A stretch of 64,000 nt of DNA. It comes from a virus. Where the stretch lies: positions 14,596 to 78,595 of IMG/VR virus record IMGVR_UViG_3300000651_000004, one strand, 5' to 3'. Shown piece after piece: positions 1-64,000 of the stretch. The position numbers and the translations under genes are program-made. A model generated the notes under the pieces. The model was not told where the DNA came from. It did not search any database and was given only the letters and a program-made list of their open reading frames with translations. Position 1 is the first letter of the stretch. Each line of letters opens with the position of its first letter.

Positions 1-613
1 GCGCTCGAGCGCGACCCCCTGGAAGATGGCGGTCTTGGAACTTTCAAGCGGGTCAATGGTTTTTGACACGCTTTACCATCCGGTCAAGCGCGCGAACGAT
101 GAAGGATACGAAGAGCACGAGCTTGGGGAATGGATATCCCCTTGCTTTTGCAAGGTGAAAGACAGCTTCCCCTTGCGTTGCGAGTTCCAGTTCAACCTCT
201 GGTACGAGGCGGGCTTGAGGCTCTTTCTCTCCGTATCCAGCGGCAACCTGGTCCAGTTCTGGGTATATTTCGACGGCCAGATTTACCGGCCGCCTTTCGG
301 GAACATCTTCGAGTCTTCTTACCAGGTCTGTTTCGGTCACAACGAGACAGCTCTGGTCAAGGCGCTGGACAACCGTTATAGCGACTCGGGCAAGCTGTCG
401 CGTATTCTGACTATGCTCTCATCGAGCCCCTGGAACGCGGACACCTTCATTCAGGGCGATATCGCGATCCTGAACGATCTGGTCCGTTTTGACAGCACAA
501 AAGCGGAGCTGCCGATGCTGCCGCCTTTAAACCCGCACAGAATCAAGGAATGCCACGTGGCCGCCAACAAGGATCTGGCGGACATCACCGGACGCATTGT
601 CACCTACGTATGA
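1..613 (+). CDS. Prokaryotic E2-like protein (Prok-E2 family D / PRTRC protein B-like), probably 5'-truncated by the window edge
   Basis: Motif IYRPPFGNIFESSYQVCFG resembles the LYxxPxxNxxxxGxVCxG catalytic-Cys signature of Prok-E2_D. The frame is open from base 2 (first ATG at 26). It lies upstream of ThiF and JAB genes. Confidence 0.6.
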   Translation, partial: RSSATPWKMAVLELSSGSMVFDTLYHPVKRANDEGYEEHELGEWISPCFCKVKDSFPLRCEFQFNLWYEAGLRLFLSVSSGNLVQFWVYFDGQIYRPPFGNIFESSYQVCFGHNETALVKALDNRYSDSGKLSRILTMLSSSPWNADTFIQGDIAILNDLVRFDSTKAELPMLPPLNPHRIKECHVAANKDLADITGRIVTYV

Positions 614-960
614 TCGAACCAAATAAAGATAATTGGCACCATGAAGTGGTTGAGAAAGCCAGGGTTAACCATAGCGCTGCCCTGGCTGACTTGATCAAGA
701 TTCACCGGGCCAACCTGCTGGCTCAGTTTACCAGCAGAGTAAGGAACAGGTACGACCATTTCGATGTCTTCACCTTGGTTAACATCCTGGCCCAAGGCTA
801 CCTGGACCCCTACGCGCGCGACACGTTGAACGCGCTCGACCCGCAATTAGAAGAGCAATTGAGCCAGATTTATAACCTGACGCAATCCGCCCTGGCCAAG
901 ATCTCCAAACTACAAGCGCCGGATCTCGGCAAATTGAAAGAACTACTTAACTATCTATGA
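610..960 (+). CDS. Hypothetical helical protein (116 aa) in the Ub-like operon
   Basis: ATG at 610 overlaps the upstream TGA (ATGA), and its stop overlaps the ThiF start (ATGA). Confidence 0.7.
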   Translation: MIEPNKDNWHHEVVEKARVNHSAALADLIKIHRANLLAQFTSRVRNRYDHFDVFTLVNILAQGYLDPYARDTLNALDPQLEEQLSQIYNLTQSALAKISKLQAPDLGKLKELLNYL

Positions 961-1613
961 GCCATTTAATTGTTGGAGCCGGGGGCACCGCCAGCTGGCT
1001 GGTGCCCTTGCTCAAGCGGATGGTCAAGCCTCCGGCCAATATCACGGTTTGTGACGGCGACATCCTGGAAGCCAGGAACATTGATCGCCAGCTCTTTGAC
1101 CAAACCTTTATCGGCTGGAACAAAGCGGAAGCCCTGGCTGAACTGCATATCATAAACTATGACCCGAATTATCTATCGCGGGATTGGGACCTTTATTCTA
1201 TCGAAGGACCGTGGAGTTGTCTCTGGTGTTGCGCGGACAATCATGTTGCTCGCGCTTTATGCCTGGACCTGGTTGACGAAGACAAGGCGCTAATGACCAT
1301 CATCGGGGGCAACGAGTACAACGATAGCGAGGCATACCCCTATTTAAAAGCCTGGAAAGGCAGCAGTGCCGATCCCAGGCTTTATTATCCGGAGCTGCTT
1401 AACGATCAAAGCAACGATCCGACCAACCCCAGTTGCCAGGGATTACCGCAGGAACAAAATCGCCAGCTGGCTCTGGCCAATTACTTAAGCGCCGGATTCA
1501 TGATGCACTTGTATTGGTTCATCACCAATCATGGCCACGAGGTGGAGAAGATCAATTGGCCGATGCGCCACATGTGCAATTTTGCGGCCTTTAACACCAA
1601 ACCAATGCGATGA
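957..1613 (+). CDS. ThiF/E1-like adenylyltransferase (PRTRC ThiF-like)
   Basis: LIVGAGGTAS nucleotide-binding loop, DGDxLExxNxxRQxF, GxNKA, CADNxxAR, and YPELL...PSC (candidate catalytic Cys) followed by QxxxAN. Confidence 0.9.
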   Translation: MSHLIVGAGGTASWLVPLLKRMVKPPANITVCDGDILEARNIDRQLFDQTFIGWNKAEALAELHIINYDPNYLSRDWDLYSIEGPWSCLWCCADNHVARALCLDLVDEDKALMTIIGGNEYNDSEAYPYLKAWKGSSADPRLYYPELLNDQSNDPTNPSCQGLPQEQNRQLALANYLSAGFMMHLYWFITNHGHEVEKINWPMRHMCNFAAFNTKPMR

Positions 1614-2566
1614 AATTTCAGCTATATATCAACGCAGTAAATCACCATGTTAAAATCATCACTGAAGGGCAACAATCAGGGGCTGACTTTGTTCTGCTCG
1701 CCGAGCGCGATCCGGAAGAAGAGATCCAGTTCACATCCGATTGTGCTTATTACAACCCATTGCTTAAGCGTATCGACGCCCTGCAGCTCTTTCTGGTCAA
1801 TGGTACTGGCGATCTGATGGGCTATCATTCCGGTCGCCCTCCGGGATCGCTTAACAAAGCTGAGCGAAAGATCTTGTGGCGCGGCTGGTTCAAGTTAATT
1901 CCGCGCAACTTGAGCGCCCTGGACGTGCCGCCCTTGATCTTTGCTCAGATGCAGCGGTTTCCCAAAATGAAAGGGGTAATCAGCCAGGCAATAAGAACTC
2001 AGATGGGATTGCGGGTGCCGGATGAACTGGAAGCGCCTGATATCGACGCCTGGATGGCTTGGATCATGGCGCAACGGATGGCGATCACGCCGGTAATCAA
2101 AAGCTGCTTCGAACAGCTTCGAACTAGTCCATCATTCCTGGTTTTTCCTGTTCCGGTCAAAACCTTCTTTTTGACCGGGGTTGAGCCTGAGCCGCAGTTT
2201 GAGATTCGAGTACGGCGATGTGAGATTCGCACCGTTAAACAACTTCAACGCCAGCTGTTCGAATCTTACGAGCACCGTCTTACGGTGCCCAAGTCGTTGC
2301 TGGACGCCGGCAATGACGCTCTCCTGGCTCATGCTAAAAAAGAGTGGGGCGATGACTGGGACCAGATTCAGCAGTATTCGACCGGATCAGACTTAATCCA
2401 GGCTGATAAAGCCGAATCGATTGAAACCGGACTGATCATTTTCGTTAAAGGCCCCAACGATTCGAGCTTCCAATTCTGGAGTGATCCGGCTGGCCGGCCG
2501 GATTCGATTCACGATTTATTCGCGAAAGTTATCGAGGAACAAGAACACAATGCAAGAGTACGTTGA
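1610..2566 (+). CDS. Hypothetical protein (318 aa) between E1 and JAB
   Basis: Long ORF, ATGA-coupled to ThiF. No motif recognised. Confidence 0.7.
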   Translation: MKFQLYINAVNHHVKIITEGQQSGADFVLLAERDPEEEIQFTSDCAYYNPLLKRIDALQLFLVNGTGDLMGYHSGRPPGSLNKAERKILWRGWFKLIPRNLSALDVPPLIFAQMQRFPKMKGVISQAIRTQMGLRVPDELEAPDIDAWMAWIMAQRMAITPVIKSCFEQLRTSPSFLVFPVPVKTFFLTGVEPEPQFEIRVRRCEIRTVKQLQRQLFESYEHRLTVPKSLLDAGNDALLAHAKKEWGDDWDQIQQYSTGSDLIQADKAESIETGLIIFVKGPNDSSFQFWSDPAGRPDSIHDLFAKVIEEQEHNARVR

Positions 2567-3644
2567 CCCATTCATTACTAGTGACGGGAAATTTTATACC
2601 CGTTTCGAGAGTCCGCTGGTCACGGGCTATATGCCCGTTCCGATCCCGAAGGGTGACCCCACCCTTCGCTGGCACGGGCCGAAGATCCATTTGGAACAAA
2701 GCTGGTGGCCGGCTTTGAAATTCATGGAAGACCATGCCGCGCATGAAGTGATTTTGCGGCTCTTCATGCTGGCTGATAAATCTGAGATCATCATTTTTCC
2801 GCTTAGCCAGATCTATGGCACCGGCATGACTGTGAAAGAAGAGATAAGCCAGGAAGAGCGCGAAACCTGGGCTAAAGCCGGCCTGATTGAGGCCGGCACG
2901 GTACATAGCCATTGTGATGGAGGCGCGTTTCAATCCTCGACTGATAAGAACGATGAGGAAGCCCGTGACGGGCTCCATCTTACAGTCGGCAAACTGAAAA
3001 GCGATCAATTCGATATTCATTCGAGGATGACCTGGACGATTCCAGGAGAAGAGAAAGACGGAAAAGTTATCCGGGCATCCATCCGAACCAGCCAGGCAAC
3101 GAACCTGGCCGATTGGTTTATCTTTCCTGATCACGTACTGGCTTTCATCGCGGCAGAACCGGAGCTGGAACGGGATGTGATTAAATACGTGCTGACCAAG
3201 CCTCCGCATGTGCATGTCGTCTATCCTCCAGAGTGGAAAGAGAAACTGATTCGCCGCCAGACTATGGTTACCAGCACCAGCCCAGTCGCTGGTTCGCATA
3301 ACATGTGGAGTGCGCCTTATCAGCAGCAGCCTCTCTCGATGGCTGACGATATCCCAATCTATAAAAAAAAAGAAAACAGCCAAAACCAGGACCCAAGATT
3401 GCTCGACGCAAAAGAAAACCTCATCTGGGATCTCTGGAGTGAGGTGATGGGTATAATCGCTGACAGTGCCCAGCTTCGTGAGTACCAGGTCAGTGTCAGC
3501 GATTTTGAACCCATTAAACGGCCGCAGCTCTTCAAATGCGTACCGGAAGCAGTAGAGGTATGGGCATCAATCGCCGGGATGCTGGCCGCCAACAACGTTT
3601 CTGAAGCAGAGTTTTTTCAAAACTTTGACGACAGGCTTACTTGA
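2550..3644 (+). CDS. JAB/MPN+ (JAMM) metallo-isopeptidase, PRTRC protein A-like
   Basis: N-terminal Glu (HEV) plus GTVHSHCDGGAFQSSTDKNDE, matching HxH-x7-S-xx-D, then GLHLTVG. ATG at 2550 chosen as the start. Confidence 0.88.
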   Translation: MQEYVDPFITSDGKFYTRFESPLVTGYMPVPIPKGDPTLRWHGPKIHLEQSWWPALKFMEDHAAHEVILRLFMLADKSEIIIFPLSQIYGTGMTVKEEISQEERETWAKAGLIEAGTVHSHCDGGAFQSSTDKNDEEARDGLHLTVGKLKSDQFDIHSRMTWTIPGEEKDGKVIRASIRTSQATNLADWFIFPDHVLAFIAAEPELERDVIKYVLTKPPHVHVVYPPEWKEKLIRRQTMVTSTSPVAGSHNMWSAPYQQQPLSMADDIPIYKKKENSQNQDPRLLDAKENLIWDLWSEVMGIIADSAQLREYQVSVSDFEPIKRPQLFKCVPEAVEVWASIAGMLAANNVSEAEFFQNFDDRLT

Positions 3645-3883
3645 ACCATGAACATGAAGACATACGTAACGAGGGTTGCGTGGACTCGATCCAGGATGAC
3701 GCCGAGTTCCTTGTTTGGATGTACGAGGGGCATTACGGCTTCATCAATCCCCTGGATCAGTTCGAGTTTGATGATGAGCTTTCACGAGCTCATTTTGAGA
3801 CCCCTTGGCCATTCTACTTCATACTGGCTAAGTGGCGTCCGGTCGCCTTCGACCTGTGGCGCAGATTGAGACGGTCACGCTGA
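3641..3883 (+). CDS. Hypothetical protein (80 aa)
   Basis: TTG start overlapping the JAB stop; acidic and aromatic composition. Confidence 0.55.
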   Translation: MNHEHEDIRNEGCVDSIQDDAEFLVWMYEGHYGFINPLDQFEFDDELSRAHFETPWPFYFILAKWRPVAFDLWRRLRRSR

Positions 3884-4471
3884 CCGTTTCCAACACCAAT
3901 CGGGGAACACCATTTTCTTGGTGATTCCCTTTTTTAACGCTTCCAGGGGCAGATGGATCTGTGCCTGGTTAGAGCATCCACACACCTGACAGGCTCCCAG
4001 CCGCTCATCGAAAGGAGATCTCTTATGACCGATAAGTTCTAAAGTATATTTGATTAAGCCACGGCATGGCTGGCAGCCTTCAATTGGGATATTCTTAGGA
4101 CATGAAGCGCAAATTTCCGCCCTGGTATCGGCCTCAGCCTGGGATACAAAAGCTCTCTTCTTCATCCATGCCGCCGCGACCTGGAGAAAATGTCGTACAT
4201 CTTCCAGGTCAACCGAGTGCTCTGAAGAGGGCGATTGGCAAGGTCGGCAGAATATTGCGCGCGCGTTAGGGGGTAACTTAGTGCAGATCTGAGTCTGGAT
4301 TTCATTATCCAGATCCGGCCCAGCCATAAAGGAATTGATTTGCCGGTGCTTGCGCACTTTCTCGCGCAAATCATAATAATCGCCTCCACGCAATTCGAGG
4401 CCTGAATCTTCCTGGTAGTACTTCCAACCGCCAGGAGGAACGTGGAGCAAATTCGAAAGACATTGAAACAT
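3875..4471 (-). CDS. Cys-rich, probably Zn-binding phage protein
   Basis: CxxC pairs (CRPC, CASC, CQPC, CQVCGC) and a C-terminal WCW. Confidence 0.75.
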   Translation of the reverse strand: MFQCLSNLLHVPPGGWKYYQEDSGLELRGGDYYDLREKVRKHRQINSFMAGPDLDNEIQTQICTKLPPNARAIFCRPCQSPSSEHSVDLEDVRHFLQVAAAWMKKRAFVSQAEADTRAEICASCPKNIPIEGCQPCRGLIKYTLELIGHKRSPFDERLGACQVCGCSNQAQIHLPLEALKKGITKKMVFPDWCWKRSA

Positions 4472-4537
4472 GGTAAGTTATAGACTACAAAGTGGAAAAA
4501 GCGGGTCATTCGACTCGCGGGAATTCTACAATCGCAT

Positions 4538-4837
4538 ATGTCTCAAGGAAGCAATCCCGGATGTAAAGCCATGGAAAGCCAGGTTGCGCGCGTGCCTGGA
4601 ACCAATATTGGCGGGGGTGCTAAACCCGGCCCCAATGACGGCACAAAGCATATCAACCCAGTCCCAAGCTTTTCAGGTGGTTCGGGAGGACATGACCGGG
4701 CAACAAACCCGCGCGAAAAAGCAATGGAAGGAGAAGTAAATCCAGTGCCAAAAGGTGGCGGCGGCGGCCGATCTTCACGCGCATCACAAGGAACAAATTT
4801 CGCAGCCAAGCGGGCTGCAGTCAGAAAAAAAGGGTAA
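4538..4837 (+). CDS. Small Gly/Lys/Arg-rich disordered protein
   Basis: ORF with ATG just after the divergent intergenic gap; low complexity with a basic C-terminus. Confidence 0.55.
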   Translation: MSQGSNPGCKAMESQVARVPGTNIGGGAKPGPNDGTKHINPVPSFSGGSGGHDRATNPREKAMEGEVNPVPKGGGGGRSSRASQGTNFAAKRAAVRKKG

Positions 4838-4970
4838 AAAGAACCAGCAAAGCCCAGATGGGCGGTTCCAGTTCTCCTGATCCGCGGTTTGGAGCAGCCC
4901 GATGGAACATGTGAGTGACCAAGGTTTAAAGAATTTTATTGCCTTGGTTTTGGAACAAGAAGAATCACCA

Positions 4971-5207
4971 ATGGCTAAGCTCACAGCAGCTAAACGCAGA
5001 GCGCTTCCCTCTAAAAGCTTCGCTCTTCCCGGCAAGGGAAAAGGGCCTGAAGGCAAAGGCGCTGGTTCTTATCCGATCCCAGATCGCAGCCATGCACAAA
5101 ATGCATTGGCGCGCGTCAGTCAACACGGTTCTTCAGAGGAAAAAGCCAGGGTGCGCGCGAAAGTGCGTGCAAAATATCCAGGGATGGGTAAAGCCAAGAA
5201 GAAGTAA
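4971..5207 (+). CDS. Small basic protein, DUF6582-like
   Basis: MAKLTAAKRRALPSKSFALP...YPIPDRSHAQNALARV pattern. An alternative in-frame ATG exists at 4902. Confidence 0.75.
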   Translation: MAKLTAAKRRALPSKSFALPGKGKGPEGKGAGSYPIPDRSHAQNALARVSQHGSSEEKARVRAKVRAKYPGMGKAKKK

Positions 5208-5213
5208 TTTTAA

Positions 5214-5310
5214 TGCCGGGAGCAAGAGAGCGTATCTGCTTTGTTTCGGACTCACCTCCTTTCCAAAGCGTGAACGGGCTCCGGTGCGGGTAACTGCACC
5301 CCCGGCACCA
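5214..5310 (+). ncRNA. Putative tRNA-like structured RNA with an anti-Shine-Dalgarno loop
   Basis: TGCCGGG (5214-5220) pairs with CCCGGCA (5301-5307), followed by CCA. GGTGCGG-GTAA-CTGCACC hairpin. The GCTTTG/CAAAGC stem encloses CTCACCTCCTTT. It fills the intergenic gap. Confidence 0.55.
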
Positions 5311-5315
5311 TTTTT

Positions 5316-5738
5316 ATGCCTCCTTCAATTCCTGCACCGGGAATTCCACCTGAAGTACGGCTTTCAACTCAAGTGCCAGCCGGGGTAAAATTGCCAGCTG
5401 GCACCCAACCCAATCAATTGGATAACCCACCCCTGACCCGTTCGATTATTCCGAGCGCCACCCCGCCCCAATACGTGGTCAGCGACCCTTTTACCGGGTT
5501 GGGAGTGATTGAGGTTTTGAATATTCGAGCAGCCATGTTGGCGCGCCTGGAGCTGCTTGACGCGGACAAGGAAGTTAATCCCGACAATGTTGACGCTGTA
5601 AAACGGGTCCTGGCTGTTTTAAGCGCCAAGCTCGACCCTCGCCCTGCCAATGCAGGACTCGCAGTGCTTCCGATCCCCGCACCACCGCCGGCCCTGGTTG
5701 GGACAGTGCCGATGCCTCAACCGTTGCCGCTTAAATAA
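5316..5738 (+). CDS. Pro-rich hypothetical protein
   Basis: 140-aa ORF with a central helical segment. Confidence 0.65.
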   Translation: MPPSIPAPGIPPEVRLSTQVPAGVKLPAGTQPNQLDNPPLTRSIIPSATPPQYVVSDPFTGLGVIEVLNIRAAMLARLELLDADKEVNPDNVDAVKRVLAVLSAKLDPRPANAGLAVLPIPAPPPALVGTVPMPQPLPLK

Positions 5739-6286
5739 TTGGCGGCGATCTGGGTCCAGGCGCTCAAGCGGCCGGCAATAAAAAGATAAGGAGCCAGTGA
5801 TGCCGGTAATCCGATCGTGATCGCTACACACGCTGTGTAAGCGCTGGGATTTGGATAAAGTTGTTTGCCCAACGCTGCAAACTCGGCAGTAACCGAATCC
5901 AATCTCCTGGCCAGTTCAGGCCGGAACTTGCGAAGAAGATCATCTACTTCGACCCAGATTGGATCAATCTCTTCCCGCTGGAACGTGCCGCCCCATCCCG
6001 GCACTCTTTCATTACGACCAAGGATCAACGGCATTTCGATTGCTGGGAAAGGCTGATCCAAAAATTCGACAGTTTTCTCTAAAGGCGCATGCTTAGCGCC
6101 GATGCATAATATCCCAGCCGCAATCGCTTTCGCCAGACACCCGCCGCCAGCGGCAGCGTTGGTGACCGTGACAGTGGACGGATTATTGCGAAAAGTACTT
6201 TCATGATGCGCACGAAAGAGCGCATCCAGTAACTGCTGCTCGCTTTCGGTGAGCGGTTCAGCACGCCAAAAAGGAACAATGCCCAT
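5717..6286 (-). CDS. Citrate synthase / citryl-CoA lyase-fold protein with a degenerate active site
   Basis: LLDAL..AH...N(P)ST..., AIAAG...GxxH, RVPGWGG (canonical IPGFGH), LYPNPS (canonical LxPNVD), LFIAGRLSAW (canonical FxxxRxxGW). Confidence 0.7.
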   Translation of the reverse strand: MGIVPFWRAEPLTESEQQLLDALFRAHHESTFRNNPSTVTVTNAAAGGGCLAKAIAAGILCIGAKHAPLEKTVEFLDQPFPAIEMPLILGRNERVPGWGGTFQREEIDPIWVEVDDLLRKFRPELARRLDSVTAEFAALGKQLYPNPSAYTACVAITIGLPASLAPYLFIAGRLSAWTQIAANYLSGNG

Positions 6287-6497
6287 GCCCGATCTTATTT
6301 TAGAGGAAAAACCTATTTATTTAAATGGCGTAGAGCGGGAAATTCTGCTTTACGACCTGCATTGCAGGCTGAGCGATCTGCTCAATTATATTGACCTGGC
6401 TAAGACGCATTTGAGCGCCATGCCGGAAAACTGGGTTCGTTTAAGGGCCAGCACCTTACGAACCTTGATAGCAAAGCTGGAAGAAGAAACAAAATGA
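6279..6497 (+). CDS. Hypothetical protein
   Basis: ATG at 6279 or 6285; the stop is ATGA-coupled to the next gene. Confidence 0.6.
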   Translation: MPMPDLILEEKPIYLNGVEREILLYDLHCRLSDLLNYIDLAKTHLSAMPENWVRLRASTLRTLIAKLEEETK

Positions 6498-7069
6498 AGA
6501 AACTAACTGGTTATTTAATAGATCCCTTCCAACGGAAGGTTCACGAGATAGAAACAACTGACGATATCCTCGACTGGCACAAATTGCTCGATTGCGACAC
6601 CCTGGATGTGGCGCGTGTTGAGCAGAGCGTCGATATCTGGGTCGATGACAACGGGCTCCTGCGTGAGCCGTATTATCCGCTCTTTTATTATCTGGGGTAC
6701 CAGAACCCGCTCTGCGGTTACGCCCTGGCGCTTTCAAGTAATGCGGAAGGCGAATCGATTTCCCTGAAGCTGCCAGCGGGATATTTCCAAGCGAAAATCC
6801 ATTTTGAAGAATGGGAAAAGCGGTTGGACCCAAACAATTATTTCGATCAGATGAGCCGGGTATATCCGGTTCTTCACATAGGCAAATTCGGGCTGGGTGC
6901 GACACCGATTCATATCTGCTCAATCTGCAAAAAGCCTTTCCAGGGCTTTGGCAACAATCCCCAACCGGTTATCGACGATTTTGACGCCCGGTGCTGTGAC
7001 GAATGCAACAGGGGCATCGTCATCCCTGCGCGGCAGATACGGATCTCCAAAGGATTAAGCGCTTATTAA
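6494..7069 (+). CDS. DUF3846-like protein with a C-terminal Zn finger
   Basis: LIDP...DIWVDDNGLL...PLCG pattern; C-terminal CSIC..GNNPQP..RCCDECN. Confidence 0.65.
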   Translation: MKKLTGYLIDPFQRKVHEIETTDDILDWHKLLDCDTLDVARVEQSVDIWVDDNGLLREPYYPLFYYLGYQNPLCGYALALSSNAEGESISLKLPAGYFQAKIHFEEWEKRLDPNNYFDQMSRVYPVLHIGKFGLGATPIHICSICKKPFQGFGNNPQPVIDDFDARCCDECNRGIVIPARQIRISKGLSAY

Positions 7070-7073
7070 AAAT

Positions 7074-7541
7074 ATGGAATTAAATAAAATGCTTGAAGGG
7101 GCGGAAGCCCATGCTCGCAAGGTTCTGTTGGAAAAACATCAGTCCTTGCCCCCAACCTGGACCTTGTTTGATAAGAACGATCACGAGACTCGTTTTGCCA
7201 CGCCCTGGAATGATAACTTCCAGAAAAAGCTGGCTGAATTTTTTCTGCGCATGCAGATCGTTCGTTACGAATCGGTCGCCTATAGCTTCGTGACGGAAGC
7301 CTGGCTGGCTTTAACTAATTCTCCGGATTATAAGCCAAACCAGCCGGCTGGTGAACAATCAGAGCGCCAGGAAGTGGTGGTCGCCCTGGCGGTTAATCGT
7401 GAAAGCCAGGAACTTCGAACCTGGATTATTAAACGAGACTATCATGAAAGAGTTATCAAGCTGGAACTTAAGCACATCAAAGATGCTGACACCTCTTTTA
7501 CCAGCTGGATGAGCAGCTTATTTAAACCATGGGAATTTTAA
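7074..7541 (+). CDS. Hypothetical phage protein
   Basis: 155-aa ORF with FVTEAW and RQEVV motifs, seen in conserved phage hypotheticals. Confidence 0.7.
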   Translation: MELNKMLEGAEAHARKVLLEKHQSLPPTWTLFDKNDHETRFATPWNDNFQKKLAEFFLRMQIVRYESVAYSFVTEAWLALTNSPDYKPNQPAGEQSERQEVVVALAVNRESQELRTWIIKRDYHERVIKLELKHIKDADTSFTSWMSSLFKPWEF

Positions 7542-7542
7542 T

Positions 7543-7932
7543 GTGAGATTATTAGAATATGCGGTGCTCTCTGAAGATGGAGAAGTTATGCCTGCCTCCA
7601 TTTTGGAATGGGGAAAGCAAAGTCAAGGTTCTCAGCGCTATATCGCCCAGGATCATCTCTTTGGCTTTTTTGTTTCCACGGTTTTCTTGGGACTCAATCA
7701 TCAGTACAGCCCTGGTAAACCGCCGCTCTGGTTTGAGACAATGATTTTCGACCGCTGGAAGGGCGATTATAATTGTGTAACCGGGCATCCTAACCAATTT
7801 ATCGATCTTTATGTGGACCGGTACACGACCAGGGAAGAAGCATTGCTTGGTCACCAGGAAGCTATTGAGTGGCTGAAAGCGCAACCTTTCTTTTATCAGT
7901 TAGCACTACCGTGGAAAGAAACAAATGACTGA
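7543..7932 (+). CDS. Conserved phage hypothetical protein
   Basis: VSTVFLGLNH...FETMIF...RYxTxEEAxxGH motif, which is common in phage genomes. Confidence 0.75.
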   Translation: MRLLEYAVLSEDGEVMPASILEWGKQSQGSQRYIAQDHLFGFFVSTVFLGLNHQYSPGKPPLWFETMIFDRWKGDYNCVTGHPNQFIDLYVDRYTTREEALLGHQEAIEWLKAQPFFYQLALPWKETND

Positions 7933-8158
7933 AAATGAATACCAGATGGTATTAAAAATTACCAGGTGCCTGGTACAAACTAACCAACTATTATTATCTG
8001 CTTTAGATATTCTGGATGAAGCCAAGGTCCTTAAATCGGATACCAGAGAGTCTTTGGCTAAGCGGCATGAATTAACTGCCAAAGTCTTGGAAGAAGCACA
8101 AATTTTAATTGAAACACACGGCCAATTTGGCCTGGGAAAGAAACAATATGAAAATTGA
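7925..8158 (+). CDS. Hypothetical helical protein
   Basis: ORF overlapping its neighbours in a tightly packed operon. Confidence 0.6.
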   Translation: MTENEYQMVLKITRCLVQTNQLLLSALDILDEAKVLKSDTRESLAKRHELTAKVLEEAQILIETHGQFGLGKKQYEN

Positions 8159-8531
8159 AATGCGTGCCCTGGAATGCTTTCACCCGCTTGGGCCGTATAT
8201 CCATATCGTGATGCCCAATGAAAAGATCCTTTTAAGAATCTTGTTGGAGGCTTTTGAGCTTAAAGACATTGTTGATGGAGATTTGGTGAAGTTGGAAAAG
8301 CTGGCTTCTGCCAAAAATCCGGCTGACAAATGCACCGCGTATAAACTGGCCTTCCTGGAAGAAGACGCCTGGGCGATTGTTGCCTTGCGCGCACGGATCA
8401 ACAGCACTTACTCCGTTCGGGCGCTTTTTATCCGGGTTGATCCTGAGTCTGAAGTTCCAGGGTTCCAGGTTGCCGAGCTGATGCGGATCGAGCTGGCTAA
8501 AGCCATGGTCAAATACGGGGAAGAACATTAG
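8148..8531 (+). CDS. Hypothetical protein
   Basis: ATG at 8148, overlapping the upstream gene. Confidence 0.65.
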   Translation: MKIEMRALECFHPLGPYIHIVMPNEKILLRILLEAFELKDIVDGDLVKLEKLASAKNPADKCTAYKLAFLEEDAWAIVALRARINSTYSVRALFIRVDPESEVPGFQVAELMRIELAKAMVKYGEEH

Positions 8532-8547
8532 TATTACAACGTAATAC
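8531..8547. promoter_or_regulatory. Perfect inverted repeat GTATTAC-AAC-GTAATAC, possible operator
   Basis: 7-bp arms with a 3-bp spacer at the start of an AT-rich intergenic gap. Confidence 0.3.
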
Positions 8548-8591
8548 ATCCAAAAAAGTGAAAAAAATTTGTAGCCCTACCGTTTTTAGAA

Positions 8592-8948
8592 ATGAGTACA
8601 ATCGCGATCGATTTTGACGGAGTTTTGAGCGATTACACCGGCTGGAAAGGCCACGGCGCGCCATTCGACCCACCGGTTGATGGAGCTTTACAAGCTATCA
8701 GAGACTATAAAGATGCAGGATTTGATGTCTGCATTCATACTTCTCGCGCCGACAGCGGCAAGTCGGTCAGCCGGTTAACCCGTTGGTTCATGGATCATGG
8801 ATTGGAGCGCCGGTACCTGGAAGGGCTGACAATCACCAACGAAAAACCTCCCGCCATAATTTACATCGACGATCGAGCCTGGTGTTTTACCGGGCGCTTT
8901 CCTAGTGTTGAAGAACTAAAGAACTTCAAGACATGGAAGGGTATGTAA
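8592..8948 (+). CDS. HAD-superfamily phosphatase (small, capless)
   Basis: IAIDFDGVL (motif I), HTSR (motif II), KP...YIDDRA (motifs III/IV). Confidence 0.85.
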   Translation: MSTIAIDFDGVLSDYTGWKGHGAPFDPPVDGALQAIRDYKDAGFDVCIHTSRADSGKSVSRLTRWFMDHGLERRYLEGLTITNEKPPAIIYIDDRAWCFTGRFPSVEELKNFKTWKGM

Positions 8949-9010
8949 TCAACGTCGCAGTCATCTTCGCTCTTGTCATCTTCGTCTCGTGGATGTTCAA
9001 GACGATGTAA
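8933..9010 (+). CDS. 25-aa single-pass membrane peptide (not in the ORF track)
   Basis: MEGYVINVAVIFALVIFVSWMFKTM; fills the gap between two + strand genes. Confidence 0.5.
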   Translation: MEGYVINVAVIFALVIFVSWMFKTM

Positions 9011-9029
9011 GAAACAAGCAAGGAAACAA

Positions 9030-10226
9030 ATGAGTAATCAATACGAAGACTCGGAGTTTGTCGCGCACCCTCCGGGTATAGCTAAACAACATAAAATAGA
9101 TATGCGCGCCGGCTTTCCGCCCATGAAAACGGCGAAGCAAATGCAGAAACTGGCACCCAAGTGCTGGGCTCTGTTCTTCAGCAGAAAATATATCCTGCCC
9201 AATTACCGGGCACCCTATTACAGTCCGCAGGACTTCATTAATTTCATGGAGTTCTCGACCCTGGTGGGCTTGCCGTACTCCTCTTATCGGGACGACATCA
9301 TGTGTGCTGCTTTCTGCAACACAGCAGGTAGCCTGTACCTGAACCGGCCTACGCTGTTCTATGAGCACGAGCTGGCCGCACGGCTCATCAATGCCCCACT
9401 GCCAGAGGATATGTCAGCCGATGATTTCAAATGGAAATGGCCCACCTTCAGGGTCTATCTGCCTGATCGCCTGATCAATCTGGATGAGCATCACTGGCTG
9501 ATGTTCATGGACATCTCGCTCCTGGAAGAAGACGAGGGCCGGTGCGTGCCGCCTGATATCGCCACTGAGCTGGATCATTACGTGATCCATATGCATCCCA
9601 ATCAGACGCCCAACTTGTCTTTCAACAATTTTACGTTCCACTATCCCGATCGAGCGATTGTGATCAGCGGAATCGTCAATTGCGTAGACGGCACCCAGAA
9701 AGCTGATCTTACCACCTACGCCATGGTGAAACCGTTTAAAGCTTATACGGTCAAGGAGATTAAGGGGATGACCGAACACTTGAAGAGCGCTTGGGACTGT
9801 GACCAGGCTGATGACGCTGTGACCAGGCAGATGGAACACCTGGCACTCCAGACTCTGCTATTCCTTGGTGCTTACCCGCTGGAATACGAGCCGCGCGTGG
9901 CGCGCAAGCCAGGGGTGGCAGGTAAGCGGCAGATCACCGGCCTTTATTACGCCAAGTTTGTTGGCGAGTCCCAGATCCGGCCTAAGCCGGGGGAGCCGCA
10001 CCATATTGCTTCTGCTGCCCAGGTGGTGGGCGCTACTGCTCCCGGCAATATCCTCTCTTACGAGCGCGGCGGCTGGCACCTGGCACCCCACTGGCGTTCA
10101 GGGCACTGGGTGCGTCAGCCTTACGGGCCGGGGTCTCGACTTCGTAAACTTATCTGGGTCAACACTTTTGGAGTAGGGTTCGGTGAACCCAAGGAGGAAA
10201 ATGGAGGACAAACCCAATCTACCTGA
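9030..10226 (+). CDS. Phage protein with a C-terminal PHWRxGHW motif
   Basis: APHWRSGHWVRQPYGPG...KLIWV; ATG at 9030. Confidence 0.75.
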   Translation: MSNQYEDSEFVAHPPGIAKQHKIDMRAGFPPMKTAKQMQKLAPKCWALFFSRKYILPNYRAPYYSPQDFINFMEFSTLVGLPYSSYRDDIMCAAFCNTAGSLYLNRPTLFYEHELAARLINAPLPEDMSADDFKWKWPTFRVYLPDRLINLDEHHWLMFMDISLLEEDEGRCVPPDIATELDHYVIHMHPNQTPNLSFNNFTFHYPDRAIVISGIVNCVDGTQKADLTTYAMVKPFKAYTVKEIKGMTEHLKSAWDCDQADDAVTRQMEHLALQTLLFLGAYPLEYEPRVARKPGVAGKRQITGLYYAKFVGESQIRPKPGEPHHIASAAQVVGATAPGNILSYERGGWHLAPHWRSGHWVRQPYGPGSRLRKLIWVNTFGVGFGEPKEENGGQTQST

Positions 10227-10494
10227 GCGAGTCATGCCCTGCTGCGGGTACAAGGTCGATACCGCTGCAGATCTTTGGAGTGAAGAGACTCAAAAGCTGG
10301 GTACTTTGTATCCCGCACCACCAAAATCTGGAGATATCACAGTCTGCTTAAACTGTTCCACCTTGCTGGTTTTTACCAGCGACGATGGGGAAGTGCGCCT
10401 GGCGCGCGCCAGGGAAGTTCATACTTTAAGTGCCAGGGGGAGGCGCGTGTTGCGTACGGTACAAAAGTTTATTCGAAACCGCAGGCGTCGGTGA
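10201..10494 (+). CDS. Small Cys-containing protein
   Basis: PCCG...CLNC; preceded by AGGAGG. Confidence 0.7.
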   Translation: MEDKPNLPERVMPCCGYKVDTAADLWSEETQKLGTLYPAPPKSGDITVCLNCSTLLVFTSDDGEVRLARAREVHTLSARGRRVLRTVQKFIRNRRRR

Positions 10495-10564
10495 TAGATT
10501 CTAGTCCCAAGCGCGGTGAAATCTTGCGGATCGCTGATTGCCAAGGGCGATATGCCGTGAGTGG

Positions 10565-10738
10565 CTACCTGTGGGGGCAGCCCGCCGCGCGGTTTCTTTT
10601 CCAGAGGCGCGCTTTAATAGGAATCTCTTCGTCTATTTTTCCCGTCTTCTTTAGACGATTCCAGTGCGCGTCACATAACTGGCGCGCAATTGCGGGGCGC
10701 GTACAGATCGGCACCCGGCACTTCTTCCATTTAGACAC
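10565..10738 (-). CDS. 57-aa Zn-finger microprotein (not in the ORF track)
   Basis: GTG start; KCRVPICTRPAIARQLCDAHWNR gives C-x4-C-x9-C-x2-H. Confidence 0.6.
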   Translation of the reverse strand: MSKWKKCRVPICTRPAIARQLCDAHWNRLKKTGKIDEEIPIKARLWKRNRAAGCPHR

Positions 10739-10907
10739 TGTGATTAGCTTTTTTACGTGACCCTAGCGGTACGTAATCAACACCGCCATCTTCGTGAATC
10801 TTAATGGCGAAAGGTTGCAGGATTTCATCGTGCCCTTCGTTTAAAGCAGCTGCGTAAGCATCATCAATCATCTCACAAAGTTCATCCTTGAATTGCTCGA
10901 TGTTCAT
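10731..10907 (-). CDS. Small hypothetical protein
   Basis: MNIEQFKDEL...; preceded by GGAGAG. Confidence 0.55.
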   Translation of the reverse strand: MNIEQFKDELCEMIDDAYAAALNEGHDEILQPFAIKIHEDGGVDYVPLGSRKKANHSV

Positions 10908-11448
10908 CGGACTCTCCTGGTTTATTATCGACGAAATTTTCAAGCCCGATTGCAATCGCGTCTGCCAGGAGCGTCAGGTAATCGAGCTTCATTAACTGCT
11001 GCTCGGTTTCCGGGTGCGAGATGAAACCCACCTCAACCAGGATAGCCGGCATGCGCGTACCATTTAAGACGTGCAAATCGCTTCGATGCTTCAATCCACG
11101 ATTACGTTCTCTAGTTACCGCAATCAAAGACTGTTGCACTGGTGTTGCTAGGGCTTTACCTTTTTCAGTCTTATATAATGTCTCAATCCCGTGAGCATCC
11201 GGGCCGTCCGAGTTGCAATGAATACTCACGAAATAATCCGCGCCCCAATCGTTTGCTACTTCGCACCGGTAACCAAGAGAGATAAATATTTCGCTAGTCC
11301 GGGTAAGCAATGTGCTCCAACCATATTCTTGCAACACTTTACTCATCTCTTCAGAGATGATCAGGTTAGTGGCTGATTCAGTCAGCCCGTGCTTACCTAC
11401 GGCACCTGGGTCGGTGCCGCCGTGGCCTGGATCGATAGCAATTTTCAT
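10882..11448 (-). CDS. N-acetylmuramoyl-L-alanine amidase (Amidase_3), endolysin
   Basis: IAIDPGHGG, E, VSIHCN and ILVEVGF Zn-binding and catalytic motifs. Confidence 0.95.
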   Translation of the reverse strand: MKIAIDPGHGGTDPGAVGKHGLTESATNLIISEEMSKVLQEYGWSTLLTRTSEIFISLGYRCEVANDWGADYFVSIHCNSDGPDAHGIETLYKTEKGKALATPVQQSLIAVTRERNRGLKHRSDLHVLNGTRMPAILVEVGFISHPETEQQLMKLDYLTLLADAIAIGLENFVDNKPGESDEHRAIQG

Positions 11449-11816
11449 GGTTTCTTATTGAGTTGACGTTCAATACCATTGACGTCTTGCAATAAATTGG
11501 TCAGCATTTTGCGATTCTCGGCACTGTCCTGGTTGCCTCGATTAAAATCATCCTTGCTCTCCTTGATCCAGTCGTGAACTTCTTGGAGTTGCTTGCGCAT
11601 GTCTTCGCGCAAACGTTGCTCCCCTTCCCAGGCTACCCTTCGATTGACCTGGAGTTCTTCCTTATTACGATCCGATGCGTTCCAGGTCGCCACCCAATTA
11701 AAGACTCCGGTCACGGCAATGAGAAGCAACGTGCCGAACTGCACCCAGGCGTGCCCGCTCTGGGCGAGCGTTGTCAGTAACGCCATCATTCCCTTGTGGT
11801 TTTGTTCGGCTGGCAT
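11445..11816 (-). CDS. Holin-like membrane protein with a coiled-coil C-terminus
   Basis: N-terminal hydrophobic helix; ATGA-coupled to the endolysin. Confidence 0.5.
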   Translation of the reverse strand: MPAEQNHKGMMALLTTLAQSGHAWVQFGTLLLIAVTGVFNWVATWNASDRNKEELQVNRRVAWEGEQRLREDMRKQLQEVHDWIKESKDDFNRGNQDSAENRKMLTNLLQDVNGIERQLNKKP

Positions 11817-11820
11817 CTAG

Positions 11821-14800
11821 TCATTCTTCTCCCTCTTCTTCAGGCTCCTCGTAATGAAAGGTGCGCCGGGAAAACAAACTGCTCGGCACATAGTTGCCGT
11901 TATGCCTGGCATTCTTTAAGATTCCCTCGCTCGGTATATAAGGATGGTACCGGCCAGCCATCAGATCATCGATTACCTGAGCTGAATAGCGCCTGGCTGC
12001 CAGCGCAATCCTAATTTCATTTGAACTCATTCCACCAAAGCGTGCTGCTTCAATCCTGTCGTGCAAATCATTGAACGCATTCCTTCTCGCGTTCTCGCTC
12101 TTCTGGTAAAGCGCAGCGATTTGATCATCGCTTAAGTTTGAGTTGCTTCTTTGGATAGGCGAGGTAAAGAGCTGCTCAGTCTTACCGATCTGATCTTTGC
12201 TTGAAGCTATATAGCTTCTGAACCTCTCCGGAAAAGACACCTCGTGCATGCCTAAGCCGGTGATCTCAGCCGCCGGGCCGGTCAACCAGTTGTAAACCGC
12301 CCCGCCAGGTGTCACCTGGTCATTGATGGCATAAGCTCGTCCACTTAACAGGTGCCCGACTGATCCGCCGAGTCCTCGCTGGGTCAGATAATGAAGAATG
12401 TCCCCGCTTCTGGTCCAGATGTCTTCATTAGGATTGTAAACCTGGGTACCGTATGAAGTCTGATTACGCGCCACATCAATCACCGGGCCGGTAAAAAGCC
12501 CGAAGCTGTACATCGGTTTAAATATTTCATTCACGAAATCTGCTCCAGCACCCATGATTCCATCCGGGTTGTTCCGCATGTTGAGCAACGCGTGGAACGC
12601 CTGGTAAATGGTGCTGGCCTGATTGGTATAGCCCATATTGATATACGCCATCTTGTTGCCGTCTTTAGGCAAATAAAAGATGGCGTTGTGCTGTTCCCAA
12701 GGCGGCAGGAGCTTGCGAAAGTTTTCGTCATCCTTCTCACTGATCCCAAAGGCAGCCATGGTTGCTCTCTGGATTAGGTATGTTCCCAGAAGAGTGCTCA
12801 TTGCCCCGCCCAATCGTGCGGCTCCATTCCATCGTCGGCGCGAGTTATCGGAAACTAAATTTTTCCAGCCATGAATAACATTATTGAGCCAGGCTTTGAT
12901 ATGCTGCTCTCCGAAACTTAAGAAGGTGCCAAGCAACGGGTTGCGTCGGAGCGCCATGATGTTGGGGCTGACCTGGGAATAAGAGATGTTGGTATCTCGT
13001 ATCTCTTTGGCAGCTGTCTGTTCAATTTCTTCATCACTTAAACGCCGGCCGCCTTTAGCCACATCTTCATCATTGATCCAACGCTGGATCGCTTTTTCCA
13101 TATGAAATTGAATCACCTTCGACATGAAGGGTCCGGTGGTGTGCAGTTTCTGCATCCAATCCTTTGCTGTCTCACCCGCTCTTAGCCATGGTTGTTCTTT
13201 CATTATTCGCTGTGACCAATGGCTGTAGGCTTCCTGCAGATCCAGCGGCACCGTTCCTGCCTGGGCCTGGTGCTGGATAAAGTTCATCATCTCATGAATG
13301 TTAGTTTCCTTATCCCCCAGTCCCAGCCGGATGTAATGTTCCAGCTCAGCCTGGCGCTGCGGATTAGTCTGGCGCATAAGATCGGCCATGAACACTTGGC
13401 CTGCTTTCTTCCAGCTTAAGCCTAACGCTTTCAAAGCAGGCCCCTGGAAGTAGTATCCATTTACCATCGGCTGCATGTAGGTGGTGTGAAAGTTTCCCAT
13501 GCTGCGCGGGAGGTTGCCCATCGTAGCCAGGTAACGTGTTGCACTCTCCATTTTGCGTATCCCCTGGCCAATAAAACCGGATTTAAATTTAACCAGGTTT
13601 TGATTATAACTGGTGAGCCCTGCAGCTACCTCCGGGGTCGTGTACATGCCGCGCACCTTGCCCAGGTGATCGAAGTCTTCTGGCAATCGCACGCTGCAGG
13701 TGGGAGTCATGGTCGGTGAAAGCCAGCCGCCTTGACGCCCGAGAGTGTACATCCCATCGGCAATTTCATGGGCAGCAATGAATTTTGCCTGCCGTTCCAT
13801 GGACTGCTGATAGATCTTGCGGATGTCGCCCATGTTTTTGGTTTGTCTATAGCGGCCAGTGGGATTACCAAACTTGTCCAGTATCGGGATATCAGCGCCA
13901 GGTCCGAACTTGCCCATCAACTGATGAACTTCCGGGGGCATGTATTTGAGATCCTTCATGATTGAATCATCAATATTGTAAGCGTGCCCATACTGTAGGA
14001 AGTGGGTCTGCTTGTTGCGGGTGCGCTGCTCCCATTCATTAAATTTATAGTCCAGGAAGTTGGCCCCGGTATGCTTCATGGCGGCAGCCTTCTCGGCAAA
14101 GTAAGCTCGGCGCGCAGCCAGCCTGGCCACCGGGTCAGTGGGGTCAGGGTGTTTGCGTAACTCATTGTTGCGCGCTTCTTCCGCCCGATACTTGGCGTAC
14201 TGGGTCCGATTATCACCGACCAGCCAGGCGTCTACCGCTGCTTCAGCCGCTGCCAGGCGCACACCTTGCGGTGCGGCCGCTGTTTTTTCCCCAGTAAATT
14301 CTGGCCGGCGACGCCAACGGGTGTCGTTAAAAACATCGTAGCTGGTGGTAAAATACTTGCCGATATTGTTGCGGATGGCGATGAGCTTGTCTTGGCCAAC
14401 CATCTTCTTCATCCCGATGTACTGAGAGTTGTCATCGACATCATTGCGCATGTTATAGAGCGAATCGATTAGCTCATTGCTCCAGCCAGGGGGTGGGTTC
14501 ATCTCCATCCGCGCAACCTTTAAAAAGTCCTCGGTAATTTTGGGGTCCAGTTTGTCGTAATGAACTTTGAATTGCCGTTGCGCAGCCTTCTCCAGGTCAC
14601 GCATCCGGCTATTCACCCTGGAGCTTACCGCTTGGAAGTCGTAGGTCTTATGCTGTGTAATCAGCTCCTGTAATTCCGGAGGCAAATTGCCGCCGTATTT
14701 CCAGTCTTTGCCCCACCGGATGATCTTGGAAGCCAGGCTGTCATAGTCTTGTTTGCTACCGCCCAAAGGCAAAGCCAGGCGGTTCAGAGTCTGATCATCC

Positions 14801-17800
14801 AGACTGTTTAGCCCCTGGTGCGCCTGGATAAATTGCTGCAGGGTGATTGCCTTATCTTTAAATGCCTGGTCAACCACGTGCCGTAAGGCTTCAGTGTCAT
14901 GGTGCTGGGTGCCGGTAACCTTGGCCAGGTGATCAAGGATATCGGTCGGCTGATTCATAGTCTTCAGCTCCGGGGTGGACCGGATCATCCCATCGGTGCG
15001 CGGTTCGCCCACCATGTGCGGTGCGGCCAGGTCGCGCGCATTCTGACTGAAGGCGTTGCCTTCTCTCCATTCACTGAGCCATTGACGTAGCGTGTCTTTC
15101 GGCACTGAGCGAGCGCCAGTGTATCCTTCCCGGTTCGCACGTTCTTCCAGCGCTCGCCTGGCGAGTAGGTTCTCACGCATCACCATGGAACTGCGCACCT
15201 TTAAACCCCCGGCTGTGACATCGGCTTCCATCAGTCGCCGGCCGTCGCCGGCCAGGGACATGGTATTATTGAATGCGCGTCCCAGTAGGGTGTCATCCCT
15301 GAACCCGAGAAGTTTGCGTATCCAGTTAAAGGTTTTGTGCAGCAGGTTCTTGTGCGGAGCTTCCGCTTTGATTCCATTCAGGTGATCCTGCAACTCGCCG
15401 TTGCTTAAGACTTCAGAGGCAAACTCACGCAGATCGGTGAGCCCATAGAACTTGTTCCCAAGAGCCGGGTCACGCTGCAATAAATCCAGCATGGCAGCTT
15501 CACGCTGCTTATAGGTATCCATGCTGGCGATATCTCTAATAACTTGCGGGGTAGCTGGATCGCGCAGAGCGGCACGGCGCGCGGCCTCAATCTCGGAGAT
15601 GTGATGCATCTGCGCAGGGGAAAGAAGATCAGTCTGCCCTTTCTGGTAAGCGTCGATTGCTCCTTGAGTCAGCGCGTGAGTAACCTCGTGGATGATCGAG
15701 TGTTCGATTGGCTCATCCTCGTAGTGGGGATTAATCTCTACGGTGTCATGCCGGAAATTGTAACCACCGGCATAGCCGCCGATCCGCTCATCCAGGGCGA
15801 TTGCGATCTGTGGATATTTTTTAACTATCTTAGCCAGCTCCCTGGCCAACGCCCGGTGGCGCGGGTTTTCCGATAAGTCGGCAACTTTGGTCAAGGCTTC
15901 ATGTACGCCCTTGTTAAGCCCGTACTTCATTGCTCGCGCAGTAGCCTGCTTTTCCGATGGCGTCATCGGGTACGCGCCTTCCAGGTTATGGGTATTGGGA
16001 TCGAACCGGGTCGGCATCCCTGGATGGTTCGCGCTGAATGTGTGCGCGGAATCGGCGTATCTCAGTGCGTTGGCCCCGAATATCTGGCGAGCCCATTGCC
16101 GGGTGCCTTCCAGGAAGGTGCGCCCGTCAGCCATCCTGACACCGTCCAGGTAACGGCGAAAGTTGCCGTTGCTGAACGCGGCCATAACAAAGTTCTCCGG
16201 GGAATGGGCTGCCCACAGAATGGGCAGCCAATTCTTTTGCTCCTCAGTCATGTAACGGGTATCCATTTCGCGATACCCGCTGGCCTTGAAGTTATCGAAC
16301 TCAGGCGCGATCTCGTTCTCCAGGGCATCACGCAGATCAGCCGGCAAACTGCGTTTAAATCTGTTATGCAGATCTACCAGGCGCTGATGGCTTTGCATCT
16401 CTTCCGGGGTCTGCGGTTGGGCGATCTGGCGCTGGGCAATGGCATGCTGTAAGGTGTGCGCCATCGCCATCATCCCTTGGGGATCATGCACTGCCGAATT
16501 GCTGACCCAGAGCTCGCCGTTATGGGCGAACATCACGCCTACGGGAGAGTTCACCTGGCGCACCGGCATGTCCGTCAGGTTATTCTTGAAAGCGTTAAGC
16601 GTGCGCGCGAACTCCTGCAGGTCGGTATTGGTGGAATGGTTGCGCAGGAACCCAACCAGATCAGTGGCTTTGCCACTAAAGCCGTGCATCGCCTGCACCC
16701 CAGGCACCATCGAGTGCAGGGTGCCGCTTGAGCCGGCCCCTCCTGGGGGCTCAGCCGGTGGAAGGTCACCCATTTGCTGACGCAAGGAATTAATGTGGTC
16801 ATTAATGACTCCTTCACCCACCGTTCCACCCAACGCACGCTGGATGGTCGAGACAATTTCACTTGAATTTAAACCTGTTAATCCAAGCCGGCTGGCCATT
16901 TCCGGGTTTGCTTTCACCGCATTAGCCAGGCTGTCCGCTGCGTCCCAATTAAGTTTCTCGGCGGGTGCCGCCTCACCGGCTGCATAAATTGGTTTGCGTG
17001 GTGCTGCCGCTTCTTCTGCTTGAATAGCCTTGTTAAATTCCCTGCCCCATTCCATCAGGGCCCCGAACTTTTCACTGCGGGAAGGAATCCCGGCCGCCAC
17101 CTGGTCTTTGAGATTGTTGGCAAGATCCGTGATACCGGCCCTGCTCCAATCTCCTGCCAGGCGCTTGGCAACTTCCGGGTAAACCTGGGCGGCTTTCTCG
17201 ATCTGGGGAATAAGTTTCTCGATCGAGGTGCCGGATAATTTAATCTGAGGGATCTGCTCACGCGGTGCAGCAGCTGGTGCTTCAGCCGGTGGTGTTTCAG
17301 CCTCTGGCGCACGTGGTAGAGGTTCTGTTTTCCATCCCTTAGGGAGTAAGCTGTGACTGCCGAAGTTTTCTTCATTCAACGGTTCAGCTCTGTTAAGATC
17401 CACCATTGCCACGTCTAAACTCGTGCCCCTGAATGGAACATCCCGCGAAAAAGGATAATAAACCCCGTTCATTACCTCCCCTGAGCTAGTAGCTTTGTGT
17501 TCGCCTGTAGCCCTTGGTCCTTGAATCTCAGCCTGTATGGCTGAAACGGTGTGCGAACCAGATATAAAGATTTTGCCGTCCTGCCTTTGAACGGCTCTTC
17601 CATTGGGTATGTCCGACCAAGGTCGCCGGTATCCCGAACTGTCTACATAAGGGGACGGAGCAGTATTGCCAGGAGTCTGTTCGATAGCTTCCCTTAACTT
17701 AACCGGCTGTTCCGTAGGTGTTTCCGGTGTCGACAGTCTTACTAGGAGTCGCTTCTCGCCGCGATCAGTTAGGGCTCCTGCGCGCTGGTGCTCAGTGGCA

Positions 17801-20800
17801 ATCGGCCAGTTGCCCACATCCAAGTTGACGTTGCCTTTAGCAACCGCGCTTTTAAGATAGTTGTGCATCTGGGGGATCGAAACCCCCAGTTCTCTGGCCA
17901 GATCGGAAATAAAAACGGCGCTACCCAGCTGGCCTTTCTGGATTTTCTCAACAGCAGCCTGAACCGCAGGTGAAATCTTGCCTGAGCCAGGAAGCTTCTC
18001 GGCAAAAGCAGGTTCTACGCCAGCTGCTCCTCCTGTGGGTTCTGCAGCTCTTGCGATGCCAGTTGCTCCTCCTCCGGCGGTGGGGTTTGTTCCGCCAGTT
18101 TCTTCTGGCCCCTTGGCGATGACTTCTCCGATCCGCTCTGGCTCCCTGGCAACGGTAGTTGTGCCCCCAGGTCGCTCAGCACCGCCTTCTCGCTCTCCTC
18201 CGGTGGTGGGCCTTGGCCTTTCAGTTGTCTCTGCGGGGGCTTCAACGACGCCTCCGGTTGCGCCTCCGGGAGGAGGCCCTCCTGTGCCACCTGGTCCTCC
18301 GGTTGTCCCTCCCTCTCCTTCTCCCCGTCGAAGAAGTTCCCCAGTTGGTCCAACAGTCCCTTCGCCTTTTTCCTCACGTCCGGGTTCACCTCCGCCAGTG
18401 ACTTCAGTCGGTCCACCAGCTTGTTCGCCGGGTACTCCGGGTTGTTGAAGAACTTCTGGCGCAGGTGGCGGGGCAACTGCTGGTTGTTCGCCAACAGCTT
18501 TAGCGTGTTCTGCCGCTCTTGCGGCGGCCTGCTCGTGTCGAGCACGTGCCTCAGCCTCTCGCGCGCTCCAAAGCTCCGGGTGCCGTTCTCGGAATAGTTT
18601 GTCGATGATTGCTCTGGCTGCATCTGTCTCCTTTTTTGGCAACCCTTTGTAGTGTTTGATGTTCTCAGGTCGCTCTTCTTTAGGAACGCCCAAGTCTTCC
18701 AGGTTCCACCAGACTGCCCGTTCTATCCAGGCGTTGGGTTTTTTACCGGCGTCTATGTCCTGTTTTCTTAATTGTGCAATTACATCATTGCCAAGCTGGA
18801 TAAAATGGCTGTACCCGATTTTATCTCTGCGAATAGCATCCTTTTCTTCATCGGTTAAAGCCGCTTCTTCAGTGCCTGGTACAGCTGCTCCTTCTTCAGT
18901 TACTGGAGAAGGACCGATAGCTTCTTTGATTGCCCGCTCAGCTTCATCCTGTTCAGCCTGGGTTTCAATATCGGTTACTTCTTCTTTAGTGCGCCCTTCC
19001 CCGGCTTCTTCCTGCAGGGATTCCATCGGCGCTTTCTTCTGCTCTCTGGCTGCTTTCCGATATTCGTTCTTGGCTGCGCTTTCCAGGTATACCTTGATAC
19101 TATGTACCTTGGTACCGTCTGGTGCTTCTTTGGTCATGGCCCAGTCTTTTTTTGGATCAGGGTCAATCTGGTCCTCTAAGCCAGCGGCTCTCATCGCCTG
19201 GCCATACCGGCGAAGCTGGGTCAGATAAGCGGTTACAGCGTTTGATCGCGCATTGTCTGCAAGAACAGTTCCTCTGACATCAGTAAAGATTCTACCCAGT
19301 AACCTTTCGGAGTCTTCACTGTTTACGAAGTCGGTAGCATGCTTAAGATAAGCAGCTTCATGTGGAGCTTCGGGGTGCGCTTCGAATCGGGCAGGCGGTT
19401 CCTTGGCCAGGAAAACGTTGCCTTCTACATTATGGAGGTAGTCTTCCGGGTTAAGCCCGTGAGCGGTAAGAAGTTTTTCAGCAGCTTCTTCCTGCTCTTC
19501 AGTCAAAGCTTCTGACCGGTGCCCTTTATTAACTAAGCCCATCAGTTTGGTGGGGTCATTAGTCTTGGCAGCCTCTTCAATTAATCCCGGCGGCAGTATG
19601 CCACCGGTTACTTCGCCTGGAGCCGGCTCGGCGGGGGGCGCTTCCACCACCGGTTTAGGCGCGCGAGCTGCCTGTTCTTCTGTCAGCCGGTCGCTCAAGT
19701 GCTCGTTAAAATGTTCTGCGGCAATCCCCAGTTCATCCGGGGTGTTCTTGGCCCAGGCTTTTTCGGTCCAGCCAGGGGGGTGCATTTCCGCCTGGCTTTT
19801 GGGGAGCATGCCAAGTTGGTGCAGCATCTGGCGATAGTATCGTTTGTCATCCTTGTGGACATAATGTTCATCCTCGGGATGGCTATTGTTAACTTCCTGA
19901 TCAATAAAGGTATAAGCAATTTTGTTAGGAGTTTCACCGGTCAGCTTGGAAAGCTGATCGACCTTGTCCCGGATCTCCTGCTGGCGTTCGGCTATCTCGC
20001 GGCCGCCCTCACCAGTGGGAACTTTGCCGGGAGTTTCTGCTTCGGCAGCAGGCGCAGCAGTAGGTCGCTCACCCAAAAGGTTTAAAGCATCCTGCGCCTG
20101 CGCTGCATGTTCGCGTGTATCAAAAACTCTAACGTTGCCTTGATCATCCAAATGTAATTCGAATGTGCCATCAGGGCTTCGCTCAATGTGACCTGCTCTA
20201 AGTTGATTACCAAACCTGCTTGTTCTTCGCCCAGTAGCCGAATCTACGGTAACCCCTAAAGGTTCGTTCGCTCCATTTACCCTACTTTGATCAACGAGTT
20301 CTCCAGGCAGTTTTGGTCCTGCTGCCGTTTTTTGACCAAGCTTGTCATATATTACACCTTGAGCAGCCGGTTCTTTCGCTTCAGGTTCCGCTTCTTCCTC
20401 CGGTTCAACCTCTTTTGCTTTTGGCATCGCCGCTTCCAGTTCGGCTTTGCGTTGAGCGATCCGGTCAGCCTGGGAAATGGTGCGGGTGGTCGAGGTGGCT
20501 TGAGTCTGCCTGGAAGATTGATCCAGGGCGGCGGCAGTCTGCGGGTTCTGCGGCCGGATCTGGTCAGCTACGTTCTTCTGGTCCTGGGCCGATTCATCCA
20601 AATTAATTCGCGCCCTGATCTTGTCCCGCATCTCAGGCGGCACCTTGTTGCGCAGCGCGATATCAATGGCAGCCTCATTAGTGATTGGGGTATCGGTGAG
20701 TTTTGCGCTCAACTCATGATTACTCTGCACCAGGCTTTGCGCGATTTTTTTAACCTCATCGGCCTTTAAACGAATGCTGGCTTCCTCGGTCAGATGACCT

Positions 20801-22530
20801 CCCAATGTCCTGCCAATTCGTACAGCGGTACCGCCCGCGCCCATGATTGTACCGCTTAATACGGCTTCACCCACCCCCTGGTACCAGGGGGTCTTGTGAT
20901 CGTCCGAATCGCTGCCTGCCTCGATCAGGTTACTGGTTAATTGTTGCGCCCCAAATACCGCTCCCATAGTCGGAGCCTCTATAGCGCCATGTCTCAGGAG
21001 ATCATTCAGCCTGTTTTGAAAAACACTCTTTTCTGCTGCGCTTAACCCGTCGTATCCTTGAATGGCACGGCCCAAGAGGAACCCGCTCATCGCCATGAAG
21101 GTGCCGGTGCCGAATGCTTGTCTGGTTCCGTTATCCCGCTTGAAATCCTCACGCTCACTTTGCGTAAAGAATTGTCCCTTTTTTTCCAGCTCCTCAAGTT
21201 TGGCCTCGCCTGAGTCGTAGCCGGTTTTGTAAGAATCCCCCATTGCCATGGCTAGTTCTGCAGCTGGTCCTAAACCAGTGGGCGCGAGGACCGTACCGGC
21301 AACTATATAAGGAGCATAGGTTCCTAGTAATTGAGCGCCCTTATTAACCAGCGGGTGAGCGCGCAGGTAAGCTTCATCCTTTAATTTAAACTGTTGCTCA
21401 ATCTTGTTAACCGCATCATCAATGTTCTGAGCTGCTGCAACCCCGGCCGGCTTTTCCGGCACCACCTGGCCACCGGAATTGATATAATCATCCAGGGCTT
21501 TCATCCGCATCTGCAACCCTTTGGCAGCCCGGACATCGTCGATCGCTTTGGGCATGTCGCCGTCGCGCATCGGATGCTCTTTAGGGTTCTGCATGTAAAG
21601 AGCCCGGCGCTCCGGATAATTCTTGATGAAATCAAGCGCTTCATCCGCCCGGTTTTGAAATGCCGGTTCGCGCAGATCCAACTCATCCCGTTCGTGCTTG
21701 GCCTTGTCGATGGAAAGCCTGCCGATATCAGAGTTGTCAATCGAACCGCTCGGGTCCAGGGCAATAGCCAGGCCGCCGGCTATCCGGCTGGTGGCCTCCA
21801 TGCCGTATGCCGCAGTGGCTCCCCCGAATTTAACCGGGGTGTCCAGGCTCCAGAAAGGTTTGATCTTTTTGAGTTGCTGATCGGAGAAATTGTTGATCGC
21901 GTTCTCGTAATCCTTGGGGTCTGACCCTTCTTTGAGAGCCTGCTCGCGTCCTGCCGCCTGCATTTCCTTAGTCCAGCGGTCCAGCATGGCAGCGCGCCCG
22001 TCAGAATCAGCTTTCTGATAATTATCCGTCGCGGTGATCTGGCTCCAGTTAAGCGGATCGGGAGCTGGGGCTGAATCAGTCGCCCCGCTCAACCAGCGGT
22101 TGGGATCAAGCGGAGTCGGCTCGCCTCCGGTGGGTGAGACATAAGGGGTTTGCGGCACCTCGCGCCCTTCCCATTCGCCGCTGACTCCGCGCGAGCCTTC
22201 TTTAACCGGTTCTTTAGGCGCTTCTTTTTTTTCTTCTTTAGGCTTAGGAAAATATCGCTTCTCTTCTTCCGGCGGTGGCGCTGGTAACACAGGCGCGGCA
22301 CCTTCCTGGGCTGCCGGGGTAGGCGCTGGGGTAGGTGCTGGAGTTTCTGGAGTCGGTGCAGGCGCAGGCCCTCTACGAGGGAAAAAGGTTTTCCCTGTCG
22401 CCGTTGTCGTTAACGGTTCTTGTTGTTCTCGGGCCGGTGGCGGCGGGGGCGGCGGTGCAACCTGTTGTTCAGCCGGGTAAGAAGTGCCTAGTGCCGGTTG
22501 CGCAGTTTCGATCTCTTCTAAAGTCGGCAT
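11821..22530 (-). CDS. Giant internal (ejected) virion protein / polyvalent protein, 3569 aa
   Basis: Last of the internal-protein genes. Contains Pro/Ala/Glu linkers, a zincin HEVTH motif (15676-15690), a degenerate HTLQH (16444-16458), and wHTH-like and sigma-like segments. Confidence 0.8.
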   Translation of the reverse strand: MPTLEEIETAQPALGTSYPAEQQVAPPPPPPPAREQQEPLTTTATGKTFFPRRGPAPAPTPETPAPTPAPTPAAQEGAAPVLPAPPPEEEKRYFPKPKEEKKEAPKEPVKEGSRGVSGEWEGREVPQTPYVSPTGGEPTPLDPNRWLSGATDSAPAPDPLNWSQITATDNYQKADSDGRAAMLDRWTKEMQAAGREQALKEGSDPKDYENAINNFSDQQLKKIKPFWSLDTPVKFGGATAAYGMEATSRIAGGLAIALDPSGSIDNSDIGRLSIDKAKHERDELDLREPAFQNRADEALDFIKNYPERRALYMQNPKEHPMRDGDMPKAIDDVRAAKGLQMRMKALDDYINSGGQVVPEKPAGVAAAQNIDDAVNKIEQQFKLKDEAYLRAHPLVNKGAQLLGTYAPYIVAGTVLAPTGLGPAAELAMAMGDSYKTGYDSGEAKLEELEKKGQFFTQSEREDFKRDNGTRQAFGTGTFMAMSGFLLGRAIQGYDGLSAAEKSVFQNRLNDLLRHGAIEAPTMGAVFGAQQLTSNLIEAGSDSDDHKTPWYQGVGEAVLSGTIMGAGGTAVRIGRTLGGHLTEEASIRLKADEVKKIAQSLVQSNHELSAKLTDTPITNEAAIDIALRNKVPPEMRDKIRARINLDESAQDQKNVADQIRPQNPQTAAALDQSSRQTQATSTTRTISQADRIAQRKAELEAAMPKAKEVEPEEEAEPEAKEPAAQGVIYDKLGQKTAAGPKLPGELVDQSRVNGANEPLGVTVDSATGRRTSRFGNQLRAGHIERSPDGTFELHLDDQGNVRVFDTREHAAQAQDALNLLGERPTAAPAAEAETPGKVPTGEGGREIAERQQEIRDKVDQLSKLTGETPNKIAYTFIDQEVNNSHPEDEHYVHKDDKRYYRQMLHQLGMLPKSQAEMHPPGWTEKAWAKNTPDELGIAAEHFNEHLSDRLTEEQAARAPKPVVEAPPAEPAPGEVTGGILPPGLIEEAAKTNDPTKLMGLVNKGHRSEALTEEQEEAAEKLLTAHGLNPEDYLHNVEGNVFLAKEPPARFEAHPEAPHEAAYLKHATDFVNSEDSERLLGRIFTDVRGTVLADNARSNAVTAYLTQLRRYGQAMRAAGLEDQIDPDPKKDWAMTKEAPDGTKVHSIKVYLESAAKNEYRKAAREQKKAPMESLQEEAGEGRTKEEVTDIETQAEQDEAERAIKEAIGPSPVTEEGAAVPGTEEAALTDEEKDAIRRDKIGYSHFIQLGNDVIAQLRKQDIDAGKKPNAWIERAVWWNLEDLGVPKEERPENIKHYKGLPKKETDAARAIIDKLFRERHPELWSAREAEARARHEQAAARAAEHAKAVGEQPAVAPPPAPEVLQQPGVPGEQAGGPTEVTGGGEPGREEKGEGTVGPTGELLRRGEGEGGTTGGPGGTGGPPPGGATGGVVEAPAETTERPRPTTGGEREGGAERPGGTTTVAREPERIGEVIAKGPEETGGTNPTAGGGATGIARAAEPTGGAAGVEPAFAEKLPGSGKISPAVQAAVEKIQKGQLGSAVFISDLARELGVSIPQMHNYLKSAVAKGNVNLDVGNWPIATEHQRAGALTDRGEKRLLVRLSTPETPTEQPVKLREAIEQTPGNTAPSPYVDSSGYRRPWSDIPNGRAVQRQDGKIFISGSHTVSAIQAEIQGPRATGEHKATSSGEVMNGVYYPFSRDVPFRGTSLDVAMVDLNRAEPLNEENFGSHSLLPKGWKTEPLPRAPEAETPPAEAPAAAPREQIPQIKLSGTSIEKLIPQIEKAAQVYPEVAKRLAGDWSRAGITDLANNLKDQVAAGIPSRSEKFGALMEWGREFNKAIQAEEAAAPRKPIYAAGEAAPAEKLNWDAADSLANAVKANPEMASRLGLTGLNSSEIVSTIQRALGGTVGEGVINDHINSLRQQMGDLPPAEPPGGAGSSGTLHSMVPGVQAMHGFSGKATDLVGFLRNHSTNTDLQEFARTLNAFKNNLTDMPVRQVNSPVGVMFAHNGELWVSNSAVHDPQGMMAMAHTLQHAIAQRQIAQPQTPEEMQSHQRLVDLHNRFKRSLPADLRDALENEIAPEFDNFKASGYREMDTRYMTEEQKNWLPILWAAHSPENFVMAAFSNGNFRRYLDGVRMADGRTFLEGTRQWARQIFGANALRYADSAHTFSANHPGMPTRFDPNTHNLEGAYPMTPSEKQATARAMKYGLNKGVHEALTKVADLSENPRHRALARELAKIVKKYPQIAIALDERIGGYAGGYNFRHDTVEINPHYEDEPIEHSIIHEVTHALTQGAIDAYQKGQTDLLSPAQMHHISEIEAARRAALRDPATPQVIRDIASMDTYKQREAAMLDLLQRDPALGNKFYGLTDLREFASEVLSNGELQDHLNGIKAEAPHKNLLHKTFNWIRKLLGFRDDTLLGRAFNNTMSLAGDGRRLMEADVTAGGLKVRSSMVMRENLLARRALEERANREGYTGARSVPKDTLRQWLSEWREGNAFSQNARDLAAPHMVGEPRTDGMIRSTPELKTMNQPTDILDHLAKVTGTQHHDTEALRHVVDQAFKDKAITLQQFIQAHQGLNSLDDQTLNRLALPLGGSKQDYDSLASKIIRWGKDWKYGGNLPPELQELITQHKTYDFQAVSSRVNSRMRDLEKAAQRQFKVHYDKLDPKITEDFLKVARMEMNPPPGWSNELIDSLYNMRNDVDDNSQYIGMKKMVGQDKLIAIRNNIGKYFTTSYDVFNDTRWRRRPEFTGEKTAAAPQGVRLAAAEAAVDAWLVGDNRTQYAKYRAEEARNNELRKHPDPTDPVARLAARRAYFAEKAAAMKHTGANFLDYKFNEWEQRTRNKQTHFLQYGHAYNIDDSIMKDLKYMPPEVHQLMGKFGPGADIPILDKFGNPTGRYRQTKNMGDIRKIYQQSMERQAKFIAAHEIADGMYTLGRQGGWLSPTMTPTCSVRLPEDFDHLGKVRGMYTTPEVAAGLTSYNQNLVKFKSGFIGQGIRKMESATRYLATMGNLPRSMGNFHTTYMQPMVNGYYFQGPALKALGLSWKKAGQVFMADLMRQTNPQRQAELEHYIRLGLGDKETNIHEMMNFIQHQAQAGTVPLDLQEAYSHWSQRIMKEQPWLRAGETAKDWMQKLHTTGPFMSKVIQFHMEKAIQRWINDEDVAKGGRRLSDEEIEQTAAKEIRDTNISYSQVSPNIMALRRNPLLGTFLSFGEQHIKAWLNNVIHGWKNLVSDNSRRRWNGAARLGGAMSTLLGTYLIQRATMAAFGISEKDDENFRKLLPPWEQHNAIFYLPKDGNKMAYINMGYTNQASTIYQAFHALLNMRNNPDGIMGAGADFVNEIFKPMYSFGLFTGPVIDVARNQTSYGTQVYNPNEDIWTRSGDILHYLTQRGLGGSVGHLLSGRAYAINDQVTPGGAVYNWLTGPAAEITGLGMHEVSFPERFRSYIASSKDQIGKTEQLFTSPIQRSNSNLSDDQIAALYQKSENARRNAFNDLHDRIEAARFGGMSSNEIRIALAARRYSAQVIDDLMAGRYHPYIPSEGILKNARHNGNYVPSSLFSRRTFHYEEPEEEGEE

Positions 22531-22533
22531 AAT

Positions 22534-25017
22534 TTATGCAAAGGCCGGCAATTCCTCTGAACTTTTTACCGGTGATTTCTCTTTAATCATCTTGGCCAGC
22601 ACTGCCTGGGTCTGTGGCCGCTGGTAAGTCGGGGTGGCTATCTTAGGCAGCTGTCTCCGGGGTTGAGCTTGAGCGACTTCCTCGACTGGTTCTTTTTCTT
22701 CCGGTTCTTTTGCAGCGGCAGTCCTGGTTTCTTCGGGTTGTTCTTCAGTCTTAGCTACCGTAGCGCCAGGGGTGCCCTTCAAATCTTCCTGCACATATTT
22801 TTTGAAATTGTCCCATGGATAATCCAGCGGGTCCTGTTTGCGTTCCGGCGCGATGGTTGAATGTCCGACCACGTCATCAATCGTAAGACCGGGGTGCCGT
22901 TCCATAATCTGGGATACCAGCTTGGCTGCCCCGCGAACCTGGGCATCCGGCCAATCCTGTTTCCCGTCAACATGCTCCTGTTCGATGCCAAGGGTGACCT
23001 GGTTGGAGTAACGGCTATCGTCAATGTTTTTGCCGGCATGATAAGCGACATCATTTTCGGGAACGAAATGCTGCACTGTCCCATCCCTGTTCACATAATA
23101 GTGGGCGGACACATTGCCTTGAGTCAGGTTATTGATATCGCCTTCCCGAGTGCCGTCGCCTGAATGCATGACAATGGTGCGAATATCGCGAGTCTTACCT
23201 TCCGCTGTCTTGCTAAATGAGACTGAAGGAGTATCGACAGCCGCTTCCTGAGGCGGTTTATAACCAGCCGGTACTCCTTGTTCAGTTGAGGCCCACTGGT
23301 TACGACCCAAGGCTTCCTTGACCGCCACATTAGTCTCTTCCTGGGTAGGCCCCCCTGCAGGAGTTGGTCGGCGGCTGCCATTGTTTATGTGCTGTTCCCA
23401 GGTGGTGTCGCTGATGGTGCCAGGGTGATACCCTCTGATCTGCATCGATTCGCCATGAGGGCCGATAATTGAGAAACCCACCTTGGCTTTGCCGCCGGTA
23501 TTTAAATCGTGTGAAGTCTTGTAGGTCAGATCAATCGCGTTCCCAGTCCATTCGGCGGGGCCGGCATCGATTATTGGCACAGTCTTGGTGACCCCGCTTT
23601 CATTGCTTACGGCAACGTGGTAATCACCGCGCTTGATGGCTTCCCGGATATTGGGATCATTGGTGTAATCGCCGATCGTTTGTTTGATGACGTTAATGGG
23701 TAACGATGCGCCCTCGATATCTTTGTTGTGCGCGTTAAACCCGAAGGCAGTTTGAGGATTTTCATCCATGGCATCATAACTGCCTTTCTCATAATCCAGG
23801 CCCCAGGTGGTGCCGTTGCCAACCACCCGGTCATGATAATCAGGCGCTGGCGCTTCCTGCTCAGCCGGTTTTTGTGCCGGGGGTGGTGCGGCCTTGGCGG
23901 TTGTATCTTCCAGGGGTACCGGCTCAGGAACATTGTGCGGAACCATGTTTTCATCCGGCGCATGGTAGCTCCGCAACAGGTTTTCCATGTTGCTCTCTTC
24001 AGCCTTGTATTGCCCAATCAGGTTGGGGGCTTGAGGCGAATAGAGGCCGCGATCCACCTGGTTGTCAGTGGGCGCGGCTGTTGCACTTTTTAATGGTGCA
24101 AACGCGGCATCAAACCCTCCTTGAGTAGATTTGCTTAAAGCAGCAAAGGGGTCTGAAAGAAACGAAAGAGCGTCTGGCGCTTGTTCGTTCCCGCTTAATG
24201 GAACAATGGCTTCCGGACCTGCCTCGCCAACCAGGGCCACGGTGGGGCTGGTGACAATGCCGCCCTCCTGATAACGAGGAAGCCGGGAGACGAAAAGATT
24301 ATTTTCTAAATTGGCTTGCCAGTTGGCTCCGCTTTGTGGTTGGGCGGTTTGCAGCTGTTGTTGCCGACCGGCCGGCAGCGGCAAATTAGTTCCCGGTTGC
24401 TGACCTGGCTGCGGCGGGGGCGGTTGAACCGTGACATCCAACGGGCCCATGAGAGAGGGTGCGGTTGGAGTGCCGATTGGCGCACCTTCTCTATAGGCAA
24501 GACCTCCGGCTGGGGCGCTGATGGCTGTACCGGGAGCCTGCGGTTGCATCCCGTACATTTGGGCCGGAGGAACCCAGCCCCAGCTTCTCGGGTCAATTGT
24601 CTGCGGCAATTGCCCTGCCTGAGGCCCCTGATTCTTTTCCTGGGAAGGCCCCATGAACTCGTAATAAGTATTCGGCCCCTGGCCTGGTTGATCCCATTGC
24701 TGGATTGATTGCCAGTTGCTGGGATTAGTCAGGATGTTGAGCAGGTTCTGATTCTGAGGCGTATTAAGCTCCGAGAGATTAGGCGAAAAACCAGCGCCAA
24801 TCCCTGAGATCTCGCTTCCCGGCTGAGTTCCGATGTCCAGACCACCGGGGGGTACCCCTTGGTCACCAGCGCCGTAAGTAAGTGGACCACCCGGAGTTTC
24901 ACTTATGCCAAGACCACCAAACAGCGAGGAAAGATCCGGCCCTCCGATAATCTTGCGCTGATTGAACAGCTGTTGAAGATTCGTTAAAGAGAACTGGCTG
25001 TTGGCGGCGGCAGGCAT
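22534..25017 (-). CDS. Virion-associated peptidoglycan hydrolase (RlpA/DPBB-like plus Amidase_2)
   Basis: IDAGP...NAIDLT; IVMH..VSAHYYV..AYHAG..N..TLGIE..GHS.IAP.RK.DP; also YQEGGIVTSPTVALVGEAGPEAIVPL. Confidence 0.85.
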   Translation of the reverse strand: MPAAANSQFSLTNLQQLFNQRKIIGGPDLSSLFGGLGISETPGGPLTYGAGDQGVPPGGLDIGTQPGSEISGIGAGFSPNLSELNTPQNQNLLNILTNPSNWQSIQQWDQPGQGPNTYYEFMGPSQEKNQGPQAGQLPQTIDPRSWGWVPPAQMYGMQPQAPGTAISAPAGGLAYREGAPIGTPTAPSLMGPLDVTVQPPPPQPGQQPGTNLPLPAGRQQQLQTAQPQSGANWQANLENNLFVSRLPRYQEGGIVTSPTVALVGEAGPEAIVPLSGNEQAPDALSFLSDPFAALSKSTQGGFDAAFAPLKSATAAPTDNQVDRGLYSPQAPNLIGQYKAEESNMENLLRSYHAPDENMVPHNVPEPVPLEDTTAKAAPPPAQKPAEQEAPAPDYHDRVVGNGTTWGLDYEKGSYDAMDENPQTAFGFNAHNKDIEGASLPINVIKQTIGDYTNDPNIREAIKRGDYHVAVSNESGVTKTVPIIDAGPAEWTGNAIDLTYKTSHDLNTGGKAKVGFSIIGPHGESMQIRGYHPGTISDTTWEQHINNGSRRPTPAGGPTQEETNVAVKEALGRNQWASTEQGVPAGYKPPQEAAVDTPSVSFSKTAEGKTRDIRTIVMHSGDGTREGDINNLTQGNVSAHYYVNRDGTVQHFVPENDVAYHAGKNIDDSRYSNQVTLGIEQEHVDGKQDWPDAQVRGAAKLVSQIMERHPGLTIDDVVGHSTIAPERKQDPLDYPWDNFKKYVQEDLKGTPGATVAKTEEQPEETRTAAAKEPEEKEPVEEVAQAQPRRQLPKIATPTYQRPQTQAVLAKMIKEKSPVKSSEELPAFA

Positions 25018-25018
25018 T

Positions 25019-26602
25019 TTAAGCTAATGCTTCTTCTCCTTCTTCTTCAGTCCCCTGGCCGCCTCCCTGGAACAGGGCATTCATGCTGTCGGTCAAAGAG
25101 CCTGAATCGATTGCCGCAGCGTACCGATTGGTCATACCAGGGAGCAGGAAAGAGCCGCCGCCGCCGGCTGCTTCAGCAGCTGGAACTGGCGCTGGCGTTG
25201 TGGTTGCTGCCGCCAGGTTGGTTGCACCAACTGCTGGGGTCGCCATCGAATGTTGCCCGGTCCAGAATTCAGCCCTGGCTTTTGATGAGGTGCTTCCCGG
25301 CTGGCCGCCACCTCTGCCACCTAAGTTATCAAGTGCTTTTTGGTATTCAGTCGGATTAGTATCCTTTAGATAATCAATTCGTAATGCTTCAGCACTAGTC
25401 CGTGCATCATAAGCATCGGCTGATTCATCTTTCCCTTTGGGCATAGCGGCCTGGACTTTGTCCATTACTTCTCTGCTCGGCTTATAGCCGGAAGTTTTAG
25501 GTGCTTTTTCTTCCTGTTTAAGCCGGGCCATAAAATGTTCCTGGGCAGTGTTACCAGCCGAATATGCCCCCTGTTCGATGTCTTTGGCAGACATACCGGG
25601 TTGATGAGTAGCAATGGATTTGTTGTAAGCGTCCCAGGCATCGGTGCCCCAGAGTTTTTTTACCTTAAACCTTTCTTCGGCCTGCCTGGCATTGAACATG
25701 GCTTCACCAAAACGGTTCTGTTGATGATCGTTGGGGTCGGTATTGATGTAGGTTTCCATGAACGCTTTTTTGGCGTCAGGGCTCATCGCGCTAAGTTTAC
25801 TGCGCTCATCAACTTCCATACCCAAAGCGGTAGCCGGTCCCATAATCCCTTCCCATCGATGCCGGCCGTCATCGGTTTTCAGTTTGCTCCAGGTATCAGT
25901 AATCATCTGCTGGATCTCAGGATTATCCTGTGAAGCATAAAGATCTTGCGGCCGCTGTTTATGCACCCATTCTGTAGCATCCCGAATAGTTCGCTCGTCA
26001 TCGGCTCGATCCTGCAGCTTAAGTTTAGCTTCAGAATCTAAAGTTTGTTGATGTTCTCGTTCAGCGTTCTCCCTGGCAATTAATGCCTGATCAGTAATCT
26101 TCTTTTGCTCCAGCTCATCCTGAGCTTTCTTTTCATCCGCCTCGTTATGCCGCTTGGTTTCTGCTTGCTGTGCGTCAAAACGCTGGCTCTCCATGTCGTG
26201 CCAGCGGGCATCCTCATCCTTGGCCTGTTGATCGATTCGGTCGCGTAACGCCTGGGATTGTTCTTCAGCCTGGTTATGCCGGGAAGTTTCTTGTTGTTTG
26301 GCGGAATCAAGTCCGAAAGCCAGCTTGGCTTGCGCTTCCTTGGCGACGTTCTCACGTCTGGTTTCACCCAGCTGCTGCACCTTGAGATCGTGTTCATCGA
26401 GGAAATTTTGTGCTTCAGCTTTTCGGAAATCGTCCTCGCTCATCGCTTTCTTCCAGTCCAGGATGTACTGGTAAGGTGCCAATGCACCACGGATTGCTTC
26501 CGAGAACATGCCGGCATAGTTAGGGGCATTAGTCGGCCTGCCTACTTCTTCGCTGACCGGCTTGACCGGCTGAATCTGACCGCCAAATCCTTCTCCTGCC
26601 AT
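25019..26602 (-). CDS. Internal virion protein (coiled coil)
   Basis: Q/E/A/K-rich with ETxRHN repeats; lies among the ejection genes. Confidence 0.65.
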   Translation of the reverse strand: MAGEGFGGQIQPVKPVSEEVGRPTNAPNYAGMFSEAIRGALAPYQYILDWKKAMSEDDFRKAEAQNFLDEHDLKVQQLGETRRENVAKEAQAKLAFGLDSAKQQETSRHNQAEEQSQALRDRIDQQAKDEDARWHDMESQRFDAQQAETKRHNEADEKKAQDELEQKKITDQALIARENAEREHQQTLDSEAKLKLQDRADDERTIRDATEWVHKQRPQDLYASQDNPEIQQMITDTWSKLKTDDGRHRWEGIMGPATALGMEVDERSKLSAMSPDAKKAFMETYINTDPNDHQQNRFGEAMFNARQAEERFKVKKLWGTDAWDAYNKSIATHQPGMSAKDIEQGAYSAGNTAQEHFMARLKQEEKAPKTSGYKPSREVMDKVQAAMPKGKDESADAYDARTSAEALRIDYLKDTNPTEYQKALDNLGGRGGGQPGSTSSKARAEFWTGQHSMATPAVGATNLAAATTTPAPVPAAEAAGGGGSFLLPGMTNRYAAAIDSGSLTDSMNALFQGGGQGTEEEGEEALA

Positions 26603-26612
26603 AGTTTAACTC

Positions 26613-27599
26613 CTACATTCTGGAAGCTTGCGCCACGTTAAAACTGGTTCCGTAACTGCCGAAATCACCAGTCCAGTCATCGGGCATACCCCAATCAAAT
26701 GAACCGCTCCCGCCGCCGCTGCCGCCAGTGACATCGTAATCACTTAAATTGCCGGTGTAATCATCCGGGATGCCGATATCACTGCCGCCGCCGGTGGAAG
26801 TGCCAGGGGCTCCACCGCCCCCGCCAAATTTTAAGCCGCCACTGCCAAAGAGTTTTGATAAGGCGCTGGTGATACTGCTGATTCCGCCCCCCAGTCCGCT
26901 CATGGCGCTCCCGCCTTGGGCTGCTTTATAGCCCTGCATAGCCATCTGATTGCCGCTATTGATAATCTCCTGCTGATTTTTGATATCGTTATTGTAGTAC
27001 GCTGCCTGATCCTGGCGCGCCAAGAGCTGGGCCGGGGTAAAGAGCAGGCTGGATACCGGTGTAAAGGATGGGTTAAGCGCGCGCGCGGCATTAGCCCCGA
27101 TCCCGAACATCTCGGTTCCCTTCTGTTGCAGGGAAAGACTGGTCAGGCCCAGATCGCGCGCAGTCAGGTTGCGGCCCATCCCACTGGTTGCGCCATATCC
27201 TCCGCTAATGGCTTGTTGCGCGGTAGCGCGCTGGATCTGATCCTGGACATCCTGCGGAATGATCCCGCTTAAATAGGTGCTGGCCAGGTTGGAGATCTGG
27301 CCGATCTGGCTGGTAAGCCCCGGGTAAATTTTGCTTAAACCCCGCTGGTAAGCCTGGTTGGAAAGCGCATCGGCCATGGAGGCCGTTTCCGCCATACTGG
27401 GAATAACCGCTGACTGGCCGGCGTAATCGGTTAATCCGGTCATGTAATCGGGCAGCGTGACACCTGATAATTTGACCGGTTTAGGTTTAGGCATGCTGCT
27501 GCCGCCACCGCCCCCGCCAAATAAACCGCCTTTAGATGCCGCACCGATTCCGGCGGCGGCAACTGAGCCGACTGCACCGATTATTGCTCCGACTCCCAT
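26613..27599 (-). CDS. Gly-rich DNA-ejection / pilot-like protein
   Basis: N-terminal AIIGAVGSVAAAGIGA; Gly/Ser-rich; podovirus synteny. Confidence 0.65.
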   Translation of the reverse strand: MGVGAIIGAVGSVAAAGIGAASKGGLFGGGGGGSSMPKPKPVKLSGVTLPDYMTGLTDYAGQSAVIPSMAETASMADALSNQAYQRGLSKIYPGLTSQIGQISNLASTYLSGIIPQDVQDQIQRATAQQAISGGYGATSGMGRNLTARDLGLTSLSLQQKGTEMFGIGANAARALNPSFTPVSSLLFTPAQLLARQDQAAYYNNDIKNQQEIINSGNQMAMQGYKAAQGGSAMSGLGGGISSITSALSKLFGSGGLKFGGGGGAPGTSTGGGSDIGIPDDYTGNLSDYDVTGGSGGGSGSFDWGMPDDWTGDFGSYGTSFNVAQASRM

Positions 27600-27603
27600 A
27601 ATT

Positions 27604-28155
27604 TTATTTCACTCCTAAAAGCGGCCAGAGAAGGTCGCCTGTACGCTGCATTAGATGTGCCGCTTTTTTAAAACAGATCTGGGAAGGCACCGTCACATTG
27701 AAGCCTTCCAGCATCTCCAATCGATGCCGGTTTAGAGGGTGTGATCCAAAAAGGAATTTCCAGATTTTGATCGAATCAAATTTCTGGTACTCGATGACCA
27801 GGGGGCTATAAGCGTTCTCGATCCGGTCCAGTTCCCGGTCCATTCGTTCCAGCATTTCCCAGCATGTGATGTTGAAAGCTTTCTCAACCGCTTTAGCGAC
27901 CTCTTCGATATTCCGGCGCACCACGACTACCCGCGCGCGCGGGAACATGTCGATTAATTGTTCCATGACTAGGCAGTTGAGAGAATCAGCTACACCCGCG
28001 AAAGGCGTTCCAGTTGACTCTAAAAGCCTTGGATAATCTCCAAGAGCGCAATCGCTCATCGGCTCATGAAAACAGTAGGAAGGACCGTAGGTCAGGAAAT
28101 TGGCCAGCCAGGCGGTGCGGCTGCGGGGGAGTGATGCTATAAAGAACGGGATCAT
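27604..28155 (-). CDS. Sulfotransferase-like P-loop protein
   Basis: FFIASLPRSRTAWL (canonical PRSGT PAPS loop), HEP, FPRARVVVVRR. Confidence 0.65.
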   Translation of the reverse strand: MIPFFIASLPRSRTAWLANFLTYGPSYCFHEPMSDCALGDYPRLLESTGTPFAGVADSLNCLVMEQLIDMFPRARVVVVRRNIEEVAKAVEKAFNITCWEMLERMDRELDRIENAYSPLVIEYQKFDSIKIWKFLFGSHPLNRHRLEMLEGFNVTVPSQICFKKAAHLMQRTGDLLWPLLGVK

Positions 28156-28331
28156 CTTCGACCGGCTTTGGGTTTTGGGGCTTTCTTTTTCCCTGGATAT
28201 CCTCCCTTTGGTTTAGTGGCGAAATCGCGCAGCTGGCTTTTGCTCATCCCGGTCTGAGTCTTTTCCCCACGCTCAGCACGAGCATAATCGGCTCCCATAA
28301 ACCGCTGTTGTTTTGGTGTTTTAGCAGGCAT
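28152..28331 (-). CDS. 59-aa basic protein, DUF3008-like (not in the ORF track)
   Basis: MPAKTPKQQRFMGA...GMSKSQLRDFATK; overlap-coupled at both ends. Confidence 0.75.
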   Translation of the reverse strand: MPAKTPKQQRFMGADYARAERGEKTQTGMSKSQLRDFATKPKGGYPGKKKAPKPKAGRR

Positions 28332-28708
28332 CAGCAGAATTTCCTGAAAGAAGTGTTATCCCAGAAGACCCCAAAAGTTTGATTGGCAACGATTGCGTTG
28401 GCGGCCAGGGCAGCATTGCCAAGGGTAACGATCGGTTTAGCGCCCAGCCCGTTTACGTTAAGGGTCGGGCCGGCCAGGTTGGGATTGGTTGCGGTAATGA
28501 AAAGCACAACGCCAGCGTTAAGCGCGAAATTGCCGGCTACACTGACCGCGTAGGCCTGGTTATTGGTTGAATCGATCCCATAATAAGAGGTGCCTGCACC
28601 TGTTAACCCCGTGGGTCCGGGCTGGCCTTGAAAACCTTGCGGACCACCGGGGCTGACAAGCGCGCCCGATGGCACACTGGTTCCTGGAATTGCAACTGGA
28701 TTAGCCAT
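28331..28708 (-). CDS. Short fibre/tip protein with an N-terminal plug motif and a collagen stretch
   Basis: PGTSVPSGALVSPGG, a GXY run, then a TLNVNGLGAKPI tip domain. Confidence 0.75.
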   Translation of the reverse strand: MANPVAIPGTSVPSGALVSPGGPQGFQGQPGPTGLTGAGTSYYGIDSTNNQAYAVSVAGNFALNAGVVLFITATNPNLAGPTLNVNGLGAKPIVTLGNAALAANAIVANQTFGVFWDNTSFRKFC

Positions 28709-28973
28709 GAATACCGTCCCAATCGGTTTGCGCGGAGGCCATTGCGATATCCAGATTCATGGCGGCAGTCTCCAGCGGCCAGCCAAAGTTCCCGCCCCCT
28801 TGTTTGATCAGCCGATTCACATGGTACTGGTCGCTGACACCCCCGCGTAGAATGACGGCGGGATCGTTGACCGGGAAAATTTCATAGCTCACGCTGGGCG
28901 AAGGTGTGGCAGTGGCTCTTAACAAAGATCCATCACCAGCCTGGTCAATTTTCCAATCTAATTTTGTAGTCAT
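28701..28973 (-). CDS. Hypothetical protein, possible fibre chaperone
   Basis: 90 aa, directly after a collar-domain fibre gene. Confidence 0.6.
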   Translation of the reverse strand: MTTKLDWKIDQAGDGSLLRATATPSPSVSYEIFPVNDPAVILRGGVSDQYHVNRLIKQGGGNFGWPLETAAMNLDIAMASAQTDWDGIHG

Positions 28974-30067
28974 ATTTTGATTATTTTATTCGCAACCATA
29001 TAAGGCATCATGGTGTTATGGCCAGTCCCGCTACCGGCATTGGCGGTATTGGCAATTGATGCGCCATCGGTGGTGTTCGTAGAAGGGCCGCCGGAATTCG
29101 CCCACCCGCCATTGGTCTGGCTGGCATAGACCGTGTTGCCAGCTGGAATATTGGCCCCGTCTGACCCGCCGCTTGGAGCGCCAGTTTGCGTTGCCCCAGA
29201 AGTTGAATATTGACCCGCCCCTGGTTGTGAGCCTGTAGCGCCAACCGGGTTATAGTACGAATGCGTATGCCCGCCCAGCCCGTGCGCGTGATAAAAGCCG
29301 GCATTGATATTGTGATAGTGGTCTATGTAATGGGAGTGATTCCCCATCGTGTGGGTGTGAGCAACCCCGTGGCTGTGGACGGCTTCCTCCCCTACCGTTA
29401 AAGCATGATTCTCCTCGCCCCCAACTGCGGCCAGTGCCCGATTGGTGAGCCCAGCCCCCTGGCCGGCACCTATGGTGGCGCGGCCGCGCAGATCGGGCAC
29501 GTTAAAACTGTTTCCGCTCCCGCCGTACTTATACCCGATCACTGCAAACAAATTGCCCATGGCCCCGGCAGTCGGATAACTGGTCCCATCTGTCAGGACA
29601 AACCCGCTTGGCGCGGTGTCCCCGCCAAAATCGATGATCGCGCCGGTCGGGATAACGAACCCGACCAGGGCCGCCGCCAGGCTGTGACAGGCGTTGTCGC
29701 CCCCAACGTAATCGGTTGAGGCCCCGCTTAAAATCGCGAGCAACCCCGCCATGCTGGTGTTGGCCAGGGGAATTGTCGGCGGCGGCTGGGGATTAAGCAG
29801 GGTCAGCTGGTTACCGTTTTTAACTGAAACCTGTAAAATGCCAGGGTTGCCTGGGCCGCCCCCGGCCTGGTCCACGTAAATCATTTGCCCTGCCACTACC
29901 CAGGAAGCGTCGTTCAAGTTAACCACCACAGTTGACCCCACCTGGGGCACCGTGAACGAGCTTGCTGTCGTGTTAAAAGCGTTGATCCCCGTGCCTAATG
30001 GGCCGCCGGGGCTGATCTGGCTCCCTGCCGGTACGGTTGTTCCTGGGATTGGTTGGCTGGCTGGCAT
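28970..30067 (-). CDS. Tail fibre with phage collar domain and HxH metal-binding tip
   Basis: PTGAIIDFGG.TAPSGF..DG...FNVPDLRGR; several HxH motifs; GHNTMMPY..NKIIK. Confidence 0.9.
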   Translation of the reverse strand: MPASQPIPGTTVPAGSQISPGGPLGTGINAFNTTASSFTVPQVGSTVVVNLNDASWVVAGQMIYVDQAGGGPGNPGILQVSVKNGNQLTLLNPQPPPTIPLANTSMAGLLAILSGASTDYVGGDNACHSLAAALVGFVIPTGAIIDFGGDTAPSGFVLTDGTSYPTAGAMGNLFAVIGYKYGGSGNSFNVPDLRGRATIGAGQGAGLTNRALAAVGGEENHALTVGEEAVHSHGVAHTHTMGNHSHYIDHYHNINAGFYHAHGLGGHTHSYYNPVGATGSQPGAGQYSTSGATQTGAPSGGSDGANIPAGNTVYASQTNGGWANSGGPSTNTTDGASIANTANAGSGTGHNTMMPYMVANKIIKI

Positions 30068-30070
30068 AGG

Positions 30071-32353
30071 TTAAAAGAAGGTGAGTAGGGTGAGCTGGTT
30101 GCCAGTCTTGGCGGTACACTGCATGACACCCGGATTCCCCGGGCCGGCAGCATTCTGGACATAAACGAATTGTCCCGGCACCACCCAGGAAGCGTCCGCG
30201 AGTGTGACAACCGTTGTCTGTCCCAGTGTGGGCACCGTGAAAGGCGCGGTTGTTTGGTTAAAAGAATTTATCCCGGCGCTGCCGGTTGCGCCTGTCGGCC
30301 CGGTGGCACCGACCTGGCCGGTTTGACCGCCGGCACTAATCAAGCTGTTGGTATTGACCACTGTGCCTCCAACAGCCGAATTGAGTCCTCCAGGGTTGGT
30401 CAGGGTAACCGAGTTGCCGGTTTTAGAGGTTACCAGCATCGCGCCCCCGGCTCCGCTTGCCCCGGCTGTGTCGACCCAGACCATCTGCCCAGGCACGATC
30501 CAGCCAGCATCAATCACATTGACACTCGTTTGAGCTCCGGTTGCCGGAACTGTAAAAGACGCCGTAGTCCGAGTGTAAGCAGGCGAACCGGTTGGCCCTG
30601 AAGGACCAGTCGGCCCTTGAGTACCGCCTAACCCCGGAGCTCCCGCTGCGGTGACCATGCTGCCCGAGACTGCGACCGCTCCACCGGCTACAGCGCTTCC
30701 CGGCGGGTTAAGAAGAGTGACTAGGTTGCCGTTGATTGCGGTCACCTGAAATTGGCCTGCGCTGCCAGGGGCTGCCCCGGCCAACCAGACATATTGGTTT
30801 AGGGCCATCCAGCTACTGGAAGCCACCTGAGCATTGGAACTTGAGCCTGGTGCGGGGACTGTCCAGTTGGCAGTTAATGTGGTGTAAGCATTTGCCCCAG
30901 CCGGTCCCGTCGATCCGGTCGGCCCTTGGGCCCCCGTGGCACCAGTTGAACCTTGCGGCCCCGCCGGCCCTTGTGCGCCTTGCGGCCCGGTGGCGGTCAC
31001 CGTGGTGCCGCTTGCCGCAACCGAACCTTGGGCCTGGTTAACCGCGTAACCGGTATTCTGCAAGGTTAACTGGTTAGCTCCGGCATTGATCGCGGTGATC
31101 GACAGGTAACCAATCGGGCTGATAAAAACGAAATTGCCCAGGTTAAACTGGCTGGCTCCCCCAGCCGCCACGGTGGCAACCGCAGTCGACCCAACCGCCG
31201 GCATTGTGAAAGAGGCGGCTAAGGTGGTAAAAGAACTCGAGCCCCCTGGAGGGCCTTGAGGACCACTGGCTCCTTGCGGCCCAGCACTGCCAGCCGGCCC
31301 TTGGGCTCCGGTCGCTCCCGTGTTCCCGGTCGCGCCGGTCAAGCCTTGAGGCCCGACTGGTCCTTGAGGGCCGGTTGAACCTTGCGGCCCTGTGGCTCCA
31401 GCCGGCCCGACTGAACCGGTTGACCCCGTGGGCCCAACTGCGTTCACTGCCGCCCCGGCCGGAATGACTGTGCCAGGGCTCGCGTTCCCGGCCACGTTCA
31501 ACGGGGTGGCATGCACCTGGTTAGGGGTGTCGACCGTTTGAATGACGTAATACCCGGCCCCGGCAATGTAGAGATTGTTCCCGGCTGCCACCCCGACACT
31601 GGTGGAAAGAGGGATCACTACCGGAGTCGCCGCTGCCGGTACCGTAAAACCAGGGGCTTGAACAGTTGAAAAATAAGCGGCCCCCGGAGCGCCTTGCGGT
31701 CCAGGGTTGCCAAGCGCCCCGCCGCTGGTCACCGTCGCTCCACTGACCACAATCGTACCGGATGCCGCGTTGCCGTAAGCGCCGGTGTTGTCCACCTGGA
31801 CCGTGTTGATGTCGACAACACTCATCACCTTATAGGTGCCGGCATTGCCGATATAGATATACATCCCGGCGGTTATCCAGGCCGAGTTAACCACTTTGAG
31901 CTGGGCGTTACCGTTGACAGGGGGAATCGTAAAATTGGCGCTTGTGTTAGTAACCGCCGCCTGCCCCACCGGCCCTTGAGGACCAGCTGGCCCACTCGCG
32001 CCAACCGGCCCGGTCGGCCCCGCTGGCCCAACCGGCCCTTGCGGTCCTGTCGGTCCACCGGAGGGACCGATTGGCCCTTGCACTCCTTGCGGACCTTGCA
32101 ATCCTTGCGGACCAATCACGCCTTGCGGCCCAGCCGGCCCAGTTGCGCCAATCGGCCCCTGCGGTCCAGGTACACCGATAACGCCTTGCGGCCCTACCGG
32201 CCCAGTTGAACCGGTCTGCCCGATCGGGCCTTGCAACCCCGGAGGGCCGGCTGGTCCCTGTGGACCCGGAGGGCCGGTCGCATCGATCTCTACTTCAATC
32301 GGGCCACCGGGAGTGACATCGACATTGATGGAAGTTAAAATATCGGTTGCCAT
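30071..32353 (-). CDS. Collagen-like fibre protein with six repeated beta domains
   Basis: Long Gly-X-Y runs alternate with (F/W)T(V/I/M)P...GN.(L/V)TL repeats; the last repeat is truncated. Confidence 0.9.
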
Positions 32354-32716
32354 TTATGGTGCTCCAGAAATAAGGCCGGGAACAGGAGTGATCGGCCAGG
32401 TGCCTGCCGCGTAAGTCTGCACGTTACCGAGGGAATCAAGTGCCGTGACATTAAAAAAGTAATCCCCTGGCTCCAGGGTTGAAGTCAGCCCCGAAAGGAT
32501 TTGTAGCACGCTTTTGCCGTTAACTGGATCGGAGTGGTTAGTCCACGTGATATAAACCGGGGGCTTGGTTTTGCCGCTGAGATCCTTATTTGCTATAAAC
32601 GCTAAGGTGACACCGGTCAGATTAATAGGCTGCGTCCCACCGTACTGGGTGAACGTCAGGTTGACGGTCATGGAGTTGCCACGTGGGCAGGCTGGCAGTC
32701 CGATAGTGTTTCCCAT
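32354..32716 (-). CDS. BppU-like Ig-fold adaptor / fibre attachment protein
   Basis: RG.S.T.NLT...PINLTG...G...L....T..L.PGDY pattern. Confidence 0.6.
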
Positions 32717-32722
32717 AAATTT

Positions 32723-34630
32723 TTAAATTGGTTGGCGATATCGCCAGCCTTTCATCCAGCCGCGCATCTGGATGTTAAGCGTTGGCGTGGCGCTGCCCCG
32801 GTGAGCGCGCAGTTCATCCTGCAAAATCTTGACAGCCCGTTGCTCGTGAACCTGGGCAATGTCCAGTTTCTGGGCTTCCTCGTTGGCAACGCAAAAGACC
32901 ATCTCTTTTAAGGCCGGGTAATTGGTGACAATCAGAAAATCATCCGGATACCAGGCTGGCTGATATTTGAGTTTGCACTGGGTTTCGACACAGGTGTCAA
33001 AAGGAAGCGGTTGATCACCCAACCCCGGTATGAAGTAACGCCTGAACTCCGGGTAAGTAATGATCGGTGGGATCGAAGCCAGAGTCTGGCCGTAAGCCCA
33101 CAGAATAATTGAGCCTTGAGTGATCGTTTTCTTGATCCGGGTGATATTGGAAAACAGAGTTTTGGAAACTCCGTTTACCGGAACAAACTCACCTGTTCCG
33201 CCACCCACCTGGTTATTCTCGTGATCCATTCCATAAATTGTCACTCCGCTCCCATCCGCTTCACCAGTGGCTGTAGAGCCGCAGGTAATATTAGTAGGTT
33301 GCCAAAGTTCGAAAAAAGTCGGCCCCGTGCCGCGATCGATGGCTGAAATCGGCGGGGTTGAATACTCGCTTTTTTTGCCGATTGATCCCTCGTGGCTTTC
33401 AAACCAGCGGTTGCGCATGGTCAGGGGAATCCCCTTGAAAAGGAGCACCGTGACCGATTCGACATTGGGCGGCAGTACCACATAACCTTTGCCCAAAATT
33501 TTCAAGGTGAGATAAACAACCGTGTCTTTCCAGTAGCCTTGGGAAACCAGTCGTTCCTGAGCGGTGTTGATGGCGCGGGTAATCGCGCGCAGTCCGATGC
33601 GTAAAAACTGCTGGTTTTCCAAGGCCAGGCGCGCGCGCACATATCCAAGCTGCCCGTGATCAAAACTTTTCTCGTCCTCCAGACACTGCGCTTTACGGTA
33701 ACTGCTCCGAGTCGGGTCCTGCTGATAGGTTTTGGCTTCAGCCTGCAACAGGTCCATGGCCCGTTTATGAAACTCGGCACTGCCCTGGAAATCGTTCCCG
33801 TCTTCCCGGTCAATGGCCAAGATCTCCAGCCGAAGCGCACCGGTATTGGGCAGGATCAAGAAATCGGTATCATTATAGACCGGCAAAAACCGCCTTTTTC
33901 CGGTGATCCGGATTCGAACCGGCGGATCAGAGGCAGCCACTTTAGGAATATCTGCGCAGAAATAACGTCGGTAACTGGGCACGATTTCTGTTGGGTCCAG
34001 GATCGCCAGCATGACATGGTTCTGAGCATTGGCAGGGTCAACCTGGTACACGCGGATCGGCCCTTGAGTCTGGGCCTTCTGCATGTTGGTGATCTTGGAG
34101 TAAGTGTGGACTGAAACTGTTCCGGCCGTAGAAAACTCGATTATTTCTCCGGGGGCGTATACACCGTTCTGGGCGGTATAGATCTCGTTGCCAGTGGGGT
34201 CGAGGCCAAAGACGCGAATTGATTGACCGACAGGCTCTGTAAAATCGGAATAAATGATAAGTTTACCAGGGGTACAAATATCGAAGAGGGTTGGGTATTC
34301 GCCCCGGTCGACAAGGACAACATCGTTAAGAAGTTCCGGATCAACATAGGTGGATGGGTTTTCAATCGTGTACCAGCCGGTCTGCGTATCAAGGGCCTGG
34401 TCGAGAATAAAAATTTCCTGAGCGCTTTCAATCTGCCGGGGCAGGCTGAAACATTGGGCTTGAGTGCAGATGGTAATCTCCTGAGTCATCCCGACAAAAT
34501 GACCGCCGACCATCAGCCGCTCAGTGGCCTCGTTGATCCGAGCCACCACGCGCGGGTCATCAGGCGGCACCCCGTTATCCACCACTCGGCACAAGATATT
34601 TTTAGCTTCAGCAACAGTTATCCGGCTCAT
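32723..34630 (-). CDS. Head-tail adaptor-like protein with an internal tandem duplication
   Basis: ATG at 34630 (ATGA-coupled); two homologous halves of about 310 aa. Confidence 0.65.
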   Translation of the reverse strand: MSRITVAEAKNILCRVVDNGVPPDDPRVVARINEATERLMVGGHFVGMTQEITICTQAQCFSLPRQIESAQEIFILDQALDTQTGWYTIENPSTYVDPELLNDVVLVDRGEYPTLFDICTPGKLIIYSDFTEPVGQSIRVFGLDPTGNEIYTAQNGVYAPGEIIEFSTAGTVSVHTYSKITNMQKAQTQGPIRVYQVDPANAQNHVMLAILDPTEIVPSYRRYFCADIPKVAASDPPVRIRITGKRRFLPVYNDTDFLILPNTGALRLEILAIDREDGNDFQGSAEFHKRAMDLLQAEAKTYQQDPTRSSYRKAQCLEDEKSFDHGQLGYVRARLALENQQFLRIGLRAITRAINTAQERLVSQGYWKDTVVYLTLKILGKGYVVLPPNVESVTVLLFKGIPLTMRNRWFESHEGSIGKKSEYSTPPISAIDRGTGPTFFELWQPTNITCGSTATGEADGSGVTIYGMDHENNQVGGGTGEFVPVNGVSKTLFSNITRIKKTITQGSIILWAYGQTLASIPPIITYPEFRRYFIPGLGDQPLPFDTCVETQCKLKYQPAWYPDDFLIVTNYPALKEMVFCVANEEAQKLDIAQVHEQRAVKILQDELRAHRGSATPTLNIQMRGWMKGWRYRQPI

Positions 34631-35346
34631 GATGTAAAACCTATAAATTGGACGAAACCCAAGGCGAGAAAGGGCGGAATCAAACTGATGGGCAGCTGCG
34701 ACCCGGTATTGTTGATCATGTAGGGCCAAGAGCCAACCAGCCCTCCTTGCGGATTAGCCCCGTAATTAGTGGCTCCAAACGCGCCCCCGCCGGGAGCGAA
34801 CCCGTCATGGGCATTAAGAGTAACCGTCATATAGGGCAGGTTATAGTAAGAAATCTGAAAACTGGACCGGCCCCCAGAATAAGCGTCATAGCCATCGACA
34901 TTGGTCACCCACAATCCCCAGCCGTCGCACCGGTACCCTGGAACCAGGAATTTGTTGGTCAGGTTCATGGTTCCGTTGTTCCCGTTGGCAATCGCCCAGC
35001 CGTCCCAAGGCAACCCTGAATAGCCTAGCCCTGTCGCATCGAAATAAGTCGTCCAGGCACCGGCAAACATGGCGATCTGGCCGGGATTGCCGGTTGCCGT
35101 CTGCCGCCAGGTGCCGTTGTACATGACATAAAGCCCCAGCGGCCGGCCCACCTGGTCAGTTTTTAACCAGAGCTTGTTCTGATCCTGGCTTTGCGGAGTG
35201 TTCGGCCCTTTGACCACCAGAATGTAATCGGGATCAAACTGATAAAGCGTGTACTGGGCAACCGCCTCGACCACACCCTGGAAAGTTGAGGGTGCCGATT
35301 GCACACTGGGAAACTGTAACGGCTGCGCTCTGATTGGGATCGACAT
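34627..35346 (-). CDS. Tail protein with a collar-like domain
   Basis: PGQIAMFAG...GWAIANGNNGTMNL; paralog of the next gene. Confidence 0.7.
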   Translation of the reverse strand: MSIPIRAQPLQFPSVQSAPSTFQGVVEAVAQYTLYQFDPDYILVVKGPNTPQSQDQNKLWLKTDQVGRPLGLYVMYNGTWRQTATGNPGQIAMFAGAWTTYFDATGLGYSGLPWDGWAIANGNNGTMNLTNKFLVPGYRCDGWGLWVTNVDGYDAYSGGRSSFQISYYNLPYMTVTLNAHDGFAPGGGAFGATNYGANPQGGLVGSWPYMINNTGSQLPISLIPPFLALGFVQFIGFTS

Positions 35347-35347
35347 T

Positions 35348-36175
35348 TTAAGGGTATCCTACAAATTGGGCATAACCCACAGCGATATAAGGCGGTATCC
35401 GGCTGACGGGCGAATTAACCATGTAAGGGGACTGATCGAGCGGATAAGTCCAATAGGCATAATTAAATTTGGTATTGCCACGCCCTGAATCGACCACCGT
35501 CCACGATGCACCGCTATAATTTATGGAAGTAAACTGGTTATTATAATTAATCTCCAGAGTGGCTGCACCGGGCTCACCTCCAAAATTGCCGAAATTAACC
35601 AGAGTGATATTAAAACTCCGGTTGCTGGGAGCATCGCTGATTCCATAAGAATCCATGTTAACCTGATCCCACCAGGATGTAGAAGCGGCTTGTGAATTGT
35701 ACTTAGAATAGGTATAAACATCAGTTACCCATCCGCCGCCATCCCACCGGTAACCGGGAATAATAAATTGATTAGCCAGGTTCGGCGTACCATTCTGCCC
35801 GTTGCACAAGGCCCAGCCTTCCCACAGCCCCCAGTGACGCCCGCGCCCGCTGGCATCAAAATAAGAGCCCCAATCGGCAATCAGCATTCGGATCTCGCCG
35901 GGAACCCCATTGTACACCGTCCACCAATCGTTCCGGTACCCAGTCAGAATCCGTGGGGGAAGCTTGTAGGCGTTAAGCATCCAGACAAAAATCCCATTGC
36001 CGTCAGCGCCTGCGCCATCAGAGCTGATATTGACGTTGGCCCCGCTGTCGTTCATCTCGTAAGTAGTGAACTGGGGAACAGCTTCCAATAAACCCTGCAT
36101 GTCGGTGGGCGGCTGGTAACTCTCCGGAACTGAGGCAACCGTAATTTTTACGGGAAGTGAAAAATTCTCGCTCAT
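35348..36175 (-). CDS. Tail protein with a collar-like domain
   Basis: PGEIRM...GWALCNGQNGTPNL...IPPY. Confidence 0.7.
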   Translation of the reverse strand: MSENFSLPVKITVASVPESYQPPTDMQGLLEAVPQFTTYEMNDSGANVNISSDGAGADGNGIFVWMLNAYKLPPRILTGYRNDWWTVYNGVPGEIRMLIADWGSYFDASGRGRHWGLWEGWALCNGQNGTPNLANQFIIPGYRWDGGGWVTDVYTYSKYNSQAASTSWWDQVNMDSYGISDAPSNRSFNITLVNFGNFGGEPGAATLEINYNNQFTSINYSGASWTVVDSGRGNTKFNYAYWTYPLDQSPYMVNSPVSRIPPYIAVGYAQFVGYP

Positions 36176-38625
36176 GCCTGTGGCACCCCCTCTTCAACCA
36201 CGATGATTTTTTCGTAAGGCAACGGTCCCGGCACAATGGAAAGACCCAGGTCTTCTGAAACTGTTTCAGCCGGCCCAAATACTAAAGTGCTGCCCCCGTC
36301 CCGCACCGGCGCTTTACCGTTAAGCATCGAGTTAATCGACGCGTTAAGCCCGTCATTAAAAATCTGCACGGTCCCAGGCGTATTCAACGCGAGATAAGCT
36401 TGAGGGCTGCGCGTATCAAAAAACCAGGCTACCTGATGCTGAGCCCCGGCCTCAATCAACGCCAGGGCGGCCGCGTACATGACAGTTGCCTGGTAAATGT
36501 CGTCAATGGCAAAATCGCTGCCGTAAGGCCCCTGGATATCCCAGACTTTCCAATTGCCGTAAAAAAGTTTGTCCTTTACCTGCTCATATTCCTCGTACCA
36601 ATTGGGCACCCGCGTCGGATTAGGCGATAATATCACCTGCACCCTGGTTTGCGGATCGACTGCGCTCCCTCTGACTGACGAATAACCGAAAGAGGTCGCC
36701 AGCCAAGGCTTTAAACTCGGGGTCCAGGCGGTACGAATCCCACAATAGGTGTCGTCAAAATAAAATCGGCCCCCGGCCTGGTCATCTTCGGCTTCCCCTA
36801 TAACAATCGAAAGATATTTAATCTTGCCCTGCCACACCCCGTAGCCGGCCGGCACTTTGCCATCAGCCGGTTTTTGCGGGTTGCCCATCCACATGCTGTC
36901 GCCCTCATAAGGCAGTTTAAACGCTGTCGAAGCGTCGGTGGTCACCGTCGTATCATAAGCACCGTCAACCGAGATTTTTACACTGGTCGAGGTGTACTCC
37001 AGGGCAATATCGCCTTTAGCTGCGTAGAAAAGCGGCACCTGCAGATAAGCCCCGGTTATTTTAGGCAACCAAAGGGTGATGGTGCCGTTGATCGAGTCGA
37101 TTTTTAGCCCGTAAGAACTGTCAGTGAGCCGATAATTGCCGCTTAAATCGGTCAGCACCGGGTCAAGCTCAAAAATGAATTCAAATTTAAAAATTGAAGG
37201 ATCGTAAATTCGATCAGGAAAGGTTAACGACATGTAGGAATGCATCTGAACCAGAACCCAAGTATCTTCCAGGTCATTGATCGGCGGAGCCAGACCGCCC
37301 TGCTCAGGAGTCAGGGCGTCAATCTTGGTCTGGACGGTGCCAGTCCCATAGATATGCGAGCAAAGGCGGGGATCTTCCGGAGAAATACTGGCCAGGGGTG
37401 AACAACCGGCCAGGACTCCTGAAATCGCCGGGTAATAATGGTAAAAAGTAAGCCATTCCTGGATATCTTTTACTCCGTTAACCCTTGGATTGACCGGGCT
37501 TTGCGCAAGTCCAGTCTTAAAGTTGCGGGTAGTGTTGGAAATCAGCCGGTCACTAAGCCCTGAACGCCAGCTGAAATTCGTCAGGTTAAAACTGTACCCC
37601 TCTCCCTGGAATACCCCCTGTTGCAGGGCAAGAAGATCCTCCGTGTCATTGATAACCAGCGGGGCAAACCAGTTTATCCCGACCAGGTCGATGGCTGAAC
37701 AGGTCCAAAGCGGAGCTAAATTGTTATAATTACTTCCCACTAAATAGGGGTAATAATATTCGTCCAGATCGGCTGCGTAAGTGGCCAGGGTATTGGGAAG
37801 TTTAACCTTACAATATTCGGCCAAATCATGGATTACCTTAATAAATTGCACCATGAATTGCGGAACCCCGCAGCCGGTGATGTCCCGCATCGCGTACCCC
37901 AGGTACATGATCCAGGGGCGGATATTGTTCTGGGCCATTAAATCGATGTAGTGCGTGTAAAAGCTTTTATAGGCAGCAAGATAATTAGTAAATTTGGCCT
38001 GATCGGCTACTATCCAGGTTTTGTTAATTCGATCCACTTCCCACTCGCCACCGTCAGGGAAATAATATTGGCTGCTCATCAGAGTGGCCATCGGGCAAAG
38101 CCCCACTTCATACCCTTGAGCCTGCAAATATTTGATCCCGTCAAGTAAGGCATTGTCGTCCGAAGTCGGCCACAACTGGTGGGTAGGCTTTAAATGATAA
38201 GCATTGGCGCGGGTCCAGGGGTAAGCGATGTATTCGGCTGGAGGCGCTTCTTTCCAGTTCCAAGCCTGCACTTCCGGCCCGATGGCCGGCACAATATTGT
38301 TGACCGCCACATTATTATCATCCGCCGAGGTGTACCAATGAATGGCGATAACCACTTTTCTCACCCTAGGAAGCAATTTCAGTTCTTGCGTCACCAGGTA
38401 TTTAATGTCGGTGCCTATATCAGTTCTATTATCACCTAGCTGACTATTAACATTAAGCCCGTAGCCGCCATTAATGTTAGTATGCACCTCATAAGTAGCC
38501 GTCCCGTACTCGCCAAAAGGGCGGATCATGGCGGTATCCGGCAAAAACGACGGCACAATATGACTAAACGATCCAACCTTGTAGATCAGCTCGTTAACTG
38601 GAGTAAAAGATGGATAACCGCTCAT
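36172..38625 (-). CDS. GTA-type TIM-barrel (glycoside-hydrolase-like) tail / host-recognition protein
   Basis: TYAADLDEY, PLW..IDLVGINWFAPL, GEGY, KDIQEW..H, TAWTPSLKP, resembling the GTA_TIM domain. Confidence 0.7.
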   Translation of the reverse strand: MSGYPSFTPVNELIYKVGSFSHIVPSFLPDTAMIRPFGEYGTATYEVHTNINGGYGLNVNSQLGDNRTDIGTDIKYLVTQELKLLPRVRKVVIAIHWYTSADDNNVAVNNIVPAIGPEVQAWNWKEAPPAEYIAYPWTRANAYHLKPTHQLWPTSDDNALLDGIKYLQAQGYEVGLCPMATLMSSQYYFPDGGEWEVDRINKTWIVADQAKFTNYLAAYKSFYTHYIDLMAQNNIRPWIMYLGYAMRDITGCGVPQFMVQFIKVIHDLAEYCKVKLPNTLATYAADLDEYYYPYLVGSNYNNLAPLWTCSAIDLVGINWFAPLVINDTEDLLALQQGVFQGEGYSFNLTNFSWRSGLSDRLISNTTRNFKTGLAQSPVNPRVNGVKDIQEWLTFYHYYPAISGVLAGCSPLASISPEDPRLCSHIYGTGTVQTKIDALTPEQGGLAPPINDLEDTWVLVQMHSYMSLTFPDRIYDPSIFKFEFIFELDPVLTDLSGNYRLTDSSYGLKIDSINGTITLWLPKITGAYLQVPLFYAAKGDIALEYTSTSVKISVDGAYDTTVTTDASTAFKLPYEGDSMWMGNPQKPADGKVPAGYGVWQGKIKYLSIVIGEAEDDQAGGRFYFDDTYCGIRTAWTPSLKPWLATSFGYSSVRGSAVDPQTRVQVILSPNPTRVPNWYEEYEQVKDKLFYGNWKVWDIQGPYGSDFAIDDIYQATVMYAAALALIEAGAQHQVAWFFDTRSPQAYLALNTPGTVQIFNDGLNASINSMLNGKAPVRDGGSTLVFGPAETVSEDLGLSIVPGPLPYEKIIVVEEGVPQA

Positions 38626-40367
38626 GTGCCAACTTTATTTTTAAACTTGTCATGCTCAATCATTCGCATGGCGCGCATCCGAATGCGGTTAATCGCCCAG
38701 GAACCGGTAATATCCAGGCGCATCTGAAAACTGAAACCCCGGTTGGCTTTTCGCCCGGTGGAAGGATCATCAAATTCCGGCGGGGTGGGCAACTGAAACT
38801 TGGGATCAAAAGTCCCGTGATAATAAGTAAAGGGAAAGCCAATTTCCTCGCCCGTCTCCTGCCGGTACTTGCTTCTTAAAACCCCCTGGTGCCACGGATA
38901 CCAATTGGGATATTCATCGGGCCGGAAGAAAGCATTGATCTGGGTGTCGCCTTTTAAATGGCTGAACCAGAGATCGCCCCCGTAAAGCTTCTTTTCTTCC
39001 CGGTCATTCTGAAAAGTGAAGGCGCGCGTTTCCACACTTGCACTGATCGGCTGGTCTACGCTCCCAAAATTATCAAATGGATCATCAATAGTGATCTCGT
39101 ACAGTTGAATCCGGTTATTCTCATTGACCAAGGCGAACGCTTTATCCACCCCCATGATCGAGCCCTGCAGCAACTGATAAGGATTGATCCCAGTCCACAT
39201 ATCGTTCCAAGCAGGGTAAGCCTGCATGTAAATATTCAGATAAGCATTAGGAGTGATCGCCACCGATGAAATAGGGTGAAAATCCAGGGTCATCATCCCT
39301 AAATGATAAACACCATTGGGACCTTTTTGCGGCATGATGGTCATTAACAATCGGTTATCATAAATAATCGAGCTACCCCATGGCAGCAGCGACTTGGACT
39401 CATCCCTGATCCGATGAATCATTTCACTGGAAAGCGAAGTCTGCGCCCACTGATTAATTTGACCACGAGCTGATTTATATGCTCGCCAGCCGTCATAAGC
39501 CCGATACCAAAGATCGCCGTTCATGGTGGCACAAGATAGATCACCCAAGGCACCATTATTAACTAAACCAACAACCTGAAACTCTCCCGTAGCTTGCCAG
39601 GTGGTACGCTCAAGCTGCACTTTTACCGTAGTCGATCCTCCGGGGCCGAAAATAAAAAGTGGCCCTTGCCCCGTGGCCGTATCCTGCTGCGGATAAAATA
39701 CCAGGGCTGAGATGTCACCAACAAACGATGGAGGCCCGAAATCACCGCCTTCGGCCAGGTAATTGGTTTCGGTAAAAGAGAGGGGCGCAGTATCATTGGA
39801 CCCGATCAAGTCGCCGGCCCTGACCGCGCGAGGATTGACTTTAACAAACAAGCGTCCCTGGCCGTAAGCCATGATAGTTCCCACCGGTACCGTAGTGCAA
39901 TACTTGGACGTGGCTCCATCAAAAGAAATGGGAGTATTAAGCCCGTCCTGGATCACCATGTACTTGTCAGCTTCACAGAAATAAACCCTGTCCACATAAG
40001 GATTGCGGCTGACACCGGGAAGTTGGCTGACATTGGCGTAACCACTTTGCAGCTGCAGCTGGTAAAGATTGCCCCCGGTAGCAACTACAATCGAAGGTTT
40101 GTAATAAATATTGTCCTGAAAATACCCGGCTCCCTGAAAAAAGCCTTGTTCAAAGGTGTTTTGAATTGATGAATCGCTGTAGCGCAAAACCCATTTCTTA
40201 AACCCTGGCCGATTGGACAATATCCCGCCGCGATAAGAACAGTTGACACTCCTGACTACCCGATCGGGGTTGAGAAGACGCGGCTGATGCCCTGAGTCAA
40301 CACCTCCCTGAAAAGAGACCTGCTGATCCGGTATCTGTCGTTTAGCCTCTTCATCAACATCAGCCAT
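38622..40367 (-). CDS. Tail nozzle / head-closure protein (P22 gp10 / T7 gp12-like)
   Basis: SFQGG...N..RGG....RPG N-terminus, beta-propeller-like composition, podoviral position. Confidence 0.7.
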   Translation of the reverse strand: MADVDEEAKRQIPDQQVSFQGGVDSGHQPRLLNPDRVVRSVNCSYRGGILSNRPGFKKWVLRYSDSSIQNTFEQGFFQGAGYFQDNIYYKPSIVVATGGNLYQLQLQSGYANVSQLPGVSRNPYVDRVYFCEADKYMVIQDGLNTPISFDGATSKYCTTVPVGTIMAYGQGRLFVKVNPRAVRAGDLIGSNDTAPLSFTETNYLAEGGDFGPPSFVGDISALVFYPQQDTATGQGPLFIFGPGGSTTVKVQLERTTWQATGEFQVVGLVNNGALGDLSCATMNGDLWYRAYDGWRAYKSARGQINQWAQTSLSSEMIHRIRDESKSLLPWGSSIIYDNRLLMTIMPQKGPNGVYHLGMMTLDFHPISSVAITPNAYLNIYMQAYPAWNDMWTGINPYQLLQGSIMGVDKAFALVNENNRIQLYEITIDDPFDNFGSVDQPISASVETRAFTFQNDREEKKLYGGDLWFSHLKGDTQINAFFRPDEYPNWYPWHQGVLRSKYRQETGEEIGFPFTYYHGTFDPKFQLPTPPEFDDPSTGRKANRGFSFQMRLDITGSWAINRIRMRAMRMIEHDKFKNKVGT

Positions 40368-40370
40368 GAT

Positions 40371-42074
40371 TCATATAAGTTGCACGGTGCGCCCGTCGTT
40401 ATTGCAAATGAGATAAACGTGACCATTATCTTCAGCCCAAAACGAAAACGAATAGCCGCCCCGGGAAACAAGTGTGATTCCAGCCACCTGGCTTCCACCG
40501 GTTGCCTGGATATGAAGTTGTCCTCCAGTCGAACCATAATCACTGGTAATCCTAAGACCGCCACTCATCGTGTCCCCGCCCTTATTGACCGGCTGATACC
40601 CAATATTGGCTACTGCCGCACCTCCCTGCAGCTGGCCACCTGAAACTCCATGCTGGCTATCCAGAAGCACCCGCACGTTGCCGCCCGAATCGATATAACG
40701 CATCGTCCAGTCGGCCGGTTCGAAATACAAACTGACCGCTTCCCCCGGATAATAAAAACCGATCTGCGGTCGTGAACCACCACCTCCTGGAGCTGAAATT
40801 ATTAAAGGCGCTACGCTCCAGCTTGCCGCTCCCAACCCTTGAGCGGTCTGCAAACCAACAGGGCTCGATGGAGCGTAAGTTCCACCACCAGAGCCATTGA
40901 CTGGAACATATCCTAAATTGGTTTGGGCAGCACCAGTGGCCAGGGCACTACCAGGAATCGACCCCGCATTGATCTGGCTTCCTGAAACCAGCGAAATCGA
41001 GCTCAAAAGATATGCGGTTGTGCCGTCGCCGTATTCAAGCTGAATATCCCCATGCGCTCCTCCAAACCATAAAGCCGCCGCTCCGGAACTTGCCCCCTGG
41101 TTGGTTAAGGCAAAAGCTATTACTGGTGATCCGGAACCCGAACCATCAGTCTGAGCCAGAAAATGCGCTTTCTGCCAGAGATTCGCGCCACTTGAACCCT
41201 GCGGCATATTGACCGTGATTCCGCCACTGGCCACATCCCCGGCCTTATTCAATGGCTTATACCCCAGGCTATCGCTAACCGCCGTTGCCGTAAACGCACT
41301 TCCTGGAATCGTGCTAGAGGCAATCTTAACTCCCGTGACCGCACCATTGCCCAGCATGGCAGTCAAAACTCCACCGGTTACCACCGCTTCAGCCATATCC
41401 ACTATGCCATTGGCATTTTTATCGTAGACCGATTGGGACATGTCACCCGCGCCGACACTTGCCGCGTACCAGCCGAGATTGCCGGTTGCATCGGTTCCAT
41501 AACGCTGATTGGGGCCGACATTGGCCTTGTCCCCAATCAAAGACAACGTGAGATCGGCGCTTAACGCGCCCCCGCCCTGCAACGAAAAGGAGGTTGTGAC
41601 CAAACGAGTTGTCGGCACTTTGCCGGCAAGATCAGTGGTCAGATTGGTAATATCGCTCTCTGCATGCGTATGCACCGAGGGCGGAAAAGTGGCCGGTTTT
41701 CCACTGATCCCAGTCCAGGGAACCGAATCAGCCAAAGCCGCGTGATCAATGATCCCGTCACTATTGGTGTCGTAAGTCGTGGTCAGCATCACCCCAGGCG
41801 TGTTGCCGGCCAGGACCGTGGAAGTAATAATGAGCGCATTTCCCTTCTGCTGAACAGTGGTTCCTGCACCGCCTTGCAACCGATAAAAAGCCAGCTGATT
41901 GCTGGTGTCTTTACCTTCCAGCACACTTACCCCATCGGCGCTGGTGCCTAAGCTGTACCCATCAGTAACATCTTCCTGAATGGTTTCAGGGAGTGACGTG
42001 ATCGCCAGAGTGCCCTGTACCTCGCGGGAGAGATCAACCTTTTTACCTAATGGAGTCCAACCGTTATTGGCCAT
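40371..42074 (-). CDS. Tail fibre protein
   Basis: YDxNxxGIxD repeats, WxxISGKP, HTH metal motif, (L/I)GYxP(L/V)NK.GD repeats; ATG at 42074. Confidence 0.8.
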   Translation of the reverse strand: MANNGWTPLGKKVDLSREVQGTLAITSLPETIQEDVTDGYSLGTSADGVSVLEGKDTSNQLAFYRLQGGAGTTVQQKGNALIITSTVLAGNTPGVMLTTTYDTNSDGIIDHAALADSVPWTGISGKPATFPPSVHTHAESDITNLTTDLAGKVPTTRLVTTSFSLQGGGALSADLTLSLIGDKANVGPNQRYGTDATGNLGWYAASVGAGDMSQSVYDKNANGIVDMAEAVVTGGVLTAMLGNGAVTGVKIASSTIPGSAFTATAVSDSLGYKPLNKAGDVASGGITVNMPQGSSGANLWQKAHFLAQTDGSGSGSPVIAFALTNQGASSGAAALWFGGAHGDIQLEYGDGTTAYLLSSISLVSGSQINAGSIPGSALATGAAQTNLGYVPVNGSGGGTYAPSSPVGLQTAQGLGAASWSVAPLIISAPGGGGSRPQIGFYYPGEAVSLYFEPADWTMRYIDSGGNVRVLLDSQHGVSGGQLQGGAAVANIGYQPVNKGGDTMSGGLRITSDYGSTGGQLHIQATGGSQVAGITLVSRGGYSFSFWAEDNGHVYLICNNDGRTVQLI

Positions 42075-42078
42075 GGCG

Positions 42079-43161
42079 CTAGATCGTGTAAAACTCTCTG
42101 GTGTTGGAATAGATGAAAACGTGTCCGAAAGGGATGTCGATCGTCCAGGAGTTCTGCCCCTGGATGGTGGTCCCATCACTGGTGGTAATAGTGATCGGAT
42201 ATTGATCAGCTAGGCCGCCCTCATCCTTGATAAGCAACATGTTATTGGTCCAATGACTTGCATCGGCCAAAACCACTGAAACCGGGGAAGCGATATTGGG
42301 CGTATAAACCGCCACCATCTGTTCAATCCCGCTTAAAACGACCGGAGTTCGAGCAGTTGAAAGCCGGGTAAAAGCGAACCCCACCGGGCTCATCCAATCG
42401 ATTCCAGCTTCAGCTCCAGGGGAAACCGTCAATACCATCCCAGCCAGGGGGCCTACAGGAAGCCGGCGATTTATCACCCCGTCATAAACCATGGTGTCAC
42501 CCTTGGTGGTCAGCGGAGAGATTTCATTAATGGAAACCTTTAGAAGACTTGTATCCAGCCAACGAAATCCAGCGGTTGCCGTTGCATCAGAAATCGGCAC
42601 CTGGTTATCGGCATTGGCGATTACAGCAATATTCTGCTGCCCGTCAGAACCAATCAGTTGCCCTTTGCCGGTCAGAGGGGAAAGCGCAGTAAATGCTGCC
42701 GGTACAGTCGCCTGCCCAGTCCCGCCAAGATTGACGCCTAAGGGGCTGGTCAATTTCCAGGGCGGTCCTTGCGGCCCTTGCAACCCAGCCGGGGTAACCT
42801 GCTGGCCGCTTCCAATATTGGAACCGGGATCTAAATTGCCTGGGTAACCAAGATTGGTGAGCACCATCGTGCTCAAGGTGGAAGTGACGGCAACCTTGAA
42901 ATATCCAACTTCTCCGCTGACCCCGCCGATATAAACGGTTTGTCCTTGAGTCGCCCAGTCAGCCGGGTCGACTTGGACATTCACATTGGCCCCGACATCG
43001 GGCATCGTGAAGCCGGCTTCCGTAATTCCGAAAGCGTTTTCGCCGTCCACACCTTGAAATCCTTGCGGACCCTGCGGTCCCATCGGACCAGGGGGGCCTT
43101 GAGTGCCGCCAACCGGAGGACAATCAGGAGTACACGCGCAACCTAAATCAAGTAATGCCAT
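42079..43161 (-). CDS. Collagen-containing fibre protein with one complete beta repeat
   Basis: N-terminal CACTPDC, GXY runs, the FTMP...PGSNIGSGQQVTPAG repeat, SPLTxKG repeats, IKDEGG C-terminal domain. Confidence 0.8.
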   Translation of the reverse strand: MALLDLGCACTPDCPPVGGTQGPPGPMGPQGPQGFQGVDGENAFGITEAGFTMPDVGANVNVQVDPADWATQGQTVYIGGVSGEVGYFKVAVTSTLSTMVLTNLGYPGNLDPGSNIGSGQQVTPAGLQGPQGPPWKLTSPLGVNLGGTGQATVPAAFTALSPLTGKGQLIGSDGQQNIAVIANADNQVPISDATATAGFRWLDTSLLKVSINEISPLTTKGDTMVYDGVINRRLPVGPLAGMVLTVSPGAEAGIDWMSPVGFAFTRLSTARTPVVLSGIEQMVAVYTPNIASPVSVVLADASHWTNNMLLIKDEGGLADQYPITITTSDGTTIQGQNSWTIDIPFGHVFIYSNTREFYTI

Positions 43162-43162
43162 T

Positions 43163-43333
43163 TTAAGATTCCAACCATTTTTTGAGGTACTCGCCGTGAA
43201 CCATATCGAGCACACCCAGCAGTTCACTCACCGATAAATGATCATATTTGGGGTCGTTAATCAGCGTTCGCAGGTCATCAAGCAATCGAGTTGATGTTCC
43301 AAATTCAGGAGGAGTAAGAATTGATTCATCCAT
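43163..43333 (-). CDS. 56-aa hypothetical protein (not in the ORF track)
   Basis: MDESILTPPEF...KKWLES exactly fills the gap. Confidence 0.6.
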   Translation of the reverse strand: MDESILTPPEFGTSTRLLDDLRTLINDPKYDHLSVSELLGVLDMVHGEYLKKWLES

Positions 43334-43728
43334 TATCCCGGAGGCATGCCGCCACCGTCTCCAACATCTGGCGGAGGTCCGCCTTCTGGACCGCCACCGG
43401 CAGCACCCAGTGCTTCAGCGATATCACCTTTGGAAACCGATTTCTTTTTGGACTTATTAAATTTGATCGAGTGAACTTTGAGGTGGACATGGTGCCGATG
43501 CGAGCCAGCCTTAGTCGGATGCCGCTCCTTGGTGTGCGAATGTTTGTGGAAATGAATCGTGGCGCTTCCTTCTTCAGGCGCACCCTCCATATCCGGATGA
43601 TCGCTTGACATTGAAAGACCCGGATAATCCGGCCCACCGCCACCGCCAGGCATTCCCATCGGACTGGTATCGCCAGCCCCGTCTTGGCCCAATTGAATGC
43701 CGCCATCACCACCATCACCGTTGCTCAT
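43333..43728 (-). CDS. Gly-rich protein with a His-rich core
   Basis: TIHFHKHSHTKERHPTKAGSHRHHVHLKVH. Confidence 0.65.
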   Translation of the reverse strand: MSNGDGGDGGIQLGQDGAGDTSPMGMPGGGGGPDYPGLSMSSDHPDMEGAPEEGSATIHFHKHSHTKERHPTKAGSHRHHVHLKVHSIKFNKSKKKSVSKGDIAEALGAAGGGPEGGPPPDVGDGGGMPPG

Positions 43729-43826
43729 TGTCGTAGCCTTTTTATTTTAGGAGGACGCCGCAGAGCGTCTCGTTTGAACTTAATTCCAGGCACTGTTGGC
43801 CCTCCAAGAGGTTTAAAAATCTTCAT
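43725..43826 (-). CDS. 33-aa basic peptide (not in the ORF track)
   Basis: MKIFKPLGGPTVPGIKFKRDALRRPPKIKRLRQ; ATGA-coupled at both ends. Confidence 0.55.
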   Translation of the reverse strand: MKIFKPLGGPTVPGIKFKRDALRRPPKIKRLRQ

Positions 43827-44098
43827 GTCGCCCCCATCGCTTGTAAAAATGATCGATTGTCAGCCGGTGCCGGTGCCTGGCCAGCCGTAGCCGCCGCTCC
43901 TCCGGGTGCTGGCGGCTGACCCGCCCGTCGCTCTGCAGTTTCTTCTTCTCCTCCTTCGACAGGCAGGCCATCGAGCGCCAAGAGCTGCGCTTTGCCATCC
44001 TCGCCTACAGAGATTGTCGCTACAGCATCAAAGGATTGTCCGGGTTCGGTTTGGTCGGGGACCTGAAACCCCTCCGGTAAAGCAAATTCTATCGGCAT
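43823..44098 (-). CDS. Small acidic virion-module protein
   Basis: MPIEFALPEGF...; first gene after the capsid gene. Confidence 0.7.
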   Translation of the reverse strand: MPIEFALPEGFQVPDQTEPGQSFDAVATISVGEDGKAQLLALDGLPVEGGEEETAERRAGQPPAPGGAAATAGQAPAPADNRSFLQAMGAT

Positions 44099-44103
44099 AA
44101 GGA

Positions 44104-44141
44104 TGAAAACACGTTGCGTGTTCCACGTGGAAACACGCAAC
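44104..44141 (-). terminator. Hairpin after the major capsid gene, probable intrinsic terminator
   Basis: GTTGCGTGTT/AACACGCAAC arms (44113-44141) followed by GTGTTTT on the - strand. Confidence 0.55.
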
Positions 44142-44147
44142 ATTTTG

Positions 44148-45329
44148 TTAACTAGTTGGGCAAGCCGACATATCCAGGAACGTGTCGCAACGCAGGTGTC
44201 GGATCACATAACCGAATGCCGGAATGACTGGCTTGGAGCCTTGCGCTAAAATGGCACGGAAAAAGCCGATGGTGCCGTCCGGATTGTCAGTCTGATGTGG
44301 GATATTCAACCATTTGAATTCACCCCGGTAACTGACCGGATCAAACCGGGTGTTACCCCCAGGAGAGGTAATCGGGGCTGGTACCAGGCTTATCATCACA
44401 TCGTTGTGAAAGATGACCGAGTCAGTATAGAGCGCATTCTCGTAATTGGGGTCGATCTGTGCTTTCTGTCCCTGAGTGGCCGGGGCATTGGCATAGGGAT
44501 ACTGCCGTACCCAGGCACCAGCGGTAAAATTCCACCTCGCCGGCAAATCGTCGACAATATGGAAAAATCCGCCATAAGAGCGCTCAACACCCAGCGGAGC
44601 CAGGAGCTCGTTTGACCGAGAACTGAACCTGTAATCCTCGCGGATATTTGCATTCGACTTGATCAGGTTCTCACTGGTTTCCGCATCGGTGATCAGCCCG
44701 TAAACCGGCCGGCCGTTCTCTCGATCCAGCGGGTTAAGCGAACCGCCGTCACGATTGAGCTTCATGTAAAACTTGCGCAAAATACCTTGCGTAAGTGTTG
44801 CCGTGGGCACGGTCGCCGGGAACCCGGCACCTGCGCCATCAGGAAAGCCGGAAGCGGCAATGATCTGATGCAACGCGAGCCGCGTGTATTCATCCCGGTA
44901 GCGGTTAATCCAGGCGTATGCGCTGTTCTCAGTCAGCACATACATCATGTTGGTCAGCTGCTCTTTGCGCTGGAAGGTGACTCGAAGGTCATTAACGCAA
45001 AGCGGCGGACTCTGAAGAGCCGTATGCTGCAGCTGGTACTGGAGCAAGGTTTGCGCATAGTCGACTTCAGTCACAGGCGGCAAACAGGTGCCACCAACTA
45101 CGCCGGGGCCTGGAGGTGCCGGTGATTGACCGATGTTCTGCCAGACCAGAGGATAGGTTGGCAGTGAACGTTCATAGGTCAGTACTGAAATAATCTGGCC
45201 CATCTCCTCAGGAAACTCTTCTTGTTTCATGAGTTTGAGCCACGGCGACATGTTGAGTGTGCGCCGGTAAATGTCGGGCCCGATACGGCCAGACTCCGTA
45301 ATGAGCTGCTGCTCAATGGTGTAAGAGAT
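44148..45329 (-). CDS. Major capsid protein; probable non-canonical ATC start at 45329 (first ATG at 45251)
   Basis: About 390 aa, following portal and scaffold and followed by a terminator hairpin. AAGGAGG lies 8 nt upstream of the in-frame ATC. Confidence 0.8.
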   Translation of the reverse strand: MSYTIEQQLITESGRIGPDIYRRTLNMSPWLKLMKQEEFPEEMGQIISVLTYERSLPTYPLVWQNIGQSPAPPGPGVVGGTCLPPVTEVDYAQTLLQYQLQHTALQSPPLCVNDLRVTFQRKEQLTNMMYVLTENSAYAWINRYRDEYTRLALHQIIAASGFPDGAGAGFPATVPTATLTQGILRKFYMKLNRDGGSLNPLDRENGRPVYGLITDAETSENLIKSNANIREDYRFSSRSNELLAPLGVERSYGGFFHIVDDLPARWNFTAGAWVRQYPYANAPATQGQKAQIDPNYENALYTDSVIFHNDVMISLVPAPITSPGGNTRFDPVSYRGEFKWLNIPHQTDNPDGTIGFFRAILAQGSKPVIPAFGYVIRHLRCDTFLDMSACPTS

Positions 45330-45508
45330 ACGAGTACCCTCCTTCCGAGGGAAAATGATCCTGAAGACTGAAGCTCAGAGAATTCAGCCGTTTCTCGGAC
45401 CAGGAGGATGGTACCTTTACACTCCGATTTTGAGTGAGATGTACAACCGCTTAACCGGGGGCGACCGTGAGAGAATATCTATCGCTCTAGGGGAGGGATG
45501 GCAAGAAG

Positions 45509-45604
45509 CTATTTCTTCTTCTCTTTCTTCTCTTCTACTGCTTCCTTTTTAATCTTCTCAGCTGCTTTTGCTGCCATCTTTGCCGGTGATTTCTTCTTTG
45601 CCAT
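45509..45604 (-). CDS. 31-aa Lys-rich peptide (not in the ORF track)
   Basis: MAKKKSPAKMAAKAAEKIKKEAVEEKKEKKK. Confidence 0.5.
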   Translation of the reverse strand: MAKKKSPAKMAAKAAEKIKKEAVEEKKEKKK

Positions 45605-45648
45605 AATCCGCTACAGGTACGCGATGTGACTAGCAATTAGCAAGTGAA

Positions 45649-46935
45649 TTACCGTCGAGAAGGATTTCTAATTTTCGACTCAATAGCATCGATAAAACTC
45701 ATCCCGTCATCGGCTGTCGGACTGCCAGGAGCAACTTGGCCATTGCCCTCACCACCAGTGGCGCGACCGCCACCAGCACCAGGAGTAACTCCCTGATAAC
45801 GCTGCAACCCCTTGGCAGCATCCTGATACATGTTCCAAAGCTGATGGATTGTTACAAGCGCACGCGGCAATAACGCCGCCTGAACCAGAATCCTGGCGCG
45901 ATCAGTTGGAGCCAGGGTTGCTAAATCAGTTCGGGCAACAAGCTCCTTGGTTGCCTCTAAATCATTGTTCCATTGATCATTGCCTTCAATGGGACGCGCA
46001 AGGTAAACCTCGTCACCAAGCATTTTCCACGCTTTCTTTTGCGCGCCATTCCATTCGTTGGCGCTTTCAACCTTGGTACGCTCAACTTCCGCTACGCGCT
46101 TGGATTCGATATAATCCAGGGCTTGTTTAACATCGGCCTGCAGAACACTTTTTCGCCGAATGATTTCCCGAGCGTCATCGGAGAGCTTGAACAAATTGAT
46201 TTTGTCCCGATCGTTGAAAGTCTCAGTAACTCTGCTCAACAGATCCCCCTGTTTATCCCGATCAGACTCAATCAATGCTTCCCGGATTCGGCCGGCACCA
46301 ATATTGTATTTATTCGAGAGCCGTTTGAGCTCACCCTCAATCGCCTCCATCGGAGCTTGTACCGCGCGCTGATACTCCGGAGTCTTTTCCAGTTTTACCA
46401 GGCGCAGCTCTTTGGAAAGATTGTCCCGTTCGCCGGTAAGCTTCTCAAACTCATCGGTGGCCATCGGGGTTTTGCCGTCAAACTCTTTTAACCGCGCTTC
46501 AGCGTCCTTAATCCGATTGATCAATTCAGCGTTCTGTTTGGAAAGCGCCTGGTTAGAAGTTCGCAAACGCCCCCAGGTATCTTTAGCCTGCGGAGTTGCC
46601 GCGCCAGGAAGCTCTTCGGGAAAATCCTCGTGCTCCAGAGCTTTTACTGGAGCCTGCGCCGGTTGTTCCTGCCCCTTTTCAACAACTTTTTCAACCTGCT
46701 GGCCAAACGCGAGTTTTGAAAAATCCGGTAGTAACGCTTTCGCCGCCTGTTCGGGTGTCGTCTCAGGAATAACAGGTTTAGCTGGCTGATCAGGTGATTC
46801 TTCAGAAGGAGGAGGTGCCTGTTTATTTAAAGATGGTATCTTTGGATTTTCTTTGAGTGACGCGCCGATCTGGTCACTCATGAAATCCTCAAACTTTGCC
46901 GGGGGTGGTGTGGGGGGTGCCGCTGTTTCACTCAC
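45649..46935 (-). CDS. Capsid scaffolding protein (putative)
   Basis: Pro-rich N-terminus and coiled coil; between portal and capsid; GGAGA upstream of the GTG. Confidence 0.7.
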   Translation of the reverse strand: MSETAAPPTPPPAKFEDFMSDQIGASLKENPKIPSLNKQAPPPSEESPDQPAKPVIPETTPEQAAKALLPDFSKLAFGQQVEKVVEKGQEQPAQAPVKALEHEDFPEELPGAATPQAKDTWGRLRTSNQALSKQNAELINRIKDAEARLKEFDGKTPMATDEFEKLTGERDNLSKELRLVKLEKTPEYQRAVQAPMEAIEGELKRLSNKYNIGAGRIREALIESDRDKQGDLLSRVTETFNDRDKINLFKLSDDAREIIRRKSVLQADVKQALDYIESKRVAEVERTKVESANEWNGAQKKAWKMLGDEVYLARPIEGNDQWNNDLEATKELVARTDLATLAPTDRARILVQAALLPRALVTIHQLWNMYQDAAKGLQRYQGVTPGAGGGRATGGEGNGQVAPGSPTADDGMSFIDAIESKIRNPSRR

Positions 46936-47248
46936 GTTTTAAATCTCCTCGTGGTCTGGGTCCTTCTGGAAGGATTTTTTCTTCTTCAACACGGGAAGCA
47001 AATTCCCAAGGTTTCGGCATCGGCTGCCTAGCTTTTGGAGGATCAGCCAAAGCTCTCAAGGTCGCTATTGCTGAATAAGTCCCTTCTTTAAATTGGTTCT
47101 GAAGCGCATTGGTTTCCAGGGTGCCATTAGTTCTGAACTCATAAAGCCGTTCCAAAACCACACCACACGCCTGTTTAAAAATCAGCGAGTTAACCACTGA
47201 GCGCCATTGCTCAGTCAGCCCTAGCGCCTGCCACTCCTCATGAAGCAT
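46928..47248 (-). CDS. Small head-module protein downstream of the portal
   Basis: 106 aa, helical, in a typical post-portal position. Confidence 0.65.
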   Translation of the reverse strand: MLHEEWQALGLTEQWRSVVNSLIFKQACGVVLERLYEFRTNGTLETNALQNQFKEGTYSAIATLRALADPPKARQPMPKPWEFASRVEEEKILPEGPRPRGDLKRE

Positions 47249-49746
47249 CAGTCAGTCGGGTTAATTTCTCCCCCTTCAGCCGCCTCAGGTCCCGGGCCCA
47301 TCATTCCTTTTTGACTTTGCATACCCATCAGTTGCGCTTCGCGCGCGATACGCCGGGCCATACGTGCATCCTCGAATGCAATCTTCTGGCGGCCTTGATC
47401 GGCAAGGATTTTGTTCTTGAGATCGGCTTCTTGTTGCATTGTCGACATCTTGACCTGATGCGCCTGGATCTGAGCAATAAGTTTCGGATCAAGTGGCGGC
47501 TGACCTTGTGCAGCAGCTTGGTGAGCTGCGTAAGACGCAGCTGAAGTTGTAGGTACACCCGCTCCACCCGTGGGTCCGGCTGCGCCGCCACCAGCTCTGG
47601 CAGGGGCGGCCCCCGGTGCCGCCGCATTAACTTGTCCACCTGGTAACTGACCGATTTGCGCGCGTTGGGCGAGGACCGCCTGCGCTTGAGCTGCTTGTTC
47701 GCCTTCACGTGCTGCTGCTGCCTGAGCCTCCTGAATATTGTGATCAAGCTGAGCCAAAAATCCTTGGACCAGGTTGAGCCCTTTATTAATGAATCTTACC
47801 TCCTGAAATCGTGTGGGATCTCCCACCATCTGCTGCACATGCTGGGTGGTGTGATCAAGAATCGTGTGGAGCTGCCCACTTCCTCGCATCGCTTGAACCT
47901 GCCCTGCCTTAATTCCAGCAATGAGCTGGTGCATTGCTGTAAAATGAACAGTAATATGGACACGCGGCAGATCTTTTGCGTTAACTGGCATCGCTTGTCC
48001 AAGCATCATCACGGCATTTTCAATTTCTGCGTCTTTCTGATCTTGTGGCTGTCGCCCAGCTTCTGGAGCAGCCGGGACATAACGATCAGCCTGCGCATAC
48101 CCGACATACGCCGCTACCCGATCCCGGATAGCGTTACGCCGCCCGATTTCATCAAACTGTGGTGCGACATTGGCGATCTGATCCAGGGCAAGAAGCCGCG
48201 CACTTGCACTCCCATAACCCATGGCGCGCACAGCACGCACCCGCTTGATATTCTGCAAGGCTTTCATCGGTACCCCGCGATTCAGGCACCGCACCCGGAA
48301 TTGAAACGCTTCCTGCCCACCAGGGTCTAGCTGCGTAAGTTCCGGAGAAGTAACACGCCGGAACGTTTCAGCCAAAACCCGGTCCCACGGTATATAGAAT
48401 AGGTTCATGGCGCTGGTCGAAAGAGCAGACTCTTTTTGGAGCTCTGCCTGAACCTGAAACCGAGTTTTCTCTTTCTGCCCTTTAACCTGATCCTGACCGG
48501 TACGCGGCTGGTAAGTACCGGTATTAGCCTCTATCTGCATCGAAAGATCGCGAACAATCGGCAAAATCTGATCAGCAATGTTCTGATGTTTGATATCGAC
48601 AAACCGGATATTGGGCGGAACCAGGGTGAAGGGTCCCATGTAACTGAAAGATAATTCATCGACAGCGGTCGAATCTTCAGGTTGCACAACTGGCCCTGCA
48701 CTGAAAAAAGTCGCATCCACGACCGCGCACCGCAATTGATTACTGACCTGGATCTGGGGAAATATCTTATATCCCAGCCCTCGGATTGAATGGTAATACC
48801 CGTTGCCGATTCCGTAGGTAAAGATATGAAGACAGTTCTTGATCGATTTGAACCGTCCGATCCGTTTAAAAAGAAAATCCTGATTGAGCCCATTTTCCAG
48901 GGTCATAAAATGGCTGACTGTCCCATCAAATTCCTTCACCCAGAAGTGCAACACCCAGATCTCCTTAGCCCTCACGCGTCCATAATAGACGTCGTTCTGC
49001 TTCATCTCCCGCTCTAGCTCTTCCCATTCCCAAGCAGTTGGTGCTGAATTCCGGCTCGATGTCGCCCAATAGATAGCCTTCTTGGTCTCATCGACGTTCC
49101 AGCCATTCTTTTCAGCGAACTCCGGGTCTTTAATAAATTGATAAAGCTGCGTCGTCGTATAACGGCGTCGAGCAATCGCATAATCGACATCATCTTCATT
49201 GGCTGGCGTGTTGCGCGGGAGGATAAAATCCGCGAGGCCGCAGACTTTCCAGCGCCAGTCCCAGTCATCCTCGAAATAAACCACTCCCAATCCATGAACG
49301 ACAAACTCACGAGCCAGGGCCTGATTGTTGAATTCAAATCGATGCCAGGTTCGCAAGAGACGATCGAACTCTTCGCTCATTATCTGATTCCACTCGACCC
49401 GCACCTGCGGATCGCCTTCGAGCGTCTCGACCTGCGCAATATAGTCGACGGAGCTGGTAAGATCGTTGTACGGAGCCAGGGCGCTTTCTATGATACTGGC
49501 ACCCTCCAGCATGTTCATGTTGGTCCGCTGGGATTGCCCTAGATTATCCAGTTCCGCTTGATCGTACGGAGGAAAGCCGTCCAGCATCTCATTAACCCGA
49601 GCACGGTTATAAGCGTTCGAGCGATCAGCCTGCCAAGCAGCCGTCCAAAGCGCCCAGGCGGCAAAAACATCGCTGAGCCGGGACCCTTTTGGTGTATGAC
49701 CTTCATAATCAAGATTGGCCAGCTGGTCCTCGGTCAGTGCATTCAT
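47248..49746 (-). CDS. Portal protein
   Basis: 832 aa, downstream of the terminase; G.G..YF, RGLG and T..QV motifs; Q/A-rich C-terminal barrel typical of podoviral portals. Confidence 0.8.
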   Translation of the reverse strand: MNALTEDQLANLDYEGHTPKGSRLSDVFAAWALWTAAWQADRSNAYNRARVNEMLDGFPPYDQAELDNLGQSQRTNMNMLEGASIIESALAPYNDLTSSVDYIAQVETLEGDPQVRVEWNQIMSEEFDRLLRTWHRFEFNNQALAREFVVHGLGVVYFEDDWDWRWKVCGLADFILPRNTPANEDDVDYAIARRRYTTTQLYQFIKDPEFAEKNGWNVDETKKAIYWATSSRNSAPTAWEWEELEREMKQNDVYYGRVRAKEIWVLHFWVKEFDGTVSHFMTLENGLNQDFLFKRIGRFKSIKNCLHIFTYGIGNGYYHSIRGLGYKIFPQIQVSNQLRCAVVDATFFSAGPVVQPEDSTAVDELSFSYMGPFTLVPPNIRFVDIKHQNIADQILPIVRDLSMQIEANTGTYQPRTGQDQVKGQKEKTRFQVQAELQKESALSTSAMNLFYIPWDRVLAETFRRVTSPELTQLDPGGQEAFQFRVRCLNRGVPMKALQNIKRVRAVRAMGYGSASARLLALDQIANVAPQFDEIGRRNAIRDRVAAYVGYAQADRYVPAAPEAGRQPQDQKDAEIENAVMMLGQAMPVNAKDLPRVHITVHFTAMHQLIAGIKAGQVQAMRGSGQLHTILDHTTQHVQQMVGDPTRFQEVRFINKGLNLVQGFLAQLDHNIQEAQAAAAREGEQAAQAQAVLAQRAQIGQLPGGQVNAAAPGAAPARAGGGAAGPTGGAGVPTTSAASYAAHQAAAQGQPPLDPKLIAQIQAHQVKMSTMQQEADLKNKILADQGRQKIAFEDARMARRIAREAQLMGMQSQKGMMGPGPEAAEGGEINPTD

Positions 49747-50576
49747 ACCGGCAAGGTCTCCTGAACAAGCTCTGGCTCTTCAAGGGCCTCTTTTCGCGAA
49801 GTCAATTGCTCACGCATGATTTTCATGAGACTCCCATCCTTACACCCATGATGAACAACTGCCGTTGGAGATAGCGGCCTTACCGTTTCAGGAATAACTG
49901 TGCCATTCGGAGTGCGCTCTCCCAGGATTTCCCCGGTTTCCTTGTTCAGTTTGTACTTCCAGCTGCGCCACTCATGATGGATCAGGCTGGTCGAAGCGGC
50001 ATGCTTGATAATGTCCCACTGCCAGTAGACATCAAACGCAATCGGGGCAAAAGGAATCGTTTTGTAAAGAATCGAGTAGCGGGGAGCATTCTTGGGATAA
50101 ATCGAGCTTCCCGTCATATGAACACCGTCGTCATAGACCTCCCCGCTAGCTCTACGCCAGTGGGTGGGGTGAATAAAACCTAAGAACGGTCGTTGCACCC
50201 GCCGATACTCATCATATAAACTATTGAGCCAGTTGGGTTTAAGCGGAGTATTATCGGGCTCGAAAAAGTACCAGCACTCGCAATCCACATTGTTCCAAAT
50301 GTGAAGCATGGTCGAGTAAAACATCATGTTCGGACCCACCGGCCACCCATCTTTATGATTGACCAAGTAATGAATACTCGTTTTGGCAAATTGATCTCCA
50401 ACGGCCTGCAGAATCTTATTAGCCATCTCCTCGCAATGATTGGGAGTCACAAGTAATAGCTCATGACTCTTGTAAGGACCGACCAATTCCAGGTATTTTG
50501 CCAGGTTTAATGCAAGTTTTGCATCCTGCGTGTGAAACGGGAGAACTAAAAGCATCCTAAACTCCTTCTTTATCAA
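49743..50576 (-). CDS. Glycosyltransferase-like (GT-A) protein
   Basis: GWPVGPNMMF, WYFFEPD (xxD at the DxD position), HMTGSSIYP, FDVY. Confidence 0.5.
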   Translation of the reverse strand: MIKKEFRMLLVLPFHTQDAKLALNLAKYLELVGPYKSHELLLVTPNHCEEMANKILQAVGDQFAKTSIHYLVNHKDGWPVGPNMMFYSTMLHIWNNVDCECWYFFEPDNTPLKPNWLNSLYDEYRRVQRPFLGFIHPTHWRRASGEVYDDGVHMTGSSIYPKNAPRYSILYKTIPFAPIAFDVYWQWDIIKHAASTSLIHHEWRSWKYKLNKETGEILGERTPNGTVIPETVRPLSPTAVVHHGCKDGSLMKIMREQLTSRKEALEEPELVQETLPV

Positions 50577-52390
50577 CGGAATTGACCACTAGCAAGGTCA
50601 TTCCCATACCTTAACCTGGGTGCCGTAATTCTAGCAAAGCGCTTAATCTTCTGCATGACAACCCTTTGCGGAGGAGGTTCATTTTTATTTTCAGAACGCG
50701 TCGGAAACACGCGAATGCCTTTTTCACCCCCTGGAATTGCCCCCAACCGGCTACGGCATAAATCGACCAGGATCATGGCCGCATCCGCCACATCCGGACT
50801 TTTCTGTGTCCGAGAAGCCATATCAGCCTTGGATTCCACCCGAATGCGAAGGCCGCTGGAGTGCTTAACCGTCACGTAATGTCGAGCGGTGAGCTCTTTA
50901 GCAAGCTCAGGGGTGACGCCTTTGAGCTGATAATTGCGTAAGAATTCCTGACCGACATACCAAAGCTCGCTGACCCGGTCAGCATACCGCTCGTTAGCCG
51001 GTTCCTGACTGAACATGCTGACGGGCATGTCAGTAGCCAGCCCACTAAAGGAAACAGCCAGTACATCCGGGTGCCAAATGCGATGTACAATATCAGCGAA
51101 AGTGATCCCGCCTCCTGTACCATCAAAAGCCGCATGCTCAGGGGTGACCCCGCGCTTTTCACAAAACTCCTTGAATTTCCGCGCGATCTGGAAATTCCGT
51201 GGTTCCTCTTTGTTCGTGACATCCTCTTCCAGGATGACAAGTTCCGAGTAATAAATAACCATCCGCCCATCACGATCACGCCCGTAATGCCCGATCCAAA
51301 GAGCGCTTCGGGCACCACCATTTGTAAAGCCGGGATCAAGTGCAGCCACAATCGTGGGTGGTTCCGTTCCCCAAATAACAGTTTCACTCGCCCTGAATTT
51401 GACCATATCAGGTTCTGAATAGATCGCCGTCTCATCGCCTGTCGGACACCAGAACCCCCGGAACATCCGCCAGAAGGCAAGGCCATTCTGATCCATTTTC
51501 TCTTGTGCCTCACGTATTTGGGCGACCCCGATAATTGGCCAAGTGTCTTTTTGAGCAATCCAGTTAGGACTTTTGAGAGCGTCAAAGTGTAGGCAATATC
51601 CTCGTTTAGTCTGCCATTCCTCATCTTCGACAGTGATCGATCCCCATCCGTCGAGAGGTTCGGAGAGAAGTCCATGTGGATCATAAAGTGAATTGGGGTT
51701 GCCAGAAGCGATTAGCTGGAAGTATGGGTTAAGCGAAAGGTTAGACTCGGCAGCTTGAATCAGGGCCTCACTAAGTTCGGGAAGCTCATCAGCCAAGAGG
51801 AAGACACGTTTGTTCTTCATACCGATGATCTTTCCCACAGCTTCGCGCTCCTTTTTTTTCTCACCGGCCAGCAACGATATACCACATCGATCGCTCGAGT
51901 AGACCTTACCGTTGAATTCAAATCGAATGATGCCGGCCGAATCTACGAGCTTGCCAGGGAGGCCGTCTACGGATCGCCAGTAATCACAGATTGCCCCCCA
52001 GATCCGCCGCCGGCTGTCTTTAAGAGACGTGCTAGTCACCAGAACCAAGGTGTCAGCCGGGGCGCAGACAAAATTGATGATCCCCCATAAGGCACAAAAA
52101 TCTGTTTTTCCAGAACTGCCACAACCGGCTAACGACAGGTAGCGATGTATGCTGGCGCACTGCGCCATCCGTACCGCCCACGGGTGCCATTCGAAAGGCT
52201 TCTTTGAATCCTTCCCCCAAAAAGCCCTGACACACCGGATAAAATGCCGCCACTTACCCAGCCCCCCGCTCTCCTCGGTAAACCCATCCCGGAAGGCTAT
52301 CAACTCGATCTCCAGCTCTCCTATACCAGGGCGAAACCGCCGGCCATATTTTAAAATTCTGCCATCGAGAGCTTGACTTGCTGTTTCCAC
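50573..52390 (-). CDS. terL: Terminase large subunit
   Basis: GCGSSGKT Walker A, LLADE Walker B, SGNP coupling motif, ALDPG and SPDVADA nuclease acids. Confidence 0.92.
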   Translation of the reverse strand: METASQALDGRILKYGRRFRPGIGELEIELIAFRDGFTEESGGLGKWRHFIRCVRAFWGKDSKKPFEWHPWAVRMAQCASIHRYLSLAGCGSSGKTDFCALWGIINFVCAPADTLVLVTSTSLKDSRRRIWGAICDYWRSVDGLPGKLVDSAGIIRFEFNGKVYSSDRCGISLLAGEKKKEREAVGKIIGMKNKRVFLLADELPELSEALIQAAESNLSLNPYFQLIASGNPNSLYDPHGLLSEPLDGWGSITVEDEEWQTKRGYCLHFDALKSPNWIAQKDTWPIIGVAQIREAQEKMDQNGLAFWRMFRGFWCPTGDETAIYSEPDMVKFRASETVIWGTEPPTIVAALDPGFTNGGARSALWIGHYGRDRDGRMVIYYSELVILEEDVTNKEEPRNFQIARKFKEFCEKRGVTPEHAAFDGTGGGITFADIVHRIWHPDVLAVSFSGLATDMPVSMFSQEPANERYADRVSELWYVGQEFLRNYQLKGVTPELAKELTARHYVTVKHSSGLRIRVESKADMASRTQKSPDVADAAMILVDLCRSRLGAIPGGEKGIRVFPTRSENKNEPPPQRVVMQKIKRFARITAPRLRYGNDLASGQFR

Positions 52391-52412
52391 TGGAGTAGAA
52401 ATTTAGGGACGC

Positions 52413-52787
52413 ATGAAACTGATCATCCCCCAGACTAACTTCAGGCTTCGAACTGAGTCCGACCGAGTAATTATTGACACTACCCAAGAGGATAAAATCG
52501 ATCGGGATTTAGAGCGCCAGGAAGTTGCCAGGCGGCTTAATAAGACCACACGTATGATAGATCTTTACCGACGACTGCCTGGAGAAGCAAGATTGCGTAG
52601 TGAAATAACCCCTGATCGTCGTGTTATCATCAAAGAAAGTGAACTTACCCGATGGCTCAATTTTTTGAAAACCAAAGAAGGACGCGGCCTTTACAATGGA
52701 CGTGCTAGCAGCCTTCGACCCCGGAAAAAACGGGGGAGTAGCCTGGAGGAGCTCGAAGGGGATTTTTCAGGCCTTACCCTTACCTAA
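52413..52787 (+). CDS. MerR/excisionase-like HTH protein
   Basis: LERQEVARRLNKTTRMI...RVIIKESELTRWL. Confidence 0.65.
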   Translation: MKLIIPQTNFRLRTESDRVIIDTTQEDKIDRDLERQEVARRLNKTTRMIDLYRRLPGEARLRSEITPDRRVIIKESELTRWLNFLKTKEGRGLYNGRASSLRPRKKRGSSLEELEGDFSGLTLT

Positions 52788-53145
52788 AGTACCACGAGAA
52801 CTTGTTGACTTAATCAAAACAATCAACCCGACCGATTCAATCATTGAAGCAGTCGGCGGTTACACAGGAGACGAAGAAAAATCGACCGGAGCGAGGATGT
52901 TTCAGTTCGGATACGCAGCGGGAGGGCCTTATTGGACGCTGCTCACACTTGGACTTCGGGTCCGATTCGTGACCCCGCAGAAATGGCAAAAAGCGATGTC
53001 CCTAGGCAACCGCAAGACATACGGAGACCAGTGGAAAAATCACCTCAAGACACGTGCGTCGGATCTGTTCCCTTCGATTATAGTATCCTTGAAGACAGCG
53101 GATGCGCTCCTGATGCTGGAAGCGATGCACCAAAAGAAGATTTAA
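52696..53145 (+). CDS. RuvC-like Holliday junction resolvase
   Basis: AFDPGKNGG, IIEAV, FGY..G, VTPQKWQK, ADALL. Confidence 0.85.
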   Translation: MDVLAAFDPGKNGGVAWRSSKGIFQALPLPKVPRELVDLIKTINPTDSIIEAVGGYTGDEEKSTGARMFQFGYAAGGPYWTLLTLGLRVRFVTPQKWQKAMSLGNRKTYGDQWKNHLKTRASDLFPSIIVSLKTADALLMLEAMHQKKI

Positions 53146-53150
53146 AGGAG

Positions 53151-53561
53151 GTGGTGCCTGATGCCGATAACGCCGCCGATATAAATCAAGAACCCCCGCC
53201 CGTAGAAGCAGGGGTTCAAGATCAAGGAATAAACAAAATCAACGCAGAAAACAAGTTGACTCCAATACTGACAGAAAATGCCACACCGATCATTGGTTGC
53301 AAGGGGTTACTGAATCGCAAGGAAGTACGCCTCACCGCGTTACGCTTAATCAACGAGCGTTTCCCCAGTGAAAAAGGCAGACTTTTCAGCCGTGTAAGCG
53401 ATAAATTCATCGACCGGCTGGAACTCGCGGTTCAAACCGAAATGCTGGCAGCGATCAACCGGCATCCATCGCCAGTGGTGAGTCCAACGGTTAATCAAAC
53501 TCCATGGACCCAGAAGACTACCCCGAACTCGAACACGCCCCCTACAGTCCCTCCACCTTAA
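53151..53561 (+). CDS. Protein with a histone-fold-like segment (start uncertain)
   Basis: LLNRKEVR...FSRVSDKFIDRLELAV...AAINRHPS. Confidence 0.45.
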   Translation: MVPDADNAADINQEPPPVEAGVQDQGINKINAENKLTPILTENATPIIGCKGLLNRKEVRLTALRLINERFPSEKGRLFSRVSDKFIDRLELAVQTEMLAAINRHPSPVVSPTVNQTPWTQKTTPNSNTPPTVPPP

Positions 53562-54632
53562 AAAACTTCGCTCTTTGCCCCAGCTGGTGCCAAGGCGATA
53601 CCGAAGAAGCCGGTGAGCAAGCCGCTCGCCGTGGGACCGCGATCCATAAAGCATTTGAGACAGGAGATCTGTCCCATTGCCAAACCGAAATCGAAATCGC
53701 CTGCGCCAAGAAAGCCATTGGTTATGTCGCCCTCGTCAAACGGCAACGTATCGCTTCCTTACCGAGAACTTAAGGAAATCAAAATTGATCTGCTGGAAGA
53801 TCAGTGGGGTTACATTGACCGGATTTTACTCTGGCCTCAGCTCAAAGAAGCTGACCTGTTGGATCTTAAAACCGGCATTTATCCGGTTGATCCAGTTGAA
53901 AAAAATCTGCAGATCCAGTTTTATATCACCGGCCTGTTCGACGCTATTCCCTGGCTGGAGCGGATCAGGGGTCACATCATTCAGCCTCATCTGAACTACG
54001 CCGATTATCACACGTTCTCACACGAGGACGTGGATCGAATGAAGAACCAAATTCTGGCCATCATTCACAATGCACGAACCAAAGCCGGTAAAGAGTATCA
54101 TGCTGGATGGCAACAATGCCGCTTCTGCGGCAACAAAGCCGGTTGTCTTGCCCTTCGCGATTTTGCCAGCGCAATCGCTCCCGCTTACGAACCTTCTTTC
54201 CATATCCCCGAACCGATTCACCCTTCTGAAATCACCGATATTGAAACGCTGAATCGGGTTTTAATGTTCGCCAAAGTCATGGAAAAATGGTGTGATTCGG
54301 TCAAACACCACGTTACCGAACTGGCTCGCCAAGGACACGATTTTCGCAATTTCCGGCTGATCGAAATCTCTGGCCAGCGGCAAATCACGCGACCGGTGCG
54401 AGTGTGGGAACTGTTGGAAAAACAAGGATGGAAACTGGCGGAATATTTGGCTTGTGCCGACATTCAGATCGGCAAACTCGATCAGGCACTGATGGACAAA
54501 GCGCCCAAAGGCCAAAAGAAACGTTCCCAGGAAGAATTTTCGGACCTGTTAAAGGACGAAAGCGCCATGGAAATCAAACCCCCAACTTATCAGATGAGGG
54601 CGCGGCCTCCCGTGGCTTTAGATAACAAGTAA
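53504..54632 (+). CDS. Cas4-like PD-(D/E)xK exonuclease (DUF2800-like), split by a frameshift near 53740-53773
   Basis: HAPYSPS..CP..GTAIH in 53504-53773; E..GYID..DLKTG..Q..Y and CRFC...C in the +1 frame up to 54632. Confidence 0.8.
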
Positions 54633-54651
54633 AAATAGAAAAATAGAGTAT

Positions 54652-55413
54652 ATGGCAGTTCAATCATTAGAAGACCTCGATCTTAGCGCAGAGGAACAAG
54701 GCAAAAAAATTGTTCCATCCGAACCCGTCCAGGGTGAGGAAGTATCGACCTTTATTCAATTCGACGGCGATGTAACCGGCGAAATCACCAGCCAGGATAA
54801 AAAAATCCCCCGGCTTAACCTGGGTCAGAAAAGCGGTGCTCTTGGCGAGAGCATGGGTTTTGGCAACCTGATCCTGAATAAGGAGCTGGTTATCGCGCCA
54901 TACGGCAAAGTGATCACTGCGACGGTGCTGAAAATGAAAAAACAGTACCAGGAACGGCGTCCTTACGACCCGAACTCAACCACCTTACCGAAGATGTTCA
55001 ACACATCCAAGGAAGCGCACGTGGCGGGATTTGCGACCGAATGGCCTTCAGGACAACTGGCAGGAGATGAAAAACTGGCTCTGCCGATTGCTCATCTTTT
55101 ATTGTTCCTTCCAGCTCCAGAAGGAATGGACCCTAACGTCGTCGAACAAAATTTCTTTTACGACTTTAAAGGCACCCATTACACAGCAGCCATTTTCACC
55201 ACCAGCCCTACGGGCTACAAAGTGACTGCCCAACCGCTTTTCACTTTCCTGGACACTCCGAAAGCAAAGGAGCAAGGACTTCGAGTAGGTAACTGGAAAT
55301 TGGTTTCTGAAAAACAACAGAACGCCAAAAATTCCTGGTACAACCTTAAACCGAGTTCCAACGGTTTTAACTCTCCTGACTTCATCAAATACACCAAAGA
55401 AGTACTCCCCTAA
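54652..55413 (+). CDS. Putative ssDNA-binding / replication accessory protein
   Basis: IPRLNLGQ motif; located between the exonuclease and PolA. Confidence 0.5.
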   Translation: MAVQSLEDLDLSAEEQGKKIVPSEPVQGEEVSTFIQFDGDVTGEITSQDKKIPRLNLGQKSGALGESMGFGNLILNKELVIAPYGKVITATVLKMKKQYQERRPYDPNSTTLPKMFNTSKEAHVAGFATEWPSGQLAGDEKLALPIAHLLLFLPAPEGMDPNVVEQNFFYDFKGTHYTAAIFTTSPTGYKVTAQPLFTFLDTPKAKEQGLRVGNWKLVSEKQQNAKNSWYNLKPSSNGFNSPDFIKYTKEVLP

Positions 55414-55442
55414 CTAAATAACCCCCAAGGCAAGGCAAGGCC

Positions 55443-55649
55443 ATGATTCACCAGATCGAAAGTATCTGGAGGCAGACTCGCGATCTGCCCCCAACTCAGC
55501 TCGCTGTCGTCAATTCACTTTTCAGCGAGATAGAGCATCTTCACGAACCACACCAAGATACTCCAGGACTACCTGGACAATTGGAATTATTTCACCAGTC
55601 CAATTACTATGAACCCAAATGGTTCTCCACCAATGGCAAAATTCAATAA
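55443..55649 (+). CDS. Hypothetical protein
   Basis: 68-aa ORF with ATG after the gap. Confidence 0.45.
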   Translation: MIHQIESIWRQTRDLPPTQLAVVNSLFSEIEHLHEPHQDTPGLPGQLELFHQSNYYEPKWFSTNGKIQ

Positions 55650-56082
55650 AGACACCTGTATTCAGATCCTGCGCGCCATGCTGCTGGATAAACGCCGCCC
55701 CGCCATCCATTACATCCATCAGGATGAAAAAATCGGCTCCCAAATTAAACACTGCTACCGGTTTTTCGTCCTGAACAATGGCGGCCACTACAATGTTTCA
55801 GGGCTGATTGCAGCGGCTTTCGGTGTCAATGTAAATGACCGCAGCCAGGCTTTCAGCGTCAACACCCTCTCTCACGAAGATGATGTGCTTGGCTTCCGCA
55901 ACAGCTTGGCTCAGCTTCTCGATATTCCAGGGCTTGTCCTTGAAGACCTGATCTTGAGCGCCAAAGATACGCTCATTTTTGGAATCAGCCCTCAAGCCGC
56001 GGAATTCCTTCCGCTGGCTAACATGCCGGTTCCTGATCGTAATTCAGATGAAAAACCAGAACCTATTGAATTACCTTCATGA
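55609..56082 (+). CDS. Hypothetical protein
   Basis: ORF ATGA-coupled to the next gene; the start may be 55633. Confidence 0.65.
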   Translation: MNPNGSPPMAKFNKDTCIQILRAMLLDKRRPAIHYIHQDEKIGSQIKHCYRFFVLNNGGHYNVSGLIAAAFGVNVNDRSQAFSVNTLSHEDDVLGFRNSLAQLLDIPGLVLEDLILSAKDTLIFGISPQAAEFLPLANMPVPDRNSDEKPEPIELPS

Positions 56083-56318
56083 TCAAATTTGTAGCGGGAT
56101 CTTATAAAGGCGTGAAAGAAGACCGCCAAAAAGATGTCTACCGCCTTTTGCACATTGCTTTTGATCACGGCTACCTGTTTGATGCCGGTGAAATCGAAGC
56201 CATCTGGGAAAAAGCCACTATTGGCAGCTGGGCACCGTTACCTGAAAAGGATGAGGACATCTGGTTTTTCATAGAGAAAAATCTTCCACCTCAAATCGCC
56301 AGCAGCAGCAAATCTTAA
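56079..56318 (+). CDS. Hypothetical protein
   Basis: 79 aa, coupled to the upstream gene. Confidence 0.65.
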   Translation: MIKFVAGSYKGVKEDRQKDVYRLLHIAFDHGYLFDAGEIEAIWEKATIGSWAPLPEKDEDIWFFIEKNLPPQIASSSKS

Positions 56319-56322
56319 CCCT

Positions 56323-58215
56323 ATGCCTGGGGACCATATCGCAATCGATTTTGAAAGCTTTTATAGTCCCCAGGTGTCGATTAAAAAAATGGGGGTTCGG
56401 GAATACCTGGACAATCCCGAAACCGAAATCTATTTGGTCAGTGCAAACAACGGTGATGGAATCGACCTGGCCTGCCACCCCCATGAATTCAATTGGGAAC
56501 TTCTCCATGGACAACTGGTGGTCAGCCATAACGCGAATTTCGACGCGCAGGTATTTGACCACCTTCAACACCGGGGCGTTATCCCCAAGTTTGTCCATCC
56601 CGCCGAATGGAACTGCACAGCCAATCTTTGCGCATACCTGGGAGTTCCCAGAGCCCTGGACGGCGCTGCTAAAGTTTTATTCGGAGCAGAAGTAACCAAG
56701 GATGTCCGCAATGGAATGCGCGGCAAACACTGGGCCGATCTCAAGCCCAAGCACAAAGAAGCCCTCTTTATCTACGGCAAACAGGACGCTTACTGGGCCT
56801 ATCGAATCTGGGCTGAATTTGCCGACAAATGGCCACTGGTTGAACGTCAGCTCTCACTGCTTACCCTCAGTTCATGCGCTTACGGTATTGCCCTTGATAA
56901 GGGGCTACTTCACCAGCAGCTGGATATTTTAGAGCTTCAGAAAAAAGAAGCACTGCTACACATTCCTTGGGTTCCCGATAAGCCGCCATTGTCGCGCCCA
57001 GCGTTCGATGCGGCCTGTGAGTTTGAGGGACTCAATCCACCGGCCTCACTCGCCATGAGCAGTGAGGAATGCGATGCCTGGATGGAACTTCACGGCGATA
57101 AATATCCGTGGGTCGGCGCTATGCGCGATTACCGTCGCGCCAATATGCTTAGCGCTAAAATCACCCGCATGCTCAACCGGCTTCGGCCACTCAACGGGCG
57201 TATGCCCTATGAGCTTAAATATTTCGGTGCTCACACCGGACGCGATTCCGGGAGCGGCAAAATCAATATGCAGAATTTCAGCCGCGAGCCAATCTGCGGT
57301 ATCCAGCTGCGCCATTCGATCATTGCTCCAACCGGCAGCAAGTTGGTCATCGCCGATCTGAAACAGATCGAAGCCAGGGTACTCCTTTATATGGTGAAAG
57401 ACATAGCGCAACTCACGCTCATAGAGCGCGGCATGAGCCCGTATGAGGCTCACGCGCGGACCTCGATGGGGTGGCGTGGAAGCGGCGACTATAAACTCGA
57501 AAACCCGCGTCATTACCTCTTGGCCAAAGCACGCGTGCTTGCCCTTGGGTACGGGGCCGGCTGGCGCAAATTTTGTTCCATGGCTTATCTGCCTGCCTAC
57601 CTGGGCAAGGAAGCTAAAGAAATCTTCTCGCGGCCCATCACAGAGGAGCAAAAAGCCGCGTTCGCTGATTACTTTGCCAAATATGAAAAAGACCCCGCGA
57701 CCCTCGCCAAATGGAAAAAACGGGATCTTGAGCTTGTGACTGAATGGACCAATGCTTGGATGATCGTTCAAGATTTTCGAATTAAGAATCCACGCATCAT
57801 AGCCTTCTGGAAAATGCTGGACCAGGGGATTCGAAACGCAGAAGGCGACGATTACAAGATCCCCTTACCCAGTGGCCGCACACTGCGCTACCGTGAGGTT
57901 AAGGTTAGCGAGGACCACGGCGCTACAGCCATCATCTGCCGACAGGGGAAGATGGTTCGTCAGAAACTCTACGGCGGAATGCTGACCGAAAACGTAGTAA
58001 GCGCGATCGCTCGGGATGTTTTGCGGGATGCTGCTCTCCGCTTGGCTGCATACGGATTTAAAATAATACTGCGTGTTCATGATGAACTGGTAATGGAAGT
58101 TCCAATTCGAACACCGCTTTTTCTGATAAAAAACCTGATGGCCAAATGTCCTCCCTGGCTACCAGGGTGTCCAATCGACTCCAGTGTTGAGGAGGCGGAA
58201 AGATACAAAAAATGA
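56323..58215 (+). CDS. polA: DNA polymerase family A with a 3'-5' exonuclease
   Basis: IDFES, HNANFD, HTGRDSG, NMQN, ADLKQIEAR, KARVLALGYG, RVHDE. Confidence 0.95.
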   Translation: MPGDHIAIDFESFYSPQVSIKKMGVREYLDNPETEIYLVSANNGDGIDLACHPHEFNWELLHGQLVVSHNANFDAQVFDHLQHRGVIPKFVHPAEWNCTANLCAYLGVPRALDGAAKVLFGAEVTKDVRNGMRGKHWADLKPKHKEALFIYGKQDAYWAYRIWAEFADKWPLVERQLSLLTLSSCAYGIALDKGLLHQQLDILELQKKEALLHIPWVPDKPPLSRPAFDAACEFEGLNPPASLAMSSEECDAWMELHGDKYPWVGAMRDYRRANMLSAKITRMLNRLRPLNGRMPYELKYFGAHTGRDSGSGKINMQNFSREPICGIQLRHSIIAPTGSKLVIADLKQIEARVLLYMVKDIAQLTLIERGMSPYEAHARTSMGWRGSGDYKLENPRHYLLAKARVLALGYGAGWRKFCSMAYLPAYLGKEAKEIFSRPITEEQKAAFADYFAKYEKDPATLAKWKKRDLELVTEWTNAWMIVQDFRIKNPRIIAFWKMLDQGIRNAEGDDYKIPLPSGRTLRYREVKVSEDHGATAIICRQGKMVRQKLYGGMLTENVVSAIARDVLRDAALRLAAYGFKIILRVHDELVMEVPIRTPLFLIKNLMAKCPPWLPGCPIDSSVEEAERYKK

Positions 58216-58442
58216 ACGGTGACAGTCCCTTGCTCAGACGAAAAAGCCTGATGCGTACCGGAGGCGCAACACCACATGCCTCTAATCAAATTGTGCCGGA
58301 AAAAACCCATGCTTCTCAGGAAGCCGGTCCCACTTTCAACATGAACCTGGCCCAGATCACCAGTGACTCTAGCGGCAAATGCAATACCAGCGAGTGGATG
58401 CACAGCTGGTGGGGCCACGCCTGCGGGTGTGGAGAAGATTAG
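58212..58442 (+). CDS. Hypothetical protein
   Basis: ATGA-coupled to PolA. Confidence 0.45.
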   Translation: MNGDSPLLRRKSLMRTGGATPHASNQIVPEKTHASQEAGPTFNMNLAQITSDSSGKCNTSEWMHSWWGHACGCGED

Positions 58443-58603
58443 TTCTGGAGGGGAACAAGAAGAACAACAAAAGCCTAAAAATTCCTTAAACCAGTAATTG
58501 ATCCTCCTTTCTTTAATGTCCAAACAAACCAAAAAACTCACCCATCTCAACCGCGCACTTTCACGCGGAGGCGCGGTTTCCAATGACGGAATAGGAGCTC
58601 CCA

Positions 58604-58786
58604 ATGCCAAAACCACTAACCGGCGGACCTCTAACCGGGGGCGCGGAAGCGCCCGGCCCAAAGCCAAACATGCGCCCCCAGAAGCGTCGGCGCGCACGCA
58701 TTCCCTTACCCGCTAAAAGCGCTGTCGGGCGCAAAATCGATGCTCAAGCCCGCCTGCGACAGGCCACATCCGGAATCAAAAAATGA
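58604..58786 (+). CDS. 60-aa basic peptide
   Basis: GGAG upstream; the stop is ATGA-coupled to the next gene. Confidence 0.55.
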   Translation: MPKPLTGGPLTGGAEAPGPKPNMRPQKRRRARIPLPAKSAVGRKIDAQARLRQATSGIKK

Positions 58787-59904
58787 GCGAGCCTCCCAGC
58801 CCGATTGCCATCTGCCCAAGACAAAACGATCCCAATTCGCTCTGGGTGGCTTGCGTAGATGGTTCGGTCTGGATCTTATCGCCCAATATCGATTCGGTCG
58901 GATCTCCTTACCCTTTTCAAGATACAGGCCAAAATTGGCTTTGGGAAAAACTGCCGCCGATCCCCCAACTCAACGGGGTAACTTATAATCCAGTTGCCAT
59001 CTCTCCCAGCCAGACTGATCCCAATTCGGTCTGGGTAGCTTGTTCAGACGGTTCAGTCTGGACTCTGTCGCCCAATATCGATCCAGCTCCTTATCCCTAT
59101 CGAGATACAGGCCAAGCCTGGAGCTGGAAAAAATTGCCTACCCTTCCAGGGGCAGTAGCCCCGCCAGGGGGAATCGGACCTCCAGGGCCACAAGGGCCGC
59201 AAGGACCAGCTGGTGCTCCCGGAGTACCGGGACCAATAGGCCCACCTGGGCATTCTTCAGATGATGCACCTTATAAATGGTCGACAGCGACCGCAGCGGC
59301 TAACCCTGGCAGCGGCGAAATTGCTGGTAATAACGCCACTATTTCCTCTGTCACCCATATTTATGCCAATGCTTTTGATCAAACCGGAGCAGGAGTTTTT
59401 GGTCTAAGGCAGCTTGTTGATTCAAGACCATTGTTCCTGTACGAAGCCGCTGCTGCCAATCAAAGTGTCAAATTTAAGGTTGTCGGTACGCCGGTCAATA
59501 ATGGACCAGACATTTGGTTTGATATCACGGTCACCTTAGACACCCTCAACGGATTCAGCCCTAAAAATAACGATCCAGTTCAGCTTTTCCTTCCAGTACA
59601 AGGCACAGCAGGGCCACAAGGGCCACCTGGGCCACAAGGACCGGCAGGACCGCAAGGGCCTCCGGGAACTTCCGGGTCAGCAGTCAAATTTGTCTGGGGT
59701 GAAATTCCAACCGGGGCTATCAACGGTACAAACCAAGTCTTTACCACTGCCAGCGCCTACAGCCCAGGCTTGCTTGCCGTTTTCTTAAACGGAATGCGGC
59801 AACGACACCCCGCCGATTATTCGGAGACAGGAAGCCAAACCTTCCAGTTTGTCGCTGCTCCGCTGTCTGGAGACAGTATCTCCATCGATTACACCCAACC
59901 CTAA
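58783..59904 (+). CDS. Collagen-containing virion decoration / fibre protein with an N-terminal tandem repeat
   Basis: Two ~55-aa DPNSxWVACxDGSVW repeats, GXY runs, and a C-terminal VFLNG..Q..DY beta domain. Confidence 0.8.
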
Positions 59905-59909
59905 ACCAT

Positions 59910-60968
59910 ATGGCCAGCACCCAAATTCGCGGCACCACCCAGATTCAAGTGGGAACAATCGCGGATGCTCAAGTTCAAGCAGCAGCCGCGATTCAAACCA
60001 GCAAACTCGCCGATGGCGCGAAATTCATTAAGTCAGACGGCACCGTGCCGATGCTGGCGACACTGCAGATGGGTACCGGCACACCAGCCGCACCTGCCGG
60101 AACTCAGGCAATCAGTCAGGTTACCAATCCCGTAAACCCGCAGGACGTCGCCACCAAAAGCTACGTTGATACCGCAGTGGCTAATATCGCCACTTCAAGC
60201 ACAACCGTGCTGGCCACTACGATTGGTGCAAATATCACCTTGAGCGGTACGCAGACTCTAGACGGTATCGCGCTTTCTGTCGGCAACAAGGTGCTGGTCA
60301 AGGATCAGACCTCCCAAGCCACCAACGGTATTTACCAGGTGCAATCAGCTGCCTGGACACGTGACCCGTCGATGACCAACTGGAATCAGGTGCCTGGAAT
60401 GATCATCTCAGTCGAACAAGGCACCACCATGCACGACACGGTGTGGTTGTCCACAGCTGATCCCGGCGGCACCATGGGGACTACTGCAATCACGTTCACC
60501 CAAATGCCGGGGCCAAGCGACATCATTCCCGGCATGGGTCTGACCCGATCGGGGCAAACACTTAATGTAGCCTGCCCCGACGCCTCGCTCACCCTGGCTA
60601 CCGGAGCAGTCAACGTTAAAATCGATCCGGCGCGTGCCATCACCCTGGTGGCTGCTGGTATCGGGGTCAACGCCGATGGCACTACCCTGGTCATCACCAG
60701 CAATGTCTTAGGCGTCAAACCTGGGCTATACATGCCGATCATGGGCACCGGCAACCGAGTGACACGAGAAGTTGTCGGCGGTGCATTCCCCGGCACAGCT
60801 TACACCCTGGCCCACGCGCCCAACCCGGTGGGATGCGAAGAAGTTTTCCTAAACGGGCTGCTACTTCAATCAGGTGCCGGGAACGATTATACAATCTCAG
60901 GGACCGCCATCACCATGCTCACCACGACCTCCAGTGGCGACAAACTACTGGCCAACTATTGGTATTAA
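59910..60968 (+). CDS. Fibre / decoration protein
   Basis: QDVATKSYVD stalk, NITLSGTQTLDG..VLVKDQ..NGIY, C-terminal VFLNG..NDYTISG. Confidence 0.8.
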   Translation: MASTQIRGTTQIQVGTIADAQVQAAAAIQTSKLADGAKFIKSDGTVPMLATLQMGTGTPAAPAGTQAISQVTNPVNPQDVATKSYVDTAVANIATSSTTVLATTIGANITLSGTQTLDGIALSVGNKVLVKDQTSQATNGIYQVQSAAWTRDPSMTNWNQVPGMIISVEQGTTMHDTVWLSTADPGGTMGTTAITFTQMPGPSDIIPGMGLTRSGQTLNVACPDASLTLATGAVNVKIDPARAITLVAAGIGVNADGTTLVITSNVLGVKPGLYMPIMGTGNRVTREVVGGAFPGTAYTLAHAPNPVGCEEVFLNGLLLQSGAGNDYTISGTAITMLTTTSSGDKLLANYWY

Positions 60969-60969
60969 A

Positions 60970-62043
60970 ATGCCCCAGACCCAGGTCAGAGGTTCCCAGA
61001 TCCTTAATAACACAGTCCAACGGCAGGACTTGGATACCTCGACCGTTGGGCAGGCTGTTGTCACTAAACTGGTCCAGGGCAGTAATGTCACTTTCAGCTC
61101 GACCGGAGCTGATGCAGGAACCGGCGATGTCACCATTAACGTAGCCAGTGTTCAAGGGCCAACCGGTCCCGCTGGTCCAGCCGGGACACCGGCCTGGACC
61201 ACAGCCAGTGCCGGGTTCACGATTCCGGCAATCGGCTCGACGGTGGTGGTGACCGTGGCGGACCCAACCTGGATGACTGTGGGCGAATTTGTCTATGTAG
61301 CTGGAGCCAGCGGCTCCGGACAAGCCGGTACATTGCAAATTACAAATATCACCGGCAACCAGGTAACCTTGCTCAATGCCGGCGGTGCCTCCGGAGCACT
61401 AATCAGCTCGGATGCCGGGAACTACGCCAAACTGGGTTCAGATAATCTGGTCTTTGTGCCGAACGCACTGGCTTCAACAAGCGCGCGTGGACTTTTAAGC
61501 CCACTCTCAGGTGCAGCTACAGATTTTGTGGGCGGTGACAATACAACCCATTCCTTGGTAACCGCACTTCTAGGATATCTCGTACCAACCGGAGCAGTCA
61601 TCGATTACGCAGGAGCAACTGCCCCAACAGGATTTCTTCTCGCCCAAGGTCAAGCGGTCAGTCGAACAACCTACAGCGGACTTTACACAGCGCTTGGAGG
61701 AGCCGGTTCGCCTTGGGGCCAAGGTGATGGCTCGACCACGTTCAATGTGCCGGATCTGCGCAGCCGTGTGCCAGTTGGCGCAGGTCAAGGAACCGGGCTT
61801 TCAAACTACGCTTTGGCAGCGACTGGAGGTGAGGAAACTCATAGACTTGTACAAGCCGAAATGCCAAGCCACATGCATTATGCAATGTCCAACCCTGTTG
61901 GTTACGCAGGCGGATCATATGGAGCGCATACAAGCTGCGCCAGTACAGGTAATAGCGTTGTTCCATGTACTAGTGCCGGTAGCGACGGAGCGCACAACAA
62001 CATCCAGCCTTACCTGGTGATGAACAAAATCATCAAGACATGA
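60970..62043 (+). CDS. Tail fibre with a beta repeat and collar domain
   Basis: ATG at 60970; FTIP..GNQVTLLN repeat; PTGAVIDYAG..GDGSTTFNVPDLR. Confidence 0.88.
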   Translation: MPQTQVRGSQILNNTVQRQDLDTSTVGQAVVTKLVQGSNVTFSSTGADAGTGDVTINVASVQGPTGPAGPAGTPAWTTASAGFTIPAIGSTVVVTVADPTWMTVGEFVYVAGASGSGQAGTLQITNITGNQVTLLNAGGASGALISSDAGNYAKLGSDNLVFVPNALASTSARGLLSPLSGAATDFVGGDNTTHSLVTALLGYLVPTGAVIDYAGATAPTGFLLAQGQAVSRTTYSGLYTALGGAGSPWGQGDGSTTFNVPDLRSRVPVGAGQGTGLSNYALAATGGEETHRLVQAEMPSHMHYAMSNPVGYAGGSYGAHTSCASTGNSVVPCTSAGSDGAHNNIQPYLVMNKIIKT

Positions 62044-63236
62044 GCAACGGCGTTGAAGTTTTATCTGGCGTTCCCGGCACCGTCGTGCCGAGCGGAGCGC
62101 TCATTACGCCAGGAGGCCAACAGGGGCCAGGTGGGCAACCTGCTTACACAGTTAACACAGCCGCCTTCACCGTTCCCGCAGCCGGTTCAACCGTCGTGAT
62201 AAACGTGAACAACGCCAGCTGGGCGGCTCAAGGAGAATGGGTCTACGTGGCCGGCGCAGACGGCGCAGGCGGGGCGGCAGTCCTACAGATCACCAACATT
62301 TCTGGCAACCAGCTTACCTTGCTGAATCCCGGTCCCGGAACAATAACGCCACCTCTAGCCAGTGTTACGGGAGCTGGGCTCTTAAGTCAGATCAGCGGCA
62401 GAACCACTGATTACGTAGGAGGCGACAATCTCTGCCATCCTTTGAGCATGGTGAGCGGCTTTATTGCCAAGAGTGCCGCCTACAGTGTGCTGCCTGCCGA
62501 TTCTGGCAAATACTTCCTCTGCACCGGAACAGGATGGACCTTGACCCTACCTATGGCGGCGGCGGGTCTTTACTATTATATTCGAAACGACCAGGGATTG
62601 ATAGCGGCTGGTACGATCACGATTGCCGCGCAAGGCGGTCAGACCATCGACGGTGCAACTTCGATCAATCTGCTTCCGGGTCAGGACTGCACGATTATCA
62701 CCGATGGTTCGAATTATCGAACATTCGGATTGAAGCGCGAGGTGATTGTCGGAACCATCGACGGAGCAGGAGGACAAACCGTTTTACTTCCCTCCGGTTA
62801 TCGGATTTTCGAGTTAGAATTTACAGGGATTCAAACAACTGGTGGCGGCGATCAATGGATCTGGTTCCAAGTGAGCAGTAATGGCGGCACTACATGGATC
62901 GCAGCAAATTACTATAATGGGTTCCTTTACAACACCAGCGGAACAGCAGCAGCGTATCTAAATCAGAATAATCAAACGCGGTCCTATCTGGTTCCTATGA
63001 CCGCCAATACGGCTCAGCAATATGCAATGGCGAAGCTTATACTCTATCCGGGCAAGACAGGTGAGAATCCCAATTGGCTTACGGATTGCGGATATTGGTA
63101 CGTAGGTGGAGCGATAACACAAAAATATAACATCTGGGGATTTCTGGATCAGCAAGTGTTGCTAAACGCACTCCAATACTATCCAAACGCTGGCAGTATC
63201 ACCAATATGCACGTCACCGTGAAAGGAAAAGTATAG
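62040..63236 (+). CDS. Tail fibre with a plug motif, beta repeat and tip domain
   Basis: PGTVVPSGALITPGG, the FTVP repeat, and a TLTLP..TIDG..TDGSN module. Confidence 0.85.
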   Translation: MSNGVEVLSGVPGTVVPSGALITPGGQQGPGGQPAYTVNTAAFTVPAAGSTVVINVNNASWAAQGEWVYVAGADGAGGAAVLQITNISGNQLTLLNPGPGTITPPLASVTGAGLLSQISGRTTDYVGGDNLCHPLSMVSGFIAKSAAYSVLPADSGKYFLCTGTGWTLTLPMAAAGLYYYIRNDQGLIAAGTITIAAQGGQTIDGATSINLLPGQDCTIITDGSNYRTFGLKREVIVGTIDGAGGQTVLLPSGYRIFELEFTGIQTTGGGDQWIWFQVSSNGGTTWIAANYYNGFLYNTSGTAAAYLNQNNQTRSYLVPMTANTAQQYAMAKLILYPGKTGENPNWLTDCGYWYVGGAITQKYNIWGFLDQQVLLNALQYYPNAGSITNMHVTVKGKV

Positions 63237-63237
63237 G

Positions 63238-64000
63238 ATGCCTGCTCCAGCTCTCACAGCCGCTGCCGGAACAATTATCCCTGTCAGCAGTTTGATCACG
63301 CCCGGTGGGCAGATAGGCTACACCGGACCCATGGGTGACGGCCAGCCGGTGGGCACAGTCTACGCTTTCACCAGTGTGACCCCGCCTGCCGGATCAATGA
63401 TCGCCGATGGCAGCGCAATCAGCCGCACGACTTATCCCGCGCTCTTTGCAGTAATCGGCACCACTTACGGAGCAGGGGACGGATCGACCACATTCAACAT
63501 TCCTGATCTGCGTTCAAAGTTTATTCTCGGCAACGGCCAAGGGACAGGACTCTCAAATCGCGTCATCGCCACAACCGGCGGCGAAGAAAACCATGTCCTC
63601 TCAGTAGCAGAACTAGCTAACCATGCTCATGGGTTGGGTGGTCACACCCACGGGATGGACCACTATCATAATATTGGTGCAGGTGGCTGGCATGGTCACG
63701 GGTTAGGCGGTCACACGCATGGCTGCGGTCAGCCTAGCTCGATCAATTACGGCACCACTAACCCCGGCTATGCGTTTTATCAATGCGCCGGAAGCAATAC
63801 CGGCGGCCCATCCGGAGGCTCGGACGGAGCCAATACCGGCGCATGGAACACGGTCTATGCTAGCCAGACCAGCGGGAGCTGGGCGAACACAGGCGGTCCC
63901 AGCGGCGGCAGTGATGCGGCCGGCAGCAGCTCTGGCCACAACACGATGCCGCCTTACTTGGTTTTGGTTTACATGATCAAAGTGGCGGCAGGCGGTGGGC
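63238..64000 (+). CDS. Tail fibre with a collar domain, 3'-truncated by the window edge (not in the ORF track)
   Basis: MPAPALTAAAGTIIPVSSLITPGG..., GDGSTTFNIPDLR, HxH motifs, GHNTMPPY; open to the window end. Confidence 0.88.
   Translation, partial: MPAPALTAAAGTIIPVSSLITPGGQIGYTGPMGDGQPVGTVYAFTSVTPPAGSMIADGSAISRTTYPALFAVIGTTYGAGDGSTTFNIPDLRSKFILGNGQGTGLSNRVIATTGGEENHVLSVAELANHAHGLGGHTHGMDHYHNIGAGGWHGHGLGGHTHGCGQPSSINYGTTNPGYAFYQCAGSNTGGPSGGSDGANTGAWNTVYASQTSGSWANTGGPSGGSDAAGSSSGHNTMPPYLVLVYMIKVAAGGG

What the first reader, a model, noticed from the sequence alone, without database searches (positions are those of the whole stretch)
45251..45480. Major capsid gene appears to initiate at AUC behind a hairpin-masked strong SD
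Seen: the frame is open upstream of the ATG at 45251 (ISYTIEQQLITESGRIGPDIYRRTLN) back to a TGA near 45375, with no ATG, GTG, TTG or CTG. AAGGAGG (45338-45344) lies 8 nt before the ATC at 45329, and part of it is paired in CCCTC-GGAAG-GAGGG. Most genes in this window lack such an SD. Established: AUU/AUC starts are IF3-sensitive (for example infC). Inference: capsid synthesis is gated by initiation-fidelity control, possibly linked to the anti-SD RNA at 5214-5310.
Basis: partly seen in the sequence, partly recalled or inferred. Interest (0 to 1): 0.7.

Follow-up and report, generated by a model that had tools for sequence, protein, structure and literature searches.

The report
Phage capsid gene starting at AUC
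The major capsid gene of this uncultured soil phage almost certainly starts translation at the weak codon AUC (AUU in its closest relatives) behind an unusually strong ribosome-binding site. This is a known kind of non-standard start that gene finders miss, so they cut 26-33 residues off the protein.

Summary
The minus-strand gene 44148-45329 encodes an HK97-fold major capsid protein whose nearest solved structures are N4-type coats.

- **The N-terminal arm needs the ATC.** The 26 residues before the first ATG (45251) are conserved across more than 580 homologue clusters. Homologues begin exactly at the codon aligned with ATC 45329-45327.
- **Close relatives carry real start codons there.** At that position they have ATG, GTG or TTG.
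- **ATC is not an error.** An independent assembly at about 82x depth and a sister sample give ATC. A separate contig 82% identical (L111) and a 2025 soil run carry ATT.
- **The clade is a single lineage.** At least ten distinct proteins in public data were called from the internal Met. They form one well-supported group.
- **The arm is translated.** Its codons show 5 synonymous and 1 non-synonymous change within this group.
- **The ribosome-binding site tracks start-codon weakness.** Predicted pairing to the 16S tail is -12 kcal/mol for the ATC/ATT genes and -3 to -5 for the ATG relatives. Most genes in this genome have no such site.

The predicted hairpin over the ribosome-binding site exists but is no better than shuffled sequence. 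IF3 gating and the link to the 5214-5310 RNA have no support here.

This is a new member of a known kind (infC, pcnB, S. aureus cvfC1/ccpN). The scan has reported similar phage cases on other DNA. A conserved structured leader upstream is worth a separate look.

The parts
44148..45329 (-). Major capsid protein gene as re-annotated: 393 codons from ATC 45329 to the stop at 44150-44148. HK97 fold.
   Evidence: Searches give the homologues. One search gives an AF2 model with pLDDT 87.4. One search gives best PDB matches to the N4, DEV and Moo19/B2 coat proteins (probability 1.00).
45327..45329 (-). Proposed initiation codon ATC (AUC). It is orthologous to ATG, GTG or TTG in relatives and to ATT in the nearest relatives.
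   Evidence: Searches show the codon-level alignment of loci. One search shows X1 (82x) and X2 identical, and X5 with 45327 G>A on the plus strand, which is ATT on the gene strand.
45337..45344 (-). Shine-Dalgarno AAGGAGGG, 7-8 nt before the ATC. It is the strongest credible SD in the genome.
   Evidence: -12.2 kcal/mol to 5'-ACCUCCUUA-3', against -3.3 to -5.4 in the ATG relatives. One search gives the genome-wide SD census.
45337..45351 (-). Predicted local hairpin CCCUC-GGAAG-GAGGG that covers the 3' part of the SD.
   Evidence: predicts it in the window and in L111. It is not better than shuffles, and it is absent in the ATG, GTG and TTG relatives.
45249..45251 (-). Internal ATG (Met27). 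Most gene callers use it as the start (367-aa calls). No SD precedes it.
45252..45326 (-). Codons 2-26, the N-arm. The model has a helix at residues 5-24. The arm contains the nearly invariant GRIGPDIY motif.
   Evidence: Searches show 5 synonymous and 1 non-synonymous change inside the AUH clade.
45375..45377 (-). In-frame TGA that closes the frame upstream.
45330..45509 (-). 180-nt conserved non-coding leader between a small basic ORF and the capsid start.
   Evidence: 89.6% identity to L111, with an 85-nt run of 100%, against 79.5% and 71.7% in the two upstream coding regions. X5 shows 4 changes in 181 nt here against 24 in 251 nt of coding sequence. One search excludes an antisense ORF.
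45403..45408 (-). UCCUCC box. It has the same sequence as the 16S anti-SD core and is invariant in all nine related leaders. It is predicted to pair with the SD in cis.
   Evidence: Searches show the invariance. One search shows SD partners at -67 to -80 in the window, and likewise in L111, L005 and partly L001.
45366..45396 (-). Candidate H-type pseudoknot. Stem 1 is GAGAA (45396-45392) with UUCUC (45382-45378). Stem 2 is GGCUGAA (45389-45383) with UUCAGUC (45372-45366).
   Evidence: Searches show compensatory changes in each stem. One search finds the same topology as the best pseudoknot in 7 of 9 leaders, with 3-12 of 200 shuffles reaching the score in six of the seven and 33 of 200 in L001.
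44111..44143 (-). Terminator-like 14-bp hairpin with a U-rich tail directly after the capsid stop codon.

Best explanation
The major capsid protein is translated from AUC 45329, read by initiator tRNA. By analogy with other near-cognate starts, the protein should therefore begin with Met (Met-Ser-Tyr-Thr-Ile-Glu...).

Start-site selection is driven by an extended SD (AAGGAGGG) 7-8 nt upstream. This is inferred. An ancestor of this soil-phage clade lost the canonical start, with ATG changing to ATT. The window's lineage later changed ATT to ATC.

The loss was tolerated or compensated by a much stronger SD. The clade has since diversified with the AUH (AUC/AUU) start intact.

The gene is a normal, functional HK97-fold capsid gene. 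Public gene calls that begin at Met27 or Met34 are truncated.
For: **Shown**
1. More than 580 homologue clusters exist. Full-length members start 13-19 residues before the RIGPDIY motif, and the Met of M[AP]Y[TD]I aligns with the ATC.
2. At that codon, close relatives have ATG (L001, L002, L003, L084), TTG (L005, L083) or GVG-type GTG (L085). L111 has ATT.
3. L111 is only 82% identical over 1131 nt, so it is a separate lineage.
4. Logan contigs give ATC in X1 (82x, probably the source sample) and X2. A variant about 94% identical, from a 2025 study, has ATT.
5. Cluster mates of P0001 include ten distinct 367-aa calls starting at MSPW, on 15 contigs. They form one clade with support 99/98, sister to a member with a canonical start.
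6. Inside that clade the N-arm codons changed 5 times synonymously and once non-synonymously, at the variable second residue. My own binomial estimate is P about 0.005 against a neutral 3:1 expectation.
7. No other start is available. The frame holds no canonical start, and no ORF in another frame could feed in.
8. SD strength rises as the start codon weakens: -12.2 and -12.1 for AUH, -10.0 and -5.9 for TTG, -6.0 for GTG, -5.4 and three times -3.3 for ATG.
9. The N-arm forms a confident helix in the model.

**From the literature**
- AUC, AUU and AUA initiate at 0.1-3% of AUG in E. coli, and AUC-initiated GFP carries an N-terminal Met (10.1101/063800).
- Behind extended SDs in S. aureus, AUU and AUA give about 10-30% of AUG (PMC13009471).
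- Start-codon downgrades tend to be compensated by stronger SDs (PMC5622118).
Against: - There is no direct evidence of the protein N-terminus or of ribosome position. No RNA run was available.
- A major capsid protein is needed in hundreds of copies, so a start worth a few percent of AUG in E. coli seems costly.
- The SD and the start codon are predicted to be largely base-paired. Unpaired probabilities are 0.17 and 0.08, lower than in the ATG relatives.
- The SD-versus-start-codon trend rests on nine related sequences, which are not independent.
- Strong SDs also precede ATG-started capsid genes in more distant relatives.
- The host is unknown, so the anti-SD sequence and initiation stringency are assumed to be standard.
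Confidence: 0.8

Rival explanations
1. Regulatory reading. The AUH start, together with SD masking, makes capsid synthesis conditional. The condition could be the IF3-to-ribosome ratio, a factor that opens the leader, or the 5214-5310 RNA that displays an anti-SD sequence. This reading accepts initiation at AUC and adds a switch.
For: - The AUH start is kept across a diversified clade.
- The 180-nt leader is more conserved than the neighbouring coding sequence. It holds an invariant UCCUCC box and two covarying stems.
- Folds pair the SD with that box or with a local hairpin.
- IF3 discrimination against AUU is established for infC (own knowledge; cited in PMC13009471).
- The 5214-5310 element folds stably (z -3.2) and can pair with the SD over 9 bp by my reading.
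Against: - Relatives with ATG, GTG or TTG starts and weak SDs carry the same leader architecture. The leader is therefore not tied to the AUH start.
- Neither fold beats shuffled sequence.
- The genome has no IF3, bS21 or tRNA gene.
- Any CCUCC-containing RNA is complementary to any SD, so the 5214-5310 match is not specific.
- That element was not found in related genomes.
- Nothing shows that it is expressed.
Confidence: 0.12
2. Translation starts at the internal AUG 45251. The virion protein then lacks the N-arm, and the upstream open frame is a relic.
For: - It is the first canonical start.
- Most gene callers chose it.
Against: - No SD or A-rich tract precedes it.
- The upstream 26 codons are under purifying selection within the AUH clade.
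- They contain the family's nearly invariant GRIGPDIY motif.
- In most homologues this position is Thr or Ser rather than Met.
- The N-arm helix is an integral part of the confident model.
Confidence: 0.05
3. The ATC is a sequencing or assembly error, or this genome is a defective variant with a dead capsid gene.
For: - ATG to ATC is a single-base change.
- The record is a metagenome assembly.
Against: - An independent assembler gives ATC at 82x, and a sister sample agrees.
- Two further lineages have ATT.
- The clade holds ten or more distinct protein variants on many contigs, up to 44 kb long.
- The rest of the gene is intact and under selection.
Confidence: 0.01
4. Initiation occurs at another near-cognate codon further upstream in the same frame (ATC 45359 or ATT 45356). 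This would give a protein 9-10 residues longer.
For: Both codons are in frame, lie after the TGA, and are conserved in L111.
Against: - No SD lies upstream of them.
- The SD itself would then be coding sequence.
- No homologue has residues there, because their N-termini align with 45329.
- The conservation is explained by the leader being conserved as a whole.
Confidence: 0.02

Closest known systems
AUU-initiated E. coli infC and pcnB. NCBI table 11 lists ATT, ATC and ATA as rare bacterial starts.
   Same: - A near-cognate AUH codon is read by initiator tRNA behind an SD.
- The codon is conserved among relatives.
- Standard gene finders miss it.
   Different: - infC encodes IF3 and regulates itself through IF3's discrimination against AUU. 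The gene here is a virion structural gene, and the genome has no IF3.
- pcnB uses AUU to keep expression low, whereas a capsid protein is needed in bulk.
- The codon here is AUC in the window and AUU in its relatives.
S. aureus cvfC1 (AUU), ccpN (AUA), infC (AUA) and citZ (AUA), all behind extended SD motifs (PMC13009471).
   Same: - A conserved non-canonical AUH start is paired with an unusually long SD close to the start.
- Measured output in that system is about 10-30% of AUG. That makes an AUH start on an abundant protein plausible.
   Different: - Those are low-abundance regulators in an SD-rich Firmicute.
- The case here is the main late structural gene of a phage whose other genes mostly lack an SD.
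- There are no experimental data for it.
Compensated start-codon downgrades (Belinky, Rogozin and Koonin 2017, PMC5622118).
   Same: Within one shallow clade the start codon switches among ATG, GTG, TTG and ATH. SD strength rises as the codon weakens.
   Different: - That study covered only switches from AUG to GUG or UUG in cellular genomes.
- Here the downgrade goes further, to AUH.
- Switching is unusually frequent: by my count on the tree, at least 6 changes among sequences within about 20% protein divergence.
Major capsid proteins of N4-like podoviruses (N4 gp56, Pseudomonas phage DEV, Shigella phages Moo19 and B2).
   Same: - HK97 fold of the same size class. Best Foldseek hits have probability 1.00 and TM about 0.5.
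- The genome is about 78 kb and carries a 3569-aa giant protein.
   Different: - Sequence identity is only 11-13%.
- There is no Pfam or PHROG hit.
- tblastn finds no match in 50,697 GenBank phage records.
Phage T4 gene 32 leader, an upstream pseudoknot that acts as a translational operator (own knowledge).
   Same: A conserved, probably pseudoknotted element sits tens of nucleotides upstream of the start of a phage gene.
   Different: This is an analogy only. The pseudoknot here is a prediction supported by limited covariation. No binding protein or autoregulation is known.

Membership tests
Near-cognate (AUH) translation initiation behind a Shine-Dalgarno sequence | The conserved N-terminal coding sequence has no ATG, GTG or TTG available in frame. 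| tested here: met
   41 open codons before the first ATG hold no canonical start or CTG; the N-terminal 26 residues are conserved family-wide.
Near-cognate (AUH) translation initiation behind a Shine-Dalgarno sequence | The AUH codon occupies the position of the orthologues' start codon. | tested here: met
   ACT CGT ATC in the window aligns with ACA CGT ATG (L002), TTG (L005, L083), GTG (L085) and ATT (L111).
Near-cognate (AUH) translation initiation behind a Shine-Dalgarno sequence | An SD lies at functional spacing, 5-10 nt upstream. | tested here: met
   AAGGAGGG with a 7-8 nt spacer and -12.2 kcal/mol. The spacing is the same in L111.
Near-cognate (AUH) translation initiation behind a Shine-Dalgarno sequence | The non-canonical codon is real and inherited, not an error. 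| tested here: met
   independent assembly at 82x, a sister sample, and an ATT variant in a 2025 run. L111 has ATT; a monophyletic clade of ten or more variants, all called from Met27.
Near-cognate (AUH) translation initiation behind a Shine-Dalgarno sequence | Initiation at that codon is demonstrated by the protein N-terminus, toeprinting or ribosome profiling. | not testable with these tools
   The phage is uncultured, and no RNA run is listed for this stretch.
infC-type IF3-dependent autoregulation or gating | The gene product is IF3, or expression is shown to respond to IF3 level. | tested here: not met
   The product is a capsid protein. No IF3 domain occurs in the genome. Response to host IF3 cannot be tested here.
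HK97-fold major capsid protein | HK97 fold with N-arm, spine helix, and P and A domains, matching solved coat proteins. | tested here: met
   pLDDT 87.4, pTM 0.84, long helix at residues 121-151; 324 PDB matches at E<=0.001, all listed ones being phage or virus coat proteins, with N4 types on top.
HK97-fold major capsid protein | Membership of a curated capsid sequence family (Pfam or PHROGs). | tested here: not met
   Searches give no family at E<=0.01. One search gives no tblastn match in GenBank phages. The assignment rests on fold and gene context only.
SD-sequestering translational operator (cis anti-SD helix or hairpin) | The SD is paired in a helix that is conserved and supported by covariation or by better-than-random stability. 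| tested here: inconclusive
   - The UCCUCC box is invariant in 9 of 9 leaders.
- It pairs with the SD in 3-4 of 8 minimum-energy folds.
- z-scores are -1.1 for the leader and -0.9 for the local hairpin.
- The SD side varies without matching changes in the box.

The most novel reading that the evidence does not exclude
The conserved leader (UCCUCC box, pseudoknot, spacer, extended SD) together with an AUH start could be a dedicated translational switch for the main late protein of this uncultured phage family. In this reading the SD is held closed in cis. It is opened, or start-codon stringency is relaxed, only late in infection, so that capsid synthesis is timed at the level of initiation. 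The frequent start-codon turnover in the clade would then reflect tuning of that switch rather than drift.
Probability: 0.12. Interest if true: 0.7.

Novelty: new member of a known kind. Interest (0 to 1): 0.42.

Why it matters
**Annotation.** Every public gene call for this clade is wrong at the 5' end. IMG's own call for this record (P0280) has 360 aa, and the calls on related contigs have 367 aa. They lack the N-arm, so structure predictions and family models built from them are truncated.

**Biology.** A phage's most abundant structural protein can be maintained for a long evolutionary time on an AUC or AUU start, provided the SD is very strong. This happens in a genome that otherwise hardly uses SDs. 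It adds to growing evidence that near-cognate starts are not confined to low-abundance regulators. That evidence includes other phages found in this scan.

**Start-codon turnover.** The start codon changes unusually often in this clade: ATG, GTG, TTG, ATT, ATC, and possibly ACG in a second lineage. The clade is therefore a natural series for studying the trade-off between start codon and SD.

**Leader.** The conserved structured leader is a candidate new cis-regulatory RNA.

Tried and rejected
**Tools and searches that gave nothing**
I could not fetch the DNA of the other P0001-cluster members or of P0022, P0038, P0005 and P0281. I used the search for related loci instead.
- Pfam and PHROGs gave nothing for the capsid gene or its neighbours, apart from a weak coiled-coil hit in the upstream gene.
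- tblastn against GenBank phages gave no match.
- Rfam over 45150-45750 gave only chance-level hits with E>0.8.
- No RNA holder is listed for this stretch, so expression could not be examined.
- No sigma-70-like promoter was found on the gene strand of the leader.
- The GAGTGTA...TCCTCC motif is not repeated elsewhere in the window, so it is not a recurring promoter box.
- Literature searches for an AUU- or AUC-started phage capsid gene found nothing specific.

**Alternative explanations rejected**
- An antisense 65-aa ORF (45355-45552, plus strand) could have explained the leader's conservation. It is rejected because the ORF is broken in the L001 group and a frame-shifting indel separates L084 from L085 while the nucleotides stay conserved.
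- A frameshift from an upstream ORF in another frame is rejected, because no canonical start could feed in.
- Phage-encoded helpers were sought and not found: tRNA, IF3 and bS21.
- The second AAGGAGG, at about 34745, lies inside the preceding gene's coding sequence.

**The 5214-5310 link**
- The element gave only chance-level matches in related genomes G001, G002 and G005 (E 0.04-0.1). Its neighbouring gene has no homologue in G001 or G002.
- The region is variable, so no comparative test was possible.

**Scans for more relatives**
- Extra scans for relatives of P0022 and P0038 returned no new close loci.
- Alignment A4 was too divergent for a genome scan.

Full report
**What is there.** The window is bases 14596-78595 of a 78,595-bp IMG/VR virus record from a soil metagenome, judged 100% complete. 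On the minus strand, the ORF that gene finders see runs 45251-44148 (367 aa, ATG). The frame is open for 41 more codons upstream, to TGA 45377-45375, and none of them is ATG, GTG, TTG or CTG. AAGGAGG lies at 45344-45338, followed by G. After an 8-nt spacer comes ATC 45329-45327. CCCTC/GAGGG can form a 5-bp hairpin around GGAAG.

**Is it a capsid gene?** Pfam and PHROGs give nothing, and no GenBank phage has a detectable relative. An AlphaFold model built on 57 homologues is confident, with pLDDT 87.4 and pTM 0.84. Foldseek against the PDB returns only viral coat proteins. The top hits are N4, Pseudomonas phage DEV and Shigella phages Moo19 and B2, at probability 1.00. The neighbours fit a head module:
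- an 832-aa gene;
- a 428-aa coiled-coil gene;
- a 31-aa basic ORF;
- a strong terminator-like hairpin right after the capsid stop;
- a 3569-aa giant gene elsewhere in the genome, as in N4-like phages.

So this is the HK97-fold major capsid gene of an uncultured N4-like phage.

**Where does the protein begin?** The family is large. It has 614 hits at 90% clustering and 580 clusters at 50%. Full-length members start 13-19 residues before a nearly invariant RIGPDIY motif. In the alignment the homologues' first residues, M-[AP]-Y-[TD]-I, sit on I-S-Y-T-I of the window. At DNA level, the codon aligned with ATC is as follows:

| Start codon | Loci |
|---|---|
| ATG | L001, L002, L003, L084 |
| TTG | L005, L083 |
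| GTG | L085 |
| ATT | L111 |

The Met at 45251 is Thr or Ser in most of the family, so it is not the ancestral start. In the model, residues 5-24 form the N-arm helix.

**Is ATC real?**
- Logan's independent assembly of the probable source sample covers the site at about 82x with no difference. A sister sample agrees.
- A contig from a 2025 study is about 94% identical. Its only difference between 45279 and 45362 is 45327 G>A, which reads ATT on the gene strand.
- L111 comes from another JGI data set and is 82% identical over 1131 nt. It has ATT with AAAGGAGGG at the same spacing.
- The 90% cluster of P0001 holds ten distinct 367-aa proteins that start at MSPW, on 15 contigs up to 44 kb. It also holds IMG's own 360-aa call for this record.
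- In a maximum-likelihood tree these proteins form one clade (99/98), sister to a member with a canonical start.

An error or a dead gene is therefore excluded. The AUH start arose once and has persisted through diversification. ATT occurs in L111 and in the contig from run X5, so ATT is the likelier ancestral state and ATC the derived one. That last step is inference.

**Is the N-arm translated in this clade?**
- Between the window and L111, codons 2-26 differ at four sites. Three are synonymous and one is S/P at the variable second residue.
- The X5 variant adds two third-position synonymous changes.
- Five synonymous changes against one non-synonymous is far from the roughly 1:3 neutral expectation. 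My own binomial estimate is P about 0.005.
- No ORF in another frame could supply the arm by frameshifting.
- The upstream in-frame ATC and ATT (45359, 45356) have no SD and no counterpart in any homologue.

**How can it work?**
- The SD is the strongest credible one in the genome. A crude gene call finds no SD-like motif before 67 of 86 genes. The only other AAGGAGG lies inside coding sequence.
- Predicted SD:anti-SD energies in the close clade are -12.2 and -12.1 kcal/mol for ATC and ATT, -10.0 and -5.9 for TTG, -6.0 for GTG, and -5.4 and three times -3.3 for ATG.
- This is the compensation pattern described for cellular genomes (PMC5622118). Here it rests on nine related sequences. More distant relatives also combine strong SDs with ATG.
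- In E. coli, AUC, AUU and AUA give 0.1-3% of AUG, and AUC-initiated GFP carries an N-terminal Met (10.1101/063800).
- Behind extended SDs in S. aureus, AUU and AUA give about 10-30% (PMC13009471).

The most economical mechanism is ordinary initiator-tRNA decoding of a near-cognate codon, positioned by an extended SD. The phage brings no obvious helper. It has no tRNA, no IF3 and no bS21.

**Masking and the leader.**
- The local hairpin is predicted in both AUH lineages (-9.2 and -7.9 kcal/mol for 41 nt). Their sequence differences fall in its loop. However, 38-40 of 200 shuffles fold as well.
- Folding 210 nt instead pairs the SD with an upstream box, AUCCUCCU-GG-UCCG. The z-score of the 211-nt fold is only -1.1.
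- The 180-nt leader is clearly functional. It is 89.6% identical between the window and L111, with an 85-nt stretch at 100%. The upstream coding regions are 79.5% and 71.7% identical. X5 shows 4 changes in the leader against 24 in the adjacent 251 coding bases.
- An antisense ORF does not explain this conservation.
- UCCUCC is invariant in nine leaders.
- Right after it, two stems show compensatory changes among three subclades. Together they have the topology of an H-type pseudoknot, found as the best pseudoknot in 7 of 9 sequences.
- ATG-, GTG- and TTG-started relatives with weak SDs share this architecture. It therefore belongs to the capsid gene in general and not to the AUH start.

**IF3 gating and the 5214-5310 RNA.**
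- The element folds stably (z -3.2), and ARAGORN does not call it a tRNA. It contains CACCUCCUUUCC, which is complementary to any SD.
- Neither it nor its neighbouring gene could be found in related genomes.
- No test separates a real link from coincidence. I rate it as unsupported.

**Context.**
- Distant relatives of the capsid gene (32-37% identity) occur on contigs binned with Blastopirellula, Opitutae and Verrucomicrobiales MAGs. This is a weak lead to PVC-group hosts.
- A second lineage, L086 (the P0022 lineage, 63% identical), also lacks any canonical start for its N-arm. The only near-cognate codon in frame is ACG, 7 nt after GAGGG. Its sister P0018 begins M-A-T-E-P-Y.
- By my count on the tree, the shallow clade around the window has changed its start codon at least six times.
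- Earlier notes of this scan report near-cognate starts behind strong SDs in other uncultured phages, capsid genes included. This case is one more instance of a recurring pattern that gene callers miss.

**Verdict.** The reading 'initiates at AUC' is well supported (about 0.8). 'Hairpin-masked' is possible but not shown. IF3 gating and the trans anti-SD RNA are unsupported. This is a new member of a known kind, of moderate interest.

Noticed in passing
window 45330-45509 (minus strand); core 45366-45408: The conserved non-coding leader of the capsid gene is more conserved than the flanking coding sequence. It holds an invariant UCCUCC box followed by two covarying stems that together form a candidate H-type pseudoknot. 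It has no Rfam match and is shared by relatives with ATG, GTG and TTG starts.
   Followed up: partly
L086:1380-1440 (Ga0210406_10003896; protein P0022): A second capsid lineage, 63% identical, also has no ATG, GTG or TTG for its conserved N-arm. The only near-cognate codon in frame is ACG, 7 nt after GAGGG. Its sister P0018 starts M-A-T-E-P-Y. This may be an independent non-canonical start, but it rests on a single contig.
   Followed up: partly
Close clade: L001, L002, L003, L005, L083, L084, L085, L111, window: The capsid start codon is unusually labile. ATG, GTG, TTG, ATT and ATC occur among sequences within about 20% protein divergence, which needs at least six changes on the tree.
   Followed up: partly
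window 45510-45603 (minus strand): A 31-aa Lys/Glu-rich ORF (MAKKKSPAKM...) lies between the coiled-coil (scaffold-like) gene and the capsid leader. It is kept open in L111 (30 aa) despite 72% identity, and its indels sum to a multiple of three. It is probably a real small protein.
   Followed up: partly
window 44111-44143 (minus strand): A 14-bp terminator-like hairpin around the palindrome TTCCACGTGGAA lies directly after the capsid stop. The same palindrome lies upstream of the capsid leader in L083 and L005.
   Followed up: no
window 42179-42230 (minus strand): The 602-aa gene is called from GTG 42179. It has an in-frame CTG at 42209, 8 nt after GAGGG, ten codons upstream of the first canonical start. 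This may be another near-cognate start.
   Followed up: no
window 5214-5310 (plus strand): An intergenic element folds stably (-42.4 kcal/mol, z -3.2) and displays CACCUCCUUUCC. ARAGORN does not call it a tRNA. Neither it nor the downstream gene was found in two related phage genomes.
   Followed up: partly
L141, L142, L143 (GTDB genome contigs): Distant capsid relatives (32-37% identity) sit on contigs of Blastopirellula, Opitutae and Verrucomicrobiales MAGs. This is a weak lead that the family infects PVC-group bacteria.
   Followed up: no
window 44148-45230 (protein P0280): IMG's own gene call for this record has 360 aa and starts at MKQEEF (Met34). The public annotation therefore lacks 33 N-terminal residues.
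   Followed up: yes
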